IMG/VR virus record: IMGVR_UViG_3300047400_000324 | Coordinates: 1-64,000 of that record | Length of the DNA stretch: 64,000 nt | Source: a virus | Lineage: Duplodnaviria; Caudoviricetes | Strand: one strand, 5' to 3' | In this document: one piece after another, positions 1 to 64,000 of the stretch | How the letters are laid out: each line of letters begins with the position of its first letter | Position numbering within the stretch: the stretch's first letter is position 1 | Made by a program: the position numbers and the translations under genes | The notes under the pieces: model-generated | What the model saw: the letters and a program-made list of their open reading frames with translations, nothing else | Databases searched by the model: none | What the model was told of the DNA's origin: nothing

Positions 1-61
1 AGGCATCAGGTCTGGTATCTGGTCTGGGATCTGGTCTGGGATCTGGTCGGGAATCAAGTCA

Positions 62-286
62 ATGAATAATGTTTATACACAGGTCAGGGATCAGGTCTGG
101 AATCAGGTCGTCGATCAAGTCATGGATCAGGTCGGGAATCAGGTCAGGGATCAGGTCAACGATCAGGTCAACGATCGGGTCGGGAATCAGGTCTGGGATC
201 AGGTCTGCGATCAGGTCAGGAATCAGGTCTGGGATCTGGTCTGGGATCTGGTCTGGGATCTGGTCGGGAATCAAGTCAATGAATAA
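62..286 (+). CDS. 4-residue-repeat mini-protein (X-D/N-Q-V)x16, copy 2
   Basis: ATG overlaps the stop of a partial copy ending at 69; same start/stop overlap recurs at 279-286. Confidence 0.75.
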   Translation: MNNVYTQVRDQVWNQVVDQVMDQVGNQVRDQVNDQVNDRVGNQVWDQVCDQVRNQVWDLVWDLVWDLVGNQVNE

Positions 287-449
287 TGTTTATACACAGG
301 TCAGGGATCAGGTCTGGAATCAGGTCAGGGATCAGGTCATGGATCATGTCTGGAATCAGGTCTGGGATCAGGTCATGGATCAGGTCTGGAATCAGGTCTG
401 GAATCAGGTCTGGAATCAGGTCAGGGATCAGGTCTGCGATCAGGTCTGA
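279..449 (+). CDS. 4-residue-repeat mini-protein, copy 3 (56 aa)
   Basis: N-terminus MNNVYTQVRDQVWNQV identical to copy 2; TGA falls in the variable codon of the last unit and the repeat continues in frame to TAA at 465-467. Confidence 0.75.
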   Translation: MNNVYTQVRDQVWNQVRDQVMDHVWNQVWDQVMDQVWNQVWNQVWNQVRDQVCDQV

Positions 450-459
450 GATCAAGTCT

Positions 460-657
460 ATGATTAAGCCAATGAATAGTGTTTATATACATGTTTGGGA
501 TCAGGTCAGATATCATGGTATCTGTCAGATTTATATTCATGTTAAAGAACATGTCACCAAACGAGTTGAAAACGAAATTAGCAGCAATCTTATACGTTCA
601 ATTGTTGGTGAAATAAGATTTAACATATGCGATAAATTGTGGAATGACAACAAATGA
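460..657 (+). CDS. Diverged paralog of the repeat mini-proteins
   Basis: MNSVYIHVWDQV resembles MNNVYTQVRDQV; same overlap architecture. Confidence 0.7.
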   Translation: MIKPMNSVYIHVWDQVRYHGICQIYIHVKEHVTKRVENEISSNLIRSIVGEIRFNICDKLWNDNK

Positions 658-827
658 AAAACGTTGACTATAGTATTCATGCAAACCAATTGGTATTAGC
701 TAGCCGTTTATTGAATGAGCATGTCGATTATAAAATAAAAAATAAAGTCATCTTGATTATGTTGAATGAAATGAGAATTCGTGTGTATAATCAAATATGC
801 TTAACCGTTTTGAATGAAATTCGTTAA
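654..827 (+). CDS. Small hypothetical protein (57 aa, absent from ORF track)
   Basis: ATGA overlap with previous stop; open frame MKNVDYSIHANQ...LNEIR. Confidence 0.55.
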   Translation: MKNVDYSIHANQLVLASRLLNEHVDYKIKNKVILIMLNEMRIRVYNQICLTVLNEIR

Positions 828-840
828 GGAGAATACCAAT

Positions 841-1023
841 ATGTCATACACTAATGAAATTTGGAATATAGATAAACAAATCAGAGATATAGTTTGGTAT
901 CGATTCAAAGGAACAGTAACACCCGCAATTCAAAATAAATTCAAACGAATTGCAATGGAAGATTTGGAAAATACAATTTTCCATCAAGTTTGGAATAATG
1001 TCCATGCTCATATATATGAATAA
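841..1023 (+). CDS. Small hypothetical protein, possibly distant member of the repeat family
   Basis: SD AAGGAG upstream of ATG 841; contains HQVWNNV. Confidence 0.6.
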   Translation: MSYTNEIWNIDKQIRDIVWYRFKGTVTPAIQNKFKRIAMEDLENTIFHQVWNNVHAHIYE

Positions 1024-1071
1024 ATATATGACATTGGATATATACAAGAATATACAAAGAAACCGTATAAA

Positions 1072-1290
1072 ATGTCATATACTATAAACGCAAATTTAGA
1101 TTATGAAAGAAACATATATCGAATCGATGTTCTGAATTCCAATGCAGAACAAATATTTGGAGGTATGTTCAAGAAATTTGCAGATATGATTCGGTATTTG
1201 CAACGTGAAAAAAACAGACGGAATATTGAGTCGGAACATTTCGTAATTGGAGAATATACGGATGCATTTTATAAAATGCAAAAGCATTAA
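1072..1290 (+). CDS. Hypothetical protein
   Basis: Co-oriented ORF filling the gap. Confidence 0.6.
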   Translation: MSYTINANLDYERNIYRIDVLNSNAEQIFGGMFKKFADMIRYLQREKNRRNIESEHFVIGEYTDAFYKMQKH

Positions 1291-1301
1291 GGAATAGATA
1301 A

Positions 1302-1862
1302 ATGGCAGCAAATGTTACAATTGCCATATCAAACACAATCAATATTCCAACAATTGGCGGCGATACATCTACCCTTGTGTTGCCATCGGTAAACGATGGT
1401 GGATCTTTTTCGTTTTATGCTACATTTACAAGCCAAAGCACTGACGAATCTGGCGCAACTACAAACAATGTTATAACTTCGATTACGGCAATCCAAGCAA
1501 ATACTTGGTATACAGGTGTTTCAGTAACATCCGTAAATGCAACGACGGTGTGCGTTTCTGGCGCTTATTCGAATGTATTCCATAGCAGTTACGATGTTTT
1601 GACACAACAAACAGCAAATACATATACAATTCAAAATATTCAAGGGAATTCCAATATTCCATTTCTGGGTTTGGTGGCTTGGCACGTTCCTTCAGAATTC
1701 TTCACATCCACACATTATCACGTGCAAACATTCAATTTCACAACTTATTATGCGGGTAATACAGGCTTATACGATACTACGCCGTTCGATCAATGGATAT
1801 ATTGGAACTATCCTCAAGAACAAATAAACTTCAATCGTCTGTTAGATTCAGGAAGTTTTTAG
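1302..1862 (+). CDS. Hypothetical T/S/N-rich beta protein, possibly virion-associated
   Basis: SD AAGGA; composition typical of structural proteins; abuts gp5 module. Confidence 0.6.
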   Translation: MAANVTIAISNTINIPTIGGDTSTLVLPSVNDGGSFSFYATFTSQSTDESGATTNNVITSITAIQANTWYTGVSVTSVNATTVCVSGAYSNVFHSSYDVLTQQTANTYTIQNIQGNSNIPFLGLVAWHVPSEFFTSTHYHVQTFNFTTYYAGNTGLYDTTPFDQWIYWNYPQEQINFNRLLDSGSF

Positions 1863-2755
1863 TTCAGTTTTATCACTGGTGCAGTCATCAAAATCGATGT
1901 ACCAGAAGTCATAGCTATAGGTCCTGCCGCTGCTATATTGACTGCGCCACCAGCATTTACATTTACAGCTCCGCCCGCTTGTATGTTTACAGCAGCTCCA
2001 GCTTGTATACTGATTGCTCCACCAGCTAAAACTTCAATAACGCCTGCAGGCGTTATTATAGTAATGAGCGCAGGTGAACCCACATGAGCGCGAACATTTC
2101 CCACCATTTGTGCATTCAACATAGCTGAAATACTTACATCGTCAGTAACAGAATCAATAGAAACAGTTCCGCCGGTTATATCTACCATGCCTATAGGCGT
2201 TATTATTGTTTTATCGCCTAAAATTGTTTCTGTGGAATCTCCTATAACAGTTTCATTTACATTCCCATCGACTTGCAGTGCATAATTTCCGCCAACACCT
2301 AAATGAAGATTGTCTGTGGTGAATAAATCTCCTTGAACACCGCCTAATAAAAAATTGTCATCTGTTTGCAAAGTTATTGGTCCGCCAGTAACTCCTAAAG
2401 CAAATGAGCCTGTAGAAGAAGTATTTCCTATATTCAACGCATATGCGCCAAGAATCTTTTCGTCTTTATGACCATCTATTGTTGTAGTATGACCATCGGC
2501 AAAATAGAAATTCGCTTTATCTTTTACAGTTTGATTTAAATCTCCATTGGGCCCAATTTCTATATAAGTGCCTTGTGTATGGGCAATTTTTATGCTTTCA
2601 CTGCCTGGAGTATCATTTATATGAATTTCATGACCACTGCGACTTATTGTAGATTGATTGTATGGATATTCAGCTTGGAATCGTGAATCTGGATGTCTGG
2701 TATTGAAATTTGGATCATTTGAGGTATCGATCTGCGATTGATTTGTATCTGTCAT
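1859..2755 (-). CDS. gp5: Baseplate central spike, gp5 C-terminal beta-helix part
   Basis: SRSGHEIHINDTPGSESIKIAHTQGTYIEIGPNG matches the gp5 SGH..E.DDTPG..RI...H..GT..EI motif, followed by repetitive beta-strand sequence. Confidence 0.85.
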   Translation of the reverse strand: MTDTNQSQIDTSNDPNFNTRHPDSRFQAEYPYNQSTISRSGHEIHINDTPGSESIKIAHTQGTYIEIGPNGDLNQTVKDKANFYFADGHTTTIDGHKDEKILGAYALNIGNTSSTGSFALGVTGGPITLQTDDNFLLGGVQGDLFTTDNLHLGVGGNYALQVDGNVNETVIGDSTETILGDKTIITPIGMVDITGGTVSIDSVTDDVSISAMLNAQMVGNVRAHVGSPALITIITPAGVIEVLAGGAISIQAGAAVNIQAGGAVNVNAGGAVNIAAAGPIAMTSGTSILMTAPVIKLN

Positions 2756-2770
2756 GTTGAATTATCCTAA

Positions 2771-4411
2771 TCAAACAAATGATGGACCTAAAGATGCTTT
2801 AAACATCTGTCGTTTTATCGCTAATGTAGTTTGTTCACCAGTATGCTTCATTGAAGCAATTTGTTTTGCGGTTTTTGCAATTTTCTTTAAAATAGCTAGG
2901 GGACTCGCTGTAGTGCTAACTATTAAAGCTTGCAAACTATTATAAATTTTAATAACAGTATTTATTGCATTGATTACATCTGCTATTACTGCTGCTGCTA
3001 TAGCTTCTACTGCGCCAACTGGATCTTCCATAATAGACATACCTATAGAAACCGCAGCCGCAACTTGACCAGCAACAGCAACTGCTTGTGCAGCAGATTG
3101 ATATAATTGAGTAGATGCCAATTGACCCGATGCCATAGGTACAGCTAAACTTTGTGTAAAAGAAATAGAAGCAACATCTGTGATATGTGCTTGCGTTGAA
3201 GGATAATTAGGTTGAGAACCTCTTAAAGTATATACAGTTCCACCAGAAGGATTCAAAGGATTGTAATAACCAATATAGCCAGGATATGGATCTTGATCTA
3301 TAGTATGATATTGTGGAACATAATTTCCCGGAGGCGACATAACTATATTAGTTGGCACAGCAGAAGTAGTCGTTGCAACTGCAATTGGCGTAGGTGGAGG
3401 TATAAGAGAAAATGCTGCGTCTGCAATAGCTTGTGGTATAGCCATAGTTACTCCATGAATATAACCAGTAATTGTATTCAAACCAACTATAGCTCCGGCA
3501 AGTACTTGATCTGCTTCAGAAATAGTTTCAGCAATATCGCCCAACCATTTTATACCGCAAAGATTTTGCATCAAAGCATCCATAAGCGCTTTAACGGCAG
3601 CTAAATCTTGTGCAGCCTCGTTGAGCATTTGAAGCAATTTAAATAAACCAATTTCTTGTGCCAATTTCAAAAATGCGGTTATCGCAGCTTGAACCGCAAG
3701 TTGTATAACTTTCTTCAAAGCACCTGTTATCAAAGAAGATATATCTAATAGTTTCAACAATAAAGTTGGAGAACATGGAAGCGCGGATATTTGACTATAT
3801 GGATCTACTTTATTGATAAGTTGAAATGCTGTCATCGATCCACCTGGAGAAACAGATCCAATTGTGGGAACTTTTGGAATAGTCAAAAGTTTTTCGATGT
3901 CTTTGGTTATGACAGAACCAAAATCGTTTTTTACACTGAATATGTTTTGCATGCCGGCATCTATATCGGCAATAGATACTCTTCCTGGAAATAAAGCAGA
4001 ATATGGATTGTATGGATGAGGAGTAGATGCTTGTGCAGAGCTTGGAATACTTCCCATACTTGTATCTATTTTAGGAGCACCATTTTCTGTTGCTCCAGGA
4101 ACAATATCTCCCGATTTGCCAACTGAACCAAGAACCAATGGCAATTGATGATCTGAATCCAACCAAATACCAGTAATTCGACTTCCTTTGATCAAACCAG
4201 TAGGTGCAGAACCGATTCTTCCTTGAGCTGCACTCGTTACTGGTTGTTGAACGAGAGCCCATGGCAATGAATCGTCTGGAATATTTGTAGTATCGTCATG
4301 TCTTCCAAATACTCTTATTTGAACACGACCGGATTCATGCGGGTCTTTAACGTTTACAACTATTCCAGTAAAAAAACTTAAACCACTTTGTCCGAAATTG
4401 ATATCTGTCAT
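2771..4411 (-). CDS. gp5: Baseplate hub gp5 N-terminal OB-fold part plus helical region
   Basis: FFTGIVVNVKDPHESGRVQIRVFGRH...LPWA is the gp5/VgrG OB-fold signature; no lysozyme motif recognised. Confidence 0.85.
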   Translation of the reverse strand: MTDINFGQSGLSFFTGIVVNVKDPHESGRVQIRVFGRHDDTTNIPDDSLPWALVQQPVTSAAQGRIGSAPTGLIKGSRITGIWLDSDHQLPLVLGSVGKSGDIVPGATENGAPKIDTSMGSIPSSAQASTPHPYNPYSALFPGRVSIADIDAGMQNIFSVKNDFGSVITKDIEKLLTIPKVPTIGSVSPGGSMTAFQLINKVDPYSQISALPCSPTLLLKLLDISSLITGALKKVIQLAVQAAITAFLKLAQEIGLFKLLQMLNEAAQDLAAVKALMDALMQNLCGIKWLGDIAETISEADQVLAGAIVGLNTITGYIHGVTMAIPQAIADAAFSLIPPPTPIAVATTTSAVPTNIVMSPPGNYVPQYHTIDQDPYPGYIGYYNPLNPSGGTVYTLRGSQPNYPSTQAHITDVASISFTQSLAVPMASGQLASTQLYQSAAQAVAVAGQVAAAVSIGMSIMEDPVGAVEAIAAAVIADVINAINTVIKIYNSLQALIVSTTASPLAILKKIAKTAKQIASMKHTGEQTTLAIKRQMFKASLGPSFV

Positions 4412-5640
4412 TGAACAGCCTCGCTATAACTACCTTTCAACAATTCCATGGTGCATGTATATCTAGGTGTATCTTGAAACATTCCTATTCTATGATGTAT
4501 TCTCGATACTATAAAATCTCCAGATAACAGTGGATCTATTCCGGCATCCGCAGTTCCAGTTTTATTGGGAATAGTGCAATTTATTTTTATACCTGCGGTT
4601 AAAACCGTATCGCCAACTACCTTTATTTTCATTGCGTTTTGACTTAATATAGACAAATACGCTTGTAAATTGGGAGTTGCTGTTTCTATATGTGTAGATG
4701 CTCTTTGTGAAATATCCACTGGCAATAAAGATTGAGGCGGAATCAAAGCATTGAAGAATCTACTTATAAATGAACTCGATGTATCTGTACCACTACCACC
4801 AGTTTTATAATTTGTATCCTTCGTTTGTACAGTATTGGATTGATATTCTTGAGATGTAAAATTCATTGTAGATATTTTTCTAGGACCAGCCAATGCTATT
4901 TTTTGTATAGAATTGAACTGTTTTGGTACTGTATACGATATTATATTATTGTCTATTCGCGAATAAAAATCTGTATTGATAGCACTATTTTGTATAAAAT
5001 CTTTTGTCGAAGATAAATCGAACATAGATTCTATTGTCACAAAATTGTATTGTTGTGGTCCTTGAACAGTATTTTCAAAATATACATACGATGAAGAATT
5101 GTATTTGGAAGAAACAGAACGACCTCGAACAAAATCGATTGCTTCAAATGGACTTTTATGAGGTATTACTATATTCTGTGGTCCAATAGTATCTTCTATC
5201 TGAAGTTGTTTTTTACTATGCAAATAATTAGTATGAATATCTTTGATTATTTCAGAACAAAGCATATTATAGCTTTTCTGGACATAATTCGTTTTTGCAT
5301 ACATGGGTTCATCCGATACACATTCCAATGTGTATTGTTTTCCTTTTTGTTGACCGGATGTCATAGCCAAATCTTTTAAATGCGATAATGAAAATGAATA
5401 ATTTTTGGTCAAAGAACCAAGAACATACATTGTTACAGTAACTATTTCATCGCCCGACAATTTTAAATTGCCAAGTGTATCGTCTGTATCCAATACTACA
5501 ATATCGGCTATTATTCCAGGCGTGAATATACTTTCGTATATCGACATAGATACGAAAGATTTAGATAAATCGAGTGTTCCTCTAGTAGATGAAACTGTAA
5601 GATTTGTTACAGTTACATCGCCATATTTGTATCCATCCAT
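4408..5640 (-). CDS. Baseplate hub protein (gp27-like)
   Basis: Position between gp53 and gp5; SMSIYESIFTPG and C-terminal GD..L.AG..I....P / SGDFIVSRIHH motifs. Confidence 0.65.
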   Translation of the reverse strand: MDGYKYGDVTVTNLTVSSTRGTLDLSKSFVSMSIYESIFTPGIIADIVVLDTDDTLGNLKLSGDEIVTVTMYVLGSLTKNYSFSLSHLKDLAMTSGQQKGKQYTLECVSDEPMYAKTNYVQKSYNMLCSEIIKDIHTNYLHSKKQLQIEDTIGPQNIVIPHKSPFEAIDFVRGRSVSSKYNSSSYVYFENTVQGPQQYNFVTIESMFDLSSTKDFIQNSAINTDFYSRIDNNIISYTVPKQFNSIQKIALAGPRKISTMNFTSQEYQSNTVQTKDTNYKTGGSGTDTSSSFISRFFNALIPPQSLLPVDISQRASTHIETATPNLQAYLSILSQNAMKIKVVGDTVLTAGIKINCTIPNKTGTADAGIDPLLSGDFIVSRIHHRIGMFQDTPRYTCTMELLKGSYSEAVQ

Positions 5641-5641
5641 G

Positions 5642-6514
5642 TTACAATAAATTCTTCATTTGGCTCAATAGTTGATCGGTATAAGATGTATTCAACACTT
5701 GAATACTCTTATTGCTTTCATTTTTCTCGTTTTCAAAATCGTAATAAGATACTGGAGACCAATAGTTTATTTCTATACTTGGAATTGAAGAAGATATAGA
5801 AGATGCAGCAGTAAATGAAATTGTATTTCCGCTTTCTCTTCCTATCAATTGACAAATACCTGTTATAGTTCCAACAACAATTCCATTTGTATGTTGAACC
5901 GATACTTGATTTGTACCGCTGTAAACAACTTGTGCATATCCAGTTGCATTTCCATTATAATAAACATCGACAATTTCATCTACAATGAAATTAGGATTGC
6001 TAGCTACTGTATAATTTACTATTTGATTGGTTGTCAATGTCCAATCTTCTCTAAGACGAACATAATTCAATATATTGGTAGAATAGGGATCGTTTCCATA
6101 GTTTGGAATATAAAATTTTTGAAGGTCTGAATCCAATGAAGTATATGAAGAAACAGATATAGGATCGATATTGTTATACCAATTGTTTCTATAGAATGCC
6201 GTTTTTGTCATTGCATTTTGTACAGAACCGTATTTTGTCGTCAAGAAGTTGTTGAATGTATCTTGATCCATATACCATCCATAATATGGATCCAAAGTTT
6301 TATTGCTAAAATAAAGCATCCATGCTTTATATGGATTGCTATAATATCTAGCTGCTATAGAATCTGGTCTTTCTCCCTGAGCAATATCGTATTGATAATA
6401 TAAATTTGGATTGTTGTATATTTTATTCAACAATGCAGTGCGCTCGGTTATGTTTATGCAAAGATTGTTTGCATAACTTATAACAGGAAAATTATTGAAA
6501 TATGACTCTCTCAT
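5642..6514 (-). CDS. gp53: Baseplate wedge subunit gp53 (LysM-like)
   Basis: YF..FP.I.Y start and YDIAQGERPDSIAARYY motif. Confidence 0.85.
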   Translation of the reverse strand: MRESYFNNFPVISYANNLCINITERTALLNKIYNNPNLYYQYDIAQGERPDSIAARYYSNPYKAWMLYFSNKTLDPYYGWYMDQDTFNNFLTTKYGSVQNAMTKTAFYRNNWYNNIDPISVSSYTSLDSDLQKFYIPNYGNDPYSTNILNYVRLREDWTLTTNQIVNYTVASNPNFIVDEIVDVYYNGNATGYAQVVYSGTNQVSVQHTNGIVVGTITGICQLIGRESGNTISFTAASSISSSIPSIEINYWSPVSYYDFENEKNESNKSIQVLNTSYTDQLLSQMKNLL

Positions 6515-6532
6515 TAAAAACCTATTAATTTG

Positions 6533-7453
6533 TTATCTTCTTGGTTGAGCAGTTGGTTGAGTATATGCTCCAGATGCATAGTTATATTGATTTTGATATT
6601 GCTCTCCTCTCCACAATTCTATTTCTTGAATTTGGAGATTTATTTCTACTGCGGCAGGAGCGCTGCTTCCTCTGAAAAATGCCAATTCATTTCCAGCTGC
6701 ATAATTGACTGTCATATTTTTTATGACTGCTTTTTTAAACTGAAACAAATATCCAGATTGATCAGGAGTATTTATGGATATATCTGCAACTTTTGGATAA
6801 TTATAAGCAAGACTGCCTATTGCTAATGTTGGTAATATTCCAGCATTCAAAGTTGTTATAATATTTCTTAAAGTATCGGATTCACCTTTATTTTTTGGCA
6901 TCAATTTCCAGCTGAAATTATAAGTTCTAAATTCTGGATGATCGAACAAAACAGCCATAAAAGGATTTAGAGACATACCAGATGCTATACTAATAGCTTC
7001 ATTTGTCTTTTGTGCCCCAACTTTTGAAAGAATTTCTGTTCCTAATTTTCCAATAGCATTTTTTGCTATATAAGAAAGTACGCCAACACCTATATCTCCA
7101 GCTGTGTTCAATGCCGATTGACCACTTGAATTCAAAACAGCAGCACCTAAAGCACTTCCTAATGAAACATTTTGATAATTCAATCCAGTTTGCACTTGCA
7201 ATTGTGTTGGTATTGGCAATTTTATCATATCGCTAGCAACAGCAATCGGCACCGATTGAATACTAGGTCTAGTATAATTCGACAATTTTATATTGATATA
7301 ATATGGATATGAAACTTTTGTCAATAAATCAGCAGGAAAGGAAAGAGATTGTGGTGAACCATAATCAGACCTTCTCGTGCCAAGTGTTTGTGAATTATAA
7401 AATTGATTGAGAGAATTTTGCATCGTAGCTTGTGATGAAACCGTGACTGCCAT
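6533..7453 (-). CDS. gp48: Baseplate tail-tube cap gp48
   Basis: NPFMAVLFDHPEFRTYNFSWKLMPKNKGES motif and synteny. Confidence 0.85.
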   Translation of the reverse strand: MAVTVSSQATMQNSLNQFYNSQTLGTRRSDYGSPQSLSFPADLLTKVSYPYYINIKLSNYTRPSIQSVPIAVASDMIKLPIPTQLQVQTGLNYQNVSLGSALGAAVLNSSGQSALNTAGDIGVGVLSYIAKNAIGKLGTEILSKVGAQKTNEAISIASGMSLNPFMAVLFDHPEFRTYNFSWKLMPKNKGESDTLRNIITTLNAGILPTLAIGSLAYNYPKVADISINTPDQSGYLFQFKKAVIKNMTVNYAAGNELAFFRGSSAPAAVEINLQIQEIELWRGEQYQNQYNYASGAYTQPTAQPRR

Positions 7454-7479
7454 TGCAATGCCTTTAAATAAATATAAGT

Positions 7480-7487
7480 TATTTATA
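7480..7487 (-). promoter_or_regulatory. T4-type late promoter TATAAATA for gp48-53-hub-5 operon
   Basis: Exact match upstream of ATG 7453. Confidence 0.8.
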
Positions 7488-7491
7488 GTAA

Positions 7492-7944
7492 ATGGAGAAA
7501 TATGTGAAAGGTATTTTCAAACCACGAAATCCACAAAAATATAAAGGAAATCCTACAAATATTATTTATAGAAGTTCTTGGGAATTGAAAATGATGAGTC
7601 ATTTCGATGGTCATCCTAATATAATATGGTGGCAATCGGAAGAAGTTATCGTTCCATATAGAAGTCCAATAGACAATAAAATTCACAGATATTATCCAGA
7701 TTTTCTTGTAAATTTAAAAAATAAAGAAGGAATTTTGCAAACTATAATGATAGAAGTAAAACCTAAAAATCAATCTATACCTCCTATGTTGAAAGAAGGA
7801 CAAACAACTAAAAATAAAAAATATATTCGTGAAGTTATATTGTGGGGCAAAAATGAAGCAAAATGGAAAGCCGCACAGGAATATTGCAAAGATAGAGGAT
7901 GGTCTTTTCAAGTGTTTACAGAAGAACAAATTGGTATTAAGTAA
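7492..7944 (+). CDS. gp4: Head completion protein gp4 (TnsA-like nuclease fold)
   Basis: KGIFKPRNPQKYKGNPTNIIYRSSWE and YYPDF...IEVKP. Confidence 0.93.
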   Translation: MEKYVKGIFKPRNPQKYKGNPTNIIYRSSWELKMMSHFDGHPNIIWWQSEEVIVPYRSPIDNKIHRYYPDFLVNLKNKEGILQTIMIEVKPKNQSIPPMLKEGQTTKNKKYIREVILWGKNEAKWKAAQEYCKDRGWSFQVFTEEQIGIK

Positions 7945-7945
7945 C

Positions 7946-7953
7946 TATAAATA
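7946..7953 (+). promoter_or_regulatory. T4-type late promoter
   Basis: TATAAATA just upstream of gp2 ATG. Confidence 0.75.
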
Positions 7954-7958
7954 AAGAC

Positions 7959-8564
7959 ATGACATCATACGTTTTTACCGATTTATTGAACAAAGCACAA
8001 AAATCTGGAATAGATAACACTATCCGGCAAAGAGATACTCGTACCTTTTTTAGAACAGCTGCACAAAAAATTACAAGTGTCAATCGTCAACGAATGATGG
8101 GAGATCAAGAAAATTTAAGACCTGTTATTATGGCTAAAGATATTGGAAAAATGTTTATGTTTTTCTATGATCCTAAGCATAAATCTACATTGCCATATTA
8201 CGATATATTTCCTTTGATATTTCCAATCGAAATTTATAAAGATGGATTTTTAGGTATAAATCTTCATTATCTTCCACCACCGCTTCGTGCTAGACTTATG
8301 GATGCTTTATATTCTACTGTAACAGATAGAAAATACGATGAAAACACTGCTCTCAATATATCGTATTCTATTCTATCTGGCGCATCTAAATATAAATATT
8401 TCAAACCATGTATCAAAAGATATTTGGCAAGTCATGTTCAATCGCAATATTTGAATGTAGAGCCTAGATTATGGGATGCCGCACTTTTTCTTCCTACAGC
8501 AAGTTTCAAGAAAGCAAACGATTCTGCTGTTTGGATGGATTCCAGAGAAATTATAGGGAGATAA
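7959..8564 (+). CDS. gp2: DNA end protector gp2
   Basis: FFYDPKHK..LPYYD.FPLIF and GINLHYLPP.LRA.L. Confidence 0.93.
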   Translation: MTSYVFTDLLNKAQKSGIDNTIRQRDTRTFFRTAAQKITSVNRQRMMGDQENLRPVIMAKDIGKMFMFFYDPKHKSTLPYYDIFPLIFPIEIYKDGFLGINLHYLPPPLRARLMDALYSTVTDRKYDENTALNISYSILSGASKYKYFKPCIKRYLASHVQSQYLNVEPRLWDAALFLPTASFKKANDSAVWMDSREIIGR

Positions 8565-8567
8565 TCG

Positions 8568-9320
8568 TTGCCTTCCAATACATTTAATATAAATTCGTTT
8601 TTATCTGAAATAGGTAAAAATGGTGTATTGCAAACAAACAAATTTGCAATCGATATAGGGGATGGTGCTGCTGGTAGTATATCCGATATGATATCGTTGC
8701 GTGCGGAATCTGTGAATTTGCCAGGTATATCTCTCGATGCTCCGTCTACTAGAAGATATGGTATATCACCAGTGCAAAAAATGCCAATGAATATTGGTGC
8801 TTTTCCAGATGTAACTATATCTTTCATAGACGATAAACAAACATCTATTTGGAAAGCTATGTACAATTGGATGAATACGATATACCAATTTACAGGCCCA
8901 GACAATAAACCTATGTATGCTTTAGAGTATAAAGACAATTATACAAAAGACATATTAATACATGTATATGACAACGCGGGTGAAGAAAGAACAACAATAA
9001 GATTGAAAGAAGCATTTCCAATGTCATTGGCCGATGTCAGTTTAAGTTGGTCCCAAAATGACAATTTATGGAAAACAAATGTTTCTTTTGCTTATACTGA
9101 ATGGCAAGAAGAGGGAGTTGCTGCTAATATAACCAATAATATAACAATTCAAGCCAATCCATTTTCATCTGGAAATAATAATGTTCAACCAATGGTTGAA
9201 GCAGTGAAAGATGAGATTGTAAAATTGGCTGACGCGTTTGCCGAAAGGGCAACAGCGGCAAGAAATTCGGCAGTAAACGCTATAGGCAATATCCCGCCAG
9301 GAGTAACATCAGGCGGTTAG
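8568..9320 (+). CDS. gp54: Baseplate tail-tube initiator gp54 (TTG start)
   Basis: Tube-like fold motifs AESVNLPG and LKEAFP; synteny. Confidence 0.75.
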   Translation: MPSNTFNINSFLSEIGKNGVLQTNKFAIDIGDGAAGSISDMISLRAESVNLPGISLDAPSTRRYGISPVQKMPMNIGAFPDVTISFIDDKQTSIWKAMYNWMNTIYQFTGPDNKPMYALEYKDNYTKDILIHVYDNAGEERTTIRLKEAFPMSLADVSLSWSQNDNLWKTNVSFAYTEWQEEGVAANITNNITIQANPFSSGNNNVQPMVEAVKDEIVKLADAFAERATAARNSAVNAIGNIPPGVTSGG

Positions 9321-9369
9321 TCCAAGTAAATTATAATCTAAAATCTATTTTTTGAAGGAATAATATAAA

Positions 9370-10071
9370 ATGTTACCAAAAATACAACATCCAATATTTG
9401 AATTCAACATTCCATCGTTGAATAAAAAGTTTCATTTTCGACCTTTTCTCACAAAGGAAGAAAAGATACTCCTTATTGCAAAATCCAGCGAAGACAAAAC
9501 AGAAATTCTTCGAGCAATCAAGCAAATAATCAACAATTGTTCTTTGGACAATTTAGATATAGATAAACTTGCAATGTTCGATATCGAATATTTGTTCCTG
9601 CAACTTCGTTCGGTTTCGGTCAATAATATCGTAAAGGTTTCTTATAGAGACAATGAAGACAATGAAATATACGATTTTGATGTCGATCTTTCTAAAATAG
9701 AAGTTATCATTCCAAAAGTTGAAAAGAAAATTATGGTCGATAAGAATGTTGGTATATTGATGAGATATGCTCCTGCTTCTATCGTCGATGAAATGGATTT
9801 CACCAAAATAGAAAACGATCTTCTGTTCGATATAATACTCAAATGCATCGATTCGATATTCGATAAAGAAGATGTTTACGATCCTGCAACTTATACAAAA
9901 GAAGAATTGGAATCGTTCCTTGACAATTGTGGCATAAAAGTGCTTGAAAAGATTCAAGAATTTTTACAAAATGCTCCAAGGATGAAATATGAAATCGACT
10001 ATACAAATAAAAATGGCAATTCAAGAAAGATTGTATTGGATAGTTTGACAGATTTTTTTACGTTGGGTTGA
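9370..10071 (+). CDS. gp26: Baseplate hub assembly protein gp26-like
   Basis: LPKI..P.FE..IPS....FRPFL.KEEKILL and DIEYLFLQLRSVSV. Confidence 0.88.
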   Translation: MLPKIQHPIFEFNIPSLNKKFHFRPFLTKEEKILLIAKSSEDKTEILRAIKQIINNCSLDNLDIDKLAMFDIEYLFLQLRSVSVNNIVKVSYRDNEDNEIYDFDVDLSKIEVIIPKVEKKIMVDKNVGILMRYAPASIVDEMDFTKIENDLLFDIILKCIDSIFDKEDVYDPATYTKEELESFLDNCGIKVLEKIQEFLQNAPRMKYEIDYTNKNGNSRKIVLDSLTDFFTLG

Positions 10072-10244
10072 GTCATAACAGTTTAGAAAATTATTATGTC
10101 TCAACATTCAGTTTAGTTCAACATCATAAATACAGTATTACAGAAATAGATGAACTAATTCCTTTTGAACGTGATCTTTATGTAGATATGCTTTTAAAAT
10201 ATTTGCGGGAGTTAGAAGAAAAAAGGAATATGCTCAATGCCTAG
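10068..10244 (+). CDS. gp51: Small gp51-like baseplate assembly catalyst (absent from ORF track; TTG start or reached by -1 frameshift)
   Basis: LSHNSLENYYVSTFSLVQHHKYSITEIDELIPFERDLYVDML in the -1 frame overlapping the gp26 stop. Confidence 0.8.
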   Translation: MSHNSLENYYVSTFSLVQHHKYSITEIDELIPFERDLYVDMLLKYLRELEEKRNMLNA

Positions 10245-10797
10245 ATTCGATATGCCCGCAAAAAGTTCGGCAACACCGATAAACGATACAACCAACGTTG
10301 TATCGACACCGATTGCAAATACAGATCCAAATTCACAAATAGGAATGGCTGCACAATCTATACCAGTACAGCCAGTCCAACCTATCGCTTCACCTGTAAC
10401 AATAAACACTGCTTCTTCATCTCAATTTCAAAATCCTGTATTGAATACTCTTCAAGCACAACAGGCCATAGATTCTGCTCGTGCAAATACAATAGATGCA
10501 GAAACAAATAAAGAAATACAAGAAGAACAAATATCCAAACAAGAAGAGCATTGGATAAAAGCATATTGGAGACCAACAATGGGTTGGCTTTATATGCTTA
10601 TATGTTTTATGGATTTTGTTGGGTTTCCAATGATATCCGTTTTTCTTCCTATTGTTATGAAATCGTTTGGTATTGTTGTTGCATATAAAGAATGGGCTAG
10701 TCTTACTTTGTCCAATGGCGGATTGATACATTTGGCATTTGGTGCTATTCTTGGTGTATCGGCTTGGACTAGAGGCCAAGAAAAGTTGATTAGATAA
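10237..10797 (+). CDS. Membrane protein resembling 3-TM holin family
   Basis: WRPTMGWLYMLICFMDF and hydrophobic segments ending HLAFGAILGVSAWTRGQEK. Confidence 0.6.
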   Translation: MPRFDMPAKSSATPINDTTNVVSTPIANTDPNSQIGMAAQSIPVQPVQPIASPVTINTASSSQFQNPVLNTLQAQQAIDSARANTIDAETNKEIQEEQISKQEEHWIKAYWRPTMGWLYMLICFMDFVGFPMISVFLPIVMKSFGIVVAYKEWASLTLSNGGLIHLAFGAILGVSAWTRGQEKLIR

Positions 10798-12893
10798 TGA
10801 GTGGTGCTATAGCAGGATTAGCTAGAGGTCTTTTAACTGGCGCGAAATCAGTTGGTCGAGCTGGTATAACTGGCGCCAAATTTGCAGCCAGAGAAGGATT
10901 GAGTGCTGCTGGTTCTTTTATTAAAGATTTATTTTCAACTCATGATACAGGATCGCATGGAAAAAGTAAAGATGCGTCCAAAGTAAGAAACGCATCTGAA
11001 ACGGAAAATTATTCTAGCAATAACATCAATATAATCCTTAACAATTTAGTAAAAAATACGGAAATAGCAGCAAATAATGCTGAATTGATATCGGACGAAC
11101 AATTCAATCATATAACAATTTTAGAAAATATACTCGATACTGTCAAAAAATTAAATTTCAATCAGAATAATAAACCAACTCCAGAAATTAATCCCAATTT
11201 ACCAAACACTCGAAAAAATCCTGAACCAAAAACTAGACAACCAAGACCTAATGCAACTCCAAAATCTGAATCAAAACCAGGACCTAATGCAACTTCACAA
11301 CCTAAAGTAAAACCAGGATATACGACAACACCTTCAGGAAAATACAGAGATATAAAAACTGGTAGATTTGTTTCACCCAAAATAGCTATCGAAGCGATAA
11401 CTCCAAATGCTACAAAAATATTCAAACCAACAAATATTTTAAAGGGAGCTTCAAAGGGAGGAATTGCCGGTATTTTAGGTGGTATGGCGTTGGATTATGG
11501 TGCAGAAAAAGCCAGAGAAACTGGTCATACCACCATTGCAAAGGGATTGAATGTATCATCTTCAACATTAACTGGTGCTTCTACTGGCGCATTGATAGGA
11601 TCAATAGTTCCTGGAATTGGTACCACAGTTGGTGGTGTGGTAGGCGGTGCAGCCGGTTTTGGTTATGGTTTATACAATGCATTGACTGAAGATAATCAAA
11701 ATGAGCAACAACATGAGAATGCTGAACATATCGATCAACAAAGTGGAGATACTAGAAGTTTTTATGAAAAATATGCGCCGTCTTGGTTAGGTGGAAAAGA
11801 AGCTCCTAAACAAACAGATGCAACCCCTTCTGATGCTGGAGGAGGTGGAGATCAAATATCTAATATACTTGCAACTATACGATCTAAAGAATCTAATACA
11901 GCTGGTGGATATAAAGCAAAAAATCCAAATTCTTCTGCTTCAGGCGCTTATCAGTTTTTAGATGGAACATGGCAAGCTTTGACAAAAAAATACAATATAG
12001 GTACAGAATATCAACATGCAATGGATGCACCTCCTGAAATACAAGATGCTGTTGCTAGAAATCATGTAAGCGATATATTAAAACAGGTCAATGGAGATGT
12101 ATCGAAAATACCTATAGTTTGGTATACAGGAAATCCACAAGGAAAATCTAATGCAGTAAGCCAGGAAGTAATTTTAAAATACCAACAAGAATGGATGGCA
12201 AATTACAGTAAATTGGGAGGTGGAGAACAGATTGCCGATGCTTCTAAACCTAGCGAGGCAACAAAGACTGGTGGAAAATTAACTACTCAATCTGGAATTT
12301 CATTGGAAGGTGTCGATCCCAATGTTGTTGCTGGTGTTGAAAAAATTCAATCTGCATTTGGAAAAAATCTAGTTATAAGCAGTGGCGTTAGAACTTCAGC
12401 AACTCCAGGAGTAGGCGGACAAGATCCACATCAAAAACATGCAGCGGTAGATATTTCTTATAAATCTAGTGGTATAGGTGAAAATGATATAAAAACATTG
12501 GCTTCGCTTGCATTGAATGCTGGATTTACTGGTATAGGGTTGGAAGATACACATTTACATTTAGATAATTCGCATGCAGTAAAAACATTATGGGGTCAAG
12601 ATTATCATTTTGGTTCTGCTCCGGAATGGGCAAAAACTATGACAGATTGGGGAAATGCTGGTGTAAAAATGGCAAGTGCACCAACTTCTGGTCAACAATT
12701 GAGCGCACAATCCGGTAGAATAGAAGCATCCGAACAAGCAGCTATGGCAAATCAAACTACAAATATGACCATGAATTCTCAATCGCAAACTTCTCCAAAT
12801 CCACCGGTTTTAAATAATAATTCATCGAACTTTCAAGATATTTCTATAATGACAAGATTGCAACAAACTTTCCCACAAGCATGGGCAGCATAA
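10797..12893 (+). CDS. Tape-measure/gp29-like protein with lysozyme-like and M15-peptidase-like domains
   Basis: G/A-rich hydrophobic segment; ES..GGYKA.N...SASGAYQF...TW; ISSGVR...H..H.AVDI...GIG...HLHLD. Confidence 0.7.
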   Translation: MSGAIAGLARGLLTGAKSVGRAGITGAKFAAREGLSAAGSFIKDLFSTHDTGSHGKSKDASKVRNASETENYSSNNINIILNNLVKNTEIAANNAELISDEQFNHITILENILDTVKKLNFNQNNKPTPEINPNLPNTRKNPEPKTRQPRPNATPKSESKPGPNATSQPKVKPGYTTTPSGKYRDIKTGRFVSPKIAIEAITPNATKIFKPTNILKGASKGGIAGILGGMALDYGAEKARETGHTTIAKGLNVSSSTLTGASTGALIGSIVPGIGTTVGGVVGGAAGFGYGLYNALTEDNQNEQQHENAEHIDQQSGDTRSFYEKYAPSWLGGKEAPKQTDATPSDAGGGGDQISNILATIRSKESNTAGGYKAKNPNSSASGAYQFLDGTWQALTKKYNIGTEYQHAMDAPPEIQDAVARNHVSDILKQVNGDVSKIPIVWYTGNPQGKSNAVSQEVILKYQQEWMANYSKLGGGEQIADASKPSEATKTGGKLTTQSGISLEGVDPNVVAGVEKIQSAFGKNLVISSGVRTSATPGVGGQDPHQKHAAVDISYKSSGIGENDIKTLASLALNAGFTGIGLEDTHLHLDNSHAVKTLWGQDYHFGSAPEWAKTMTDWGNAGVKMASAPTSGQQLSAQSGRIEASEQAAMANQTTNMTMNSQSQTSPNPPVLNNNSSNFQDISIMTRLQQTFPQAWAA

Positions 12894-12897
12894 ACAA

Positions 12898-15144
12898 ATG
12901 GCAAGAAAACCGAAAGAAGCAATAACTCCCGATACCGATATAAGCAACTTCTCTCCTGAAGTTCAGAAAAGATTAAGAGAAGAATTGGACAAATATTTGT
13001 CCGATAAATTGGCTATGGAAACTAAACCAGCATCACAAGATGATAATATCATATCTGTAGATGAAAATAATTCAGACAATCTATTGAAAAAAGTTTCAAT
13101 AGAAAAAGAAATAGAACAACATCCAAAAACTATAGAAGAATCTTTAGAAAAAGAAATAGATTTAGCCGAAAAAGAAGACGAAATACAAGAAAACGAAAGT
13201 GTTCTTGTTGTAGACGATTCTCAACATCCTCCGAAAATAAAAAAAGCGAAATTGCCAGAAATTGTTAAAAGAGGTAGAAAAAGAAAAGAAGATAATAGAC
13301 CTATTTTGCAAAGAATGGCATCGGATTTATATGCAACTCTTTTTCCAGGTATCAAAGATACAACGGATTATATCGGCAAAACTTCTAAAATAACAAAATC
13401 AGATGGATTAGGTTCGGCATTAAAAACTGCTGGGCCCGATTTATTTTCTACATTATTCCCAGATATAGCAAAAGTATTTAAATATTTCAAAAAAACAGAG
13501 GATGATAAAAAAGAACAAGATTCAGAATCCTCATATAAAGAATTTGCATCGCAAAGACCTATAATAAATGCGTTAAATCAAACAAATCATAATATATTGT
13601 CTTTGAATGATAATTTAACAGACAGTTTGAATAATAGTAAAAAAATTACTTCATTATTGCAAAATATTTTAGAATCAATGGATTCCATAAAACCCAATTC
13701 TTCGAATTTAAATTTACCGGATTTACTAGGTGGGGGAAGTTTTCTTACAGATTTATTAGGATTAGGTAAATCGACTCCGAAATCTGGTAATTCTTTATTA
13801 TCTAATGGATTATCACGTGGAAAAGACATTATCAGTTCTTTATTTAGATCACAAGCTGTAAGAACTTTATCGACAGTTGCAACTGAAAATGCATTGCCAG
13901 CTTTATTAGAAACACTTGCCGCTGGTGCTGCTACTATTTTTGCAATAAAAGGAGCATTTTATTTAGCGGATAAATTGACACCAGAAAATGAAAAGGGAGC
14001 TATTACAAATCCTATTTCTTTATCTTTAATATCGCAAACACCAGAGAAATATAAAATTAAAATTTTAACCGATAGTTTAAAGGAAGATGGATTTATAAAG
14101 GATAGAGAATATACAGTAGACGATATATTTAAAAAATATAATGTTAAACCAGAAGAACGAGAATCTTTTTTAAAATCGCTTATCGACAGTAAAGATGTAC
14201 AAATCAATTCTCCAATATCTTTAACAAATATAGAAGATGATATAAAGAAAAAATCTATAAAATTGACGAATGATGTAATTGAGTCGAACGCCGATTTAAA
14301 AAATCACAATCTTGCAAAATTACAAGATTTTCTCGTTGATTTAGCAGAAAATTTTTATAAATCTAGATTATATGATACATCGGCAGAAACAGAACTAGCA
14401 TTGCCAGAATTTAAACGTTATATGACTGAAGAAGGTTTAAAATTTCTAAAAATAACACCAGCAACATCAACAACATCACCAGCAACACCAGCAGAAACAA
14501 CGCCTACAGCAACACCAACAACACCAGCAGAAACAACTTCTACAACACCACCAGCAACACCATCAGCAACACCAGCAGAAACAACGCCTAATACTGAATC
14601 CAATGTCCGCAAAGAATCATTTAAAATTGGTGGGGAAACAATTTCAAAGGGTAATAAATTATCGTCAATTCAAATATCGGCGATTCGCGCTGCATTACAA
14701 ACAAATCCAGAAAATAGAAATTTATATCCAGAATGGGTTATAAATCAATATAATGAACAAATTAAAAATGCAACCCCAGTAAAACCGCCGGAAGCACAAA
14801 CTAAACAATCTCCAGCAGCAACACCAGCAGGAACAACGACTACAACACCATCGGGAGCACAAACTAAACAACCACCAGCAGCAACACCATCATCAGGTGC
14901 ACCTAAAACAGGTCCCGCATTGAAAACACAATCGGAATCGTACGATCAATCTAAAAGACCGACACCACCACCTTCAACAGCTTCTCCTCCTGTAGGAGAA
15001 AGTGGAAAGGGTGGCGGTGCCACAACAGGTGCTAAATCTCCAACAGACATGGGCGATCCAGGAAATGTTGAACCGCCCAATGCCGCTGAAAGATTTAAAG
15101 AGTTGTTTAAGTCATTTTTTGATTATAGCAAGATACCCACTTAA
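12898..15144 (+). CDS. Large tail-associated hypothetical protein with T/P/A-rich C-terminus
   Basis: 748-aa ORF directly after tape-measure-like gene. Confidence 0.7.
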   Translation: MARKPKEAITPDTDISNFSPEVQKRLREELDKYLSDKLAMETKPASQDDNIISVDENNSDNLLKKVSIEKEIEQHPKTIEESLEKEIDLAEKEDEIQENESVLVVDDSQHPPKIKKAKLPEIVKRGRKRKEDNRPILQRMASDLYATLFPGIKDTTDYIGKTSKITKSDGLGSALKTAGPDLFSTLFPDIAKVFKYFKKTEDDKKEQDSESSYKEFASQRPIINALNQTNHNILSLNDNLTDSLNNSKKITSLLQNILESMDSIKPNSSNLNLPDLLGGGSFLTDLLGLGKSTPKSGNSLLSNGLSRGKDIISSLFRSQAVRTLSTVATENALPALLETLAAGAATIFAIKGAFYLADKLTPENEKGAITNPISLSLISQTPEKYKIKILTDSLKEDGFIKDREYTVDDIFKKYNVKPEERESFLKSLIDSKDVQINSPISLTNIEDDIKKKSIKLTNDVIESNADLKNHNLAKLQDFLVDLAENFYKSRLYDTSAETELALPEFKRYMTEEGLKFLKITPATSTTSPATPAETTPTATPTTPAETTSTTPPATPSATPAETTPNTESNVRKESFKIGGETISKGNKLSSIQISAIRAALQTNPENRNLYPEWVINQYNEQIKNATPVKPPEAQTKQSPAATPAGTTTTTPSGAQTKQPPAATPSSGAPKTGPALKTQSESYDQSKRPTPPPSTASPPVGESGKGGGATTGAKSPTDMGDPGNVEPPNAAERFKELFKSFFDYSKIPT
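14456..14900 (+). repeat. Coding T/P/A-rich direct repeats
   Basis: ACACCAGCAGAAACAAC three times; GCACAAACTAAACAA(T/C)C(T/A)CCAGCAGCAACACCA twice. Confidence 0.85.
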
Positions 15145-15156
15145 GATTGAAAAATC

Positions 15157-16086
15157 TTATCGACTGAGCTTTTGGAAAAACTTCAAATCGGTATCGTCTT
15201 CATCATCGTCATTCGATGATGCCATTTGACGAGTCGGCTTGGAATTATTCCAAGGAGCATCTTCATCCTCATCGTCAGAAGAAGTCCTCTGAGCCGCTGC
15301 CATTCTAGATGCTTGTGGAGTAGGCTTTCCGTTGTCATTCAATCCAAGAACACGATTCAATTTTGCCTTCAATTCATCATAAGACTTGAAATTGGAAGGA
15401 GCAAGGAAAGCTTGCAATGAATGTTCTTGCTTCCAAATAGCTTCCATTTGTTCATCGTCATCGAACAGAGGCGAAGGATTTGCAAATTCTGACTTATCAT
15501 AATTGCGATATCCTTCTACATTTCGAATCTTAAGTTTAAATGTAGCACCAGTCCAAAGATCGAATGGATTCATAGGATCTTCATCAGCAAATTGTGGATT
15601 CATTGCTTCATTCAACTTATCGTAAATCTTCTTTCCAAACTTGTAAAGCCGAACTGTTCCATTGTTTTGAGGATTTGCTTGATCTTGAATGATATAAATG
15701 TTTGAAATGAAATTGAGTTTACGCTTTTGATCGCGAGCTTGCTTACGTGTGGGAGAATTATCATCGTCCGACATGTTCCAAAGCTTCGAATTCAATTCCC
15801 CACAAGGATCAGGCTTATTGATCGTTGTAAGAGAATTTTCGATATACCAAAGACCAGTAGGTCCCTTGAATCCATGTTCCCAAACACGAACAAACGGAAC
15901 TTCTTCATCTCCAGGCGCAGGCAAAAAACGAATGGACGCAAATCCATTCCCAGCCTTATCTACATCCGGATACCAAAAACGTTCGTCGCGACCTGTTTCT
16001 TGATTTGTATTGAGCTTCGCCAATTCAGCAGTCAATTGGCCAAGCGAACTAGAACCAGAGTTCTTTTTAAGCGCAGAAAAATCCAT
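15157..16086 (-). CDS. gp32: Single-stranded DNA-binding protein gp32
   Basis: DERFWYP.VDKAGNGFA.IRFLP, WYIENSLTT....DP, acidic tail. Confidence 0.97.
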   Translation of the reverse strand: MDFSALKKNSGSSSLGQLTAELAKLNTNQETGRDERFWYPDVDKAGNGFASIRFLPAPGDEEVPFVRVWEHGFKGPTGLWYIENSLTTINKPDPCGELNSKLWNMSDDDNSPTRKQARDQKRKLNFISNIYIIQDQANPQNNGTVRLYKFGKKIYDKLNEAMNPQFADEDPMNPFDLWTGATFKLKIRNVEGYRNYDKSEFANPSPLFDDDEQMEAIWKQEHSLQAFLAPSNFKSYDELKAKLNRVLGLNDNGKPTPQASRMAAAQRTSSDDEDEDAPWNNSKPTRQMASSNDDDEDDTDLKFFQKLSR

Positions 16087-16101
16087 TTTATACTCCTGTA
16101 T

Positions 16102-16175
16102 ATTAGTATATGATTGTATAATTAGTATGTGATTGTATAATTAGTATTTGGATCATCGATCCAAATATATTTATA
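16102..16175 (-). promoter_or_regulatory. gp32 leader: late promoter, 9-bp hairpin and 2.4 copies of a 19-nt AT-rich repeat
   Basis: TATAAATA 16175-16168; ATTTGGATC/GATCCAAAT 16146-16166; ATTAGTAT(A/G)TGATTGTATA at 16102 and 16121, partial at 16140. Confidence 0.8.
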
Positions 16176-16186
16176 ATGAGATTGAA

Positions 16187-16279
16187 TGGTGGGAGTGGTA
16201 AGAGTCGAACTTACAATGTTTACCATATAGGACGCGATTTACAGTCGCGGGATGCACACGCCATAGCATCAACACTCCC
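16187..16279 (-). tRNA. tRNA-Tyr(GTA)
   Basis: Cloverleaf GGGAGTG/CACTCCC-A-CCA, loop CTGTAAA, long variable arm, TTCGA T-loop. Confidence 0.92.
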
Positions 16280-16320
16280 TCAATAATTCCAATATATCGT
16301 ATATTTTGTATATGTCAACA

Positions 16321-16497
16321 TCAATTTTGATATATACCATAGAAAATGATGTATTTAACCTCTACAATATTGAATAAATCTTCAGTTAAGATTTCAGAAA
16401 CATAATTTTGAATATGCAAGCAAATTAGATCATTGAGTCTATCAATGAAATAATCGCAATTATCGATATTGCATTTTACGGATTTTGGTTTTTTCAT
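16321..16497 (-). CDS. Small hypothetical protein (58 aa, absent from ORF track)
   Basis: ATGA overlap with phoH stop. Confidence 0.5.
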   Translation of the reverse strand: MKKPKSVKCNIDNCDYFIDRLNDLICLHIQNYVSEILTEDLFNIVEVKYIIFYGIYQN

Positions 16498-17261
16498 AAT
16501 GGCTGTATTTCACCCAATTCTTCTAATCGTTCTCTTTCTAGCAAATATTCTTTCACTATATCGCCGCGAACAATATCTTTACTAGTAAATTCAATTGTAT
16601 TGAAAGAATTCATATTTCTTATTACTTTAAAAAAATCGCCGAATCCTGATTCTTCTTTTCTTGGATTCAAATCGTTCTGTTTAACATCTCCAGCTATAAT
16701 TACTCTGCATTTTTTTCCAATGCGAGTAAAAACAGAATTTATTTCAGAAGCAGTCATATTTTGCAATTCATCGATAAACACAACAGAATTGTTTACAGTA
16801 ATGCCTCTAACAAATGAAGTGGTCACAAATTCTACTAAATTCTTATTCTTTAAGAAATCATAAGCATCTCCACGTCCAAATATTTCTGAAAATATAGAAT
16901 AATATGGAGCTTCATAGACTTTCGATTTTTCACGATTTGATCCTGGAAGAAATCCCATATCTCTTGTAGGAACTACGGATCTGACAATCAACATTTTTTC
17001 ATAATCTTGTTGCTGCAATATACAATTCATACCCATATAAGCAGATAGAAAAGATTTACCGGTACCAGCAGTACCAACAAGCAACAAATTTTTTCCAGAT
17101 TTCCAAGAATCAAATGTTATTTCTTGATTTTTTGTAAGAGGTTCTATGAATTTGAGATCGAAATGAAGTTTTTCGAATATATTTTGTTGAGAATTTTCAT
17201 TCGATACCCTTTCCTGTCTTTGTTGTCTTCTTTCTTTTCTTGAAATTCTTTTAGTAGTCAT
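16494..17261 (-). CDS. phoH: PhoH-like ATPase
   Basis: GTAGTGKS, RSVVPTRDMGFLPG, RGIT, IDELQN, GDVKQND. Confidence 0.95.
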   Translation of the reverse strand: MTTKRISRKERRQQRQERVSNENSQQNIFEKLHFDLKFIEPLTKNQEITFDSWKSGKNLLLVGTAGTGKSFLSAYMGMNCILQQQDYEKMLIVRSVVPTRDMGFLPGSNREKSKVYEAPYYSIFSEIFGRGDAYDFLKNKNLVEFVTTSFVRGITVNNSVVFIDELQNMTASEINSVFTRIGKKCRVIIAGDVKQNDLNPRKEESGFGDFFKVIRNMNSFNTIEFTSKDIVRGDIVKEYLLERERLEELGEIQPL

Positions 17262-17271
17262 GGAATCCTAT

Positions 17272-17520
17272 TTAAAAATCATTGATGGTGCTTTTTGTCA
17301 ATCCTCGTGAATGTGTCTTTTTGATTTCACGCAATCTATCACGAAAAGCATCATCTGGTTTACGTAAACCCATTCTAATACTATCTCCTAGAGCTGGAGC
17401 CTTCACTATTTGTTGTTGTATATGTTTATTCTTTTTTAAATATTTATCTCGTTCAGCAATACTCATCATTTCTTGCACAATATCGCCAGTTTCTGTGTTC
17501 AAAAATGTGTATATTGGCAT
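17272..17520 (-). CDS. FmdB-like small protein lacking zinc cysteines
   Basis: MPIYTF.N..TG start typical of this T4-like family. Confidence 0.6.
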   Translation of the reverse strand: MPIYTFLNTETGDIVQEMMSIAERDKYLKKNKHIQQQIVKAPALGDSIRMGLRKPDDAFRDRLREIKKTHSRGLTKSTINDF

Positions 17521-17523
17521 AAT

Positions 17524-17724
17524 TCAATACTTGCAATTTCTATAACTGAAAAAATCTTCTTCATCGTCAATATCCATAAGTCTGTCTACGTTTTTCGATC
17601 TAATCAAATTTCGCATACGTTTTTCGAATCGTTTCTGTTTACTCTGCATATGATTTACACCATAATCATCGCCATAATCATCGTATTGAATACGGCGATC
17701 GTCTCTGCTTCTAGATTTTCCCAT
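17524..17724 (-). CDS. Hypothetical protein
   Basis: Tightly packed co-oriented ORF. Confidence 0.6.
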   Translation of the reverse strand: MGKSRSRDDRRIQYDDYGDDYGVNHMQSKQKRFEKRMRNLIRSKNVDRLMDIDDEEDFFSYRNCKY

Positions 17725-18147
17725 TTAAATAAGCCCCGGAAATGCTTTATTGATGATATCTTTTGTTACACCTGGATATGGCAAATTTTTGTCTTTCATG
17801 TGCAATAACAATTTTGCATCGTCTTTATCTACCGATTCTAACAATTCGATGAACAAAGATTCTCTACGAATTTGTTTCAAATTTGGATTTCCATTTTTTG
17901 TAAACAAATATAAACGTCTATATTCCGAATACAAAATATTTTGCTGATCCACCAAATCGTTTTCTTTATAGGGCGGATTTCCTTCAGGCAGCTGCCACTC
18001 AATCGATGGATCGAGAGCACCTTTCAAAATACCACGAAGAACGTTGCTATCGTTTTGCCTAAGCCAACCAATACGCATTTTTTCGTCTTTTATTTCTGAA
18101 GCCTTTTTCAGTATTTCGCTTATACCAAGTTTCATTTTTTTACACAA
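17725..18147 (-). CDS. Conserved T4-like hypothetical protein
   Basis: LP.G.PPY and RRESLFIELLESV...DA.LL motifs; adjacent to rnh. Confidence 0.7.
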   Translation of the reverse strand: MCKKMKLGISEILKKASEIKDEKMRIGWLRQNDSNVLRGILKGALDPSIEWQLPEGNPPYKENDLVDQQNILYSEYRRLYLFTKNGNPNLKQIRRESLFIELLESVDKDDAKLLLHMKDKNLPYPGVTKDIINKAFPGLI

Positions 18148-18997
18148 AGTCTCCTATATTTTCTGTGAGATTTCTTAGTCTATTAGCAATAAAATAGTTC
18201 AACAAGTTTGGACTTTTCTTATTTTCTTGATTATCAAAGCTTTCCATAACTTGAAGTTTGATTCTATTAGGTATTTGAGATAAATCGATAAGTGTTTTAT
18301 TGCGAGTATAATTTCTAAAACATTCATGATCGAATTTACCAATCAAATTTGTATTCATCAATGCATCCATTCGTTTTTTAGTGAGAGGCTTCTGTCTTTC
18401 GTTTATAACAAAACAATTGTCAGAAGACAAAACGTTTGGAATACCATCGCTTACGTCGCCCTTCAAAATATGTTCTTCCAAAAATTTATCAGGATCATTG
18501 CATTTTATATATTTCTTCAAAACCGGATTATATTGTGTTACATTTATGTATTTTTGAAGTTGTTGAAAATCTTTGTCTCCGCTTAGAATAAGAATTTTCT
18601 CCGAAGTATTTCCAAATTCTTCACAAAGAGTTCCAATGATATCGTCAGCTTCCGCCGATTCAATATCGATAATTCTATAAGGAAAGTTTTCCTTCAATTC
18701 AGAACGAATTTTGTTCAGACATTCGAAAATATCTTTCCAATTCAATTCGGATTCTGTCTGAGATTTCTTGCGATTTGCTTTATAATAAGGAAAGACATGC
18801 TTGCGCCAGTAATTTCTGTTGTCGCAGGCAATAATCAATTCACCGTATTCGTCGGCAAACTTAGTTTTATACATACGAATAGAATTCAATACCATATGTC
18901 TTACCATTGGTTCATCTATCCGAGCATTTGTATGATTTCCAAGTTGTGCCATAATATTCGATAACATAACTTGTGAAAAATCGAGAATAATAATAAC
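18140..18997 (-). CDS. rnh: RNase H / 5'-3' exonuclease (T4 rnh); ATG at 18967 but frame extends to about 18997
   Basis: ACD...YWR...FPYYKANR, EADDIIG, ILSGDKDF.QL, GDVSDGIPN. Confidence 0.95.
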   Translation of the reverse strand, partial: VIIILDFSQVMLSNIMAQLGNHTNARIDEPMVRHMVLNSIRMYKTKFADEYGELIIACDNRNYWRKHVFPYYKANRKKSQTESELNWKDIFECLNKIRSELKENFPYRIIDIESAEADDIIGTLCEEFGNTSEKILILSGDKDFQQLQKYINVTQYNPVLKKYIKCNDPDKFLEEHILKGDVSDGIPNVLSSDNCFVINERQKPLTKKRMDALMNTNLIGKFDHECFRNYTRNKTLIDLSQIPNRIKLQVMESFDNQENKKSPNLLNYFIANRLRNLTENIGDFV

Positions 18998-19012
18998 ACT
19001 TACTCCATAATA

Positions 19013-19402
19013 TCAATTAGAATTATCGGCATTTTTGTTTATAATAATTGAAAGATTATCTGTCAATTTTAAATTGCCTTCATCGTCCTCATCGAAAAAA
19101 CTGGTCGATATAATCTGAAGAGGATGACCTAAACTATAACATTTCAATAAAAAAGACCTGATAGATTCTACAATCAGACATCCATCTTTATATAAAGATG
19201 GATCGCTATCGATGTTTGGATAGAATCCTAATACCGATAAACTATTGAAAAGCATAGGCAATACTGCATCAATACTTTCTTGAATATGAATGAATCTAAG
19301 ATTTTCGATGTTATCGCAAATTTCCTCTTCACTAAGATGTTGAGTGATCTTAGACTTAGGATTACCTGGAAATTTTATAATGTTGTCGATAATATCATTC
19401 AT
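19013..19402 (-). CDS. Hypothetical protein
   Basis: Co-oriented ORF. Confidence 0.65.
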   Translation of the reverse strand: MNDIIDNIIKFPGNPKSKITQHLSEEEICDNIENLRFIHIQESIDAVLPMLFNSLSVLGFYPNIDSDPSLYKDGCLIVESIRSFLLKCYSLGHPLQIISTSFFDEDDEGNLKLTDNLSIIINKNADNSN

Positions 19403-19409
19403 GATTAGT

Positions 19410-19438
19410 AATATAACACTTATTTTTTACACTGTCAA
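19410..19438 (-). promoter_or_regulatory. sigma70-like promoter TTGACA-17-TATATT
   Basis: Read on minus strand upstream of 19402; similar elements at 33225-33252, 52743-52771, 54547-54575. Confidence 0.65.
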
Positions 19439-19445
19439 TCATTAT

Positions 19446-20024
19446 TTATAATACCAGAGAATTTTTATTCAAAGAATTTAAATATCTCATTTTTTGAGAT
19501 ATAGAATGCAATATCATCATATGAGTATCTTCAACAACTCCATAATTTGCAGAAGGAATATGAATAGAAACATCTGCAATTTCTTTTGCTTCTCCACCGG
19601 TAAATCCAGTAAGAGCAAAAGTCTTCATTCCTTTTGCTTTTGCCCTATTCAAACCATTTATAATATTCTTTGAATTGCCGCTTGAAGAAATAGCAATTGC
19701 AATATCGTCTGAATTCGCGCCAATAAAATCCAATTGTTGCGAAAATATTTCATGGTATCCAATATCGTTTGCTATAGCTGTGATCAAAGGCATATTTGAA
19801 GATAAACTCACTGCCTTGACTCTTATACCGGTATCGAGTCTTACGCCTTTGGATATATCGCATACCCAATGTTCGGCAATTGCAGCAGAACCACCATTTC
19901 CAAACAAATATACTGTAGGATTTCCTGACAATATCGAATTATACAATGTATCTACCGATTCTGCATTGACAAAATGCAATGCAGATGAAATGTTTTGTCT
20001 ATAAGTTTCAAAATTTGTAATCAT
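19446..20024 (-). CDS. gmhA: Phosphoheptose isomerase (SIS)
   Basis: FGNGGSAAIA.H, TAIANDIGY..IFSQQ, ISSSGNS.N, VEDTH. Confidence 0.9.
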   Translation of the reverse strand: MITNFETYRQNISSALHFVNAESVDTLYNSILSGNPTVYLFGNGGSAAIAEHWVCDISKGVRLDTGIRVKAVSLSSNMPLITAIANDIGYHEIFSQQLDFIGANSDDIAIAISSSGNSKNIINGLNRAKAKGMKTFALTGFTGGEAKEIADVSIHIPSANYGVVEDTHMMILHSISQKMRYLNSLNKNSLVL

Positions 20025-20995
20025 ATTGTTATAGCGGAGCTTCCCATATCTGTAAAATTGAAGTGAAATCTTCTATATTCTTTCATTTTCGATTTAACGC
20101 TATCTTGATATTTTTGTGGCACATAAAATAACATATATCCACCGCCACCAGCACCTAACAATTTACCTCCCAATGCACCAGCAGACATTGCAGTTTCATA
20201 CATATCGTCTATATGTTCATTTGTAATATTTGGTGCCAATTCTCGTTTCAATATCCATCCTTCATGCAACAACGATCCAAAATCGTCAATCTTATTGTGC
20301 TTAAGATAATCGATAGATTGTTTTGCCAATTCTACCATGATTTTAGTATTTTCAAAGGTTTTACTGTTGGTTGAAATCATGTTTACTTGATTGGACAATA
20401 TGTCGGATGTTTTTCTTGTAATTCCTGTATTGTAACACAATAAATTTTCATTCAATGTTTTAATATTCGAAGTTTTCATTCCCAATGGAATAACTTCTAC
20501 ACCATCGTTATAAAAATGCATTGCATTGAATCCACCATATGCCGCAGCATATTGATCCTGTTTTCCAATGGGTTCTCTACATTTTTCAATTTCGATATCG
20601 CAAGCCATTTCAGCCAAATCTTTTTTATTATAATCGTATTTCAAATGATTATAAATTCCATTGATTAAACCTACAGTATAAGACGAACTTGAACCTAAAC
20701 CAGAACCATTTGTCGTTATATCAGAAAAACTTACAATTTCTATATTCGATTTGACGTTGAAATGCTTCAATATTTCCTTAGCACGAGTATGCTTTACATT
20801 TTCAACATCATTTACTTGTTCGAATTCTGAATATATAACCTTTATATGTCTAGGTTCGCATTTGTTTATGGCAATTTGAATATGTTTATTTATAGATGTA
20901 GATACTACCAATCCTGGCGATTTTTCAAAAAATGCTGGAATGTCACTTCCTCCACCAAAAAATGACAATCTCAATGGAGTTTTCGTAACAATCAT
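20021..20995 (-). CDS. hddA: GHMP kinase, heptose-7-phosphate kinase-like
   Basis: TPLRLSFFGGGSD, GSGLGSSS, IGKQDQY, GGKLLGAGGGG. Confidence 0.9.
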   Translation of the reverse strand: MIVTKTPLRLSFFGGGSDIPAFFEKSPGLVVSTSINKHIQIAINKCEPRHIKVIYSEFEQVNDVENVKHTRAKEILKHFNVKSNIEIVSFSDITTNGSGLGSSSSYTVGLINGIYNHLKYDYNKKDLAEMACDIEIEKCREPIGKQDQYAAAYGGFNAMHFYNDGVEVIPLGMKTSNIKTLNENLLCYNTGITRKTSDILSNQVNMISTNSKTFENTKIMVELAKQSIDYLKHNKIDDFGSLLHEGWILKRELAPNITNEHIDDMYETAMSAGALGGKLLGAGGGGYMLFYVPQKYQDSVKSKMKEYRRFHFNFTDMGSSAITI

Positions 20996-22011
20996 CGGCG
21001 ATTTGTTGTGCTATATGAAAACATCATTTTTGGAATGTTTCTGTTTTCAGGATTTGGATATATGGAAAGCAATTCCTCAAGCATATCTTTCCATTGATCC
21101 GCTATTCGATTTGCATTGTACCTGTAATTGGCATATCCCTTTTGCAATTGCAATTTGCTTTCCGGAAAATTTTTATTTTGTATAGCCAATATAGCATTTT
21201 CCAACTTTTCATAAAACATTCTAGCATGCAACTGTTGATCCGCATGGAATTGATACATTTCTGTTAAATTTCCGGATGTATCCGATAGTCCAGCCAAATT
21301 GGGATGCACGCAAATACATCCAGATGACATTGCTTCTATCAAAGACCTTGAATTGCATTCCATCCATATGGATGGATATGAAAAAATATCAGCGGCGGCA
21401 ACAGTTTTTCTAACTTCTTCATTTGCAGCATAGCCATGATATACAATTTGCGGGTGTTGCCTGCAAGTTTCATATAAAGGCTCGTATTGCTTATCCATTT
21501 CTTCCCATCCATAAATTTTGAAACTAGAAAATACATCAAGATGGATATTGGGATATTTCTTGGCCAATTCGACAAAAACGGGAACAAGTAATGACAAACC
21601 TCGTTGAGGAGTCGAAGTATAAACAAGACGAATTTTACCATCGTTTGGCTTAGCATCTATAATTTCTTTTTCTGTAAATGGAACTATTGGTGTATCTAAA
21701 ACAATCAATTTATTGGTTGGTTGTATATTTAACTTAGACAAAAACGAATTATATTGCCAATTTCCACAAAAAACAATTTTATGAAATCTGTCTTGACTTG
21801 TTTTTTCTTTAAGATGATTTGTTTCAGGATCTTCCGGGAGATCATGTAAATGATATATACGGATTTTATCATCATTTAAATGAGTAACTCTAGATGGAAT
21901 GATTTGGAAATCTTCTAGTAAATCAGTTGGCAATAATGATTGCAATTGGCGTGATACTTGTTCAGTACCTCCATTAGATTTCTCTTGCATTTCTGTGTAA
22001 TAAAAACCCAT
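20992..22011 (-). CDS. Glycosyltransferase (GT-B)
   Basis: YTSTPQRGL and FSYPS.W.E....SLIEAMSSG nucleotide-sugar binding motif. Confidence 0.85.
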   Translation of the reverse strand: MGFYYTEMQEKSNGGTEQVSRQLQSLLPTDLLEDFQIIPSRVTHLNDDKIRIYHLHDLPEDPETNHLKEKTSQDRFHKIVFCGNWQYNSFLSKLNIQPTNKLIVLDTPIVPFTEKEIIDAKPNDGKIRLVYTSTPQRGLSLLVPVFVELAKKYPNIHLDVFSSFKIYGWEEMDKQYEPLYETCRQHPQIVYHGYAANEEVRKTVAAADIFSYPSIWMECNSRSLIEAMSSGCICVHPNLAGLSDTSGNLTEMYQFHADQQLHARMFYEKLENAILAIQNKNFPESKLQLQKGYANYRYNANRIADQWKDMLEELLSIYPNPENRNIPKMMFSYSTTNRR

Positions 22012-22084
22012 TTTTAAAAAAACTCCATTTTATAATCAGCTAATATGAAAAGATGGCACTTTGATAGATGTAGAAATTAAAACA

Positions 22085-23053
22085 TCATATTTTTCTATAC
22101 TCCATCGCAGAATTTATCATATAATCTAAATCGTCATGCAAATAATTGAAACCAGTTTCACGGATAAATTTGTCATTATTTGCCACAAGATATTGTGGAT
22201 CACCTTCTCTTCTAGGACCAATTTCTGTTTTTATATTTCCAACCAGTTCTTGAAATTTATTCACGATTTGATTTACAGAAAATCCTTTAGAAGAACCTAA
22301 ATTGTATGAGTTGAAATAAGGAAATTCTGTTTGTCTTAAAATATTATCCATGTGTATCATAGCTCTTGCAATATCGATAACATGGACATAATCTCGTATG
22401 CAAGTACCATCAGGTGTCATATAATCGTTGCCATTTATAATAAATGTTTCAGAATTTTTATAACAATCGATAAGTCTATTTAAAATGTGAGGAGTATTTG
22501 GCAATTGTCCTACATCTTCATATGCGCCTGCAACATTGAAAAATCTAAATGCGACAGATTTCCAATTCATTTTATCGTAACATGACCGAATCATTTGTTC
22601 GGTCATAAGTTTCGATAATCCATAATTGTTTGGAGGAACAAGAAAACTTATATCTTCATAACAGGCAATATCTGTTATAGCATATGTTGCGGCAGTACTT
22701 GCAAAAATAAACCTTCTATCTTTACCAATATTATTCATGAGCGATGTAGTTTTAGCAGTATTGTTATTGAAATAAAGCAAAGGATCGAAAGCGCTTGGTC
22801 CCAAAAGACTCGATGCCGCTAAATGAAAAACTGTAGCATCTTCAAATCTATCTAAAATCGCATTGGTACGAGTGCTTTTTATATCGCACAAAAAGGATTC
22901 ATCTACATATTTATTTCGTTTATCGTAGATATCGTATACCGATCTTGAATCGGTATCTATACCAACAACATAGTAATCGTTTTCTTTGAGAAGTTTGGTC
23001 AATACATTTCCAATATAACCAAAATAACCAGTAACTATTGCACGTTTTTCCAT
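22085..23053 (-). CDS. galE: UDP-glucose 4-epimerase-like SDR
   Basis: VTGYFGYIG, FHLAA, YGLSK, RFFNVAGA, DGTCIRDYVHV. Confidence 0.88.
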   Translation of the reverse strand: MEKRAIVTGYFGYIGNVLTKLLKENDYYVVGIDTDSRSVYDIYDKRNKYVDESFLCDIKSTRTNAILDRFEDATVFHLAASSLLGPSAFDPLLYFNNNTAKTTSLMNNIGKDRRFIFASTAATYAITDIACYEDISFLVPPNNYGLSKLMTEQMIRSCYDKMNWKSVAFRFFNVAGAYEDVGQLPNTPHILNRLIDCYKNSETFIINGNDYMTPDGTCIRDYVHVIDIARAMIHMDNILRQTEFPYFNSYNLGSSKGFSVNQIVNKFQELVGNIKTEIGPRREGDPQYLVANNDKFIRETGFNYLHDDLDYMINSAMEYRKI

Positions 23054-23056
23054 AGA

Positions 23057-23671
23057 TTATTGAATCTCATTCACTTTTGTATAAGTAGCATTTATACTAG
23101 TATATCTACCATATTCAGAAATAATATCAGAGCGTATGAATCCATATTTTGAAAAAATATCGTTCCACCAAGTTTCTTCTTTCAATGTTACATGATAATT
23201 TTCATCAGGAAATGTTGCTATACCAACAATAAAATGACCATTCATATTGAGATGATTGTTTACATTTATAAACAATTGATGCAAATCTTTTTCATATATA
23301 TGTTCTAGAACATCGAACGCCGAAATTGCATCGAATTTTATTATTTGTTCAGAATCATCTACAATTTTAAATGGTTTAGTTATATCTGCCGTAAAAAGAT
23401 TATGGGGAATATTATTCCATTCTCCAGTTTTATTCTTAAATCCATAATCGCTACCATCTATGCCAATTGCAAAAATATTATTTTTTATAAATTGCGATAC
23501 AAATCCACCACCGGCACAACCCAAATCCAAATATTTCATGTTTGGGCCCAATTTACGAATCAAATTTCTAACATATAAACCGTTTTTTGTATTATCTTGT
23601 TTAGTTCCCTTTGGATTTGTATGATCATAGCTTTCACATGCTATTGGAAAATCTGTCAATAATTTATGCAT
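23057..23671 (-). CDS. Class I SAM-dependent methyltransferase
   Basis: YLDLGCAGG, GIDGS, DVLEHI. Confidence 0.85.
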   Translation of the reverse strand: MHKLLTDFPIACESYDHTNPKGTKQDNTKNGLYVRNLIRKLGPNMKYLDLGCAGGGFVSQFIKNNIFAIGIDGSDYGFKNKTGEWNNIPHNLFTADITKPFKIVDDSEQIIKFDAISAFDVLEHIYEKDLHQLFINVNNHLNMNGHFIVGIATFPDENYHVTLKEETWWNDIFSKYGFIRSDIISEYGRYTSINATYTKVNEIQ

Positions 23672-24074
23672 TTTTTATCCTTTCTCTAAGTTCCGAAGAA
23701 CTCCATCCATGTTCACGGGAAAAATAAATCAATCCAATTCCCTTATTTTTACAAACGTTTTTGCCGGTAAATTCATTTGAGTTATAATCGTCTCCAAGGA
23801 ATCTTAAATGTATATCGGTAGTAATCAATATATTGATTAAATCTTTTTCCGTATCATAAGGAATAATATCATCGACATATTTTGTAGATGATAGTTGCAA
23901 CCATCTTTCATATAAACTTTGAATCGGTTTATTCTTTTCTGGTCTTTCTATAGATGGATCGCTATGCAAACCAACTATAAGACGATTGCATTTCATTTTG
24001 CATGATTTAAAAAGAGAAATATGCCCTGGATGAAGTAAATCGAAAGTACCGCATGTAAAACCAATAGTAGTCAT
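23664..24074 (-). CDS. HxGH nucleotidyltransferase (TagD/RfaE-II-like)
   Basis: GTFDLLHPGH and SSSELRERI. Confidence 0.88.
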   Translation of the reverse strand: MTTIGFTCGTFDLLHPGHISLFKSCKMKCNRLIVGLHSDPSIERPEKNKPIQSLYERWLQLSSTKYVDDIIPYDTEKDLINILITTDIHLRFLGDDYNSNEFTGKNVCKNKGIGLIYFSREHGWSSSELRERIKNA

Positions 24075-24085
24075 TTTTTTTATTT

Positions 24086-24475
24086 TTAAGCCTTACGATT
24101 GATAAATCGCTTCTTTATATTCTTAGCTTTGAAATATTCACGAACTAACTTTTCAACAACCGAACTGTCATATTCTTTGCAAGAAAAAACATCCAAATAC
24201 AATTCATTCAATTCATTTACAAAATGACAACAGATATTGCTTGTTTCAATAAGTTGAACCAGCGTAAATCCAGCTTTGTCTCCACTGCCAAAATCTACAA
24301 TTTGTGGTTCCCCATAAGCTACCATATCGATATCGTTTACCAATTGCTTAGCAAAATTATAAACATTGGTATAATTCGTAATCAATTCATAATCGCATTC
24401 AGATGCATCTATGATAGTGTGATATCCCCACCAAGATTGTTTTTGTGTTTCAGTCATCAACTTAATTCCCATCAA
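24086..24475 (-). CDS. speD: S-adenosylmethionine decarboxylase-like proenzyme, copy 1
   Basis: GYHTIIDASEC, QLIETSNICCHF, LDVFSCK. Confidence 0.85.
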   Translation of the reverse strand: MMGIKLMTETQKQSWWGYHTIIDASECDYELITNYTNVYNFAKQLVNDIDMVAYGEPQIVDFGSGDKAGFTLVQLIETSNICCHFVNELNELYLDVFSCKEYDSSVVEKLVREYFKAKNIKKRFINRKA

Positions 24476-24762
24476 TAATTATCTATAATTTGAACATAAA
24501 GAACGCTATCTATACGAAACGATCTCCAGCCATTTGCTACAACATCCCAAGCTGCAATGACATCTGGATTTTTAACATGAAAATCATTTTCTTCACGTTG
24601 TTCTTCTAAATTTCTTTGATAAAGTTCTGGCAACAAATGTGTTTGTAGAGTACAACGCATTATGCGTTGTTCACCATTTACTTTAGTAAAATGAACTTCA
24701 ATAACATGTTCACGAAGGTCCTTAAGCAAAGTATCGCGTGAATACTGACCACTTTTCATCAT
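24472..24762 (-). CDS. WYL_2/Sm-like conserved T4-like protein
   Basis: F.KVNGE.R.M.CTL and WDV...GWRSFRID. Confidence 0.75.
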   Translation of the reverse strand: MMKSGQYSRDTLLKDLREHVIEVHFTKVNGEQRIMRCTLQTHLLPELYQRNLEEQREENDFHVKNPDVIAAWDVVANGWRSFRIDSVLYVQIIDNY

Positions 24763-24777
24763 ATTATATATCCTTAT

Positions 24778-25038
24778 TTATTCAGTAAGAAATACTTCTG
24801 TAGAATTGGCATGATTCAATGAAATATGTTCATTCAATTCTGTATAACCGCCAATATAAAATCCATCGATAACAATTACTGGAAAGGATTTTGCAGATGG
24901 AAATTTAGAAAGCAGTATTTCTCTCGTAAAATCTTTACCAAGTTTATATTCCTGAAAGGAAATATTATTTTCTATCAATAGAAATTTGGATCTTGTGCAA
25001 TAATTGCAATTATCCTTTGTGTATAGTTCGAATTTCAT
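24778..25038 (-). CDS. Glutaredoxin
   Basis: CNYC, FP.I.IDG.YIGGY. Confidence 0.92.
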   Translation of the reverse strand: MKFELYTKDNCNYCTRSKFLLIENNISFQEYKLGKDFTREILLSKFPSAKSFPVIVIDGFYIGGYTELNEHISLNHANSTEVFLTE

Positions 25039-25529
25039 TACGAAATAGCCTCTGTACCGCCAGCTCCAACAACAGTATATCGTTCGTTGTAATTGGAAAG
25101 TTCGGCAAAATAAGAAGTAAATTTGCTCACGGCTTCTTCAAAAGTCTTTGCCCAAACAAGGCGTTCTTGTTCAGCAAATACAGAATCAGATCCAATTGCA
25201 TCTCTTCGAACTCTGCCCTTTATAAGGAAAAGAGTATTGAAAGAATCTTCATTTACTGCCGGCAAGGCAATCATATTTGGTGTAGCTACTGGGTCAGTAT
25301 CTGGTATAGAATTCTTTGGCTTCAGAGGATACTTCAGTCCCTTATTCCAAGGAACTTTCTTAGGTTTATCCGATTCTACATTTACATTTGCAGTTCCATT
25401 CATAACCGCAGTATAAAGAGCATCGTTATCGCCCTCTGTTTCATAATCGAATTCTCGTGGAGAATTTTCTACTTTAGTTTCTTCTGGCATAATGTACCTC
25501 ATTATTTTTTTGAATAATTTCAACTTCAA
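25038..25529 (-). CDS. Hypothetical protein with a PWNKG motif
   Basis: Co-oriented ORF overlapping grx start. Confidence 0.65.
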   Translation of the reverse strand: MKLKLFKKIMRYIMPEETKVENSPREFDYETEGDNDALYTAVMNGTANVNVESDKPKKVPWNKGLKYPLKPKNSIPDTDPVATPNMIALPAVNEDSFNTLFLIKGRVRRDAIGSDSVFAEQERLVWAKTFEEAVSKFTSYFAELSNYNERYTVVGAGGTEAIS

Positions 25530-26046
25530 CTTTTGCTACTCCTTTATCGATAAGACCTAGGAGTTTGGCCGAAGATTCACTTAAATCGAATTCACGACCT
25601 TTTATATATGGTCCTCTATCGTTTACACGAGCAATGACCGTTATACCTGTATTTATATTCATAAATCTAACCATTGTTCCAAATGGAAGAGTTTTATGTG
25701 CTACAGTAAATGCATGAGGATTATATCTCTCACCGCTCGCAGTAATTCCACGTTGTTTATACCAAGATACGTAAACAATACGTGTTGTTTTTGATTTCCT
25801 ATTTACAATAGGATGAGCATTTAACGGCACAATAGTTGCAACCGATTTTGGCTCTTCTGACATTGAAGCCTTCGAAGTCTGGGCAGTAGCATCTAAAGAT
25901 GCTGTTTTTATAACTGTGGTATCGACTTGCTGGTCGATAATTGCAATCGCTTTCGTTTCATAAACGTTGGTGTTTTTAACAGAGTCACCAACAACCCCCA
26001 AAGTAGTGCCCAAACCTAGAAGACCACAACAAATGGTCTTAAACAT
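25474..26046 (-). CDS. rlpA: RlpA-like lytic transglycosylase (DPBB) with N-terminal hydrophobic segment
   Basis: SWY....TASGE.Y....TVAHKTLPFGT.V...RVNDRGPY...R..DLS..SA..LG. Confidence 0.9.
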   Translation of the reverse strand: MFKTICCGLLGLGTTLGVVGDSVKNTNVYETKAIAIIDQQVDTTVIKTASLDATAQTSKASMSEEPKSVATIVPLNAHPIVNRKSKTTRIVYVSWYKQRGITASGERYNPHAFTVAHKTLPFGTMVRFMNINTGITVIARVNDRGPYIKGREFDLSESSAKLLGLIDKGVAKVEVEIIQKNNEVHYARRN

Positions 26047-26073
26047 TGGTTTGTCTCCTTTTATAATATATAT

Positions 26074-26553
26074 TTATGCTGCCGCTTGCAGTTCCTTAAA
26101 TCTATCGGCAGCGGCAGAGGCTGCAAATGCAGCAGGTTTTACAACAGGTTTAATATTGCATGTTCCAACAATATATCCTATTGCTTGTTGAATGACACAC
26201 GATGAACCTCTTTGTTCATCTGGATTTAAATCGAGATGTATTTCCGTATACCGTTCTCCTATCGATGATTTTATTTTTTCATAAAATTCGACTACTTTAT
26301 AAACCTCCTTCATCAATCTTATAGAAGGTTTTCCTGGTCTTACATCATAATCCATTTCTCTAGTTACTTCACCAAATATTTTAGCGCCGCGATTGCCATC
26401 TATATGTATAACAGCAACCGTCGCATAATCTGCCATCCATTTATTTTTATATCTAAATCTTTCTGAATCGCATCCTATGTATATCTTAGAATTTGCAGAC
26501 GAGGCTGCAATATAAGATGTGACTTGATTTATATCTAATGAGTTCATAATCAT
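26074..26553 (-). CDS. RNase H-like YkuK-family protein
   Basis: IYIGCDS, RLMKEV, EIHLDLN. Confidence 0.75.
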   Translation of the reverse strand: MIMNSLDINQVTSYIAASSANSKIYIGCDSERFRYKNKWMADYATVAVIHIDGNRGAKIFGEVTREMDYDVRPGKPSIRLMKEVYKVVEFYEKIKSSIGERYTEIHLDLNPDEQRGSSCVIQQAIGYIVGTCNIKPVVKPAAFAASAAADRFKELQAAA

Positions 26554-26557
26554 GATA

Positions 26558-26983
26558 TTATATCAGTTTATGTGAATTGTCAACAAAAATTTTTCTCAAA
26601 TGCGATCTATGAACTTTTACAAAAATCCAATCGTTGTAAAATTTATCGGATTCCAAAACTTCATATTCAAACTGAAATTTTGCTTCAATATAGTTCATTT
26701 CACCACGAGTCTTGCACAATCTAAGAATAGTTCTAACAAATTTATTTTCGCCAACAGATTTGACTTCTTCAATTAAATATTTATTAGACCCCCAATATTT
26801 TTTCCAATCGGAATCAACTAATATTCTTTTTTTCTTGCCCTTTATTTGTTTCGTTTTTTTGAATTTCAACATTTTTTTACCAATATACATTTTGCCAGTA
26901 TCGATACGAGAAATCATATAAACAAAACCTATGTAAGGAACAAGTTCAGCCTCATCTATTTCCTTTCCTTTGTATATCCACAT
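26558..26983 (-). CDS. GIY-YIG nuclease-domain protein
   Basis: GFVYMI.....GKMYIGKK, Y.GS, YN.WI. Confidence 0.85.
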   Translation of the reverse strand: MWIYKGKEIDEAELVPYIGFVYMISRIDTGKMYIGKKMLKFKKTKQIKGKKKRILVDSDWKKYWGSNKYLIEEVKSVGENKFVRTILRLCKTRGEMNYIEAKFQFEYEVLESDKFYNDWIFVKVHRSHLRKIFVDNSHKLI

Positions 26984-27019
26984 ATTGAGAGTTCCATAAT
27001 ATATCTCTCAATATTTATA
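26982..27019 (-). promoter_or_regulatory. Late promoter overlapping a 10-bp hairpin that sequesters the GIY-YIG start codon
   Basis: TATAAATA 27019-27012; ATATTGAGAG/CTCTCAATAT arms at 27005-27014 and 26982-26991, including AT of the ATG. Confidence 0.8.
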
Positions 27020-27024
27020 TTTTT

Positions 27025-28134
27025 TTATAACGATAGATTTTCAAATGTATTGTTATCTACATCTTTCTTGATACCACCAATAATATATGAAATAATTTGG
27101 GTTTCTTGAGGTGCCACTTGAATTTCAGCTCCACTTATCCATTTTCCTGTCCATGGAAGAGGATTGGAACCTGTTTTATAAATTTGTGGCAATCCTAAAC
27201 TTTGCATCCTCTTATTGACAATCCATTCCACATATTCATTAAGAAGTTGTGAATTCAACCCTATCATAGAACCATCTTTAAAAAGATAATCCGACCATTT
27301 CTTTTCTTGTTCAGCCGCAGAACGAAACATTTCAATGCATTCATCCCTTGTTTCTTCTTTGATTTTTATAAATTCTTCATCATCGACAGGAAGAATTTTT
27401 AAAATCTGTTGTGTTCCAGCAAGATGTAGATTTTCATCCCTGCAAATCAATTTAATGATTTTAGCATTTCCTTCCATTTTCTTAAGTTCAGCAAAAGCCC
27501 AAGAACAAGCAAAACTCACATAAAATCTAATACCTTCTAAAATGTTGACAGACATCAATGCCAACCAAAGAGCTTTTTTATGCGAATATGAAGATACCGA
27601 AATATTCGAATATGCATTCAAAGAACTGTTAAAATAAATCAAATCATCATAATATCTGCTAATATCGTTAGCACAATTTACAATTTCTTGAATATCCAAG
27701 ATTCCATCCAATATTTCTGAAGGATCGGAAAATACATTACGGATAATATGTGTATAGGACCTAGAATGCACAGATTCACTGAAAGTCCATGCAGTCAACC
27801 AATTTTCCATTTCCGGAATAGAACAAATAGTCGAAAATGCCATCGTTGGCGCACGGCCTTGAACTGAATCCAAAAGAATTTGACGTTTCAAGTTACTGGT
27901 AAAAATATGTTTTTCATGATTTGTTAATGCACGAAAGTCTTTAATATCGCGAGTCAAATCTACTTCTTCAGGAACCCAGAAAAAACCCATAGAAGTTCTA
28001 GTCAATTTTTCTAAAAATGGATATTTTTGTTTATCGAATCTAGCAATTGTAGGTATACCAGATGTATCGAAAAACATCTTCGATTTCATATGATCTTGTT
28101 TATTTGTAGAATCGAATACACCGTTGAACATCAC
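27025..28134 (-). CDS. nrdB: Ribonucleotide reductase class Ia beta
   Basis: FFWVPEEV, LLDSVQGR, ESVHSRSY, EGIRFY, RDENLH. Confidence 0.97.
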   Translation of the reverse strand: MMFNGVFDSTNKQDHMKSKMFFDTSGIPTIARFDKQKYPFLEKLTRTSMGFFWVPEEVDLTRDIKDFRALTNHEKHIFTSNLKRQILLDSVQGRAPTMAFSTICSIPEMENWLTAWTFSESVHSRSYTHIIRNVFSDPSEILDGILDIQEIVNCANDISRYYDDLIYFNSSLNAYSNISVSSYSHKKALWLALMSVNILEGIRFYVSFACSWAFAELKKMEGNAKIIKLICRDENLHLAGTQQILKILPVDDEEFIKIKEETRDECIEMFRSAAEQEKKWSDYLFKDGSMIGLNSQLLNEYVEWIVNKRMQSLGLPQIYKTGSNPLPWTGKWISGAEIQVAPQETQIISYIIGGIKKDVDNNTFENLSL

Positions 28135-28331
28135 AGAAGAATTCCTTCAATTTCTTTATTGTCTATTTTTTCCAAACAATGTTCTGGAACAGAAACTTTT
28201 ATATTATCGACCATTACAAGACATTGTGAACTCCGTGAAAAATGTATATCCATTATTTTTCCAAATGTTCCTATAAAATAAAAATCATCCACCATCAGCT
28301 TTACTGCATCTCCGATTTTTAAATTTTGCAT
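28131..28331 (-). CDS. Hypothetical protein between nrdA and nrdB
   Basis: Co-oriented ORF overlapping nrdB start. Confidence 0.6.
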   Translation of the reverse strand: MQNLKIGDAVKLMVDDFYFIGTFGKIMDIHFSRSSQCLVMVDNIKVSVPEHCLEKIDNKEIEGILL

Positions 28332-28348
28332 TTAAAATTTTCCTACAT

Positions 28349-30625
28349 TTATATTGTACAAGAATCGCAATTTTCATCATCTTCCAACTCATCTTTATCC
28401 AATTGAATTTCTCCAGCTGAATCGTTTGTGTTGAAATAATATAATTGTTTTCCACCATATTTGTAGAACATAATTATATGTTTTATGAGTTCTGATAACG
28501 GAAGTTCTTCATTTTCATAAAATTTTGGATTGTAACTTGTATTTACAGATATTCCCTGATCGATAAATTTTTGAAGAACCGCACAGATTTTCAAATATCC
28601 TTCAGGACTTTTTTGATCCCACAATAAATCATATTTATTTTTCAATCTACGAACACCAGGAACAACTTGTTTTAAAACACCATCTTTAGAAGTTTTAATA
28701 GACACAAGCGCTCTAGGCGGTTCGATTCCATTTGTGCTGTTGCTTACCTGGGCGCTGGTCTCAGCCGGCATCAATGCCATCAAAGTAGAATTACGAATAC
28801 CAAATTGTTTTGCTATCGATTTTAAATTATCCCAATCCATATAATAAATTGGATCTACCAATTCATCTACCTCTTTCTTATATGTATCTATAGGCATAAT
28901 TCCCATAGAATATTTCGTCTGATTCGACAAATTGCAAGCTTCTTTTTCAGAAGCAAGATCGACAGATGCTTTAATAAGATAATAAGACCATGCCTCTGCA
29001 TATTCGTGAATTTTTTGCAAGCCTTCTTTTGTAATATTTTGATATGTCAAATCATTTTTAGCCAACCAATAAGCCAAATTGATTATACCTATACCAAGCG
29101 GTCTTCTATTATAAGTGCTTAATTGCGCCGCTACTATTGGATAATTTTGATAATCCAATAATTCATCCAAAGCTCTTACAGATAAATTGCACAAACGTTC
29201 AAAATCTTTTGGATGTTTAATTTTGCCCCAATTTATTGCTGAAAGCGTGCATAGGCTTATTTCGCCTGATGGATCGAATAAACTATTCAATGGTTTCGTG
29301 GGCAAATCCACTTCCTGGCAAAGATTCGATTGACGAATAGGTGCAATATCTTTAATAAATGAACCATGATCATTTGCATGATCTACATTTTGCAAATAAA
29401 TTCTTCCAGTATCTTTTCTTTCTTGTATAAAAATAGAAAACAAATCGATGGCAGGAACAGACTTCTTTTTTATATTAACATCATTTTCATATTTTGTATA
29501 CAATTCTCTAAATTTATCTACATCGATAAAAAATGATTCATATAAATCAGGAACGTCGTGAGGGCAAAACAGTGTAATATTTCCATTGGATAACAACCGT
29601 TCATACATAACTTTATTGAATTGAATTGAATAATCCATATTTCTAACACGTGTTTCATCAGTGCCCTTATTGTTCTTAAGCACCAACAAATCTTCTATTT
29701 CTGCATGCCAAAACACTGTATGAATTGTTGCAGATCCGCCTCTAACTCCTCCTTGAGAACAACTTTTAGTTGCAGATTGAAACAGTTTATAGTATGGAAT
29801 ATTTCCTTCGGATGTAGCATCGCCCTTTCTAACTTGAGAACCAACCGCTCTAATAGAACCAGCGCCAATTCCAATACCAGCTTTTTGACTTACATATTTG
29901 ATAATAGAACTAGAAGCTGCTATAATTGAATCCAGAGAATCGCCGGCTTCAATTAAAACGCATGAAGAAAATTGACGTTGTGGTGTCCTCAATCCTGCCA
30001 TAATAGGAGTAGGTAATGATATTTCAAAATTGGAAATAGCATCATAAAAGTCTTTGACATATTTGAGTCTAATTTCTTTGGAATATCGTTGAAACAAAGT
30101 CATAGCTATAAGCATGAAAGCCATTTGCGGCGTTTCATAATATTTTTTTGTGGCACGATTTTTTACAAGATATTTTCCACGAAATTGTTCCATTCCTGCA
30201 TATGCAATATTGTAATCACGTGAATGATCTATTTGTTTATTCAACCAATCTATATCGTTTTTATCATAATTTTTAAGAATACTATTATCGTAATATCCTT
30301 CATTTACGACATTTTCTATATGATTATAAAGATCGATTGGTTCTTGTGAATTATAAATTTCTTTTCGAAGATTTGCATTGATCAATCTAGAAGCAACATA
30401 TTGATAATTGGGCGTATCTTCGCTTATCAATTCGGCAGAAGCCTTGATTAAAGTTTCATGTATATCTTTTGTTTTGATTTTATCATAAAATTGAACATTG
30501 GATTTCAATTCAATAAGACTTTCAGAAACTCCTGTAAACCCTTCGCATGCCCATGAAGTGACTTTATGAAACTTATAAAGATCAAGAGGTTCAATTTTTC
30601 CATTACGTTTTGTTACATTTATCAT
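28349..30625 (-). CDS. nrdA: Ribonucleotide reductase class Ia alpha with ATP cone
   Basis: VTKRNG cone, SSCVL, SNLCQE, LCTLSA, MPAETS, LYYF. Confidence 0.97.
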   Translation of the reverse strand: MINVTKRNGKIEPLDLYKFHKVTSWACEGFTGVSESLIELKSNVQFYDKIKTKDIHETLIKASAELISEDTPNYQYVASRLINANLRKEIYNSQEPIDLYNHIENVVNEGYYDNSILKNYDKNDIDWLNKQIDHSRDYNIAYAGMEQFRGKYLVKNRATKKYYETPQMAFMLIAMTLFQRYSKEIRLKYVKDFYDAISNFEISLPTPIMAGLRTPQRQFSSCVLIEAGDSLDSIIAASSSIIKYVSQKAGIGIGAGSIRAVGSQVRKGDATSEGNIPYYKLFQSATKSCSQGGVRGGSATIHTVFWHAEIEDLLVLKNNKGTDETRVRNMDYSIQFNKVMYERLLSNGNITLFCPHDVPDLYESFFIDVDKFRELYTKYENDVNIKKKSVPAIDLFSIFIQERKDTGRIYLQNVDHANDHGSFIKDIAPIRQSNLCQEVDLPTKPLNSLFDPSGEISLCTLSAINWGKIKHPKDFERLCNLSVRALDELLDYQNYPIVAAQLSTYNRRPLGIGIINLAYWLAKNDLTYQNITKEGLQKIHEYAEAWSYYLIKASVDLASEKEACNLSNQTKYSMGIMPIDTYKKEVDELVDPIYYMDWDNLKSIAKQFGIRNSTLMALMPAETSAQVSNSTNGIEPPRALVSIKTSKDGVLKQVVPGVRRLKNKYDLLWDQKSPEGYLKICAVLQKFIDQGISVNTSYNPKFYENEELPLSELIKHIIMFYKYGGKQLYYFNTNDSAGEIQLDKDELEDDENCDSCTI

Positions 30626-30843
30626 TTTTGATCTTTCTTATTTCTTTATATGTGTATTCGAAGAATTGTCAAGAAAAAAATCGATTATATCTATAGCTAA
30701 GCTGACTATATTTGCATATTCAAATTTTTTATCGGCAGTCAATTTATCTTCAAGTAGTTTCATTCTCTCAATATGTTTGTTTATAGTATTTGAGTTCATT
30801 AGTTCTACTCCAAACTAAATTGAGTAGAACTATTTAATATTAC

Positions 30844-31521
30844 TTAATTCGCAAAAACATCTTTGAGAAATGAAAAATTGTTTGAAAGTTGAGAAGCTGC
30901 GCTTACAGCAACTTCCCGATGTTCTTTTTGTGTTGATTTATCGCATCTGAGCATACAATAGTGAATCCAGCTTCTTAGAGATCCATTCATATACATTCTC
31001 GATAAAGTCAAACCTTCTGGCAAAACAGTTCTTGCTTGTTCTTTAGCTATACCATTGGATATAGCCCATGCATATGCCTTTTTAGATACATTGATAGCAT
31101 CCGTTTGAATTGCATTCCAATTCAATTGCAATTCTTTATCGTCTGTATCAAAACTGTTTTGCCGATTTTTTACATCCTGCAATCTAGCTTCTCGTAAAGT
31201 AAATCCAAGATCGTTTACTGGATCTGCATATCTTTGACTGAATTCCTGAAAACTAAAACTGCGATGTCGCAAAATCTGCCGAGCAATATCTCTAGTAGTA
31301 TTAATTTCCATAACAACATTGACCATTTCGAAAATCGACCAATGATTGTTTTTAATACAATATTTCAAAAGCTTATCGGACGTTTGAGTATTCATTTGAT
31401 TTGAAGGATTTGAAACCCTAGCACAATACGCAATAAAATCATTTGCATTCATTTGCTTATTTGTTATAGGGTCTACAATCAAAGGTTGGCTGATAGATAT
31501 AATTTTAGCCATATTATTCAT
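30844..31521 (-). CDS. thyX: Flavin-dependent thymidylate synthase
   Basis: HWSIFE, RQILRHRSFSFQEFSQRY, TQKEHR. Confidence 0.96.
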   Translation of the reverse strand: MNNMAKIISISQPLIVDPITNKQMNANDFIAYCARVSNPSNQMNTQTSDKLLKYCIKNNHWSIFEMVNVVMEINTTRDIARQILRHRSFSFQEFSQRYADPVNDLGFTLREARLQDVKNRQNSFDTDDKELQLNWNAIQTDAINVSKKAYAWAISNGIAKEQARTVLPEGLTLSRMYMNGSLRSWIHYCMLRCDKSTQKEHREVAVSAASQLSNNFSFLKDVFAN

Positions 31522-31741
31522 TGTTGATATCTTTATCCTTCAAAATATCCAAATGATTTCCAATAGAATCATTGAAAGGAAGAACATATCCAATCGCTCT
31601 TAGAAAATCGGTATATTCTTCTAGTGCTTGAATCCAAGTAATTCCATTATCCGATTTTAGAGAACCAAAAGATACCGATACATTCCGGTTATTTTCATAT
31701 TCATCATCAAGGCCTTGATACTCGTAAAGGTGCATTCCCAT
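31514..31741 (-). CDS. Hypothetical protein
   Basis: Co-oriented small ORF. Confidence 0.55.
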   Translation of the reverse strand: MGMHLYEYQGLDDEYENNRNVSVSFGSLKSDNGITWIQALEEYTDFLRAIGYVLPFNDSIGNHLDILKDKDINNE

Positions 31742-31744
31742 AAT

Positions 31745-31978
31745 TTATTTCTCCTTCTTTATATGATTGTATTTTTTTTCAGCACGCTCTGCTGATTCTA
31801 TCAATGTTTGCCGAAGACCTATTTCACAAAAAATCTTTACAGCATCTGGACTCATTTTGAATTTAATCAAAGCATCTCCAGATTCCAATTCTTCGATATC
31901 TTCAACTTCTATCGATAAATCTTCTAATGTAATTTTATCATGATAACTCATTCCGTTTTCTCCTGTTGTCAAATTCAC
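31745..31978 (-). CDS. Hypothetical protein
   Basis: Co-oriented small ORF. Confidence 0.55.
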   Translation of the reverse strand: MNLTTGENGMSYHDKITLEDLSIEVEDIEELESGDALIKFKMSPDAVKIFCEIGLRQTLIESAERAEKKYNHIKKEK

Positions 31979-32156
31979 TGCAAAATAGTTTCAATAGATT
32001 CGAATTTCTAGAATATTCTTGTGTCATACTTATAAAGAATCCTCCATTGTCTCTATCGTCATCGTCTGCACCGTGTCTACCTTCCAACACAGCATAAAGA
32101 TATTCTTGGTCTTTCAACTTCATTGTATTGTTTTTATTTTTTCTAATCATCATCAT
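31938..32156 (-). CDS. Hypothetical protein
   Basis: Co-oriented small ORF. Confidence 0.5.
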   Translation of the reverse strand: MMMIRKNKNNTMKLKDQEYLYAVLEGRHGADDDDRDNGGFFISMTQEYSRNSNLLKLFCSEFDNRRKRNELS

Positions 32157-32160
32157 TCTC

Positions 32161-33189
32161 CTATGCTTTACTCCAATTATTCAATTCGAATTTAGCCTTT
32201 AGATCACGATATGTATGAGTATCGATAACATATTTAATGAAGTCAGAACTCAATCCAGACAATATCATATCGTTTACGTCCTTCGACATCATATTCGATG
32301 GCCATATACACACATTATAACCATTCATTATAGCTTTGTCAATCTTTTTTCTTGTGTCTATCGATCTAGGTTCATTGTCATACACTATTACTAAATTTTC
32401 TTTAGGAAAATCGGAAATTGCTGATATCAAATCGCCACCAGCAGTAGCAATAGAATTAGGAATAAACATCGAATCGATTGGACCTTCGAAAACATAAGTT
32501 TTCTTTTTAAGATCGACTTTATCCAAACCATAAATCTTCGGTATTTCATCATCATAAACAATTGTTATATAACGCATGTTATCTGTTTTAGATAAAGCCC
32601 TACCTTGAAATGCATGCAATTTATCGTTATTGATAAATGGAATTATCAATCTCGGTTCGTCTCTTTCAATAGAGTTTTCTGAAAATTTATTCGGAATAAA
32701 GGAATTTACCCATGTAAAAAACTTTGGACAATAAAAAAGCTTTGCATGATACAGATTAGGTATCTTTCTACTCTCTATAAATATTTTGCATGTATGATTG
32801 TATTTAAGCTGGCTTATCTTTTTGAGGTTAGATAGAGGACCAGTCTTTACGTAAAGAGGAACTTTCAGTTTAGCAATCAAATCTTCTAAACCAGATTCAA
32901 TGCGTTTTTCTTTACCTTGTTCTTTCAACTTCTCTAAGACATATTCATGATGAAGCGATTGATCGATTTTATATAAAAATTTATCGAATGTATTGGTAAT
33001 ACCACAATTATGGCAATGATATATTGTATTGCCTTTTTTCTCGTAAATATAACCTCTTGCTTTATTTTTATTCGTTGCAGAATCACCACACAAAGGACAA
33101 GAAAAGTTGAATAGTGTTCCACTTTTTCTTTTATAATTGTTGAATCTATTTGAAACTAAATTAATATATTTCTGATCTATCCAATTCAT
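32161..33189 (-). CDS. gp61: DNA primase gp61
   Basis: CPLCGDS..NK.KARG, CHNCG, FEGPIDS.F, YDNEPR, KDVNDM. Confidence 0.96.
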   Translation of the reverse strand: MNWIDQKYINLVSNRFNNYKRKSGTLFNFSCPLCGDSATNKNKARGYIYEKKGNTIYHCHNCGITNTFDKFLYKIDQSLHHEYVLEKLKEQGKEKRIESGLEDLIAKLKVPLYVKTGPLSNLKKISQLKYNHTCKIFIESRKIPNLYHAKLFYCPKFFTWVNSFIPNKFSENSIERDEPRLIIPFINNDKLHAFQGRALSKTDNMRYITIVYDDEIPKIYGLDKVDLKKKTYVFEGPIDSMFIPNSIATAGGDLISAISDFPKENLVIVYDNEPRSIDTRKKIDKAIMNGYNVCIWPSNMMSKDVNDMILSGLSSDFIKYVIDTHTYRDLKAKFELNNWSKA

Positions 33190-33263
33190 TTATAAACTCA
33201 TATTATTTTTTCATGTCAATACTGATTATACAGTCTTTGGATAAAATGTCAATATATATTTTT

Positions 33264-33614
33264 TTATTTGAAAATTAATTTATTGAGAATTGGATTGCCT
33301 AACCACGAAAATAAAGCCAATGCACCGGCAGCCATCCATATATATTTTTGAAGAACTTCAATTTTTACTTTTACGTTGGAATAATCTTTTTCCATATTGG
33401 AAAATATTTTTTCAAAATAATCTTTCAAGTCTTTAAATTTTGCATCTACTTCATCGCGTCTTTTTTCTAAGGATGCACTAAGAGTGTCCGCCGCCTTTTC
33501 TTGAGTATCTAAACGTTGTTCATGGACTGCTAACATTTTAGACAAATCGGCAGAAACTGTTGCCAATCTTTGTATGGCATCGTCTATTTTATAAAATCTA
33601 GATTCCTCGTCCAT
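33264..33614 (-). CDS. Coiled-coil protein with C-terminal hydrophobic segment
   Basis: LAVHEQRL..QE; KYIWMAAGALALFSW. Confidence 0.7.
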   Translation of the reverse strand: MDEESRFYKIDDAIQRLATVSADLSKMLAVHEQRLDTQEKAADTLSASLEKRRDEVDAKFKDLKDYFEKIFSNMEKDYSNVKVKIEVLQKYIWMAAGALALFSWLGNPILNKLIFK

Positions 33615-33621
33615 TTTTTTT

Positions 33622-33801
33622 TTATCCTGTCGGCATTTTTCTTTTTAATGGAAACAATTTTCTAAGCTTTGATTTTTCTTTTGTTGGTTGTTTCAATAAA
33701 GGATCATATGTATCTATGGGACCAGAACCAGCTGTAGAACTAGAAGTGCCCATACCATTCATAGATCCAACAGATTCGGTTTCTTCTATTTTTTCAGCCA
33801 T
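33622..33801 (-). CDS. Small hypothetical protein (59 aa, absent from ORF track)
   Basis: MAEKIEETESVGSM...DPLL; SD AGGA. Confidence 0.6.
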   Translation of the reverse strand: MAEKIEETESVGSMNGMGTSSSTAGSGPIDTYDPLLKQPTKEKSKLRKLFPLKRKMPTG

Positions 33802-34186
33802 TGTTTATTTTCCTTAAAGCATTTATTATTCCTTGATCCATCATTATATCGTCTGTATATATTGTATCGTATTTTCCGACACAATTTATAGTTTTGGGCA
33901 AAGCATTTATCATCAATAAAAATGGTTTTATATAATGAAAATGATTTTCAAATTTAAGATACAATATTTTAGCTAAATTTATTCCAAAACAATTATGCAG
34001 TGTAATGATATGATTCAATATCAATCTTTCTTTCAATTCACCGCCTTCTTCATATCTAGTCAATAATTTTTTTATATACTTGATTCTATTCAAGTCTTCC
34101 ATAAATTCTTCGGTAGATGCAATAGTTATATTATCATATATTTTCGCACAAAAAATAATATAATTTTCTTCAGTAAGTTTATCCAT
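33794..34186 (-). CDS. Conserved T4-like hypothetical protein
   Basis: EF.EDL.RIKYIKKLL.RY...GEL.ERLILNH. Confidence 0.8.
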   Translation of the reverse strand: MDKLTEENYIIFCAKIYDNITIASTEEFMEDLNRIKYIKKLLTRYEEGGELKERLILNHIITLHNCFGINLAKILYLKFENHFHYIKPFLLMINALPKTINCVGKYDTIYTDDIMMDQGIINALRKINNG

Positions 34187-34188
34187 AC

Positions 34189-34449
34189 TTACCAGGCAAG
34201 ATTAAGACTGACCTTACCCCATGTGTTGTTCGATACGCAAACATAAAAACTTGTATTGTCATAAGCAATTTGACCAGCAATTCCGTTTGCATATCTTGAA
34301 ACAGGAGCGGTTGTTATCAATCTATCCAAATACTGTGTTTGTATTGTTTTGAGAACGGGGGTAGTATCCGGAGTAGAAAGAATAACTACCCTATCGTTCG
34401 CTGAATACGTATTTGTGGTCGGTAAGCTCGATATTGTTATTTCAGCCAT
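34189..34449 (-). CDS. Small virion-type protein
   Basis: ITISSLP start and G..GQIAYD....YVCV..NTW motif. Confidence 0.65.
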   Translation of the reverse strand: MAEITISSLPTTNTYSANDRVVILSTPDTTPVLKTIQTQYLDRLITTAPVSRYANGIAGQIAYDNTSFYVCVSNNTWGKVSLNLAW

Positions 34450-34466
34450 AATATATTTTCTTTAAA

Positions 34467-35216
34467 TTATACGCCAGGGAATTTGGTATTGTCTGTAGAA
34501 GCATCGTTAGCAATAGCAGGTGTTCCATAAGCAGCAGTTTGAGCACCAAGAGAACCAAATGCTACGAGAGTTTCATAATGAACTCTGCCAGCTCTACCAC
34601 CAGCCGTTGCTGTAAAATACGTTACTGTTGCATTTCCAGAAGCAGTACCACCGGTAGAATTTGTTATAGATATATTAGATGTTGGAATTGTTACGTTTGT
34701 AAATCCTGCGCCTTTATTTGCAATTGTAAATTGCAAATTTCCACCAGTTGCGTTAGTTGTAAATGTAATTGAAGCATTTCCGCCGGCTTGCTGGGAAGTT
34801 ACAACGATAACATCTGTATTATTATAAGCTGTTTGCGTTCCACCATTGGTAGTAAAACTGATAATAGAACCAGTTCCTGCTTTTCTTAAATTCCAACCAG
34901 CATGCTGCGGCATTTCTGTAGAATTATTTAAAATATTATTTGCCATTTCTGTTGCAGAAACACCAAATATTCCTACTGTCTGATTTGTTGTAAATGCGCC
35001 CGGTGTTGTATTATTGAACATATTGACATCAACAGAAGCTCTGGAACCTGGAGAAGTATTTCCAAAATGAGCATTCGAACCCATCGAAATTGGTGAAGTT
35101 CCATTTCCAGAACCCTTGACCAAAGCAAAAGTACCCAGAGGTGCACCAGTTGTAGATTCACGTGTAGTGGTTGAATTGGCTGTTACCGCTTGGTCATTTC
35201 TACCGAAAAGTGACAT
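34467..35216 (-). CDS. Virion structural protein (G/T/N/A-rich)
   Basis: MSLFG..D start, HAGW, GR...ETLVA. Confidence 0.75.
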   Translation of the reverse strand: MSLFGRNDQAVTANSTTTRESTTGAPLGTFALVKGSGNGTSPISMGSNAHFGNTSPGSRASVDVNMFNNTTPGAFTTNQTVGIFGVSATEMANNILNNSTEMPQHAGWNLRKAGTGSIISFTTNGGTQTAYNNTDVIVVTSQQAGGNASITFTTNATGGNLQFTIANKGAGFTNVTIPTSNISITNSTGGTASGNATVTYFTATAGGRAGRVHYETLVAFGSLGAQTAAYGTPAIANDASTDNTKFPGV

Positions 35217-35263
35217 TTGTATACTCCTAAGTTATTTTTTATATATTTATTATAATCGTATTT

Positions 35264-35437
35264 TCAATCGGAAATGGTATAATCCGAAGTATTTTTATTA
35301 GGTGAAAAGCCACTTTGATCTTGGTTTGGACCGCGAATGGGAGCAGAAACCACGGTTGGTGGTTCCGGCTCCCGTTTTCTTTTATTATTTTTTGACTTTT
35401 CTTTGGATTCATGAATCCATTGACAAAAATTTATCAT
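35264..35437 (-). CDS. Small head-associated protein (57 aa, absent from ORF track)
   Basis: MINFCQWIHE start; ATGA overlap. Confidence 0.6.
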   Translation of the reverse strand: MINFCQWIHESKEKSKNNKRKREPEPPTVVSAPIRGPNQDQSGFSPNKNTSDYTISD

Positions 35438-36441
35438 GCAGCTGGTTCTGTTGGTGTAGAATATTTTGCCATTATTTCTGCATGTCTTCTTTTTGCTTCA
35501 ATTGCTGCTTTTTCTGCATCGGCATGTGCTTTATCTATATCATATCCAGACTTTTTCAACGCCGTTGACATTCTTTGCTGTGGTGTCTTGCCAGATTTCA
35601 ATGGTTGTTTAAAAAATCTTGAAGTTTCCGATACTTCGGTTTCTTCATTGCGTTGTTTTGCATAATATGCTGCAATAGCTTGTTTAGTGCGTTCTTCTTT
35701 TGTCTTACCAGCAAATTTTGGATTCTTAGATTTAACAAAATCATGAATCCATTCCCCAGCTGAAGATGATTTAGTCAAAACTTCATCTACCTGTTCGACT
35801 TCTTCTTTTACAGAATCGCATACACAAGGCGATTCTCCGCACTTCGGACACTTCTTCGATTTATCTTTCTTTTTCTTATCATCCTTTGAATCTTTATCGT
35901 TATCGCCATCATTTACAGCATCGTCTGTTGTGGGATTCAATTCTACTTCCGTCGTTCCACCTTCCAATTCATCAGACGATTTCTTTAAATCTTTCTTTTC
36001 CATAATAGATTTAGCAGCAGCAACAAGACTTGCCGATAAACCAAAATTTGTTGTCAATGCCATTGCTTTATCCTCATCGATGATTTTTGTTTTTATTTGA
36101 GCTTGTTTAGACAATTTACTGGATTGAGTAGGTTTTGGATCGTTGGGTCTTCCAACATTTTCAATCTTTTCCCTTTTCTCTGAATTAGTTTCTTCTTGTG
36201 CCAATTTCAGTGTTTCCTTACTTCTTTTATTCGATTTTTTCGTTCTTTTTTCTATTTCTTGTTCTCTATTTTTTTCGTTTTCTTTATTTCTCTTTACTAT
36301 ATATTCTTCTTGATCTCTATTTCTTTTAGCACCAACAGAAATACCTGAAGAAGGATCATGGCTGCTCATCGATTTTCGTCCTGAGCTGGAGCGATGTCCT
36401 TCTATATGATTCTGAGATACAATTTCACTTAAAGATTTCAC
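35434..36441 (-). CDS. Charged low-complexity head/internal protein (probable GTG start)
   Basis: GTGA overlap with dps stop; many (L/V/I)xE sites. Confidence 0.7.
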   Translation of the reverse strand: MKSLSEIVSQNHIEGHRSSSGRKSMSSHDPSSGISVGAKRNRDQEEYIVKRNKENEKNREQEIEKRTKKSNKRSKETLKLAQEETNSEKREKIENVGRPNDPKPTQSSKLSKQAQIKTKIIDEDKAMALTTNFGLSASLVAAAKSIMEKKDLKKSSDELEGGTTEVELNPTTDDAVNDGDNDKDSKDDKKKKDKSKKCPKCGESPCVCDSVKEEVEQVDEVLTKSSSAGEWIHDFVKSKNPKFAGKTKEERTKQAIAAYYAKQRNEETEVSETSRFFKQPLKSGKTPQQRMSTALKKSGYDIDKAHADAEKAAIEAKRRHAEIMAKYSTPTEPAA

Positions 36442-36872
36442 TTGCTTGTTGCCTTCATCATCCAACCAAGTTTTTCGTGTTTATCCAATCTATCTTGAAT
36501 AAAATTCGATAAACCCATTTTATTAGCAGATTCTGCCAATTTATATGCTTTATTGAGTTCTTCGATCAATATATTGTTGTCCTTTATCAATTCGACAATC
36601 ATAAGTTTTGCTTGCGGTATATTTATTTGATCTTCTATAACCGACAATTCAAGATATCTATTGAGAGAACCTGGAGCATACGAATTCAAAGTTCTTATAC
36701 GTTCAGCTATAGAATCTACTGCATCGAATGCATCGGTATATATTGTTTCAAACAACCCATGATATTGTGGAAAATCGGGTCCTTCTACATTCCAATGGAA
36801 TGCATGTGCTTTAAGATAATAAGAGAAAGTGCTTGCTAATACTACTTTCAATTGTTTTAAAAGATCATTCAT
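36438..36872 (-). CDS. dps: Dps / ferritin-like protein
   Basis: YLKAH.FHWNVEG.DF..YH.LFE..Y....D.IAERIR. Confidence 0.93.
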   Translation of the reverse strand: MNDLLKQLKVVLASTFSYYLKAHAFHWNVEGPDFPQYHGLFETIYTDAFDAVDSIAERIRTLNSYAPGSLNRYLELSVIEDQINIPQAKLMIVELIKDNNILIEELNKAYKLAESANKMGLSNFIQDRLDKHEKLGWMMKATSK

Positions 36873-36892
36873 ATTTTCATACCTTTGTTATA

Positions 36893-37066
36893 TTATTCGC
36901 CTCCACCACCAGAACTACCGCTTTTTCCGGGTGAATGTTTTTCTATTTTACCATTTGCCATTCTTATTGGAACTAACGGTGCGGAAACAGTTTCTCTCTT
37001 TCCTGTAGTTCCTTTGGGAACAGACAATTCCGAGATGAATTCTTTAAAATTTACCAAGCGCGGCAT
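36893..37066 (-). CDS. Small head-associated protein
   Basis: MPRLVNFKEFISE start. Confidence 0.6.
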   Translation of the reverse strand: MPRLVNFKEFISELSVPKGTTGKRETVSAPLVPIRMANGKIEKHSPGKSGSSGGGGE

Positions 37067-37743
37067 GACCAATATCTCGCTTTTGTTTTTGGTCCAGGTG
37101 TTTCGCAATGGTGTCTAGCCCTAAAGCTTTTTCTTCTGGCGGGAATATGTTTCTTGATAGTCATATTAGGATCACCGAAATTTACTTTTTTTATATTTCC
37201 GGTAGATGGATCTCTTACATATACTTTAGATTTTTTTACATCGCCTTTTGTGGGTTTATTCAATGAAACTTCTTTACCGTGATAATCCGCTTCATAAATT
37301 CCCAGCGCTTCTTTTACTATTCGTTTTACTATTTTTGCGGTTGTTTGTCCAGGAGTTTCATTTTTATAAACATTTACCAATGAATCTGTACCGTCCAATC
37401 TTGAATCTGGATCATTCGGATTTATCGATTGTGGTTCCGGTGTTTCACTGGTTTTACGATGTTTGGATGTTTCATGGGGTTTCTTTATAGGGCGCATATC
37501 AGTTTCTTCCGATGCCGATTTGAAATCCGATTCCGTGGGTCTTCCTTTTTCACCAGGTTTACGCATATGTTCTCCAGAACCTCGTTTTATTCTTTCTCTT
37601 TTTGCATGAATATTATCCCATAAACCATGGGTATTTTCCTCTTTCATTCTTTCTTTCATGTAAGCAGTCATGACTCTTGGCAAACCTTTCTCATCTTTCG
37701 GTTTCTTCAATTCATGAGAAAATGGATGTTTAAAATTTTTCAT
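37051..37743 (-). CDS. Basic head-associated protein
   Basis: GLWDNIHAKRERIKRGSGE.MRKPG and KKVNFGDP.M......RRKSFRARH.C motifs. Confidence 0.75.
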   Translation of the reverse strand: MKNFKHPFSHELKKPKDEKGLPRVMTAYMKERMKEENTHGLWDNIHAKRERIKRGSGEHMRKPGEKGRPTESDFKSASEETDMRPIKKPHETSKHRKTSETPEPQSINPNDPDSRLDGTDSLVNVYKNETPGQTTAKIVKRIVKEALGIYEADYHGKEVSLNKPTKGDVKKSKVYVRDPSTGNIKKVNFGDPNMTIKKHIPARRKSFRARHHCETPGPKTKARYWSCRAW

Positions 37744-37763
37744 CGAATTACTTTCTTTTTTTA

Positions 37764-39617
37764 TTATTTATAATTTTTACGCCATTCATTCAATATATCG
37801 TGTGTAAGTAAAGAAATAGTTTCATTTACTTGTTTTTTGGGTTTAGGTTGTTGTCCTGTTCTAACATCATTATAAAGTTCTTCTGCATGTTCTGGTTTGA
37901 TATTTGGAGACAATCCTTGACGAAATTTATTGAAATTTCCATTTTTTGCATGTTCTCTCATTTTAGATGCTGACATACCAGAAACACCTTCTGCATCTGG
38001 ATCTCTATGACCAGCAGATACAACATTGATTTGTTTGAAGTTGAATTCTTTTCCTGGTCCATTATATCTATCTAATAATCTTTTGTATTCATCGACTCTA
38101 TCCGAACCAGCAACCATAGTAACGTGTGTAACACCTTGTTTATGCAATTCCTTTAAATGATGCATAAAAGTTGGATTTTCCCTCGTTGCTACACTTATAT
38201 TTGTATTTGGAAACATTCTTTGTGCATGTTTCAATTTTTGTTCTGGCGATAAAGGATTTTTATCTGAATCTTGTGTTCTTGAAAGAACAATAGAATGATT
38301 TGCGCCATTCAATCTTGCCAATTCTTTTACTTTATCGACTAAAGCACCATGACCAACAGTTGGTGGATTCATTCTACCAAATGCAAATACATGATGCTTT
38401 TCTTCTTCGTTTATAGGTGCAATTTCAGATTTATCTGTTTCACCACGACCTCTATTGTTTGCAAAATTATTTCTTGAAAATTCTGCTCTATCGACCAATT
38501 TAGTAGGTCTTCCATTGCGTATTGCAACAAATCCCTCTGGTTTTACAGATTTTCCACCCATAGTATGTTCAAATTCAGTTGGATTTCCTAAAGAATTTAC
38601 GAGAACATCTTTTGCTTTTTGTATATGATGATGCAAATCGAATGCATGACCAAATTGTTCTTGATTGCCTTCTACATCATTTATAAAATTTCCATAATGT
38701 TCTATTTTTCTCTGTTTGGCTGAAGGTGTTTTTACTTTGCTTGCTTCATTGTCTCTTTTTTGTTTTAGAAATTTTACATATTCTTTTGGATTTGGTGTTG
38801 TTCCATCTCTGACGGTTTGATTTATGTATTGTTTCATGTGTTCGGCATGATTGCCTAATTTTTCCATAGTTTCTGGATGTATTTTTTGATAAGATTCTAA
38901 AGCATTTTTCTTATGCAATGCAAATTTACTTTGTGCAGGTTTGGTATAATTGAATGAATGACCAGAATTTATTTCTGGGTTTACTAAATTTACATCTGGG
39001 TGTTGTTTGAATTTGCTGTGATCTACATCGAATCCAGCTTTCATATCTTCAAACTTTTTACCTTTATATTTTGTATGAACTACAAATCCAATTTGTGAAT
39101 TAGCAATTCTTTTTCCCATACCAGAATTTTTATGGGCACCATACGTAATAGTATTTGGAGTAAATTTATACTTATCTCCATCTTTTGTAACGTCGGGTTT
39201 TTCATAAAGAAAATCGCCCTGATAAACACCACCTTCATTGGGCATTGTTTTTGGTAAATGTTTAAGGGCAGCTTTTAATTTTGCCGCTAGCCCAGGAGCA
39301 TGACCATGATTTTTGTCTATATCTTCTTCTGTATAATTTATTTTTGGATTTTTATTAAATGCAGATTTAGATGCTACAAAAAATTTACCAGTTTCTGGAT
39401 GTTTGCCAAATACAACGCTTGGACTACCATCGTATTTTACTGTAATCTTAGATTTTGATTTTTTGCCTGACAATAAATTATGAGCATCTTCCAATGTAGA
39501 TGCCGCATGTCCTACACCTTCATCCCCACCATGTATTATATGATCTTCTGCATGTTCTAAATGCTGAAGTTTATCGACATCCAAGGATTCGGCTAAAAAA
39601 GAATAAAAGTTTAACAT
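37764..39617 (-). CDS. Two-domain protein: ligase-like nucleotidyltransferase plus HxGH cytidylyltransferase-like domain
   Basis: KYDG, YQGD, EGFV, TKLVDR; FGRMNPPTVGH, AGSDR, SASKMR. Confidence 0.8.
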   Translation of the reverse strand: MLNFYSFLAESLDVDKLQHLEHAEDHIIHGGDEGVGHAASTLEDAHNLLSGKKSKSKITVKYDGSPSVVFGKHPETGKFFVASKSAFNKNPKINYTEEDIDKNHGHAPGLAAKLKAALKHLPKTMPNEGGVYQGDFLYEKPDVTKDGDKYKFTPNTITYGAHKNSGMGKRIANSQIGFVVHTKYKGKKFEDMKAGFDVDHSKFKQHPDVNLVNPEINSGHSFNYTKPAQSKFALHKKNALESYQKIHPETMEKLGNHAEHMKQYINQTVRDGTTPNPKEYVKFLKQKRDNEASKVKTPSAKQRKIEHYGNFINDVEGNQEQFGHAFDLHHHIQKAKDVLVNSLGNPTEFEHTMGGKSVKPEGFVAIRNGRPTKLVDRAEFSRNNFANNRGRGETDKSEIAPINEEEKHHVFAFGRMNPPTVGHGALVDKVKELARLNGANHSIVLSRTQDSDKNPLSPEQKLKHAQRMFPNTNISVATRENPTFMHHLKELHKQGVTHVTMVAGSDRVDEYKRLLDRYNGPGKEFNFKQINVVSAGHRDPDAEGVSGMSASKMREHAKNGNFNKFRQGLSPNIKPEHAEELYNDVRTGQQPKPKKQVNETISLLTHDILNEWRKNYK

Positions 39618-39853
39618 TTATACATCTCTATGAAGTTTATATTTCTTATATATTTATTTTTTTCTGTTGATATCAAAACTTCTTTTATTATAGCGTCTAT
39701 ATTATCTTTCCAATAATTCAAAAATTTATGAACTTTTGGTATTTCTGGTAAAATGTCTTCCGTTTGCCATATAAATTCCTGAACAAGACTATAATGTGGA
39801 ATATAATATAATATATCTATTGTTATCAAATAATTTTTTTTGATAATAAACAA
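39611..39853 (-). CDS. usg: Usg-like protein
   Basis: ILY.IP....LQEFIWQ..D..P..P..HKFL.YW pattern. Confidence 0.7.
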   Translation of the reverse strand: MFIIKKNYLITIDILYYIPHYSLVQEFIWQTEDILPEIPKVHKFLNYWKDNIDAIIKEVLISTEKNKYIRNINFIEMYKC

Positions 39854-39859
39854 TTTAAA

Positions 39860-41068
39860 TTATTTTTCGTCGAGTTTTATATTACCAGAGCGACCATTTC
39901 CTTTGGGTAATGCAACTCTCATTGGGGGTCCATCGTGATCTAATTCATCGACATGTTTTGCAGAAGCATTTAATTTGTTATCACCCGATTTAACAAGATA
40001 ACTTGCTGTGCCTTCAGGACCTTCAAATTTTCCTTCACCTGTAGTAGCTTCTCTTCTCACAAAACCATTCAATTTTGGATGATCTTCATGAAGTTTATCT
40101 AATATAGATTGTGCCTTTTTCCTATGTTCTTCTTGTTCTTCTTTAGAAGCATTTTTCATATTATTCAAGTGCTTCGACACTGTTTTCATTCTATTCATTA
40201 TATCATTATGAATTTCTTGTCTTTGTTTTTCATTATGATTACGATAATCGGGGTGTGAAGATAACATTTGATTTGTGGCATGATGAACGACGGCAGAAGA
40301 TTCTTCTGGACCAGCAGACATAAGTTGTGATCCACCACCCTTTTTCATTGAAATCCTAACGCCTTCTGTTCCATCGCCATTTGGATTTCTTAAAACTAAA
40401 TCAGCTTTCGATGTTGCCGAAGAAGCTCCATATTTTCCCCACAATGAAGATAATTTAGATTTAGATGCACCTGCAACACTGGCTCTATAACCTTTTTTAA
40501 CAGCATCTTTCAATTTTGGATGATTACGCAACGCAATAATACTACCTACAGCTGTATGCAATTCCTTATGATAGGAATCTTTATGGTCTTCGGTTTTTTT
40601 ACCACCTGAAAATCCATCATTTTCTGCATTGGAAAAATGTAAAGGATGATTTTTATCATTTTTTGCTTTTTCTATTTCTTGATGCAATTTTTCTTCTGTA
40701 TCTATACCATGATCTATCGCATAATTCCATATTTTTGTATGTGCATGTTCATCATTGTATGTTGGTGATTTTCCTTTTGGTTTTTTCAATTTACTCATAG
40801 GTATGGTTATTTTATTTCCGTCATCTTTACTAACAACAACATGATGAATACCTTTATCATCTATTTGATGACTATGCAATGTTACTCTATCTCCAGGATT
40901 GAATTCACCAATTTTACTTGATATTTCATGAGTACCATCGCCAGTATGTCTTGAACCTCCTGGCAAATATGGTTTAATATATTTTTCATGATCGTAATTA
41001 GCTCTATTTCCACTGGATGTCAAATTAGCTTCGGATATAAGAAATTTCAATTGTTTAGCTGTGATCAT
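39860..41068 (-). CDS. Head-associated protein with PD-(D/E)xK-like motif
   Basis: SKADL...ISMKKGGGSQLMS; start MITAKQLKFLISE. Confidence 0.6.
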   Translation of the reverse strand: MITAKQLKFLISEANLTSSGNRANYDHEKYIKPYLPGGSRHTGDGTHEISSKIGEFNPGDRVTLHSHQIDDKGIHHVVVSKDDGNKITIPMSKLKKPKGKSPTYNDEHAHTKIWNYAIDHGIDTEEKLHQEIEKAKNDKNHPLHFSNAENDGFSGGKKTEDHKDSYHKELHTAVGSIIALRNHPKLKDAVKKGYRASVAGASKSKLSSLWGKYGASSATSKADLVLRNPNGDGTEGVRISMKKGGGSQLMSAGPEESSAVVHHATNQMLSSHPDYRNHNEKQRQEIHNDIMNRMKTVSKHLNNMKNASKEEQEEHRKKAQSILDKLHEDHPKLNGFVRREATTGEGKFEGPEGTASYLVKSGDNKLNASAKHVDELDHDGPPMRVALPKGNGRSGNIKLDEK

Positions 41069-41072
41069 GGAT

Positions 41073-41699
41073 TCAATGCCTTGTTGTTACTACTATTGTT
41101 TTTCTGGTATATGGATTATGTTTAACTAGATGCGAATACAATTTCACATCGGGATGTTCCAATTTCAATTTAGCAAATTCTTTATGGTTACCTTCATCGT
41201 CATCATAAAGATGCACCTCTTTCAATTTATCTCGTTTAATTAAATCCGATAAAACTCTTCTTTTTCGATCTCCAGTAGATGTGCCTTCTACATTTCCAGC
41301 CCTTCTCAAATGTGTTTTATCTATATCTATACCATATCTTTTTAAATGATGTTTGACTGCCAGTTTATCGTCTAAATCCGATCTAGCTGTAAGTATTTCT
41401 GTTCTATTTCCTCTTTGGCGAAGTTTATTCAATCTATTTATCATCGAACGAATTGGAGTTCCGGATTTACGCAATACTTTTGCAGATTTAAATTCACCAA
41501 AATCATATTTGTGACCTAAAGGCAATTTATGTTTATTGAATTCCTGTGTGGTTAAACTTCTAACTCTATTACCGTTGCTATCTATAACGTGAATTTTAAT
41601 TTTATGAGGATCGTGGTGTATCAATGTATCATCTAAATCGAAGAAAAAAGCTTTATTTCGTATACCCTCAGTTATAAATTCTTTGAAAGAAATCATCAA
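41073..41699 (-). CDS. HAD-superfamily phosphatase
   Basis: FFDLDDTL, ILTARS, K, YDDD; start MMISFKEFITE. Confidence 0.85.
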   Translation of the reverse strand: MMISFKEFITEGIRNKAFFFDLDDTLIHHDPHKIKIHVIDSNGNRVRSLTTQEFNKHKLPLGHKYDFGEFKSAKVLRKSGTPIRSMINRLNKLRQRGNRTEILTARSDLDDKLAVKHHLKRYGIDIDKTHLRRAGNVEGTSTGDRKRRVLSDLIKRDKLKEVHLYDDDEGNHKEFAKLKLEHPDVKLYSHLVKHNPYTRKTIVVTTRH

Positions 41700-41714
41700 A
41701 ATTTCCTTTCTTTT

Positions 41715-41788
41715 TATAAATAGTTAATACTAGTCGCGGACTGCCATCCCACTAGTTCTATTGCTAGAGAAAAAAAAGGAGCAACAGC
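41715..41788 (+). promoter_or_regulatory. Late promoter and structured leader of HNH gene 1
   Basis: TATAAATA 41715-41722; ACTAGT-CGC-GGA-CTGCCA-TCC-C-ACTAGT-TCTA. Confidence 0.8.
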
Positions 41789-42367
41789 ATGATTGATATT
41801 TATAATTCATCAGATTACAGAAAAATTTTCATGAAAACATATGGTTCTATACCTAAAGACAAGGACGGTAGATCATATGAAATTCATCATATAGATGGAA
41901 ATAATTCAAATAATTCTCCAGAAAATTTGAAAGCTGTTTCTATAGAAGAACATTATTATATTCATTTGTCTCAAGGTGATTATGGCGCTTGTTTATTAAT
42001 ATCAAGTAGAATGACTACAACACCAGAAGAAAAGAGCAATTTGGCTAGATCTCATGTCATTAAACAACTTGAAGAAAATAGACATCCATGGAAAACAGAC
42101 TCATATCGTGAATCTCAAAGACTAAGAGCTTTATCAGAAAATAATCCATTTCTTGGAGGTGAAATTCAAAGAAAAAGTAGTAGAAAACGTGTAAGGGAAG
42201 GCACACATCATCTTTTAGGCGATAAAACAAATTTTAATATGATTAAAGAAGGTAAGCATCCATCTCAAAAAATATGGACATGCGAACATTGTGATATTAT
42301 CGGTAAAGGAACAACTAATTATATTAGATGGCATGGTAATAATTGCAAAAAATTAATAAAAAAATAA
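41789..42367 (+). mobile_element. Free-standing HNH homing endonuclease 1 (antisense to neighbours)
   Basis: EIHHIDGN.SNN..ENL..V...EH..IH; C-terminal CxxC...H...C. Confidence 0.88.
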
Positions 42368-42392
42368 GTGTCTGGAGTTTCCTCCAGACACT
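42358..42392 (-). terminator. Intrinsic terminator
   Basis: 11-bp perfect stem AGTGTCTGGAG/CTCCAGACACT, GAAA loop on minus strand, followed by U-run. Confidence 0.85.
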
Positions 42393-42497
42393 CGATAAAT
42401 TTGCAGCAATGTCGAGCGGAACCCCACCGTTATTCTCAACTATTCCTCAGATTGATCTGCTTTGCCACTGCGTCCTAGAAACGCTAATGCTGCTTGA
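42360..42497 (-). ncRNA. Candidate ~135-nt late structured RNA
   Basis: Bounded by TATAAATA (42510-42503) and terminator; no minus-strand ORF; several stems. Confidence 0.45.
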
Positions 42498-42521
42498 GAT
42501 TCTATTTATATTTTTAAGATT

Positions 42522-42725
42522 TTAGAAATAAGAATTTTTAGGTGGATTTAGAAAAAAACTTGGAGTCCATCCATCAAATCCAGATCCATTATTCAACGAT
42601 GTCTTTAAAATTTGTGCATCCCATTCATCCTCGCATTGCATTATATTTTGTTCAGTACGACTTTCAAAAATTTCATAGATATCGTTATCGTCCACATTTC
42701 GTTTAATCATATAATTCATTTTCAT
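42522..42725 (-). CDS. Hypothetical protein
   Basis: Co-oriented small ORF; GSGFDGWTP.FF. Confidence 0.6.
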   Translation of the reverse strand: MKMNYMIKRNVDDNDIYEIFESRTEQNIMQCEDEWDAQILKTSLNNGSGFDGWTPSFFLNPPKNSYF

Positions 42726-42731
42726 TTTCTC

Positions 42732-43934
42732 CTATGCAAATCCTTCAAATTTCTTAGAAAATTTAGACCTATTTTGAAAAAATTCATTATCTCGTTGACC
42801 ATATTCTGTTTTATCCATAATTGGAATGTCGTCCTGTATATTCTCCTGTTCTGTTTGATCTACATCGTATAATTTCATTTTCGATCTATCGATACCGATA
42901 ACAAATCGGCGATTTTTAGATAAATCGCTGTATCTATTTTTAAGTTGTTTTACCATAATTTGATTGAACGATTCTAACTGTTCATTGCTAATAAGAGCAA
43001 ACATCAAATCGGCAGTCGCAGGTAATCCGAAACTTTCCGAAACATCTGTCAAAACGACATCGGACGACGCATACCCACTTCTTGTTGTTTGTGTAGCTGT
43101 AACTATAGGAAGATCGTGTTCAACAGCTAAACCACGAAATTCTTCCGCAATAGCCTTTACATAAGTATAACTATTTACCGACGCGGTATATTTTACTCGG
43201 CTAGAAGCACAAATATTGAGATAATCGATATAAATGATATCTGGAATAAAATTCTTTTTCAATTTCAATTCATTCAATAAATGTCTGAAATTTGCTGCAC
43301 CAGCAGTAGACGTTGGATATTCTTTGATAATAAGCTTACCAACAGTTTTCTTTTTTACCCTATCGATTTTTTTCATGAAAGAATCTTTTGGAACGGTTTC
43401 AATTTCATCCAAAGACATATCCAATAGATTTGCATCGATACGTTCTGCAATTCTTTCTTCAGCCATTTCCATAGTAATATAAAGAACATTTTTACCATCA
43501 AGCAAATTGCTAGCGGCAAAATGACACATCGCAAGACTTTTCCCAACACCGGTATTATGGCTTGAAATTCCATTAGTATAATATCTATGATTTTCATGTT
43601 CTACATTAATATCTACGATAGGAATTATATTGCCGGTATAACGAACAGCTCCCCTTTCAAATCCATTTTTTGTTAAAAAATTTGCATATTCAATTTTAGA
43701 TAATTGTAGCGCGCTTATCCATCCATTATCAGTTTCAAATAAATGTTCTGCATTGCATAATACAGATTCACTATTATTTTCCAACTGAAGGCTGTATTCT
43801 TCATAAATTCCCTTATCGATAAAGAAATTTACTCCTACCCATCCATCGGGAGAATCTACTTCAATTTCATAATTTTCTTCTAACATGGTTTTTATTTTAC
43901 TGATAGGGATTTCAATTTCAGTCCAAATTTTCAT
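42732..43934 (-). CDS. gp41: gp41 helicase C-extein preceded by split-intein C-part
   Basis: SD TAGGAGA before ATG 43934; HN|TGVGKS, YITMEM, DYLN, ATQTTR, QLKNRY. Confidence 0.93.
   Translation of the reverse strand: MKIWTEIEIPISKIKTMLEENYEIEVDSPDGWVGVNFFIDKGIYEEYSLQLENNSESVLCNAEHLFETDNGWISALQLSKIEYANFLTKNGFERGAVRYTGNIIPIVDINVEHENHRYYTNGISSHNTGVGKSLAMCHFAASNLLDGKNVLYITMEMAEERIAERIDANLLDMSLDEIETVPKDSFMKKIDRVKKKTVGKLIIKEYPTSTAGAANFRHLLNELKLKKNFIPDIIYIDYLNICASSRVKYTASVNSYTYVKAIAEEFRGLAVEHDLPIVTATQTTRSGYASSDVVLTDVSESFGLPATADLMFALISNEQLESFNQIMVKQLKNRYSDLSKNRRFVIGIDRSKMKLYDVDQTEQENIQDDIPIMDKTEYGQRDNEFFQNRSKFSKKFEGFA
43554..43934 (-). mobile_element. Split intein C-part, 127 aa
   Basis: Block B-like CNAEH, block F IVDINV, terminal YYTNGISSHN with +1 Thr. 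Confidence 0.92.
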
Positions 43935-43948
43935 TAAAAAATTTCTCC

Positions 43949-44021
43949 TATAAATAATATTGTAGATCGCGATGCTACCAACATCCATCTACTCTAACGT
44001 CTGAAAAGGAGACATCAGCAA
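43949..44021 (+). promoter_or_regulatory. Late promoter and structured leader of HNH gene 2
   Basis: TATAAATA 43949-43956; GTAGAT-CGC-GATG-CTACCAA-CATC-C-ATCTAC-TCTA. Confidence 0.8.
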
Positions 44022-44657
44022 ATGTATTTACGCATTTATAATAATCTATGTTCATCAAATTGTCAACGAAAAGAATTGTGGTTGCCAGGTTCTGGTATTC
44101 ATAGACATCATATATTACCAAAACATATGGGCGGATTGGATGAAGATAATAATTATACATATCTATATCCACGCGAACATCAAATAGCACATTTTTTATT
44201 ATGGAAAATATATAAAAATCCAAATGATCTTAGATCAATGCATATGCTTGGTGCAAAATTAACTATTTCACAGAGAAAAATTGTAGGCATTTGGTGTAGA
44301 GACAACAAAATAGGAATTCATGGTTCTTCCTCTGAAAATAGAAAACAGTGGGCTTTAAAAGGATTAGAAACACAAAAAGAATCAAATAATAAAAAAACAT
44401 TTTATTATTGGTCTACAGAAACTGGCAGAAAAGAACGATGTGCTTTGGGGGGAAAATCTGGTTCTAAAACACAAATAAAAAATAAAATTGGTATATTCGA
44501 TTCTAATAAAAGAACTGAATATGCTAAACTTGGCGGACAATCATTGAAGGGAATGATTTGCGTAACCAATGGTATTCATAGAACTAGAATTAAACCTCAT
44601 TTATTAGATGAATATGTGTCAAATGGTTATCGTTTAGGATTTACTCTTTTTTCCTAA
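44022..44657 (+). mobile_element. Free-standing HNH homing endonuclease 2, antisense between the two helicase-intein halves
   Basis: HRHHILPKHMGG.D..NN...L..REH..AH.LLWKIY. Confidence 0.9.
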
Positions 44658-45276
44658 ATCTTATTCTAACTTTTGTATCTGGATGAACACATCCTGCCAA
44701 TATAACATTCAATGTCTTTCTAGAAAGCCCGCCTTTAGTGATAAGATTCATGTATTCCAGATTGAAAGGCATTTTTGCTTCTTTACGATGATAAAAATCG
44801 TAACGAGTTTCAGCGTCTTCCAAAAAACTATGACCAATATTAGAATCGAAACTTACAGCCAGAGCATCGGATAAAATCTGTGGTATTGCGCCTTTATCAT
44901 ATTTGCTATTTTTATTATCCAAAATTTGAATAGAATCCATAATAGCATTATAAACGGCTTTTTCTTGACAAAATTTTTCTGTTTTTTCTACAAGCCAATC
45001 TACTTCTGTTTTAGGATCATAAGAGAGTTGATCTATGATATCTTTGCACATATCATGAATTGGTTGACTTATACCAGTTTTTGAATTCATTTCAACTTCA
45101 ATCGCTTCCTTTGATGGAAAGCGATTGAATTTGTTTACATAATTTTCAATCAATTCAAAAATAATTTTGTCGGAAATATCATGAAAATATTCCGATTTTA
45201 GAAAAGGTATTACTTTGCGTGCATAATCGTCACGATTTATAATATTACCAAAAATTACTTGTTCAAAAGACGCCAT
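44641..45276 (-). CDS. gp41: gp41 helicase N-extein ending in split-intein N-part
   Basis: RKVIPFLK.EYF, LS.ALAVSFD..IGH.F, LNVILAG|CVHPDTKVRIRFRKKE-stop. Confidence 0.93.
   Translation of the reverse strand: MASFEQVIFGNIINRDDYARKVIPFLKSEYFHDISDKIIFELIENYVNKFNRFPSKEAIEVEMNSKTGISQPIHDMCKDIIDQLSYDPKTEVDWLVEKTEKFCQEKAVYNAIMDSIQILDNKNSKYDKGAIPQILSDALAVSFDSNIGHSFLEDAETRYDFYHRKEAKMPFNLEYMNLITKGGLSRKTLNVILAGCVHPDTKVRIRFRKKE
44644..44691 (-). mobile_element. Split intein N-part, 16 aa
   Basis: Block A CVHPDTKV starts right after AG of the Walker A loop. Confidence 0.88.
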
Positions 45277-45508
45277 GCAACCTCCAGGTTGTTTTATCCA
45301 ATCTTATATTTCCATTTACAAAATTTTTTGCAATACTTTCCATATAATCCATGGATTTATTCGTAGTCAAAATACTGTCGAAGAGAATTTCATCTTTATA
45401 AAAATCTACATAATAATTTCCATTCCATAAAACAATGCAAGATTTCAAAGAATCTTTTAAATTGATAAATCTATTTAATTCAACTTCATTCTGATCTATC
45501 TTCATCAT
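45263..45508 (-). CDS. Conserved hypothetical protein between uvsX and 41
   Basis: Internal MMKIDQ start; co-oriented. Confidence 0.6.
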   Translation of the reverse strand: MMKIDQNEVELNRFINLKDSLKSCIVLWNGNYYVDFYKDEILFDSILTTNKSMDYMESIAKNFVNGNIRLDKTTWRLHGVF

Positions 45509-46532
45509 GGAGCATTTCCACCAATCCTGTAGAGTATTTGTTTCTAATCCATTCAGCGAAATTTGTTTCTTCAAAAATCGTTTTCCAAAATTCATTATTG
45601 TCTATAATCTCCGCAGCACGATATTTCTTATCCATCACTTCACCAGTTTCTTGATTGACTCTTGCATACCAACCAACACTTGGCTTTGTAATAAATTTGC
45701 CCTCTAATGCCAAATCCAACATTCCAGAACAACGATTGATTCCTGAATCATATGTTACTGTAATGGGAATTTTAGATTTTTCTTTGACATAACGGGACTT
45801 TTCAATGCTGATAACAAAATGATAACCAACAATTTCTTTATCGTCTTTTTCTTGCTGACGACCAATAATCCAAATATTGTCAGCCGAATAATATACGCCA
45901 GTTCCTCCACTTACTACAGGTTTTGAATACATTTCTTGTGTCATATAGACATGATTTACCACAACCATAGGAATATCTTTCATGGTTAAATGTGGTGTTA
46001 ACATTCTAAACAAAGATTTGAGTTGTTTTGCGCGTGACATATCGGCTGCCGAATTTTGTTTCATGGCATCTTCAACTTCTTTCTTCGAAGCTAAATTGCC
46101 AATAGAATCAATAATAATCATAACTTTATCGTCGCGCTTGATTTCATCCATTTGTTTCATAATATCGAATTTAAGCTGTTCGATATCAGTAACAGGTGTA
46201 TGAATTACAGATTCTTTTGGTACACCGAACATATCGAAATACGATTGAGGCGTGCCAAATTCCGAATCGTAAAACAAAACAACACCATCGGAATATCTTT
46301 TAAGAAAAGCAGATGCCATCAAAAGACTAAATGCTGTTTTAAAATGCTTCGAAGGAGCAGCCAAAACAGTCAATCCGGGGGTTAAACCACCATCTATTCT
46401 ACCTGACAATGCTACATTGATCATAGGAATGGCAGTCGGAATCATATCCTTTTTACCATAAATCTTAGATTCTGTCAAGATAGCCGTATGTGACACGGTA
46501 CTGTTTTTTATCAATCTTTCTTTTAAAGACAT
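45486..46532 (-). CDS. uvsX: RecA-like recombinase UvsX
   Basis: APSKHFKT, FYDSEFG, IDSIGNLASKKE, GGTGVYYSAD. Confidence 0.97.
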   Translation of the reverse strand: MSLKERLIKNSTVSHTAILTESKIYGKKDMIPTAIPMINVALSGRIDGGLTPGLTVLAAPSKHFKTAFSLLMASAFLKRYSDGVVLFYDSEFGTPQSYFDMFGVPKESVIHTPVTDIEQLKFDIMKQMDEIKRDDKVMIIIDSIGNLASKKEVEDAMKQNSAADMSRAKQLKSLFRMLTPHLTMKDIPMVVVNHVYMTQEMYSKPVVSGGTGVYYSADNIWIIGRQQEKDDKEIVGYHFVISIEKSRYVKEKSKIPITVTYDSGINRCSGMLDLALEGKFITKPSVGWYARVNQETGEVMDKKYRAAEIIDNNEFWKTIFEETNFAEWIRNKYSTGLVEMLHDEDRSE

Positions 46533-46592
46533 ATTTTATAACTCCTATTTTTTATATCATATACTATCGAATATAATCTGTCAATACAAATT

Positions 46593-46805
46593 TCACAATT
46601 TATTCATTTTGTCGATAAAATCGTCAATGCTTTGTATACGCTGTTTTGCTGGCCAGTTTATAATATCTTTGTCTGGATTGCTTTTTAAATTGTTCAGCAA
46701 AGGCATAATCATTTTTTTCAACGTGTCAAGTTTAGAAGTATCTTCTACAGGAACTTTCACTTCAAACGTTTTCTTATCGTGAAATGTGAATCCAAAATCG
46801 TCCAT
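46593..46805 (-). CDS. Conserved small T4-like protein downstream of gp43
   Basis: MDDFGF start; I.PLL.NLK.NPDKD.I.WP. Confidence 0.7.
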   Translation of the reverse strand: MDDFGFTFHDKKTFEVKVPVEDTSKLDTLKKMIMPLLNNLKSNPDKDIINWPAKQRIQSIDDFIDKMNKL

Positions 46806-46813
46806 ATTATTTC

Positions 46814-49339
46814 CTATCCAAAGAAAGATTCTAATGTATTTGTTTTTTCTAAACTCCAATCTATAACTTCTACTATAGATTGAATTGGATCTACAAATGC
46901 TTTTTGAAATTGCAATTCTTTGTTTATACAATGGTCTAAATTGAATTCTGTCGGCAGAGAATCCAATATAGTTATAACGTTTTCACGCAATGGATTTGGC
47001 ATTGACAGATATGCAAATTTAACTTTATCGCCGTCGCCAATCATTTGATATTGATTATGTAAATTTTTCTTATCAATCATGTTATTGTATAATAGAGCAC
47101 CGCGAACATGAATTGGTGTGCCTTTGGCATATATATTATGTTTGTCTTTATATTTATTCATACCTTTCATACCACGAGGAAAGGCTATATCCAAAAAAGA
47201 CATTTTCATAAATTCTGTTTTAAAATCTGCTATATATTTTTGAAACGTTTCTTCATCTTCGTTCATAATTATTTTAAGCGATTTTTTAATTGCGTCTCTG
47301 CACGATTTTGGTGTAGAAGACCTAACCGCTTCAATACCCATGATTTTCAATTGTGGTTCTGAAAATCTTACTCCTTCGATATCCAAGGCGTTTAGAATAT
47401 ACATCTTTCTTGCTTTCCAAATGCCTTTATTCGCTATAGTTTCACGTTTCATGAACATCTTTTGCTGATAAGCATGCATATATTCAGATAAATCTGTATA
47501 AGACCGATTTATCATATTTTGAATTTTTGTGCTGCAAAATTTATCAAGGCAATCGACGATATTGGATATATTTGTTTTATCGTTTGCATCGATGCCAAGA
47601 CGTTTAACCAATGGTTCCATATTGATATAAACAGAATCTGTATCGGATGCAATAACATAATCCAAATCTTTTGTTTTCAAAAGATCGTTGAAATATCGAT
47701 TGAATTCTTTTTCAATCCAACGAATTGACAATTGACCAGACATAGTTATAGCTTCAGCCAAATCAAAGTCGAACCATCGAAAATATTCATTTGCCAACGC
47801 GCCGTATGCCGAATTCAATTGTATCTTTTTTGCTAATTGAAGATTGTGATATTTTGCAATATCGTTTGAAACTAGGCGTCTTTGTTCGATTTCTTCCTCT
47901 GGAATTGTTTCAAGTTTTTTCTTAACATCAAGCATTTTCTGTTTATAAACAGATCGATCATTATAAAATTTTTCCATCAATGCTGGAAGAAAACCTTGTT
48001 TTTCTCTGTTGAAAATTACACCGTTTGCAGCGCGTATCAGTCCATCGTTTTCTATTTCAAATCTTTTTTCCAAAAGAGAATCGATTGATGGAAAAGTTTC
48101 TGAACGACTTATTTTCGTTTCCGGCGATATATTATATTGCATGATCAAATGTGGATAGAGAGAGGTCAAATCAAAAGAAACTACCCAATTTGTCAATCCA
48201 ACTTTTACATCTTTCACATATCCACCAACAAGTGAATTATTGAAATTTTTCTTTTTGAATTGAGGAATAACAATACATCTATCCAACAAGAAATTGTGTA
48301 TAATCACATCCCAAGGTCTAACAGTTGTCATTGTATCGTTATAATTTACTTTTGCATCATATGCAAAAACAATTACTTGTTCGATAAATTTTAGTTTTTG
48401 TTCAAGCATATCGATAAGTGTAACGTCATGGATGTTATAATCAATAAACAAATCATGATTTTTCTTATAAAGATCATCGAGCGATTTATAACCAGAAGAA
48501 GAATAATCTACTTTCTTTTCTCCAAGTTCTTTTTCAGCAATCGCATCCAATTTATAAGATTCTTGTTGTTCGAATTTGAATTTTTTATAAAGATGCAAAT
48601 AATCTAAAATATTGATACCTGCTGGAATAAAAGTTTGACAATCTTTGTCGTGTATATTGACAGTTCTTTCTTCCAAGAATCCCCATGGAGACAATTTGTT
48701 TGCTTCATGATTTCCAAGAACATTACGAATTCTGTTGACAATATAAGGCAAATCGAAAAATTCGATATTCCAACCTGTCAATATATCTGGCATGTATCTG
48801 CCAGATTGCCATATTTTAATAAAATTATTGAGAAGATGCCATTCATCTGCACATTTTATATAATTCACTTTATCCGATTTTACTGTATATTCTCCCATGC
48901 CAAGAACCACTTTCTCGCCTTTGCGAGACATAGTAATAGCAGTAATTTCTTTATCGGCTTTTTCTATATCGGGAAAACCATCGTCCGATCTAGTTTCAAT
49001 ATCCAATGAAATAACATTGATTCTATCGACATCATAATTCATTTCCGGAAATTTATCTCTAATATAAACATAATGAAATAAATTGAATCCAAAGATTTCA
49101 ACATTCGATACATCGCTGTATTGTTTGATAAAATCTTTAGCTTCATGAATGTTATCGAAATCTATTTTATCTACTGGGTATCCATCGAGAGTTCGATAAC
49201 GTGTATCCGTTTTACCGGTAGATTTTATAAAAAGATATGGCTTATAATCTACGGTTTCATTCACTCTTCTACCATCTTTATAACCACGATAGTATATTTT
49301 ATTTCCACGCGTAAAAACGTTTGTATAAAATTCAGACAT
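46814..49339 (-). CDS. gp43: Family B DNA polymerase gp43
   Basis: DIET, GWN..FFD, SFDLTSLYP, K...NSAYG, DTDS. Confidence 0.98.
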   Translation of the reverse strand: MSEFYTNVFTRGNKIYYRGYKDGRRVNETVDYKPYLFIKSTGKTDTRYRTLDGYPVDKIDFDNIHEAKDFIKQYSDVSNVEIFGFNLFHYVYIRDKFPEMNYDVDRINVISLDIETRSDDGFPDIEKADKEITAITMSRKGEKVVLGMGEYTVKSDKVNYIKCADEWHLLNNFIKIWQSGRYMPDILTGWNIEFFDLPYIVNRIRNVLGNHEANKLSPWGFLEERTVNIHDKDCQTFIPAGINILDYLHLYKKFKFEQQESYKLDAIAEKELGEKKVDYSSSGYKSLDDLYKKNHDLFIDYNIHDVTLIDMLEQKLKFIEQVIVFAYDAKVNYNDTMTTVRPWDVIIHNFLLDRCIVIPQFKKKNFNNSLVGGYVKDVKVGLTNWVVSFDLTSLYPHLIMQYNISPETKISRSETFPSIDSLLEKRFEIENDGLIRAANGVIFNREKQGFLPALMEKFYNDRSVYKQKMLDVKKKLETIPEEEIEQRRLVSNDIAKYHNLQLAKKIQLNSAYGALANEYFRWFDFDLAEAITMSGQLSIRWIEKEFNRYFNDLLKTKDLDYVIASDTDSVYINMEPLVKRLGIDANDKTNISNIVDCLDKFCSTKIQNMINRSYTDLSEYMHAYQQKMFMKRETIANKGIWKARKMYILNALDIEGVRFSEPQLKIMGIEAVRSSTPKSCRDAIKKSLKIIMNEDEETFQKYIADFKTEFMKMSFLDIAFPRGMKGMNKYKDKHNIYAKGTPIHVRGALLYNNMIDKKNLHNQYQMIGDGDKVKFAYLSMPNPLRENVITILDSLPTEFNLDHCINKELQFQKAFVDPIQSIVEVIDWSLEKTNTLESFFG

Positions 49340-49393
49340 TCAAAATACCCTCAAATATACATATACAATATCATAAGGTATTAAAAATGTCAA

Positions 49394-50008
49394 CTATTGA
49401 AATATCACCAAACCGTTGTGATAAAGTTCTTCTCTTTCCGTCAATCCAAGCGTGCCACCATTGATTTTCTTAGTAACAGTAATAACATCGTCTAAATCCG
49501 AAGGTTCGTTCAAATTGTGTTCATTCCAAAACCAACCAGCACTATGAATAGACCCGGCAACAGTTCCCATATATTCTACTGCCTCTTCTAAACTCAGATC
49601 ATTGTCCTTTGCAAATTTGGTATAATTGCTTCTTCCCGTCAGTTGTATAAATCCTCTACCACGGAAATTATATCCATCGCCGCTGGATTCCGGACCATTT
49701 CCCATACGATTTGCATAAACTCTATTTGCAATTTTTTGTGGATTATGCGCGTATTCATGCACATCTACACCACGAAAATGTGTCGGAAAAATAACTGCAA
49801 GCCTTTCTGGACGATAATTCAAATTTTCTTCTTTGACTCTAAATCCACCAGATTCATGGCCACATTGTGCTATAAACATAGCAATACGATTGAGATTGTC
49901 TATATTGTATTCTTGCAAAGTCATGTTCAATGGATTCAAAAGTTCATCGATTGCGGTAATAGGCGTCGATGGAAACATACGTTGCATTTGTTCTTCTGTC
50001 ACAGGCAT
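49394..50008 (-). CDS. GH19 chitinase-like endolysin
   Basis: FIAQCGHESGGF, EENLNY, GDGYNFRGRGFIQLTG, INGG..GL. Confidence 0.92.
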   Translation of the reverse strand: MPVTEEQMQRMFPSTPITAIDELLNPLNMTLQEYNIDNLNRIAMFIAQCGHESGGFRVKEENLNYRPERLAVIFPTHFRGVDVHEYAHNPQKIANRVYANRMGNGPESSGDGYNFRGRGFIQLTGRSNYTKFAKDNDLSLEEAVEYMGTVAGSIHSAGWFWNEHNLNEPSDLDDVITVTKKINGGTLGLTEREELYHNGLVIFQ

Positions 50009-50025
50009 AATAAATCTCCTATTAT

Positions 50026-50059
50026 AAAAAGGGGATTGAAACAATTTCAATCCCTTTTT
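50026..50059. terminator. Bidirectional intrinsic terminator-like hairpin
   Basis: GGGATTGAAA/TTTCAATCCC flanked by A-run and T-run. Confidence 0.75.
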
Positions 50060-50071
50060 ATTTATTTCATA

Positions 50072-50236
50072 TCAATATTTCGGAAAAAAACCTTTACTCA
50101 AAGCAAGAACATCGCATCTATTGATGCCCATATCCTTCAAATCATGGCCGGACATATTGGCCAATTGAGCCAATTCTTTCATATTTTTAAAATACGATCG
50201 AATTTCCTTTATAGTATCAAAAATTTGTGTAAACAT
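50072..50236 (-). CDS. DUF1127 (YjiS-like) small protein, 54 aa, absent from ORF track
   Basis: ELAQL..MSGHDLKDMGINRCDV fits L..L.D..L.DIG..R.D; TAATG overlap with hsp20 stop. Confidence 0.7.
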   Translation of the reverse strand: MFTQIFDTIKEIRSYFKNMKELAQLANMSGHDLKDMGINRCDVLALSKGFFPKY

Positions 50237-50730
50237 TAAATCTTCTCCGATGTAGTCTCTGAGGTTTGCTTTTTGTCTGTAATTTCAATCTTTTTTGGTT
50301 TCTTATCTTCTGGAATAATATGATCCAACCAAATCTTCAAGATTCCATTCAGCATTTCAGCATTGTCAATCACGACATTATCGGCAAGAGTAAATTGTCG
50401 AGTAAATGCACGGTTTGCAATTCCCATATGAAGATACTTATCTGCATCTTCCTTTGTATCGGCAGTTGCATTTCCCTTAATAAAAAGTTTCTTATCTTCT
50501 AGTGTAATTTCAATATCTTGTTTGCTAAAACCAGCAACAGCCATTTCAATTACATACTTATTATCCGATGTTTTCTTCAGATTGAAAGGCGGATAAGTTG
50601 TTGTTGCTGTATTTGCTAGCCATTCGGCATTTTGTTTCAGTGTTTCAGCGATTCTGTCTGCACCAATAAAAAAACGATCAAAATTGGATGCATCGAACGT
50701 AAAAGTCTTCCAATAATTTGTGGAATTCAT
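50236..50730 (-). CDS. Small heat-shock protein Hsp20
   Basis: YPPFNL, IEMAVAGF, YLH.GIA.RAF.R.F.L, A...NGIL.I. Confidence 0.94.
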   Translation of the reverse strand: MNSTNYWKTFTFDASNFDRFFIGADRIAETLKQNAEWLANTATTTYPPFNLKKTSDNKYVIEMAVAGFSKQDIEITLEDKKLFIKGNATADTKEDADKYLHMGIANRAFTRQFTLADNVVIDNAEMLNGILKIWLDHIIPEDKKPKKIEITDKKQTSETTSEKI

Positions 50731-50836
50731 GTTATTTCTCCTTGTTAAGCGAGATTGAAAAAATATCCAAAACCCATTAGGCATTTTGGATATACTATAT
50801 ATAATATAAACCAGTCAAAATGTCAATAAAAAGGTA

Positions 50837-51037
50837 TCAATGATATTTTTTATTCAATCTTTCTTCGGAAGTAACCGATAGTTCCCTTGTATATTGATTA
50901 TAAATATATACTGGTGTAATCAATGCTTCTGAATAAATTTTGCCCTCGTCCAAAGCCTGTTGAAATATATTGTTGTTTTCATCGGCATTGAGCATAGCAT
51001 AATTTTTTATTACATATTCTGGTACTATTGCAAACAT
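50837..51037 (-). CDS. Hypothetical protein
   Basis: Small ORF with SD GAGG. Confidence 0.55.
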   Translation of the reverse strand: MFAIVPEYVIKNYAMLNADENNNIFQQALDEGKIYSEALITPVYIYNQYTRELSVTSEERLNKKYH

Positions 51038-51065
51038 TATTACCTCTTATAATTGGAAGAAAAAA

Positions 51066-51425
51066 ATGTTGGGGTTATTTGGAATAAATAAATTTACGAT
51101 GTTTTTAATAGCTTTTGTATTTATCTCATCCGTGTATTATATATGGAAAAAGAATATAGAACATGCTGCTTTGATAGAATTCAATAACGCACAAATGCAG
51201 CAAACGCTCAAAGATCAAGAAAAATATATACAAGATCAAAAAAGATTGGCTGATCAGACAATTGAAGCGGTAAATCAAATACAAGCAAACAATGCTAAAT
51301 TGCAAACAAAAATAGGCAATTTAAATAATATTATAAACACCAGTCAAAATCAATCTTCTTCGACGATTCTCAAACAAACTTTTGAAAAATTGACAGAAAT
51401 ACAACAAGAAGAAAACAAAAAATGA
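51066..51425 (+). CDS. Inner-membrane spanin (Rz-like)
   Basis: N-terminal TM plus coiled coil; overlaps lipoprotein gene. Confidence 0.75.
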   Translation: MLGLFGINKFTMFLIAFVFISSVYYIWKKNIEHAALIEFNNAQMQQTLKDQEKYIQDQKRLADQTIEAVNQIQANNAKLQTKIGNLNNIINTSQNQSSSTILKQTFEKLTEIQQEENKK

Positions 51426-51736
51426 AACATATTTTTATCATTTATGCTTTTACCATTTTAATGTTACTTTTAGCTGGATGTTCTTCAGAAAATGAAATGA
51501 TAATATCCCACAAATATACAGTTGTTATGCCTGATGATAGGCTTTTCAATTGCAATTCTCCAGATATTTTACCAAATTCAAAAACACTTACAGATGCAGA
51601 TGTAGCAAAAACTGTTGTAAAACTTTATCAAAACAATGTTCAATGCAAAAGAAGCATCGATTCGATAAAAAAATTTCTAGAAGATTCTAAGAAAAATATA
51701 GAAGCAGAAGAGTCAAAGGACAATCAACGCCAATAA
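51422..51736 (+). CDS. Outer-membrane spanin lipoprotein (Rz1-like)
   Basis: Signal peptide with lipobox LAGC; P..L...C..P. Confidence 0.78.
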   Translation: MKHIFIIYAFTILMLLLAGCSSENEMIISHKYTVVMPDDRLFNCNSPDILPNSKTLTDADVAKTVVKLYQNNVQCKRSIDSIKKFLEDSKKNIEAEESKDNQRQ

Positions 51737-51906
51737 TGGCGATAAATTGGTCTAGTATATACTACAATTGGAGGTGGTGCATATACAGGAGGAGATACAT
51801 ATACTCCAGATGCATAATATGGTGAATATACAGGTGTTTGTACTGCACATCCACTACATACAATAAGCACACCAAAAAATACAATCAAATTAACGATAAA
51901 TTTCAT
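51724..51906 (-). CDS. Small proline-rich lipoprotein
   Basis: Hydrophobic leader, CSGC lipobox, YVSPPVYAPPP. Confidence 0.6.
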   Translation of the reverse strand: MKFIVNLIVFFGVLIVCSGCAVQTPVYSPYYASGVYVSPPVYAPPPIVVYTRPIYRHYWR

Positions 51907-52102
51907 TTTTATTTTCCAAAAAATCGATTGTAGGAATACCAATTACAACATTGGTATTTGAAATCCTTTTAGAGAAAGTTACAGCATCTGTAATTGTAGG
52001 AAATATCTTTGTTTTTTCAATTGTATATCCATACATATTTGAACCTTTATTTTGGCAAAGTTCCTGATATGTGCATTTAACAGACATGATTTCAATCTCC
52101 AT
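51890..52102 (-). CDS. Hypothetical protein
   Basis: Co-oriented small ORF. Confidence 0.5.
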   Translation of the reverse strand: MEIEIMSVKCTYQELCQNKGSNMYGYTIEKTKIFPTITDAVTFSKRISNTNVVIGIPTIDFLENKNEIYR

Positions 52103-52116
52103 ACGATATTTATAAT

Positions 52117-52476
52117 TTATCGTCTCATTTGGGATATTTCAACCGCAGAATTTTGAGAAAATACTGGTACCATATTGCTTTTATGCATAATAGCAATACC
52201 CACCAAATTTTTACCTGTATATTTGTTTTCTGTTTTTTTCAATCCAGTGATTCCAACATTTTCAAAAGATCCTTCTAGAATCTTAGATACAGGTGTTGTG
52301 AAAAGAACTGTCGTGTTTTTGCATTTATTGTTTTTAGTTCTTTTTTTGATTTGTGAAATATGAACGCCATTCTGTTTAAGCCAATTCTCATGATCTTGCT
52401 TGGCTTTAATTTGTTTAGTAGAAAGCTTGGATCGGCAAGATCCATTTGTATTGAATTTATGGGAAAGAAGCTGCAT
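52117..52476 (-). CDS. Conserved T4-like hypothetical protein
   Basis: YTG..L.GIA.MHKSN.VPVF. Confidence 0.75.
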   Translation of the reverse strand: MQLLSHKFNTNGSCRSKLSTKQIKAKQDHENWLKQNGVHISQIKKRTKNNKCKNTTVLFTTPVSKILEGSFENVGITGLKKTENKYTGKNLVGIAIMHKSNMVPVFSQNSAVEISQMRR

Positions 52477-52529
52477 AACATAACTCCATTTATTTCACAA
52501 ATGCGAATATATCATATATTGAATATATG

Positions 52530-52709
52530 TCAATAACTATATTCGTATTCCATGGAATAAATGGATTTACGATGTTTTTGATTTCTCTTATAAAGAGTTT
52601 TATCACCAATGACCTTGCTTTTGAAGTTATTCTCTCGCGAGAACAATTCAACAGCCCTACGACGACGCTTTGGAGCAGAAGGCATATCGAATTTTACAAT
52701 GTTAGACAT
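52530..52709 (-). CDS. Small basic protein (59 aa, absent from ORF track)
   Basis: SD GAGG and sigma70-like promoter upstream; FKSKVIGDKTLYKRNQKH. Confidence 0.65.
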   Translation of the reverse strand: MSNIVKFDMPSAPKRRRRAVELFSRENNFKSKVIGDKTLYKRNQKHRKSIYSMEYEYSY

Positions 52710-52786
52710 TTTTGCGATTTCCTCTTCAATTTCAATATATATCTTATATCATCGTTTACAATGTTTGTCAACCTTTTTTGAAGAAT

Positions 52787-53140
52787 TTATCCGCGTTTTA
52801 AAATTTTTATCGATTGTCTTTCTGGTTTATAAAATTCTATAATTTTTGGCAAACTTGTTTCCGGATCCGAAACGCCACAATAAAATGCATCTATAGCTGC
52901 ATATCCTTCTTCTGGCCATGTATGAACGGATATATGGCTTTCGGACAATATAATAACTCCCGTATATCCACACCCATTTCCAAAATGATGCCAACGTTCT
53001 GTTATAATAGTAACACCAGAAAATTTTGCGGCTTCTTTTAAAGCCACCGCTGCCTCATCCATATTCCAATAAGGCAAAGAATTTTTTTCACCCCATATAT
53101 CGAGTATCAGATGTTTTCCTTGAGGAGGTACATTGTGCAT
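52787..53140 (-). CDS. speD: S-adenosylmethionine decarboxylase-like proenzyme, copy 2
   Basis: G.HLILD..G, G.TGVIILSESHISVHTWPE.GYAAID.F.CG. Confidence 0.92.
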   Translation of the reverse strand: MHNVPPQGKHLILDIWGEKNSLPYWNMDEAAVALKEAAKFSGVTIITERWHHFGNGCGYTGVIILSESHISVHTWPEEGYAAIDAFYCGVSDPETSLPKIIEFYKPERQSIKILKRG

Positions 53141-53174
53141 TTCATTTTAAATCCTTTTATATTAGTTTTTTTAT

Positions 53175-53411
53175 TTATGATTGATAATAGGATTCATATG
53201 ATACCGTTGTTCTTTTTATCAATCTACCACCACCATTGCATCTAAGACAATTGATTTGTGTTTCTTTTCTTTTATTTTCATTATAATCTACGGTAACATC
53301 GCGCATTTTATATCCAAATCCATGACAATTTGGACATATTACTATTTCTTTAATGTCATGGGAATTGAAATCTAATGTAGCCATATGTTTATTCAACATG
53401 GCATTCCTCAT
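53175..53411 (-). CDS. DnaJ-type zinc-finger small protein
   Basis: CPNCHGFG and CLRCNGGG. Confidence 0.75.
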   Translation of the reverse strand: MRNAMLNKHMATLDFNSHDIKEIVICPNCHGFGYKMRDVTVDYNENKRKETQINCLRCNGGGRLIKRTTVSYESYYQS

Positions 53412-53432
53412 TCATTGATTATTGATTGATTT

Positions 53433-53508
53433 TGGTGGACCAGCACGGTACTGCCCCGTGTCTTTCTGCGTGCAAAGCAGATGTGCTACCTTTTATCACT
53501 ACGGGCCC
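53433..53508 (-). tRNA. tRNA-Ala(TGC) with non-canonical T-loop GGCAGTA
   Basis: GGGCCCG/CTGGTCC-A-CCA with G3:U70; loop TTTGCAC. Confidence 0.85.
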
Positions 53509-53673
53509 AATTCCTTGATTCTGTCTAGAAAATATTGCAATACAATTTTATGCTCTCTATTTTCTTTCTTATTCATTTTTTTAACATTTTTTACATTCAA
53601 TTTATTTATCACTTCAAATTGAAATGCATTTTTCAAAAAAATGGATATAGAATCAGTCATATGATATCAATTT

Positions 53674-54093
53674 CTATCGAATTTCTTCTGACAATTCTTT
53701 ATAACCAGCCCAAGAAGGGTGAATTCTATCGTTCTGCAACTTATGCGTAGTAATAAGCTTATCGCCAAAATTACCAGCAATAGTTTGTACAATATAATTG
53801 ATATCTGGTTTGCAAAACTTTTCATTGCAGGGAGGCATAATCCAAAATACTCGATCTGCCTTTACGGCAGACCTCATTTTCATCAATTCATCGTATGTTT
53901 TAATGCCTTTATAGTCATTTGTTCCCAAACTGATAACAACAGTATGTGCTGTAAGATCCTTATGTTCCCGATCGATGAATTTTTGATTCCATTGCCATGT
54001 AGTCCATCCACTCTTTGCATATTCTACGCATTCGGTTTTAACACTATGAGTTCCTACAGCAATACTATCGCCCAAAATAATACAGTCCAACAT
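53674..54093 (-). CDS. SGNH/GDSL hydrolase-like protein
   Basis: ILGDSIAVG, LGTND, D.IHP. Confidence 0.85.
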   Translation of the reverse strand: MLDCIILGDSIAVGTHSVKTECVEYAKSGWTTWQWNQKFIDREHKDLTAHTVVISLGTNDYKGIKTYDELMKMRSAVKADRVFWIMPPCNEKFCKPDINYIVQTIAGNFGDKLITTHKLQNDRIHPSWAGYKELSEEIR

Positions 54094-54095
54094 TT

Positions 54096-54404
54096 TTATT
54101 CCTCCGTTTTGGTATAAATGTATGTAACATCGGATCCATATGATGGAACCAACATCAGTTTTTCCGGCATACCATTTTGATCTTTATTGCCAATATAACC
54201 AGTGATAAAAATAGTATCTGGAAATTTGTCAGGTGTAAGTTGCCGAAGGATTTTTGCTTGATCGTCGCATTTCATCTTAAGACGTTCTATTTCTTTTACA
54301 GCATTTGTTATAAGTTTAGTAAAAGCGTTTGGAAGACCACGAACCGATGCCGCTAAAATAATTTCATGCAATTCATCGATGATATTATTGGTATTTTGCG
54401 TCAT
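54096..54404 (-). CDS. Hypothetical protein
   Basis: Co-oriented ORF. Confidence 0.6.
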   Translation of the reverse strand: MTQNTNNIIDELHEIILAASVRGLPNAFTKLITNAVKEIERLKMKCDDQAKILRQLTPDKFPDTIFITGYIGNKDQNGMPEKLMLVPSYGSDVTYIYTKTEE

Positions 54405-54452
54405 ATCATAGTAGCTTTCACTGAATTATTAAAAGGCAACAAACAAAAATAA

Positions 54453-54529
54453 TGGTGGAAGCGGTCCGATTCGAACGGACGATAAATCGGTTATGAGCCG
54501 ACGGCCTTAAACCACTTGGCGACGCTTCC
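54453..54529 (-). tRNA. tRNA with CAT anticodon (elongator Met or Ile2)
   Basis: GGAAGCG/CGCTTCC-A-CCA; loop CTCATAA; paired 1:72 argues against initiator. Confidence 0.9.
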
Positions 54530-54585
54530 ATTTATATTATGTCGATAATGTAACACGAAAATTTATTCATGTCAACTATTTTATT

Positions 54586-54660
54586 TGGTGCGAGATATAG
54601 GGTTTGAACCTATGACATTTTCGGTGTAAACGAAACGCTCTACCACTGAGCTAATCTCGC
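54586..54660 (-). tRNA. tRNA-Val(TAC)
   Basis: GCGAGAT/ATCTCGC-A-CCA; loop TTTACAC. Confidence 0.93.
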
Positions 54661-54670
54661 ATAAATTTAA

Positions 54671-54747
54671 TGGTCCGTGCGGCTGGATTTGAACCAGCGA
54701 CCCCATGGTCCCAAACCATGTATTCTACCAGACTGAACTACGCGCGG
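54671..54747 (-). tRNA. tRNA-Pro(TGG)
   Basis: Cloverleaf; loop TTTGGGA; CCA. Confidence 0.93.
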
Positions 54748-54753
54748 TAATTA

Positions 54754-54841
54754 TGGCGGAGAGACTGGGATTTGAACCCAGGGAACATTTCTGTTCGGAA
54801 GTTTTCAAGACTTCTAGTTTCAGCCACTCACTCACCTCTCC
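54754..54841 (-). tRNA. tRNA-Ser(TGA)
   Basis: Long variable arm; loop CTTGAAA; G-CCA. Confidence 0.93.
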
Positions 54842-54867
54842 TGAAAACAAAATGATTAATGTAGATA

Positions 54868-54943
54868 TGGCGCACCGTCAAGGAATCGAACCCTGCTATT
54901 CGGTTTTGGAGACCGATACATCGCCACTAAATGCTTACGGTAC
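54868..54943 (-). tRNA. tRNA-Trp(CCA)
   Basis: Loop CTCCAAA; G-CCA. Confidence 0.9.
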
Positions 54944-54945
54944 TA

Positions 54946-55034
54946 CGGAAATGAGAGGATTCGAACCTCCGGATCATATTTCTACGATCAACGGTTTAGC
55001 AAACCGCCACTTTAAACCACTCAGTCACATTTCC
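54946..55034 (-). tRNA. tRNA-Ser(GCT), CCA not encoded
   Basis: GGAAATG/CATTTCC-G; loop TTGCTAA; long variable arm. Confidence 0.9.
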
Positions 55035-55048
55035 AGTTTATTCGAATA

Positions 55049-55582
55049 TCAGAACCGATAGTTTACACCAGCACTAAACACGTGATCTTGCTTGATAGCA
55101 GAATTGCTACGATTCATTGGACGAATTTCACGATATCGGGCATCCAATTCAACAGATTCCGAAACGGCAATTCTAGTACCTGCGCCAACATCCCAAATAG
55201 CCCTTTCAGAATTTGTTGTGCGAATGGTCGAAAGCCCGTTGAATGAATAACCAGCGCCAGCCAAAACATAAGGTGTTACGACTGTATTGGGAATACGATA
55301 TTGTACAATTCCGTTTACCATGGCACGATAACCTTCACGATCAGACCGCCACACCTTGTCAATATCGGCCTCGGCTCGCAAATGCTTTCCAATTTGAAAT
55401 CCAGCATCTACACCAAAAACACGTTCATTGAAATTGCCGGTCGATGACCCAAGAGAACCACCAACATAAGCACCGGTTCGATCTAGATTTACAGAGGTTG
55501 GAAATGCTGTATCTGCTGCCATAGAGGCTGCTTGCAATCCAGCAATCATCATAACAGCCGCACTAATTGTCTTAAAATTCAT
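55049..55582 (-). CDS. Small outer-membrane beta-barrel protein (Omp25/RopB-like)
   Basis: Signal peptide, GAYVGGSLG, PYVLAGAGY, terminal AGVNYRF. Confidence 0.85.
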   Translation of the reverse strand: MNFKTISAAVMMIAGLQAASMAADTAFPTSVNLDRTGAYVGGSLGSSTGNFNERVFGVDAGFQIGKHLRAEADIDKVWRSDREGYRAMVNGIVQYRIPNTVVTPYVLAGAGYSFNGLSTIRTTNSERAIWDVGAGTRIAVSESVELDARYREIRPMNRSNSAIKQDHVFSAGVNYRF

Positions 55583-55687
55583 TTTTTACATCCTTTACAA
55601 TTATCAAAAAATAAGCATATTGGAAATGTGGTACAATAATTACCCTATGCTTTAAACCACGAATAGGAACCAATATGTTTATATGAG

Positions 55688-55695
55688 TATTTATA
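55688..55695 (-). promoter_or_regulatory. Late promoter upstream of OMP gene
   Basis: TATAAATA about 105 nt upstream of ATG 55582. Confidence 0.65.
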
Positions 55696-55727
55696 CACTA
55701 TAATGAATGGTTTGTCAACCACAAAAT

Positions 55728-56150
55728 TTATACCAATTCGATTTTATCTCTAACTACGTGCAATCTAACTTGTTTCGCATCGGCAATACGTTCTCCTCCA
55801 AAACGAAGATAATCTCGCCCTCCATCGACAAAAATGCCTTTATGAGTTCTATAGTCATGTCTATATCTACTATAGATAACTTCATCGTCTATCTGTATTC
55901 CAGAAAAATCTTCGATAGCACTTATTGCATCGGTGATCATAGAATCACCTTGATCAGATATATAAAATCCAAACCAATTCGAACCTTGGGGATGAGCCTG
56001 TTCGGTATAAAAAACAGCAACTGGAAAATTTACCCATCCACCATATTTGTTTTTCAAACAACTTTCAAAAACATATGTTGCATTCATTTTGTTTTCTATA
56101 ATTTTAATGCTTGCATCTTTGAGAAAAGACGATTCATTCAAAATTTTCAT
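55728..56150 (-). CDS. Conserved hypothetical protein
   Basis: YSRYRHDY......VDGGRDYLR. Confidence 0.7.
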   Translation of the reverse strand: MKILNESSFLKDASIKIIENKMNATYVFESCLKNKYGGWVNFPVAVFYTEQAHPQGSNWFGFYISDQGDSMITDAISAIEDFSGIQIDDEVIYSRYRHDYRTHKGIFVDGGRDYLRFGGERIADAKQVRLHVVRDKIELV

Positions 56151-56153
56151 AGT

Positions 56154-57149
56154 TTAAAATATCTCTCTAAACATAATTTCAAATGCCGCAGCTAAAAATC
56201 CAGCAGCAGGAATAGTCAAAATCCATGCAATAAGAATTTCTTGAGCCTTTTTCCATTTGACTTTTGGTTCCGATTGACTCGCACCAACTCCAAGAATGGA
56301 ACCTGTTATAGTATGAGTAGTACTGACAGGTATACCCAATCCACTGGCGATAAACAACATCATTCCTCCACCAGTTTCTGCCATAAATCCGCCTCTGGAA
56401 TCCAACCTAGTAAGTTTGAATCCTAATGTTTGCACAATTCTCCAACCACCGGCAAGAGTCCCAAGTCCCATTGCAATAAAACTACACCATACAGCCCACA
56501 TTGGAATATTGCTAGCAGTAGATACAAAACCACTTACAATCAATATCAACCAAATAATACCAGCTGTCTTTTGTGCATCGTTCGATCCATGCCCTAAACT
56601 ATAAAATGCAGCACTGCTTATTTGAGCCCAACGAAAAAAACGCAATTGTTTTTCTGTAGTTTCAGGCAATAAATTTCTTATAATAGTATTGATACCAGCT
56701 CCAAGAATAAATCCGATACAAGGACTAGCAACAATAAAAATAAGAGTTTTTCCCAATCCTTCCCAAAGAAGATTATTTGCACCACCAATAGCAACAACAG
56801 ATCCAATAATACCACCTATCAGTGCATGACTGCTACTTGTAGGTAAACCGAAATACCATGTTATCATATTCCAAGAAATAGCACCACAAAGTGCTCCAGC
56901 TATAACATAAAGATCGATGGCGCTTGGAACTACAATACCTTTTCCAATTGTAGCGGCAACTGAAAGATTCATAATAAACATGGAAATGAAATTGCATATA
57001 GCTGCCATAACTACAGCTTGAGTTGCCGTCAAAGTTCCAGTTGCAACAACTGTTGCAATACTGTTTGCGGCATCGTGAAACCCATTTGTAAAATCGAAAA
57101 TAAGAGCAAGCAATATCAAAGATATCACAATCAATGTTAAATTTGTCAT
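56154..57149 (-). CDS. pitA: Inorganic phosphate transporter (PiT family)
   Basis: NGFHDAANSIAT, GLPTSSSHALIGG, HGSNDAQK, PVSTTH. Confidence 0.95.
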   Translation of the reverse strand: MTNLTLIVISLILLALIFDFTNGFHDAANSIATVVATGTLTATQAVVMAAICNFISMFIMNLSVAATIGKGIVVPSAIDLYVIAGALCGAISWNMITWYFGLPTSSSHALIGGIIGSVVAIGGANNLLWEGLGKTLIFIVASPCIGFILGAGINTIIRNLLPETTEKQLRFFRWAQISSAAFYSLGHGSNDAQKTAGIIWLILIVSGFVSTASNIPMWAVWCSFIAMGLGTLAGGWRIVQTLGFKLTRLDSRGGFMAETGGGMMLFIASGLGIPVSTTHTITGSILGVGASQSEPKVKWKKAQEILIAWILTIPAAGFLAAAFEIMFREIF

Positions 57150-57177
57150 TTTTTCATCCAATCATAACGTCATTTTT

Positions 57178-57254
57178 TGGAGCTGATTGCCGGTAACGCT
57201 CCGGTCCTCTCCAGTGTGGAAAACTGGGGGCCCATCTATCTAGACCAAATCAGC
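57178..57254 (-). tRNA. tRNA-Gly(TCC) with non-canonical T-loop AGCGTTA
   Basis: GCTGATT/AATCAGC-T-CCA; CCAGT-TTTCCAC-ACTGG. Confidence 0.85.
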
Positions 57255-57693
57255 GAATAATATACTCATAGTTAATAGTTTTTTCATTTTCTTTTAAAAG
57301 AACAGCACCATTCGATAAATGGAATCGGCGCGCCATTTCCGTTTTTGGACTCAATGTGACAAATCTTTTAATATGCGGTTTATTTTTTTGAATGTATTTT
57401 ACTATATCGAAAATAATTTGTCTACCATATCCTTTTTCATACGACCAGACCGTATAAAAAACAGCAATTCGCGGTGGATCGGCAAATTCTGGAAATGCAT
57501 TCAATTCTTCTACAATTGTTGGAATTTGATCTAGATAAGCTACACAACAAATTGCCAACGGTGCACAAGAATTATCTATTTGAAAAATTTGTTTGCCAAA
57601 ACTTGTTCTGAATTCATAATCCAATTCAGGTCTTACAGGATCGTCTTTGATATAATCTTTGTAATTATTTGGCATTTCACGAAAATGAGACAT
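57250..57693 (-). CDS. Conserved hypothetical protein, possibly GNAT-like fold
   Basis: FYTVWSY.KG.GR..I, RFVTLSP.T.MA.RFH..NGA. Confidence 0.7.
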   Translation of the reverse strand: MSHFREMPNNYKDYIKDDPVRPELDYEFRTSFGKQIFQIDNSCAPLAICCVAYLDQIPTIVEELNAFPEFADPPRIAVFYTVWSYEKGYGRQIIFDIVKYIQKNKPHIKRFVTLSPKTEMARRFHLSNGAVLLKENEKTINYEYIIR

Positions 57694-57695
57694 TT

Positions 57696-57887
57696 TTATT
57701 TCTTTTTTCTGCCATTACCCTTTTTATATCCAGTGCCAAAAGGAGAATAACCCGTAACAACCCAAGAGTTTTTTTGTTTTTTACCGGCTTGATTTGCAAC
57801 TTTTGTAAAAGAAGCAGTACTGCCATCTTTATATCTTTTAGTTTTTTGTAAGCTTGATTTAGAAACAGTTTTTGCCATAATATTCAT
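57696..57887 (-). CDS. Small basic protein
   Basis: Lys-rich ORF overlapping-packed with neighbours. Confidence 0.55.
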   Translation of the reverse strand: MNIMAKTVSKSSLQKTKRYKDGSTASFTKVANQAGKKQKNSWVVTGYSPFGTGYKKGNGRKKK

Positions 57888-57921
57888 TTCTTTTATTGAT
57901 TAATTTATATAATATATATAA

Positions 57922-57997
57922 TGGTGCCCCTTGTCCGACTCGAACGAACCACCTGCTGATTACAAATCAGCTGCTCTACCAGATGAGCTAAAGGGGC
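57922..57997 (-). tRNA. tRNA-Thr(TGT)
   Basis: GCCCCTT/AAGGGGC-A-CCA; loop TTTGTAA. Confidence 0.93.
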
Positions 57998-58000
57998 ATA

Positions 58001-58030
58001 AAGACCAGCTGATATATATCAGCTGGTCTT
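58001..58030. repeat. Perfect 30-bp palindrome
   Basis: AAGACCAGCTGATAT-ATATCAGCTGGTCTT. Confidence 0.95.
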
Positions 58031-58035
58031 GAAAA

Positions 58036-58128
58036 TGGTAGGGAATGGCGGTAACGATCCGCCCCGTTGCCCTCATCTAGGACTCTCCCGGGTTTATAAG
58101 GCCCAGCCGCACACCTGTGCTATCCCCC
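58036..58128 (-). tRNA. Atypical tRNA-like gene, anticodon TAT, long variable arm
   Basis: GGGGGAT/ATTCCCT-A-CCA; D arm GCAC-AGGT-GTGC; loop CTTATAA; extra arm GTCCT/AGGGC; T arm GGCGG-ATCGTTA-CCGCC. Confidence 0.7.
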
Positions 58129-58191
58129 ATAATATGGGTGAGAAGTTAACCATGACTTCTCGCGCGTTTATTGAGGAACGACCCTTTAATT

Positions 58192-58266
58192 TGGCTTGCC
58201 AGGTAGGACTCGAACCTACAACCATTCGGTTAACAGCCGAATGCTCTACCATTGAGCTACTGACAA
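58192..58266 (-). tRNA. tRNA-Asn(GTT)
   Basis: TTGTCAG/CTGGCAA-G-CCA; loop CTGTTAA. Confidence 0.93.
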
Positions 58267-58279
58267 TCAAATTCTTTTC

Positions 58280-58356
58280 TGGAGAACCGGGTGAGATTTG
58301 AACTCACATAAAACAGGATTTGCAATCCTGCGCCTAAGCCATTCGACCACCGGTCC
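58280..58356 (-). tRNA. tRNA-Cys(GCA)
   Basis: GGACCGG/CCGGTTC-T-CCA; loop TTGCAAA. Confidence 0.93.
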
Positions 58357-58365
58357 ATTTTTTAT

Positions 58366-58572
58366 TTATACAACGTCATAAAAATAATACAAATCGAATA
58401 AGCTTCCATCCTCTCGAATGGATCGCATGCGTTTGTTCGGATAAGACCTTTGAAGATCCCGAACGATCCGATTTGTAACAGATGGATTCTGATTTACACC
58501 ATTGGTAATGGTGGTAACATGAACCCAGCCGGAACTATTGTCCAGATATTCGATTTTTAGATCGTCTTCCAT
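58366..58572 (-). CDS. Hypothetical protein
   Basis: Small ORF with SD AGG. Confidence 0.55.
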   Translation of the reverse strand: MEDDLKIEYLDNSSGWVHVTTITNGVNQNPSVTNRIVRDLQRSYPNKRMRSIREDGSLFDLYYFYDVV

Positions 58573-58631
58573 TTCATCGCCTTTCTATTTTGTGATCTTA
58601 TATCACAAATAAAGGTTTGTCAACCATTTTT

Positions 58632-58898
58632 TTAGGCATCCAAATAAATGCCCAAAATAGATATCTCCGCTTTAGATAAATCATCGTTGAACCTCGCGGA
58701 AGGATAACTAATCCATTGGATGATATGTTCGATCATTTTTTGACGAACTGGATCATCCTTAGCCCTCCGTGAAGCCGATTTCAGCTTATCCGTAACAGCC
58801 ACGATGTTCATAACCAAATATCTCTCTTCGGTTTCGATAAAATTCTTATATAACGATCCGGATCGAATGTCAACGATTTTTATATATAAAAAAGACAT
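58632..58898 (-). CDS. Hypothetical protein (start uncertain; may begin at 58811)
   Basis: ORF; first ATG lies inside the outer inverted repeat. Confidence 0.5.
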   Translation of the reverse strand: MSFLYIKIVDIRSGSLYKNFIETEERYLVMNIVAVTDKLKSASRRAKDDPVRQKMIEHIIQWISYPSARFNDDLSKAEISILGIYLDA

Positions 58899-59185
58899 AG
58901 CTGATATGCGGATATCAATTAGATATCAGATACCAATGAGATACTAACTGGTATCCGGTTCAAAGCGCCAAAATATCTAGCGATCTCTCATCGACCTAGA
59001 CGTGTTACGATACAGCTTGGATGGCTTAGGTCGCCGAGAGAGCGCTATTTTTAGCTAAGTCATTGATATACAACAAAACTAGATTTATCATCTAATCTAA
59101 TGATATCAATAACTTAGCTAAAAATGGGCACTATCGTATTGTGGTTTGATAGCTAGCTATGCATTGTCCGCATATCAGATATGTC
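58894..59185. repeat. Non-coding region of nested inverted repeats with two inverted IHF-consensus boxes
   Basis: 18/19-bp arms 58894-58912 and 59167-59185; 22/23-bp arms 59047-59069 and 59103-59125; further 5-7 bp stems. Confidence 0.9.
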
Positions 59186-59195
59186 AGAATTTAAA

Positions 59196-59224
59196 TTGAC
59201 ATTTCATCCATTTTAGGTTATAAC
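59196..59224 (+). promoter_or_regulatory. sigma70-like promoter TTGACA-17-TATAAC
   Basis: Directly upstream of ATG 59253. Confidence 0.8.
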
Positions 59225-59252
59225 CATTTTATGCAAATGAAGGTACAATATC

Positions 59253-60395
59253 ATGCCTCCTAAATCCATGCCTAACAAGGCACCAATAAAGGTGCCTAAA
59301 ACTCGTAAGGTCAAGGCTACCCGTTCGGCTCAATATCTTACCGATCTCAAACATATGGGCGAAGAACCCGATGTTGCCGGTAAGACCCTGTTCGGCACCG
59401 AGCTTGGGCACGTATTTAGCTGGTACAATTATATGTGCTCGCGTACGGAAGCTCGCGAATATGTAGAAAATTATCTAAAGTCGCATAAGCGGCAAGCCGA
59501 TCTTGTGGCTTTTCGAAAAGTGCCAGATGCGTATATCGATACCGTTGCCGCATGGCAGGCTCGGATCATGATGCGCGGTGGTTCTACCGGATCCGATACG
59601 GCTGAAAAGTTTTCCAAACGTTTGGCAGATATGCTCAAACATGGAAATCGCAAATCTGTCGATACCATGTCCGATTCCAAGCCATCTATCCAAAACAGGA
59701 TATCCGATAAGATATCCAATACGATTGGTGAATTGGACGAACTTATCGACCAAGAGGGTTGGACCATCGACGTATATGAATGGCTGACTCAAAAACAGGT
59801 CCCGCAAGCTTATGCCAAGCATATTGCTGAATTTTTCAAGCAAACTGCCGATGAAGCAGTTTTGCTGATCAGCAAAAAAGCTCCGAACGATCTGTTGGAA
59901 GGTTATAAATCTTTCAATAAGACAGAACTCAAACAACGTGCAAATTTTTATACAAAGCTTATCGCCGATTGCGCGCGATATGCCGATGTTGTAAAAAAGA
60001 GACGGGTTGTCAATAGGACAAAAAAGCCCATAACCGCCGAAAAGATGCTCAAAACGTTCAAACATCAAACGGAATCCAAGGAATATAAAATCGCTTCGGT
60101 AAAACCCGAAAAAATCCTTGGATGTCAAGAGCTTTGGACATTCAATACTCGCTACAAGACATTGCATGTTTTTTATGCAAATGGTCCAGCTGGTTTGAGC
60201 GTAAAGGGCACAACCATATTGGGATATGATGAAAACAAATCCCGAGGATTCCGAATCGGTCGCAAAACCCAAGAATATTTGGGAATGACCCTAAAAGGTG
60301 GAGTGAGAAATCTATCGAAAATCATGGCTCTCAAACCATGCACGTTGCAGCATAGATGCAATGAGAATACTATCCTGATAAAAGCTGATAAATAG
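59253..60395 (+). CDS. Conserved T4-like hypothetical protein (basic), higher GC than the rest
   Basis: 380-aa ORF; WTFNT.YK.L..F.A....GL.VKGTTI.GYDE..S....RK. Confidence 0.8.
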   Translation: MPPKSMPNKAPIKVPKTRKVKATRSAQYLTDLKHMGEEPDVAGKTLFGTELGHVFSWYNYMCSRTEAREYVENYLKSHKRQADLVAFRKVPDAYIDTVAAWQARIMMRGGSTGSDTAEKFSKRLADMLKHGNRKSVDTMSDSKPSIQNRISDKISNTIGELDELIDQEGWTIDVYEWLTQKQVPQAYAKHIAEFFKQTADEAVLLISKKAPNDLLEGYKSFNKTELKQRANFYTKLIADCARYADVVKKRRVVNRTKKPITAEKMLKTFKHQTESKEYKIASVKPEKILGCQELWTFNTRYKTLHVFYANGPAGLSVKGTTILGYDENKSRGFRIGRKTQEYLGMTLKGGVRNLSKIMALKPCTLQHRCNENTILIKADK

Positions 60396-60398
60396 GAG

Positions 60399-60638
60399 AT
60401 GACAATGAAGAAGATGACAATTTCATTCGATATCGATATTCCGGAGGATAGTTCTGAACAAACTACCTCCCTGTATATCGAAGAAATTCTATTCAAAGCA
60501 GCAGAGAACCATGCACATCAGCTGATGCTGACCGCGTATGAAAAGCTCACTGGCAATGAATTGAAAGAATTCTTGAATGAAGAAACACAAATACTAAATC
60601 AATTGGAACGAATACGCAACAGCATTACATATTCTTAG
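60399..60638 (+). CDS. Hypothetical protein
   Basis: SD AGGAG; co-oriented. Confidence 0.65.
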   Translation: MTMKKMTISFDIDIPEDSSEQTTSLYIEEILFKAAENHAHQLMLTAYEKLTGNELKEFLNEETQILNQLERIRNSITYS

Positions 60639-60646
60639 TGATTTAT

Positions 60647-60672
60647 AAAGGCAGCTTTGGCTGCCTTTTTTT
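60647..60672 (+). terminator. Intrinsic terminator
   Basis: AAAGGCAGC-TTTG-GCTGCCTTT followed by T-run. Confidence 0.88.
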
Positions 60673-60674
60673 AT

Positions 60675-60682
60675 TATAAATA
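60675..60682 (+). promoter_or_regulatory. Late promoter for gp3
   Basis: TATAAATA. Confidence 0.8.
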
Positions 60683-60702
60683 TTGCAATAAGGGGAAAAT
60701 TT

Positions 60703-61215
60703 ATGGTAGATATATCGAATAAAAACTTTCTTTCGCCACTCAATTTTAAATTTCAATTGAAGCGAGCACCACACATCAATTTTTTTCTACAGACGATTAA
60801 TATTCCATCATTGTCGTTGCCTTCTATAAATGTTTCCAATCCATTGGTCAGAGTTCCATTTCCTGGCGATCATTTGGTATATGAAGATTTGCAAATATCT
60901 TTTCGTGTGGACGAGGATTTACAGGATTACATGGAAATTCACAATTGGTTGAGAAGTCTGGGAAAATTGAATTATACAGAATATCAATCATTGACCTCCA
61001 ATGCATCTTATACTGGTCAAGGTATAAGATCGGATATATCTCTTACAATTTTGACCAGTCAAAAAGTACCTAATTATGAAATTATTTTTAAGGATGCATT
61101 TCCCACAAATATATCTTCACTCAATTTTACCACAATGGACGAACAACTGACATATATCGAGGCATCTGCTACATTTAAATTTGTTTATTTCGATATAAAT
61201 GAAATTTCTGGTTGA
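60703..61215 (+). CDS. gp3: Tail completion / sheath stabilizer gp3
   Basis: NFLSPLNFKF, YEDL.ISF.VDEDL..Y.EI.NWL, DAFPT..S.L.F. Confidence 0.9.
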   Translation: MVDISNKNFLSPLNFKFQLKRAPHINFFLQTINIPSLSLPSINVSNPLVRVPFPGDHLVYEDLQISFRVDEDLQDYMEIHNWLRSLGKLNYTEYQSLTSNASYTGQGIRSDISLTILTSQKVPNYEIIFKDAFPTNISSLNFTTMDEQLTYIEASATFKFVYFDINEISG

Positions 61216-61240
61216 CAATGCTGTAAATCGATGTTATAAG
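61212..61240 (+). promoter_or_regulatory. sigma70-like promoter TTGACA-17-TATAAG
   Basis: Upstream of uvsY. Confidence 0.75.
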
Positions 61241-61278
61241 GTGTATTGACACAAATAAATATATTATAGGATTATATT

Positions 61279-61716
61279 ATGGATACAGAAGATATCTTTA
61301 ATGAATGGAAAAAAGATTCAGTATACGATGAAGCTAATTTAGATAAAGAAAGTCTTAAGACTCCTTCTTTGCATCATAAATATTATATGATGTATATTTC
61401 AGAAAAACATAAACTATCTAATCTTGAAACTGAATTGAAAATACTTAGTCATGAGAAAAAAGAATTTTATGAACAAGGTCATACAGAAGAAACAAAAAAG
61501 CTTGGGTGGAAATTGCCACCAAAAGGCATGATACTTAAATCAGAAAGTTTACGCTACGTAGAAGCAGACCCTGATATTATATCTCTTTCAAAGAAGATAG
61601 GAAGACAATCTGAAAAGGTAGGATTTCTTAATAATATTTTGAATTATTTGAATAAAAATAGAGGATGGGATATTAAAAACGCTATAGATTTTAAGAAATT
61701 TCAAATGGGTGTATAA
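61279..61716 (+). CDS. uvsY: Recombination mediator UvsY
   Basis: W.KDS..D...LD.ESL..P.LH.KY, Y.EAD.D, R.W.IKNAI. Confidence 0.9.
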   Translation: MDTEDIFNEWKKDSVYDEANLDKESLKTPSLHHKYYMMYISEKHKLSNLETELKILSHEKKEFYEQGHTEETKKLGWKLPPKGMILKSESLRYVEADPDIISLSKKIGRQSEKVGFLNNILNYLNKNRGWDIKNAIDFKKFQMGV

Positions 61717-63159
61717 TTGATAGAAGTTGTAAAGATTTGCAAATATAATGAGGTGTATGCAAGAATAGAATGCGAACCAAGTACTGCTATGGAAATAGCA
61801 GAAAGATTTACGTTTATGGTGCCAGGTGCAAAATTCTCTCCTATGTATAAGAATAAACTTTGGGATGGAAAAATAAGAATTTTCAATCCTATGAATCGTT
61901 TATTGTATATTGGATTGATTCCCGAACTTGAAAATCTTTGTAACAGCAGAAAATATCATATAGAATATGAAATTGAAAATGCAGATATAGAATTTTCATT
62001 GCATGAAGCTGAAAAATTTGTAAAGGCTTTAGAACCAAAATATGAACCTAGAGATTATCAATATGAAGCATTTGTACATGCAATAAGAAAAAGACGTGCA
62101 TTGCTTCTTTCGCCAACAGGTTCAGGCAAATCTCTTATCATTTATATGTTAGCATGTTATTATCAATCTAAAACACTTATAGTTGTTCCAACCACTTCTC
62201 TTGTCCATCAGATGGCATCGGATTTCGAAGACTATGGATTTCCAAAAAAACTGATTCATAAAATTATGTCAGGAGAAGAAAAAGAAACAGATGCTCCTTA
62301 TGTAATTTCAACTTGGCAATCTATTTTTAAAATGCCAAAACCATGGTTCAAACAATTTAAAGTTGTTATAGGCGATGAAGCGCATTTATTCAAAGCAAAG
62401 TCTCTTACAGCTATAATGACTAAATTGGATGAATGCAAATATAGATTTGGATTTACAGGAACTTTAGATGGGACACAGACAAATAAATTGATATTGGAAG
62501 GACTTTTTGGTCCCGTAAAAAGAGTGGCAGCCACTTCTGAATTGATAGAACAAAAATATCTATCGGATTTAAAAATCAAATCGTGTCTTTTAAAACATCC
62601 AGATGAAACAAAAAAACTATTATATAGATCGGAATATCAAGATGAAATGGATTTTCTGGTAAAATGCGAAAAGAGAAATAGATTTATAGTCAATTTAGCA
62701 TTATCTTTAAAGGGAAATTCTATGGTATTGTTTCAATACGTAGAAAAGCACGGAAAAGTTTTATATGATATGTTGACAAAAGAAGCACCGAATGTTAAAA
62801 TATATTTTATATCTGGTGGAATAGATAGTCAAAAACGTGAAGAAATTAGAAAAATTCTGGAAACAGAACAAAATGCAATTCTTGTTGCTAGTTATGGAAC
62901 TTCAAGCACAGGTCTTAACATTCGCAATTTGTCTAACGTTATATTTGCTAGTCCATCAAAATCTCTTGTACGAGTCCTTCAATCGATAGGAAGAGTTCTT
63001 AGAATGACAGAATCCAAAGATGTCGCGACTCTTTTTGATATTGGCGATGATATTTCTTGGAAATCTAGAAAAAACTATACGTTGAATCACTATAACGAAA
63101 GATTGGAAATATACAATAAGGAAAAATTTTCATATAAGAAATATGATATACAATTATAA
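61717..63159 (+). CDS. uvsW: SF2 helicase UvsW (TTG start)
   Basis: PRDYQ, SPTGSGKS, GDEAH, GFTGT, STG.NI, QSIGRVLR. Confidence 0.96.
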   Translation: MIEVVKICKYNEVYARIECEPSTAMEIAERFTFMVPGAKFSPMYKNKLWDGKIRIFNPMNRLLYIGLIPELENLCNSRKYHIEYEIENADIEFSLHEAEKFVKALEPKYEPRDYQYEAFVHAIRKRRALLLSPTGSGKSLIIYMLACYYQSKTLIVVPTTSLVHQMASDFEDYGFPKKLIHKIMSGEEKETDAPYVISTWQSIFKMPKPWFKQFKVVIGDEAHLFKAKSLTAIMTKLDECKYRFGFTGTLDGTQTNKLILEGLFGPVKRVAATSELIEQKYLSDLKIKSCLLKHPDETKKLLYRSEYQDEMDFLVKCEKRNRFIVNLALSLKGNSMVLFQYVEKHGKVLYDMLTKEAPNVKIYFISGGIDSQKREEIRKILETEQNAILVASYGTSSTGLNIRNLSNVIFASPSKSLVRVLQSIGRVLRMTESKDVATLFDIGDDISWKSRKNYTLNHYNERLEIYNKEKFSYKKYDIQL

Positions 63160-63173
63160 TTAGAGAGTTTGTT

Positions 63174-63701
63174 ATGGCTAGAAATTATGTGAATAATAAA
63201 GATTTTTATGAATCTATAATTAAATACAAAAAAGAACTGATCGAAAAACCAGAAAAGAAAGTGCCAGATTACATTGGTATCTGTATAAATCAAATTTGCA
63301 ATAGGCTTTCTTCAAAACCTAATTTTTCTGGATATACGTTCCGTGATGAAATGATATCGGACGCATTAGAAAATTGTTTCTATGCTTTACCTAAATTCAA
63401 TCCAGAAAGAACAAATAATCCATTTGCGTATTTTACACAAGTTGCAAAAAACGCATTTATCAGAAGAATAACAATTGAGAAAAAAGAGCAATATACAAAA
63501 TATAAAAATTTGCAAACTCTTCAATTAGTTGGTCTATCTCAAAATATGTATGGAGATAGCGATATACTTTTACATGATAAAAACAACGATGTTGCAAATG
63601 AAATTATTGGTTCCTTCGAAACTAAAATGAAATCAAAAAAGAAAATAAAAACAGGAATCGATTTGTTTGCCAATGTATCTCTTGATAATTTTAAAGGATA
63701 A
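63174..63701 (+). CDS. gp55: Late sigma factor gp55
   Basis: NYVNNK.F, PNF.GYTFRDEMISDA.ENC, NPFAYFTQ. Confidence 0.96.
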   Translation: MARNYVNNKDFYESIIKYKKELIEKPEKKVPDYIGICINQICNRLSSKPNFSGYTFRDEMISDALENCFYALPKFNPERTNNPFAYFTQVAKNAFIRRITIEKKEQYTKYKNLQTLQLVGLSQNMYGDSDILLHDKNNDVANEIIGSFETKMKSKKKIKTGIDLFANVSLDNFKG

Positions 63702-63706
63702 TTCAA

Positions 63707-64000
63707 TTGCGTATAGCTTTAATTACCGATACACATTGGGGAGTTAGAAATGACAATATGGTTTTTTTGGATGCAAATAAAAAATTTTTGGATGAAACAT
63801 TTTTTCCGACACTAGAATCGAATTCTATAAATCATATAGTGCATCTTGGCGATATCGTAGACAGAAGAAAACAAATAAGTTATTTGACAGCCAATCGATT
63901 GAGAGAAGATTTTCTAGATAAAATATTGCAAAAAGGTATGACGGCAGATATTATTGCAGGAAACCATGATTGTTATTATAAAAATACAAACAAAGTAAAT
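63707..64000 (+). CDS. gp47: Recombination endonuclease subunit gp47 (Mre11/SbcD-like), 5' part, TTG start
   Basis: IALITDTHWGVRND, HLGD..DRR, GNHD.YYK; runs off window. Confidence 0.92.
   Translation, partial: MRIALITDTHWGVRNDNMVFLDANKKFLDETFFPTLESNSINHIVHLGDIVDRRKQISYLTANRLREDFLDKILQKGMTADIIAGNHDCYYKNTNKVN

Follow-up and report, generated by a model that had tools for sequence, protein, structure and literature searches.

Two leaders of one build before unrelated endonuclease genes

The main mobile elements in T4-like phages are homing endonucleases. To our knowledge, the way in which they stay harmless is known only for a few T-even genes. In the DNA analyzed here (64,000 nucleotides of a virus of the Caudoviricetes, positions 1 to 64,000 of IMG/VR record IMGVR_UViG_3300047400_000324; in the following the window), two free-standing homing endonuclease genes, HNH1 and HNH2, are preceded by structured leaders of the same build. 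This raises the question of what the shared leader does, and on which strand it is folded. The features of the region are as follows.

41073..41696, - strand: gene of a HAD phosphatase / polynucleotide-kinase-like protein; its Shine-Dalgarno sequence and ATG lie immediately behind hairpin 1 of copy 1
41715..41722, + strand: late-promoter box of HNH1, TATAAATA; its complement UAUUUAUA is the U-rich tail after hairpin 1 on the - strand
41729..41756, - strand: hairpin 1 of copy 1 (ACUAGU, G, GGA, loop UGGCAG, UCC, GCG, ACUAGU)
41757..41788, - strand: hairpin 2 of copy 1; CUG (of GCUG) and UAG (of UAGA) close an 8-bp stem
41789..42367, + strand: HNH1, HNH_3 / I-HmuI-like free-standing homing endonuclease gene, 192 aa
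41797..41804, - strand: candidate promoter of antisense RNA 1, an exact TATAAATA within HNH1 codons 3-6
42366..42393, - strand: terminator, perfect 12-bp stem and AUUUUUUUAU, just beyond the HNH1 stop codon
42732..43934, - strand: helicase C piece, starting with a 127-aa C-terminal intein part (...SSHN/TGVGKS)
43949..43956, + strand: late-promoter box of HNH2, TATAAATA; its complement is the U-rich tail after hairpin 1 on the - strand
43962..43992, - strand: hairpin 1 of copy 2 (GUAGAU, G, GAUG, loop UUGGUAG, CAUC, GCG, AUCUAC)
43993..44019, - strand: hairpin 2 of copy 2 (CUGAUGUCU, loop CCUUUUC, AGACGUUAG); 9 bp including two G.U pairs
44022..44657, + strand: HNH2, MobE-like free-standing homing endonuclease gene, 211 aa
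44025..44031, - strand: candidate promoter of antisense RNA 2, GTAAATA, in HNH2 codons 2-4 and 5 nt from GCUG
44034-44041: second near-box TATAAATG, beside the GTAAATA of HNH2
44038..44066, - strand: sigma-70-like promoter, TTGACA-17-TATTAT (11 of 12; a consensus match only), inside the HNH2 5' end
44641..45276, - strand: helicase N piece, ending with a 16-aa N-terminal intein part CVHPDTKVRIRFRKKE

Each leader (41715-41791 in copy 1, 43949-44021 in copy 2) contains a late-promoter box, hairpin 1, TCTA, hairpin 2 at the Shine-Dalgarno sequence, CAGC and ATG. On the gene strand, hairpin 1 is built from 6 bp, CGC, 3-4 bp, the loop CT(G/A)CCA(A), a single C and the 6 bp. In copy 1 these parts are ACTAGT (41729-41734), CGC, GGA, CTGCCA (41741-41746), TCC, C and ACTAGT (41751-41756), followed by TCTA (41757-41760), AAGGAG, CAGC (41785-41788) and ATG (41789). 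In copy 2 they are GTAGAT (43962-43967), CGC, GATG, CTACCAA (43975-43981), CATC, C and ATCTAC (43987-43992), followed by TCTA (43993-43996), AAGGAG, CAGC (44016-44019) and ATG (44022). The core pattern occurs at only these two sites in the 75.7-kb record. On the - strand, the loop of hairpin 2 includes in both copies the complement of the Shine-Dalgarno sequence, which in copy 1 is that of HNH1.

The leader strings quoted in the first-pass annotation were all found in the window, and its claim that the two endonuclease genes are unrelated agrees with the lack of BLASTP similarity between their proteins. HNH2 belongs to PHROG 655, shows 29% identity to T4 mobE, and is placed antisense between two pieces of a helicase gene, of which the N piece covers positions 161-361 and the C piece positions 362-602 of the PHROG 19 profile. 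The pieces are split at ...ILAG/CVHPDTKVRIRFRKKE* and M...SSHN/TGVGKS, and the 3' ends of the N piece and HNH2 overlap by 17 nt. The C-terminal intein part matches VidaL (PDB 6vgv, E 6e-10) and the gp41-1 intein. By its sequence, the locus conforms to the fractured-gene pattern of a split intein with a free-standing endonuclease gene between the pieces, here in antisense orientation. The Shine-Dalgarno sequence and ATG of the C piece lie on the - strand immediately behind hairpin 1 of copy 2. That late transcription in this phage is of the T4 type is an assumption, based on the T4-like genes present and on the surplus of TATAAATA (20 found versus 12.3 expected).

A portable cassette on viral contigs

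A promoter-free scan of viral contigs yielded 80 loci, and both viral-contig scans combined gave about 60 distinct copies of the leader, spread over dozens of related contigs. In each of these copies NTAAATA precedes the stem by 3-6 nt, and TCTA, CAGC, ATG and a hairpin at the Shine-Dalgarno sequence are present as well. The spacing between the gene-strand box and the base of hairpin 1 has a mode of 5 nt and stays within 3-6 nt in nearly all copies; both hairpins therefore lie entirely inside the late transcript, as the first-pass annotation had stated in setting the structure apart from the T4 switch, in which the promoter is inside the hairpin. The downstream genes encode endonucleases of at least five domain types, Vsr-like/DUF559 nucleases among them, so the further instances which that annotation had called for exist, and the leader is common to mobile endonucleases beyond the two in the window.

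Its statement that the stems differ in sequence and still pair was likewise confirmed: nine of the ten hairpin 1 pairs were changed on both sides, and none of 500 shuffles reached the observed values. The second hairpin at the Shine-Dalgarno sequence, described there as weak, is real and covaries. All of the stems vary, yet hardly any variation is seen in the bulges (G, GCG), the loop and UAGA/GCUG. Against model R1, hairpin 1 scored 42.8 bits (E 4e-8) in copy 1 and 62.8 bits (E 9e-14) in copy 2. With a length of about 90 bp, the shared leader is a portable cassette whose copies form one family.

A cmscan of positions 41000-45000 against Rfam 15 gave no match at either leader with E values up to 10; such a match would, according to the first-pass annotation, have removed novelty. 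The region had no megablast match among cultured phages, and blastn of a consensus-like cassette against cultured phages gave just chance matches of 26-30 nt within coding regions. A search with model R1, run without a positive control, detected no copy in Acidovorax phage ACP17, Stenotrophomonas phage DLP6, phage C48C1, Xanthomonas phage BUDD and Citrobacter phage Ci1.

Opposite-strand selection of the fold

On the gene strand, 22 A.C/C.A mismatches and not a single G.U pair occur across 44 distinct sequences of hairpin 1. Read on the opposite strand, all 22 mismatches become G.U pairs, and 99.8% of 456 cells pair, versus about 93% on the gene strand. The opposite strand is the more stable one in 61 of 61 copies (mean -11.3 versus -7.3 kcal/mol).

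Hairpin 2 behaves in a similar way once its full length is considered. On the opposite strand, RNAalifold closes it by the invariant CUG/UAG (C-G, U-A and G.U), which extends the stem to 8-9 bp via the invariant GCUG and UAGA. This extended pairing is present in 92.0% of cells on the opposite strand versus 73.9% on the gene strand, and hairpin 2 reaches a mean of only about -1.9 kcal/mol on the mRNA strand. For the short core of 4-5 bp, 40 of 56 copies favor the mRNA strand slightly. The complete two-hairpin structure pairs in 96.5% of cells on the opposite strand, and 14 of its 19 pairs covary.

These observations show that the fold of the cassette is selected on the strand opposite the gene. 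The proposal of a cis-regulatory RNA in the first-pass annotation thus held in one part, a conserved, covarying RNA-type structure that accompanies unrelated mobile endonucleases, and was not supported in its placement in the mRNA leader. Nothing points to the ligand sensor or the guide or scaffold RNA that was also considered there, and these ideas were pure speculation.

A facing promoter box and a U-rich tail

Of 42 non-redundant endonuclease starts, 33 have TAAATA on the opposite strand within their first 45 nt, compared with 11.8 +/- 2.9 (maximum 21) expected from 1000 trials of synonymous resampling and with a frequency of 1% in other 45-nt windows of the same genes. The box is encoded via different amino acids and reading frames (IY, YL, IF, LF). 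Its distance to GCUG, the base of hairpin 2, has a mode of 5 nt and remains unchanged when the ATG moves (CAGC-ATGAA-TATTTA versus CAGC-AAATG-TATTTA). An opposite-strand promoter box is hence kept beyond coding need and at fixed spacing. About a fifth to a third of the copies are without an exact opposite-strand TAAATA. GTAAATA, the form present at HNH2, and CTAAATA also serve as gene-strand box in other copies of the cassette.

Behind hairpin 1, whose stem of 11 bp is interrupted, the first 10 nt of the opposite strand contain 6.2 U on average, with a spacer of 1-3 nt before the tail. Termination may be weak because the tail begins 1-3 nt past an interrupted stem. The tails in the window contain less U, and a simple terminator scan did not call hairpin 1 there.

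Neither the opposite-strand box nor the strand-specific G.U pairing depends on the orientation of the neighboring gene. With co-oriented and divergent neighbors, the opposite-strand box occurs in 14 of 21 versus 19 of 25 copies and strand-specific G.U pairs in 12 of 21 versus 13 of 25. Since both are as frequent in one orientation as in the other, the fold belongs to the cassette and not to the neighbor.

A putative antisense RNA

The late-promoter box that faces the gene from within its own start, together with the U-rich tail, suggests a cis-antisense RNA. In the reading to which we give somewhat better than even chances, the cassette makes an RNA of about 65-77 nt across the whole 5' UTR of the nuclease mRNA, which restrains the nuclease. 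On the gene strand, transcription of the endonuclease mRNA would begin at the foot of hairpin 1, driven by the T4-type late-promoter box. The second late-promoter box, on the opposite strand in the first endonuclease codons, would start the antisense RNA at the base of hairpin 2. This RNA would consist of an 8-9 bp stem with the Shine-Dalgarno complement in its loop, one A, hairpin 1 (11 bp, two bulged G, loop UUGGUAG or UGGCAG) and the U-rich tail, whose commonest form, ACUUUUAUUUAU, is the complement of the gene-strand promoter box. With this layout it would therefore be the exact complement of the whole 5' UTR and the start codon of the endonuclease mRNA. The predicted antisense RNA 1 of the window would have its 5' end near 41791 and its 3' end near 41715 (about 72-77 nt), and antisense RNA 2 would extend from near 44019 to near 43949.

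The RNA would most likely lower nuclease synthesis through pairing with the ribosome binding site, and polymerase collision may contribute, the two starts being only about 90 bp apart. Transcription of the opposite strand, a stop behind hairpin 1 and repression of the nuclease by the RNA are what we infer from this arrangement. The regulatory logic is not obvious because both promoters are late. The terminator beyond the HNH1 stop codon would end - strand transcripts before they enter HNH1 in antisense.

Besides the copies that lack an exact box, the possibly weak termination and the lateness of both promoters, further points run counter to the antisense model. In the window, upstream promoters could no longer serve the helicase C piece and the phosphatase gene if the stop behind hairpin 1 were strong. 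Furthermore, simple pairing leaves the near-invariant bulges (G, GCG), the loop and UAGA/GCUG unexplained. A speculative extension, to which we give little credence, is that the bulged G, the loop and the UAGA/GCUG clamp form a dock for a dedicated phage or host RNA-binding protein, and that this governor module was repeatedly captured by unrelated homing endonucleases, maybe acting in trans between co-infecting phages.

Several other explanations of single elements were considered and dropped. A small - strand ORF starting in the CATG palindrome is absent in copy 2, and the length of hairpin 2 varies. The loop was read as a sigma-70 -35 element (TTGGTA) or a sigma-54 element (TGGCAG), but variants misfit, and the stems covary, which a duplex promoter does not need. 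Inspection did not show the defining positions of a kink-turn, a tRNA D-arm or an anticodon-arm mimic. Pseudoknot pairing of GCUG with the 3' part of the loop of hairpin 1 is compatible with the two common loops and fails in most divergent copies. Diversification of stems to keep copies orthogonal within a genome is at odds with three L090 copies that have an identical outer stem. Read-through from flanking operons as the general source of the opposite-strand RNA was dropped, since orientation is mixed and makes no difference.

Alternative explanations

The fold might instead act in the endonuclease mRNA, where the hairpins would set stability or translation, perhaps via a protein binding the bulge and loop. 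The gene-strand box indeed puts +1 at the base of hairpin 1, about 93% of the hairpin 1 cells still pair on that strand, the hairpin 2 core with part of the Shine-Dalgarno sequence is slightly better there (40 of 56), and leader hairpins are known at T-even endonuclease genes (PMC2988022). A selected mRNA fold should, however, show G.U at least as often as A.C, and hairpin 1 has 22 A.C and no G.U on this strand; the share of paired cells in the extended hairpin 2 is 74%, below the 92% of the other strand, and the conserved opposite-strand box in the first codons is left unexplained. We therefore consider a function in the mRNA unlikely. Similarly improbable as a general role is service to the flanking phage genes, for which the opposite-strand fold would be a leader, a processing site or a partial terminator that insulates or restores expression after insertion of the endonuclease gene. 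Endonuclease ORFs of T4 are known to contain promoters of downstream genes (PMC2988022), and in the window each cassette has a - strand gene immediately behind it, the phosphatase gene in copy 1 and the helicase C piece in copy 2, with the sigma-70-like promoter in the HNH2 start pointing through the cassette toward the C piece and a - strand terminator behind HNH1. Among the copies, however, neighbor orientation is mixed, and box and G.U pairs are equally frequent when the upstream neighbor is co-oriented and no gene follows on that strand. Where the neighbor is divergent, service to flanking genes may be an additional use of the fold and not its general function.

The strand bias by itself cannot tell RNA from DNA because DNA hairpins tolerate G.T wobble. 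A protein acting on DNA, for instance during replication, recombination or homing, could recognize hairpins in single-stranded DNA of the opposite strand, and the conserved bulges and loop suggest recognition by a protein. The promoter box, the fixed distance from box to stem and the U-rich tail on this strand are, on the other hand, features of RNA synthesis, and no gene for an HUH nuclease, a recombinase or the like is present beside the cassette in the window. We also know of no homing step that requires a hairpin on the donor side. A DNA structure is accordingly considered very improbable.

If the antisense RNA exists as proposed, many environmental phages share an exchangeable module of antisense RNA and promoter for at least five unrelated nuclease domain types, a solution different from the T4 hairpin switch. 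The hairpins described in 2009 beside the split inteins gp41-1, NrdJ-1 and IMPDH-1 would then need to be read anew. These three inteins are now standard tools of protein engineering.

Comparison with known systems

The proposed arrangement resembles that of RNA-OUT of IS10/Tn10. There, a promoter inside the 5' end of the mobile element's gene faces the promoter of this gene, and a short, stably folded RNA complementary to the ribosome binding site and start codon limits the synthesis of a potentially harmful DNA-cutting enzyme. The cassette, known from sequence alone, likewise has a candidate convergent antisense promoter box within the 5' end of the endonuclease gene, and its predicted folded antisense RNA spans from the CAGC next to the ATG to +1 of the mRNA, with 96.5% of cells paired. 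It differs from IS10 in its unrelated sequence, its phage late promoter, its two hairpins with invariant bulges and the sharing of the module by unrelated genes.

Literature searches for antisense RNA or convergent promoters at homing endonuclease genes led only to CfrI of the T4-like cyanophage S-PM2; experiments detected this antisense RNA on the strand opposite such a gene (Millard et al. 2010, as cited in PMC2984593). As described there, CfrI has about 225 nt and links the endonuclease gene to psbA, and is thus not a portable 5' cassette; it is likened here by description, with no claim of kinship in sequence or structure.

Hairpins at late promoters that sequester the ribosome binding site are known in T-even phages and Aeh1 from I-TevI, I-TevII, I-TevIII, segB and Aeh1 mobE (PMC2988022). 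The cassette is similar to these in the TATAAATA-type late promoter and the RNA hairpin directly before a homing endonuclease gene, and the presumed purpose, nuclease synthesis that is low or late, is the same. In the T-even switch, the promoter is located inside the hairpin of the mRNA strand and late transcripts escape the fold, whereas both hairpins of the cassette are downstream of the box. A stable sequestration of the Shine-Dalgarno sequence on the mRNA strand, as in I-TevI, was not found, hairpin 2 having about -1.9 kcal/mol and pairing in 74% versus 92% of cells. Unlike in the T-even phages, the fold is selected on the opposite strand, a second, facing box lies in the gene start, and one cassette serves many nuclease families.

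Further counterparts are the loci of environmental T4-like phages in Dassa et al. 2009 (PMC2677866), in which fractured gp41, NrdA, NrdJ, IMPDH and DnaE genes carry split inteins and are accompanied by a free-standing endonuclease gene. That study reported hairpins in 15 of 16 5' UTRs, 10 of them with TATAAATA, along with two conserved motifs that pair in the stem. The mRNA strand was folded and the hairpins were taken as an Aeh1-like mask of the ribosome binding site; strand bias, an antisense promoter and antisense RNA are not considered there (PMC2677866). As in these loci, HNH2 sits in a fractured gp41-type helicase gene, although the endonuclease genes described there often overlap the downstream gene part co-directionally and HNH2 is antisense (PMC2677866). 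As far as the motif is described in that article, it is likely the same as that of the cassette.

The endonuclease genes and the fractured helicase

The window belongs to a 75.7 kb linear IMG/VR virus record (33% G+C; completeness 46%, CheckV estimate). It contains T4-type genes for UvsX and a DnaB/gp41-like helicase, and the closest cultured relatives are Acidovorax phage ACP17 and Stenotrophomonas phage DLP6 (UvsX, 55-60% identity). HNH1 and HNH2, the sole endonuclease genes found in the record, are + strand genes amid - strand genes, and similarity between the two was not detectable. The following features are relevant here:

41789-42367, +, HNH1, HNH_3/I-HmuI-like
42732-43934, -, helicase C piece, beginning with a 127 aa C-terminal intein part
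44022-44657, +, HNH2, MobE-like (29% identity to T4 mobE)
44038-44066, -, sigma-70-like promoter TTGACA-17-TATTAT (near-consensus, 11/12) inside the first 45 nt of HNH2
44641-45276, -, helicase N piece, ending in ...ILAG, followed by a 16 aa N-terminal intein part CVHPDTKVRIRFRKKE

The gp41/DnaB-like helicase (42732-45276, - strand) is split by HNH2, which lies antisense in the gap. The 127-residue intein part has VidaL as its best solved relative (6vgv, E 6e-10), followed by the gp41-1 intein, and ends in SSHN right before the Walker A motif TGVGKS. In the terms of Dassa et al. 2009, the helicase is a fractured gene whose atypically split intein occupies a site in the Walker A loop.

Beside HNH1, a late-promoter box TATAAATA (42510-42503) on the - strand is followed by a fold of about 100 nt and a perfect 12-bp terminator (42366-42510). 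The predicted structure is a closed, cloverleaf-like arrangement of three hairpins (-47.6 kcal/mol, z -4.05, none of 200 shuffles as good). The region showed no ORF, tRNA call, Rfam match or homologue among the loci gathered here and is regarded as a candidate late small RNA adjoining the HNH1 3' end. Ten - strand tRNA genes were additionally detected by ARAGORN (16187-16279 and 54453-58356; Tyr, Met, Val, Pro, two Ser, Trp, Thr, Asn, Cys).

The leader cassette as a family

The leader shared by both HNH genes (41715-41791 and 43949-44021) was found at each exactly as the first-pass annotation had described it, and its core pattern occurs at these two sites only in the whole record. Scans of IMG/VR with a pattern including the promoter yielded 71 loci, about 45 of them with a complete cassette, and 80 loci were obtained without the promoter; pooled, these represent 61 distinct contexts and 44 distinct hairpin 1 sequences. 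Every copy from the promoter-free pattern carries NTAAATA 3-6 nt before the stem and, after it, TCTA, a small hairpin with the Shine-Dalgarno sequence at its end, then CAGC and a start codon. The covariance-model search proposed earlier, performed with a model of hairpin 1, recovered 82 sites in 100 sources, including divergent copies (loops CTACAA, CGCCAA, TTGCCG, CCCCCA, CTGGTAA and TAGCAG) in which the T-CGC-G / C-C-A internal loop is retained. Genes headed by the cassette are of NUMOD3-bearing, I-HmuI-like, HNH_3, HNH, DUF559/Vsr-like and DUF7487 types.

Two divergent copies on viral contigs (L025:10058-10098 and L002:1233-1272; loops CTGGTAA and TAGCAG) have ACTA in place of TCTA and no recognisable NTAAATA box upstream, yet GIY-YIG-like genes follow them; such copies may be of greater age or driven in another way. 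A third contig locus (L089:2834-2874 and the adjoining sequence on the endonuclease side) holds an HNH1-like endonuclease gene with an internal deletion: its cassette is retained, but hairpin 1 and the beginning of hairpin 2 run straight into the final ~21 codons (CEHCGVKTTGGNYKKWHGDNC).

The strand of the fold

The covarying structure said to travel with unrelated endonuclease genes was borne out, but its assignment to the mRNA was not. On the gene strand, the hairpin 1 stems contain 22 A.C/C.A pairs, one A.A and no G.U pair. When one transition hits a Watson-Crick pair, G.U and A.C are about equally likely to result, and a fold selected on the mRNA should therefore show at least as many G.U as A.C pairs. 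On the opposite strand the same 22 pairs are all G.U; standard pairs occupy 99.8% of 456 cells, and both sides have changed at 9 of 10 pairs, values reached by none of 500 shuffles. With slid partners the paired cells fall to 25-58%. RNAfold preferred the opposite strand in all 61 copies.

According to RNAalifold, the single bulged G of the opposite strand pairs with the middle C of GCG, leaving two one-base G bulges, and GCUG, through its invariant CUG, pairs with UAG in UAGA (C-G, U-A, G.U). The latter pairing closes hairpin 2 as a stem of 8-9 bp with the Shine-Dalgarno complement as its loop, which assigns a structural role to the conserved TCTA and CAGC. Hairpin 2 is paired in 92.0% of cells on the opposite strand versus 73.9% on the gene strand, and the full two-hairpin structure in 96.5%, with covariation at 14 of 19 pairs. 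It is highly probable that the fold is selected on the strand opposite the gene.

Facing promoter boxes and the predicted antisense RNAs

Of 42 non-redundant endonuclease genes, 33 carry the complement of TAAATA in their first 45 nt, against an expectation of 11.8 +/- 2.9 (maximum 21 in 1000 trials) from resampling of synonymous codons; in other 45-nt windows of these genes its frequency is 1%. Since the box is encoded through varied residues and reading frames (N-I-Y, Y-L-Q, I-F-I, L-F-I), it looks like a constraint on nucleotides and not on protein. It mostly lies 4-7 nt from GCUG (mode 5), a spacing that survives a shift of the ATG (CAGC-ATGAA-TATTTA vs CAGC-AAATG-TATTTA); the gene-strand box lies 5 nt (mode) from the base of hairpin 1. 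T4 late transcripts start ~6 nt below TATAAATA, so the transcript from either box would start at a hairpin base. Behind hairpin 1, the opposite strand most commonly reads ACTTTTATTTAT (mean 6.2 U in 10 nt), the 3' half of which is the complement of the gene-strand box; by its sequence, this U-rich stretch is terminator-like. Two RNAs are predicted in the window:

~41791 to ~41715, -, predicted RNA 1; candidate start box an exact TATAAATA at 41797-41804
~44019 to ~43949, -, predicted RNA 2; candidate start box GTAAATA at 44025-44031

Each stretch folds into two hairpins (-18.0 and -20.5 kcal/mol, z-scores -1.5 and -2.7). Judged from sequence, transcription of the opposite strand from the embedded box is likely. 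Such a cis-antisense RNA would extend over the complete 5' UTR of the late endonuclease mRNA, its start codon included, and less nuclease would be made. This is the reading adopted here, as somewhat more probable than not; for the single step of the RNA acting as a repressor, a tentative proposal can be made.

An element acting in the mRNA leader is unlikely in view of the A.C pairs without any G.U in gene-strand hairpin 1. Equally unlikely is an element serving the flanking genes, even if the window offers arguments for it: both cassettes lie directly upstream, on the - strand, of - strand genes (the helicase C piece and a HAD phosphatase-like gene), a strong - strand terminator is present just behind HNH1, and the sigma-70-like promoter in the start of HNH2 is directed through the cassette to the helicase C piece. 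That promoter may serve early expression of the host gene downstream of the endonuclease gene in which it lies; promoters of this kind occur inside some T4 seg and mob genes. In the window, the leader of the next phage gene thus also includes the opposite-strand fold. In the family as a whole, however, neighbours are oriented either way, and co-oriented and divergent cases do not differ in the frequency of the opposite-strand box or of the strand-specific G.U pairs, so that a leader role cannot be general. A signal in single-stranded DNA is very improbable. The proposed readings, including antisense repression, do not account for the near-invariance of the bulges, loop and UAGA/GCUG amid stems that vary at every position, a pattern that points to a tertiary contact or a partner protein.

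Comparison with known systems

Rfam gave no match to the leaders, and an antisense cassette of this kind at homing endonuclease genes was not found described in the literature search. The antisense pair RNA-OUT/RNA-IN of IS10 serves as a working analogy. The distinction from the T4 switch drawn in the first-pass annotation holds: in the T-even switch the late promoter sits inside a hairpin of the mRNA strand (PMC2988022), whereas the cassette has neither a promoter within the hairpin nor a stable mRNA-strand fold over the Shine-Dalgarno sequence. CfrI of S-PM2 (PMC2984593), the sole antisense RNA opposite a phage endonuclease gene that the literature search turned up, is a transcript of a different kind from the predicted cassette RNA. 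Dassa et al. describe hairpins with TATAAATA and two mutually pairing motifs in front of free-standing endonuclease genes at fractured gp41, NrdA, NrdJ, IMPDH and DnaE loci, and interpret the hairpins as masks of the ribosome-binding site (PMC2677866). Judged by this description, they are very probably the same element viewed from the mRNA strand.

Follow-up and report, generated by a model that had tools for sequence, protein, structure and literature searches.

How can a phage obtain an intact replicative helicase from a gene that is interrupted, within its ATP-binding loop, by another gene on the opposite strand? This question is raised by a locus in a 75.8-kb IMG/VR record, estimated as 46% complete, of which we analysed the first 64,000 nucleotides (the window). 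The ORF list gives two minus-strand genes, the N gene and the C gene, and between them an antisense ORF, the HNH gene; all three ORFs, as well as the gene ends and junction sequences, are as described in the initial annotation (Table 1). The C gene likely starts at the ATG at 43934, with an AGGAGA Shine-Dalgarno (SD) sequence 9 nt 5′ of this codon, and its translated residues 120-133 read ...YYTNGISSHN/TGVGKS, where the stroke marks the junction. The HNH gene and the N gene overlap convergently at their 3′ ends by 17 nt (44641-44657), an overlap that had already been noticed, and the final five codons of the N-terminal intein part (IntN) lie within it.

Table 1. Positions of the genes, protein segments and putative regulatory elements of the locus within the window.
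Feature	Position	Strand	Description
N gene	44641-45276	minus	211-aa ORF; C-terminal end ...LNVILAG/CVHPDTKVRIRFRKKE-stop
C gene, ORF	42732-43988	minus	From the ORF list
C gene, from ATG at 43934	42732-43934	minus	400 aa; likely start MKIWTE...
HNH gene	44022-44657	plus	211-aa ORF between the N gene and the C gene, antisense to both
N-extein, gp41/DnaB-like helicase	44692-45276	minus	195 aa; ends KTLNVILAG (Walker A, first half)
IntN	44641-44691	minus	CVHPDTKVRIRFRKKE, 16 codons plus stop; Cys1 nucleophile; net charge +4
IntC	43554-43934	minus	MKIWTE...HRYYTNGISSHN, 127 codons; block B His, block F Asp, terminal His-Asn
C-extein, helicase	42732-43553	minus	273 aa plus stop; from Thr+1 of TGVGKS, the second half of Walker A
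Sigma-70-like promoter, putative	44038-44066	minus	TTGACA-17-TATTAT, 11/12 match; within HNH codons 6-15
T4-type late-promoter motif	43949-43956	plus	TATAAATA; the HNH ATG is 73 nt downstream
Conserved hairpin	43962-43992	undecided	Divergent intergenic region; RNAalifold

A helicase gene in two parts

The two minus-strand genes encode consecutive parts of one helicase. In PHROG 19 (DnaB-like helicase), residues 2-195 of the N gene match profile positions 161-361 (E 4.7e-39), and residues 128-382 of the C gene match positions 362-602 (E 3.6e-75). When the 16 and 127 intervening residues are taken out, the helicase is exactly restored, profile position 361 being followed by 362. The C gene is also recognized by Pfam DnaB_C (E 3.2e-13), and the C-extein is approximately 65% identical to cyanophage gp41. 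In an alignment across the insertion point, the uninterrupted gp41 of Synechococcus phage Bellamy reads KTLNIALAG-TGVGKSLFMCH. Because of the contiguous profile positions and the continuity with the Bellamy protein, the junction cannot be regarded as a chance match. Intein-free phage alleles read LAG/TGVGKS at the same point, so that the proposed restoration of the Walker A sequence AGTGVGKS on joining is borne out, and Thr+1 is the residue natively present in the P-loop of these alleles.

A single helicase locus was found in the record, and the same was true of four relatives, although a record of 46% completeness could lack a second helicase. The region had no close cultured relative among 50,697 phage records searched by megablast. 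That replication of this phage would depend on trans-splicing, as proposed in the initial annotation, is a reasonable inference.

The split intein and its relatives

None of the Pfam intein models scores on the C-terminal intein part (IntC) or on its unsplit relatives; therefore, the identification of the element rests on sequence and fold matches in the PDB. IntC matches the VidaL intein (PDB 6vgv) with E values of 6.2e-10 and 1.4e-10. The 31-aa N tail alone, a query too short to score, has no match in the PDB, and its alignment was obtained through the unsplit relative L018, which aligns to fused VidaL over residues 5-143, the N part included (VKIRFKKK vs VQIRLTKK). An AF2 model of L018, which is 58% identical to the window IntC, has a pLDDT of 96.2, and the top Foldseek matches of this model are all inteins, with 6vgv first (TM 0.87, rmsd 1.9 A). 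On the model, the break of the window intein falls at turn residues 15-16 of the first beta-hairpin, between strands 7-14 and 17-24.

The residues required for catalysis are conserved. The nucleophile directly follows the N-extein (ILAG/C), and Cys1 is kept in all relatives. H77, D122, H140 and N141, which lie in CNAEH, VDINV and SSHN/T in the window, are invariant in 25 sequences; Cys1, the block B His, the block F Asp, the terminal His-Asn and Thr+1 do not vary among 25 relatives, down to 29% identity. At least 30 loci share the conserved IntN motif CVHP[DES]T.[VI].[IV]R, with an IntN of 14-20 aa, and in unsplit relatives this motif runs on into IntC without a break. These sequence and model comparisons support a class-1 intein that is split after the second beta strand and homologous to VidaL. 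The description of an atypically split intein with a 16-aa N part and a 127-aa C part therefore stands: the alignment to VidaL that had been proposed as a check gives E 1e-10 for IntC, with a fold match of TM 0.87 for the L018 model, and IntC has its own SD sequence and ATG.

VidaL (PDB 6vgv/6vgw) is described, in the account given by PMC13014065, as a naturally S1-split, cysteine-dependent intein with a 16-aa IntN and a t1/2 of about 1 min (Neugebauer, 2017; Burton, 2020). The window intein shares with it the 16-aa IntN, the break after beta-2, Cys1, the block B His, the C-terminus NHRYY...SHN, and a basic IntN together with an acidic start of IntC. The crystallised VidaL sequence terminates in SH(A)SGK; among natural sequences, it is matched most closely by the UvsX intein of Pseudomonas phage PA5oct (E 4.7e-37), which indicates that it is the recombinase allele with Ser+1. 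Therefore, the window intein is a paralogue, only about 30% identical, that differs in host protein and insertion site (the gp41 P-loop instead of UvsX) and carries Thr+1. Neugebauer reportedly also named, in 2017, a helicase allele 'VidaL T4Lh-1'. The ORF in the gap of the PA5oct locus matches nothing in Pfam. The distance to VidaL, which is the only characterised relative and whose closest natural match is in UvsX, is one point against the account developed below. In favour of that account, IntN (+4) and the first 40 residues of IntC (-6) carry complementary charges.

The VidaL-type gp41 intein is carried by 868 protein clusters and 152 IMG/VR loci. The initial annotation had proposed a new short-N, Thr+1 variant; this was overstated, as an IntN of 14-20 aa with Thr+1 is the norm among hundreds of environmental relatives, and by sequence comparison the window intein is a common relative of the known VidaL and not a rarity. 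Four arrangements occur among the relatives: split with an antisense HNH gene, split with a sense HNH gene, split without a gap gene, and unsplit (P0063, P0066 and P0100; L018, L025 and L035). One helicase cluster at 90% identity holds both an unsplit form (P0063) and a split form (P0121 plus P0123), so that presence/absence polymorphism at the same site is seen among relatives, though not for the lineage of the window itself. Only intein-free or more distant alleles turned up when IMG/VR was scanned with P0121 and P0123.

The antisense endonuclease gene and putative promoters

The HNH protein matches phrog_655 'homing endonuclease' (E 3.9e-18), which agrees with the opposite-strand HNH gene first recognized in the gap, and it is weakly matched by Pfam HNH (E 0.033). 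In tblastn, it is 29% identical to T4 mobE over 89% of the query (E 8e-6); in the PDB it has no match. The motif residues H27, H29, N44, H53 and H57 are invariant in eight homologues, and homologues occupy the same gap in about 20 loci. A free-standing MobE-like HNH homing endonuclease is thus supported by sequence, and the protein would presumably act as a nuclease. The window gene shares the HNH motif, the late-promoter motif and the leader hairpin with T4 MobE and Aeh1 mobE, and as in those systems an essential replication or nucleotide-metabolism gene is fractured. However, in comparison with T4 MobE the identity is 29%, and the window gene is antisense and has its insertion site in an intein, not in the host gene itself.

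Fractured genes, including gp41-1 to gp41-8, were described by Dassa, London, Stoddard, Schueler-Furman & Pietrokovski (2009; PMC2677866). The window locus agrees with them in that gp41 of a T4-like phage is concerned, the halves stand in their original order at one locus, each with a split-intein part, a free-standing endonuclease gene lies between them, and TATAAATA and a hairpin precede that gene; moreover, the relatives that have lost the endonuclease (L021, L028 and L034) resemble gp41-7. According to Dassa et al. (2009), however, all three coding regions are on the same strand in all 26 loci, the endonucleases belong to the GIY-YIG or Vsr-like types, and the inteins, the terminase excepted, are split at the canonical site (PMC2677866). 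In the window, by contrast, the endonuclease is HNH/MobE-like and on the plus strand, opposite to the helicase halves, and the split is at S1 and not at the canonical endonuclease-insertion site. The insertion point also differs from that of gp41-1, whose site TRSGY/SSS is uninterrupted in the window whereas the P-loop is interrupted. A literature search for split inteins that have an endonuclease gene on the opposite strand gave no relevant result.

Two promoter-like elements flank the start of the HNH gene. The T4-type motif TATAAATA, described in the initial annotation as a late promoter abutting the SD sequence of the C gene, does share one base with the complement of that sequence (tctcct, 43944-43949). 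The motif occurs 20 times in the window vs 12.3 expected. It lies 5′ of the antisense HNH gene in 12 of the 14 such loci in which an HNH ORF was found, and a further copy (41715) precedes the other plus-strand HNH gene of the window (41789) by 74 nt. Its late-promoter function is taken from Dassa et al. (2009) and from Gibb & Edgell (2007), the latter as cited in PMC2677866, and by analogy we infer that it is the late promoter of the HNH gene.

The sigma-70-like promoter is antisense within the HNH gene and points at the C gene, approximately 100 nt downstream, which it may drive. At the level of 9 of 12 matches, the local scan gave 22 sites vs 19.2 expected, such hexamers being common in this DNA of 31% GC, and the background for the promoter is 0.076 matches per 170 nt. 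After dereplication, all 13 lineages with an antisense gap ORF have a sigma-70-like promoter directed at the C gene, vs 0 of 13 lineages without such an ORF, a contrast that is not a true probability because the lineages are related. Across the antisense-HNH lineages the promoter lies mostly within the first codons of the HNH gene, and three different HNH reading frames all retain the -35 hexamer. The first codons of the other plus-strand HNH gene contain no strong sigma-70-like promoter, only 9-of-12 matches at chance level.

Between the divergent starts, RNAalifold on six sequences predicts a hairpin of 10 pairs, eight of them with compensatory changes. It is located in the late leader of the HNH gene, and its complement is in the 5′ UTR that a C-gene transcript from the sigma-70-like promoter would have; because all pairs are Watson-Crick, its strand is undecided. 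Sequestration of the ribosome-binding site was also considered, in which UCUCCU (43944-43949) in a plus-strand read-through RNA would pair with the HNH SD sequence (z -1.8). It was dropped because any two divergent SD sequences would give rise to such pairing, and because no source of plus-strand read-through is evident.

These elements suggest that the reversed HNH cassette could offset its own insertion: an antisense early sigma-70-type promoter within its first ~16 codons would drive the downstream half of the broken gene, the late promoter would stand back to back with it, and the hairpin would be part of both divergent transcripts. We regard the chances of this being correct as evenly balanced. 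If it is, it would be an undescribed route by which a homing-endonuclease gene invades against transcription without polar damage, and it would account for the presence of one HNH family in both orientations at a single intein loop. An orientation-linked promoter, if real, would also show how an essential replication gene can tolerate such an insertion.

Proposed rejoining of the helicase

Considering all of the above, we hold the following account to be very probable. A mini-intein sits in the Walker A loop of the gp41/DnaB-like replicative helicase of an uncultured T4-like phage, and a mobile HNH cassette of the T4 MobE type would have landed, reversed, in the turn between intein beta strands two and three. 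The insertion would have produced two genes, one for the N-extein with a basic 16-residue IntN and the other for an acidic 127-residue IntC with the C-extein. The basic IntN strand would dock on IntC and complete the HINT fold, and class-1 trans-splicing, by a Cys1 thioester, attack of Thr+1 and Asn cyclisation, would yield a helicase of 468 residues in which the AGTGVGKS loop is intact. The late TATAAATA motif and the hairpin leader would serve the nuclease, and the sigma-70-like promoter, antisense in the first codons of the nuclease gene, would serve the C half; with the C half served by this buried promoter, its transcription could continue despite the reversed insert. In the literature consulted, we found no splicing experiment on the window intein or on any gp41 member.

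Other explanations must be weighed against this account. The two halves might work without covalent joining, the intein pieces being a non-covalent clasp or irrelevant, as in Aeh1 nrdA-a/mobE/nrdA-b; phage genes that are fractured by an HNH gene and yet work with no intein have been documented (Friedrich, 2007, according to PMC2677866). However, the break is inside Walker A, so that an unspliced assembly would have 143 foreign residues in its ATP-binding loop, and a clasp would not require the splicing residues to be invariant in 25 relatives. We therefore consider this explanation improbable. It is slightly less probable still that the locus is a decaying, non-functional allele and that replication relies on the host's helicase or on another helicase in the unsampled half of the genome, part of which does lie outside the incomplete record. 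The ORFs of the two halves are intact and have good ribosome sites, many diverged lineages retain the same split arrangement, the exact C-gene protein is present on 33 contigs, and a single helicase locus is found in relatives of up to 129 kb and 73% completeness, all of which argue against decay.

Rejoining at the RNA level, by a group I or II intron, by trans-splicing or by translational bypass, with the intein-like residues being coincidental, has the least to recommend it, and we consider it highly improbable. Group I introns with endonuclease ORFs do occur in T4-like phages, and an intron rejoining the halves was named in the initial annotation as one finding that would speak against trans-splicing. 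However, no Rfam family matches either strand of 42000-46000 at E<=1, the gap ORF and the helicase halves are on opposite strands, the N gene ends in a stop codon of its own, and the C gene has its own SD sequence, ATG and promoter motif. Moreover, the intervening residues are predicted to adopt a HINT fold with homology to a solved intein.

Biologically, the locus is an expected extension of known systems and not a new kind. What is added here is the status of the gp41 intein as a paralogue of the UvsX-type VidaL and the link between the promoter and the antisense orientation of the HNH gene. The unsplit and intein-free sister alleles record each step in the fracturing of a gene by a mobile nuclease.

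Split inteins are valued as protein-ligation tools when their first piece is short enough to be made by peptide synthesis, and few such inteins have been characterised, namely VidaL, the AceL and GOS TerL inteins, and PolB16. A large natural S1-split family with an IntN of 14-20 aa, Cys1 and Thr+1, located in an essential phage helicase, offers many ready-made variants. The AceL TerL (25 aa), GOS TerL and PolB16 OarG (15 aa) inteins (PMC13014065, PMC10189870) share with the window intein a short IntN encoded with the N-extein, a long IntC, and a phage or metagenome source. However, in the TerL inteins the split follows helix alpha-1 (S2), and PolB16 is cysteine-less (Ser1) and is ranked far lower by Foldseek (TM 0.54).

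Gene layout and identity of the intein

The initial annotation described two helicase genes and, between them, an HNH gene on the opposite strand, and the ORF listing agrees with all three. The HNH gene does run into the N-gene end, and the late-promoter motif TATAAATA does abut the C-gene Shine-Dalgarno sequence, touching its complement. AGGAGA stands 9 nt before the C-gene ATG at 43934, the further-upstream ATG has no such site, and the C genes of relatives start within a few residues of a conserved Trp. Therefore, the product is MKIWTE..., 400 aa, with the intein-extein border SSHN/TGVGKS (slashes mark junctions).

Features of the window and of the fractured recombinase locus of phage PA5oct
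Feature	Coordinates	Strand	Remarks
N gene	44641-45276	-	211 aa; C-terminus LNVILAG/CVHPDTKVRIRFRKKE-stop
C-gene ORF	42732-43988	-	as in ORF listing
Gap HNH ORF	44022-44657	+	211 aa; 17-nt overlap with N-gene end
TATAAATA motif	43949-43956	+
Sigma-70-like promoter	44066-44038	-	TTGACA-17-TATTAT (11/12); in HNH codons 6-15, about 100 nt upstream of C-gene ATG
Second HNH gene	41715-42367	+	192 aa; leader 41715-41791, containing a hairpin
Terminator-like stems	42895-42930	both	within 3' part of helicase C gene
PA5oct (L002, NC_071039 133463-139840), first piece	1260-1505		81 aa; C-terminus GESG/CLPETAKVKIRLSKKQS-stop
PA5oct, next ORF	1558-2991	same as first piece	477 aa; no Pfam match
PA5oct, last piece	2995-4266		IntC + UvsX (...SSHN/SGKS)

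The alignment with VidaL, a known atypically split intein, that had been proposed was obtained: the 127-aa IntC matches chain 6vgv (E 6e-10 to 1e-10), with weaker matches to the Spl DnaX and gp41-1 inteins. In a large protein collection, 868 clusters are related to C-gene residues 1-140; most measure 375-400 aa, the split form, and a few of 594-611 aa are continuous. Because continuous proteins exist, namely P0063 (...ILAG/CVHPQTKVKIRINWTEKEVEIQDIK...SSHN/TGVGKS), P0100 (CVHPSTKVKIRYRKHKPTDCGETWIEKEV...) and P0066 (CVHPETKVKIRFRKISWWIEKE...), the 16-residue tail and the C-gene start together make up a single domain. In the related locus L018 the intein is unsplit and aligns to fused VidaL over residues 5 to 143, the N part included. 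An AlphaFold model of this L018 intein was built from an alignment of 25 sequences (pLDDT 96.2); Foldseek ranked 6vgv first (TM 0.87, rmsd 1.9 A), with only other inteins below it. On this model, the window's break maps to the turn of a hairpin (strands 7-14 and 17-24), which places it at the S1 split position given for VidaL and PolB16 (PMC13014065). Cys1, the block B His, the block F Asp, the His-Asn pair and a +1 hydroxyl residue are invariant in 25/25 sequences. The net charges, +4 for IntN and -6 for the first 40 residues of IntC, are complementary, as is usual for split inteins (PMC2677866). We conclude that the essential helicase carries a real and probably functional intein that is split atypically.

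The joint between the helicase halves

N-gene residues 2-195 cover positions 161-361 of the PHROG 19 (DnaB-like replicative helicase) profile and C-gene residues 128-382 cover positions 362-602, with zero positions missing or doubled across the joint. In Synechococcus phage Bellamy, whose gp41 is uninterrupted, the aligned stretch is ...KTLNIALAG-TGVGKSLFMCH..., and ILAG-TGVGKS is read in 21 intein-free environmental alleles. All three agree with the earlier proposal that removal of the intein would restore Walker A. Since the intein-free alleles already carry the T, Thr+1 is a native P-loop residue and not, as had been suggested, a peculiarity of this intein.

An RNA intron that rejoins the halves, named in the initial annotation as a refuting finding, is very unlikely: on both strands of 42000-46000, no Rfam family matched at E<=1, the gap ORF is antisense to the helicase halves, and the N half has its own stop and the C half its own start. 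Two observations argue against non-covalent assembly of the halves without splicing: the break interrupts Walker A and 143 foreign residues lie there, and conservation of every catalytic residue is strict. A second helicase copy elsewhere in the genome is possible but unsupported; the record (75.8 kb, 46% complete) has a single helicase locus, as does each of four related records, which are at most 129 kb long and 73% complete.

Relatives and known systems

This intein occurs at 152 IMG/VR loci, 80 of which were compared for N part, IntN length and arrangement. The N part in these 80 follows the conserved pattern CVHP[DES]T.[VI].[IV]R, and IntN lengths span 14-20 aa, so the window does not hold a new short-N variant; nor, given the numbers of clusters and loci, is such an intein rare. 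At +1, 33 loci have Thr, and the seven more distant loci matched have Ser, as VidaL does. The gap holds an antisense HNH gene in the window, L004, L005, L009, L012-L015, L019, L020, L022-L024, L026, L029, L032, L033 and L037, and a sense-strand HNH gene of the same family in L006-L008, L011 and L036. The intein is split with the gap gene absent in L021 (stop and start overlap), L028 and L034 (16-20 nt), and unsplit in L018, L025, L030 and L035. This series is the full cycle of states proposed by Dassa et al. 2009 (PMC2677866). One 90%-identity cluster unites unsplit P0063 with P0121 (...KIRIKKKA-stop) and P0123 (MTNWTEKE...), which together form a split pair, and gain or loss of the cassette is therefore very recent. 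The intein-free alleles L086-L106 (ILAG-TGVGKS) have N-exteins 67-88% identical to the P0063/P0121 lineage; thus, free, unsplit-intein and split-with-cassette states all occur among fairly close phages.

The helicase of some relatives (L010, L018, L028, L035; P0066) has a second break at TRSGY/, the gp41-1 split-intein site, where the window is uninterrupted (TRSGYASSDV). In P0066 the unsplit P-loop intein is followed by a gp41-1-like IntN at the C-terminal end, and L028 has, in this second gap, a homologue of the second HNH gene in the window (41789-42367). More intein-like N-termini (GGG/CVFGGTLIKMADE..., SGG/CMVAGTEIIMYDG...) occur at L035:1620 and L037:920, in a gene other than the helicase that lies a few kb upstream of it.

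The window's element is homologous to VidaL and would work alike. VidaL as crystallised has SH(A)SGK at its end and its match is to the UvsX intein of PA5oct, a Pseudomonas phage (E 4.7e-37); it is therefore the recombinase allele, and the window's intein, located in gp41, is a paralogue with ~30% identity to it. A helicase allele, 'T4Lh-1', is reportedly named in Neugebauer 2017. The element belongs to a known kind that is common in viral metagenomes. In PA5oct, which is a cultured jumbo phage, and in 10 phages closely related to it, a UvsX-like recombinase is fractured likewise; in their records the pieces are annotated only as hypothetical proteins and UvsX-like recombinase. The fractured genes of Dassa differ in endonuclease strand, in endonuclease family (GIY-YIG or Vsr-like, here HNH), in split site (canonical, here S1) and in insertion site (TRSGY/SSS, here the P-loop).

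The gap HNH gene and a putative C-gene promoter

The gap protein matches phrog_655 'homing endonuclease' (E 3.9e-18), T4 mobE (29% identity, 89% of length) and, weakly, Pfam HNH (E 0.033); its HNH residues do not vary among eight homologues of both orientations, and no solved structure matches it by sequence. The TATAAATA motif lies upstream of the antisense HNH in 12/14 such loci with an HNH ORF found (13 of the 14 being relatives) and is followed in the window and four relatives by a hairpin, for which RNAalifold gives 10 pairs, 8 with compensatory changes. All pairs are Watson-Crick, so action in the opposite transcript is equally possible. A late-promoter motif and hairpin before a fracturing endonuclease are known (PMC2677866). 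The window's second HNH gene belongs to a different HNH family (Pfam HNH_3 E 2.9e-10; phrog_12324). It too is preceded by TATAAATA, at a distance of 74 nt, its leader shares the covarying hairpin of the gap HNH, and no strong sigma-70-like promoter lies within its first codons (41789).

Sigma-70-like promoter motifs on the C-gene strand were compared in dereplicated lineages, counting matches of at least 10/12 in the 170 nt that precede the C gene. They occur in 13/13 lineages with an antisense gap ORF and 0/13 without (sense HNH, gap gene absent, or distant), the lineages being related and the background 0.076 per 170 nt. In nine lineages the -35 hexamer lies 44-51 nt into the HNH ORF, in all three reading frames and with different amino acids (CQ, SQ, KSR, LVN), which indicates that the nucleotides are conserved independently of the HNH protein. 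From this motif evidence, we infer that the reversed cassette brings with it a separate promoter for the C half, probably an early one. Of the features described here, only this orientation-linked promoter may be undescribed. The terminator-like GC stems carry T runs, and 5 were found in 3.2 kb vs 1.1 expected.
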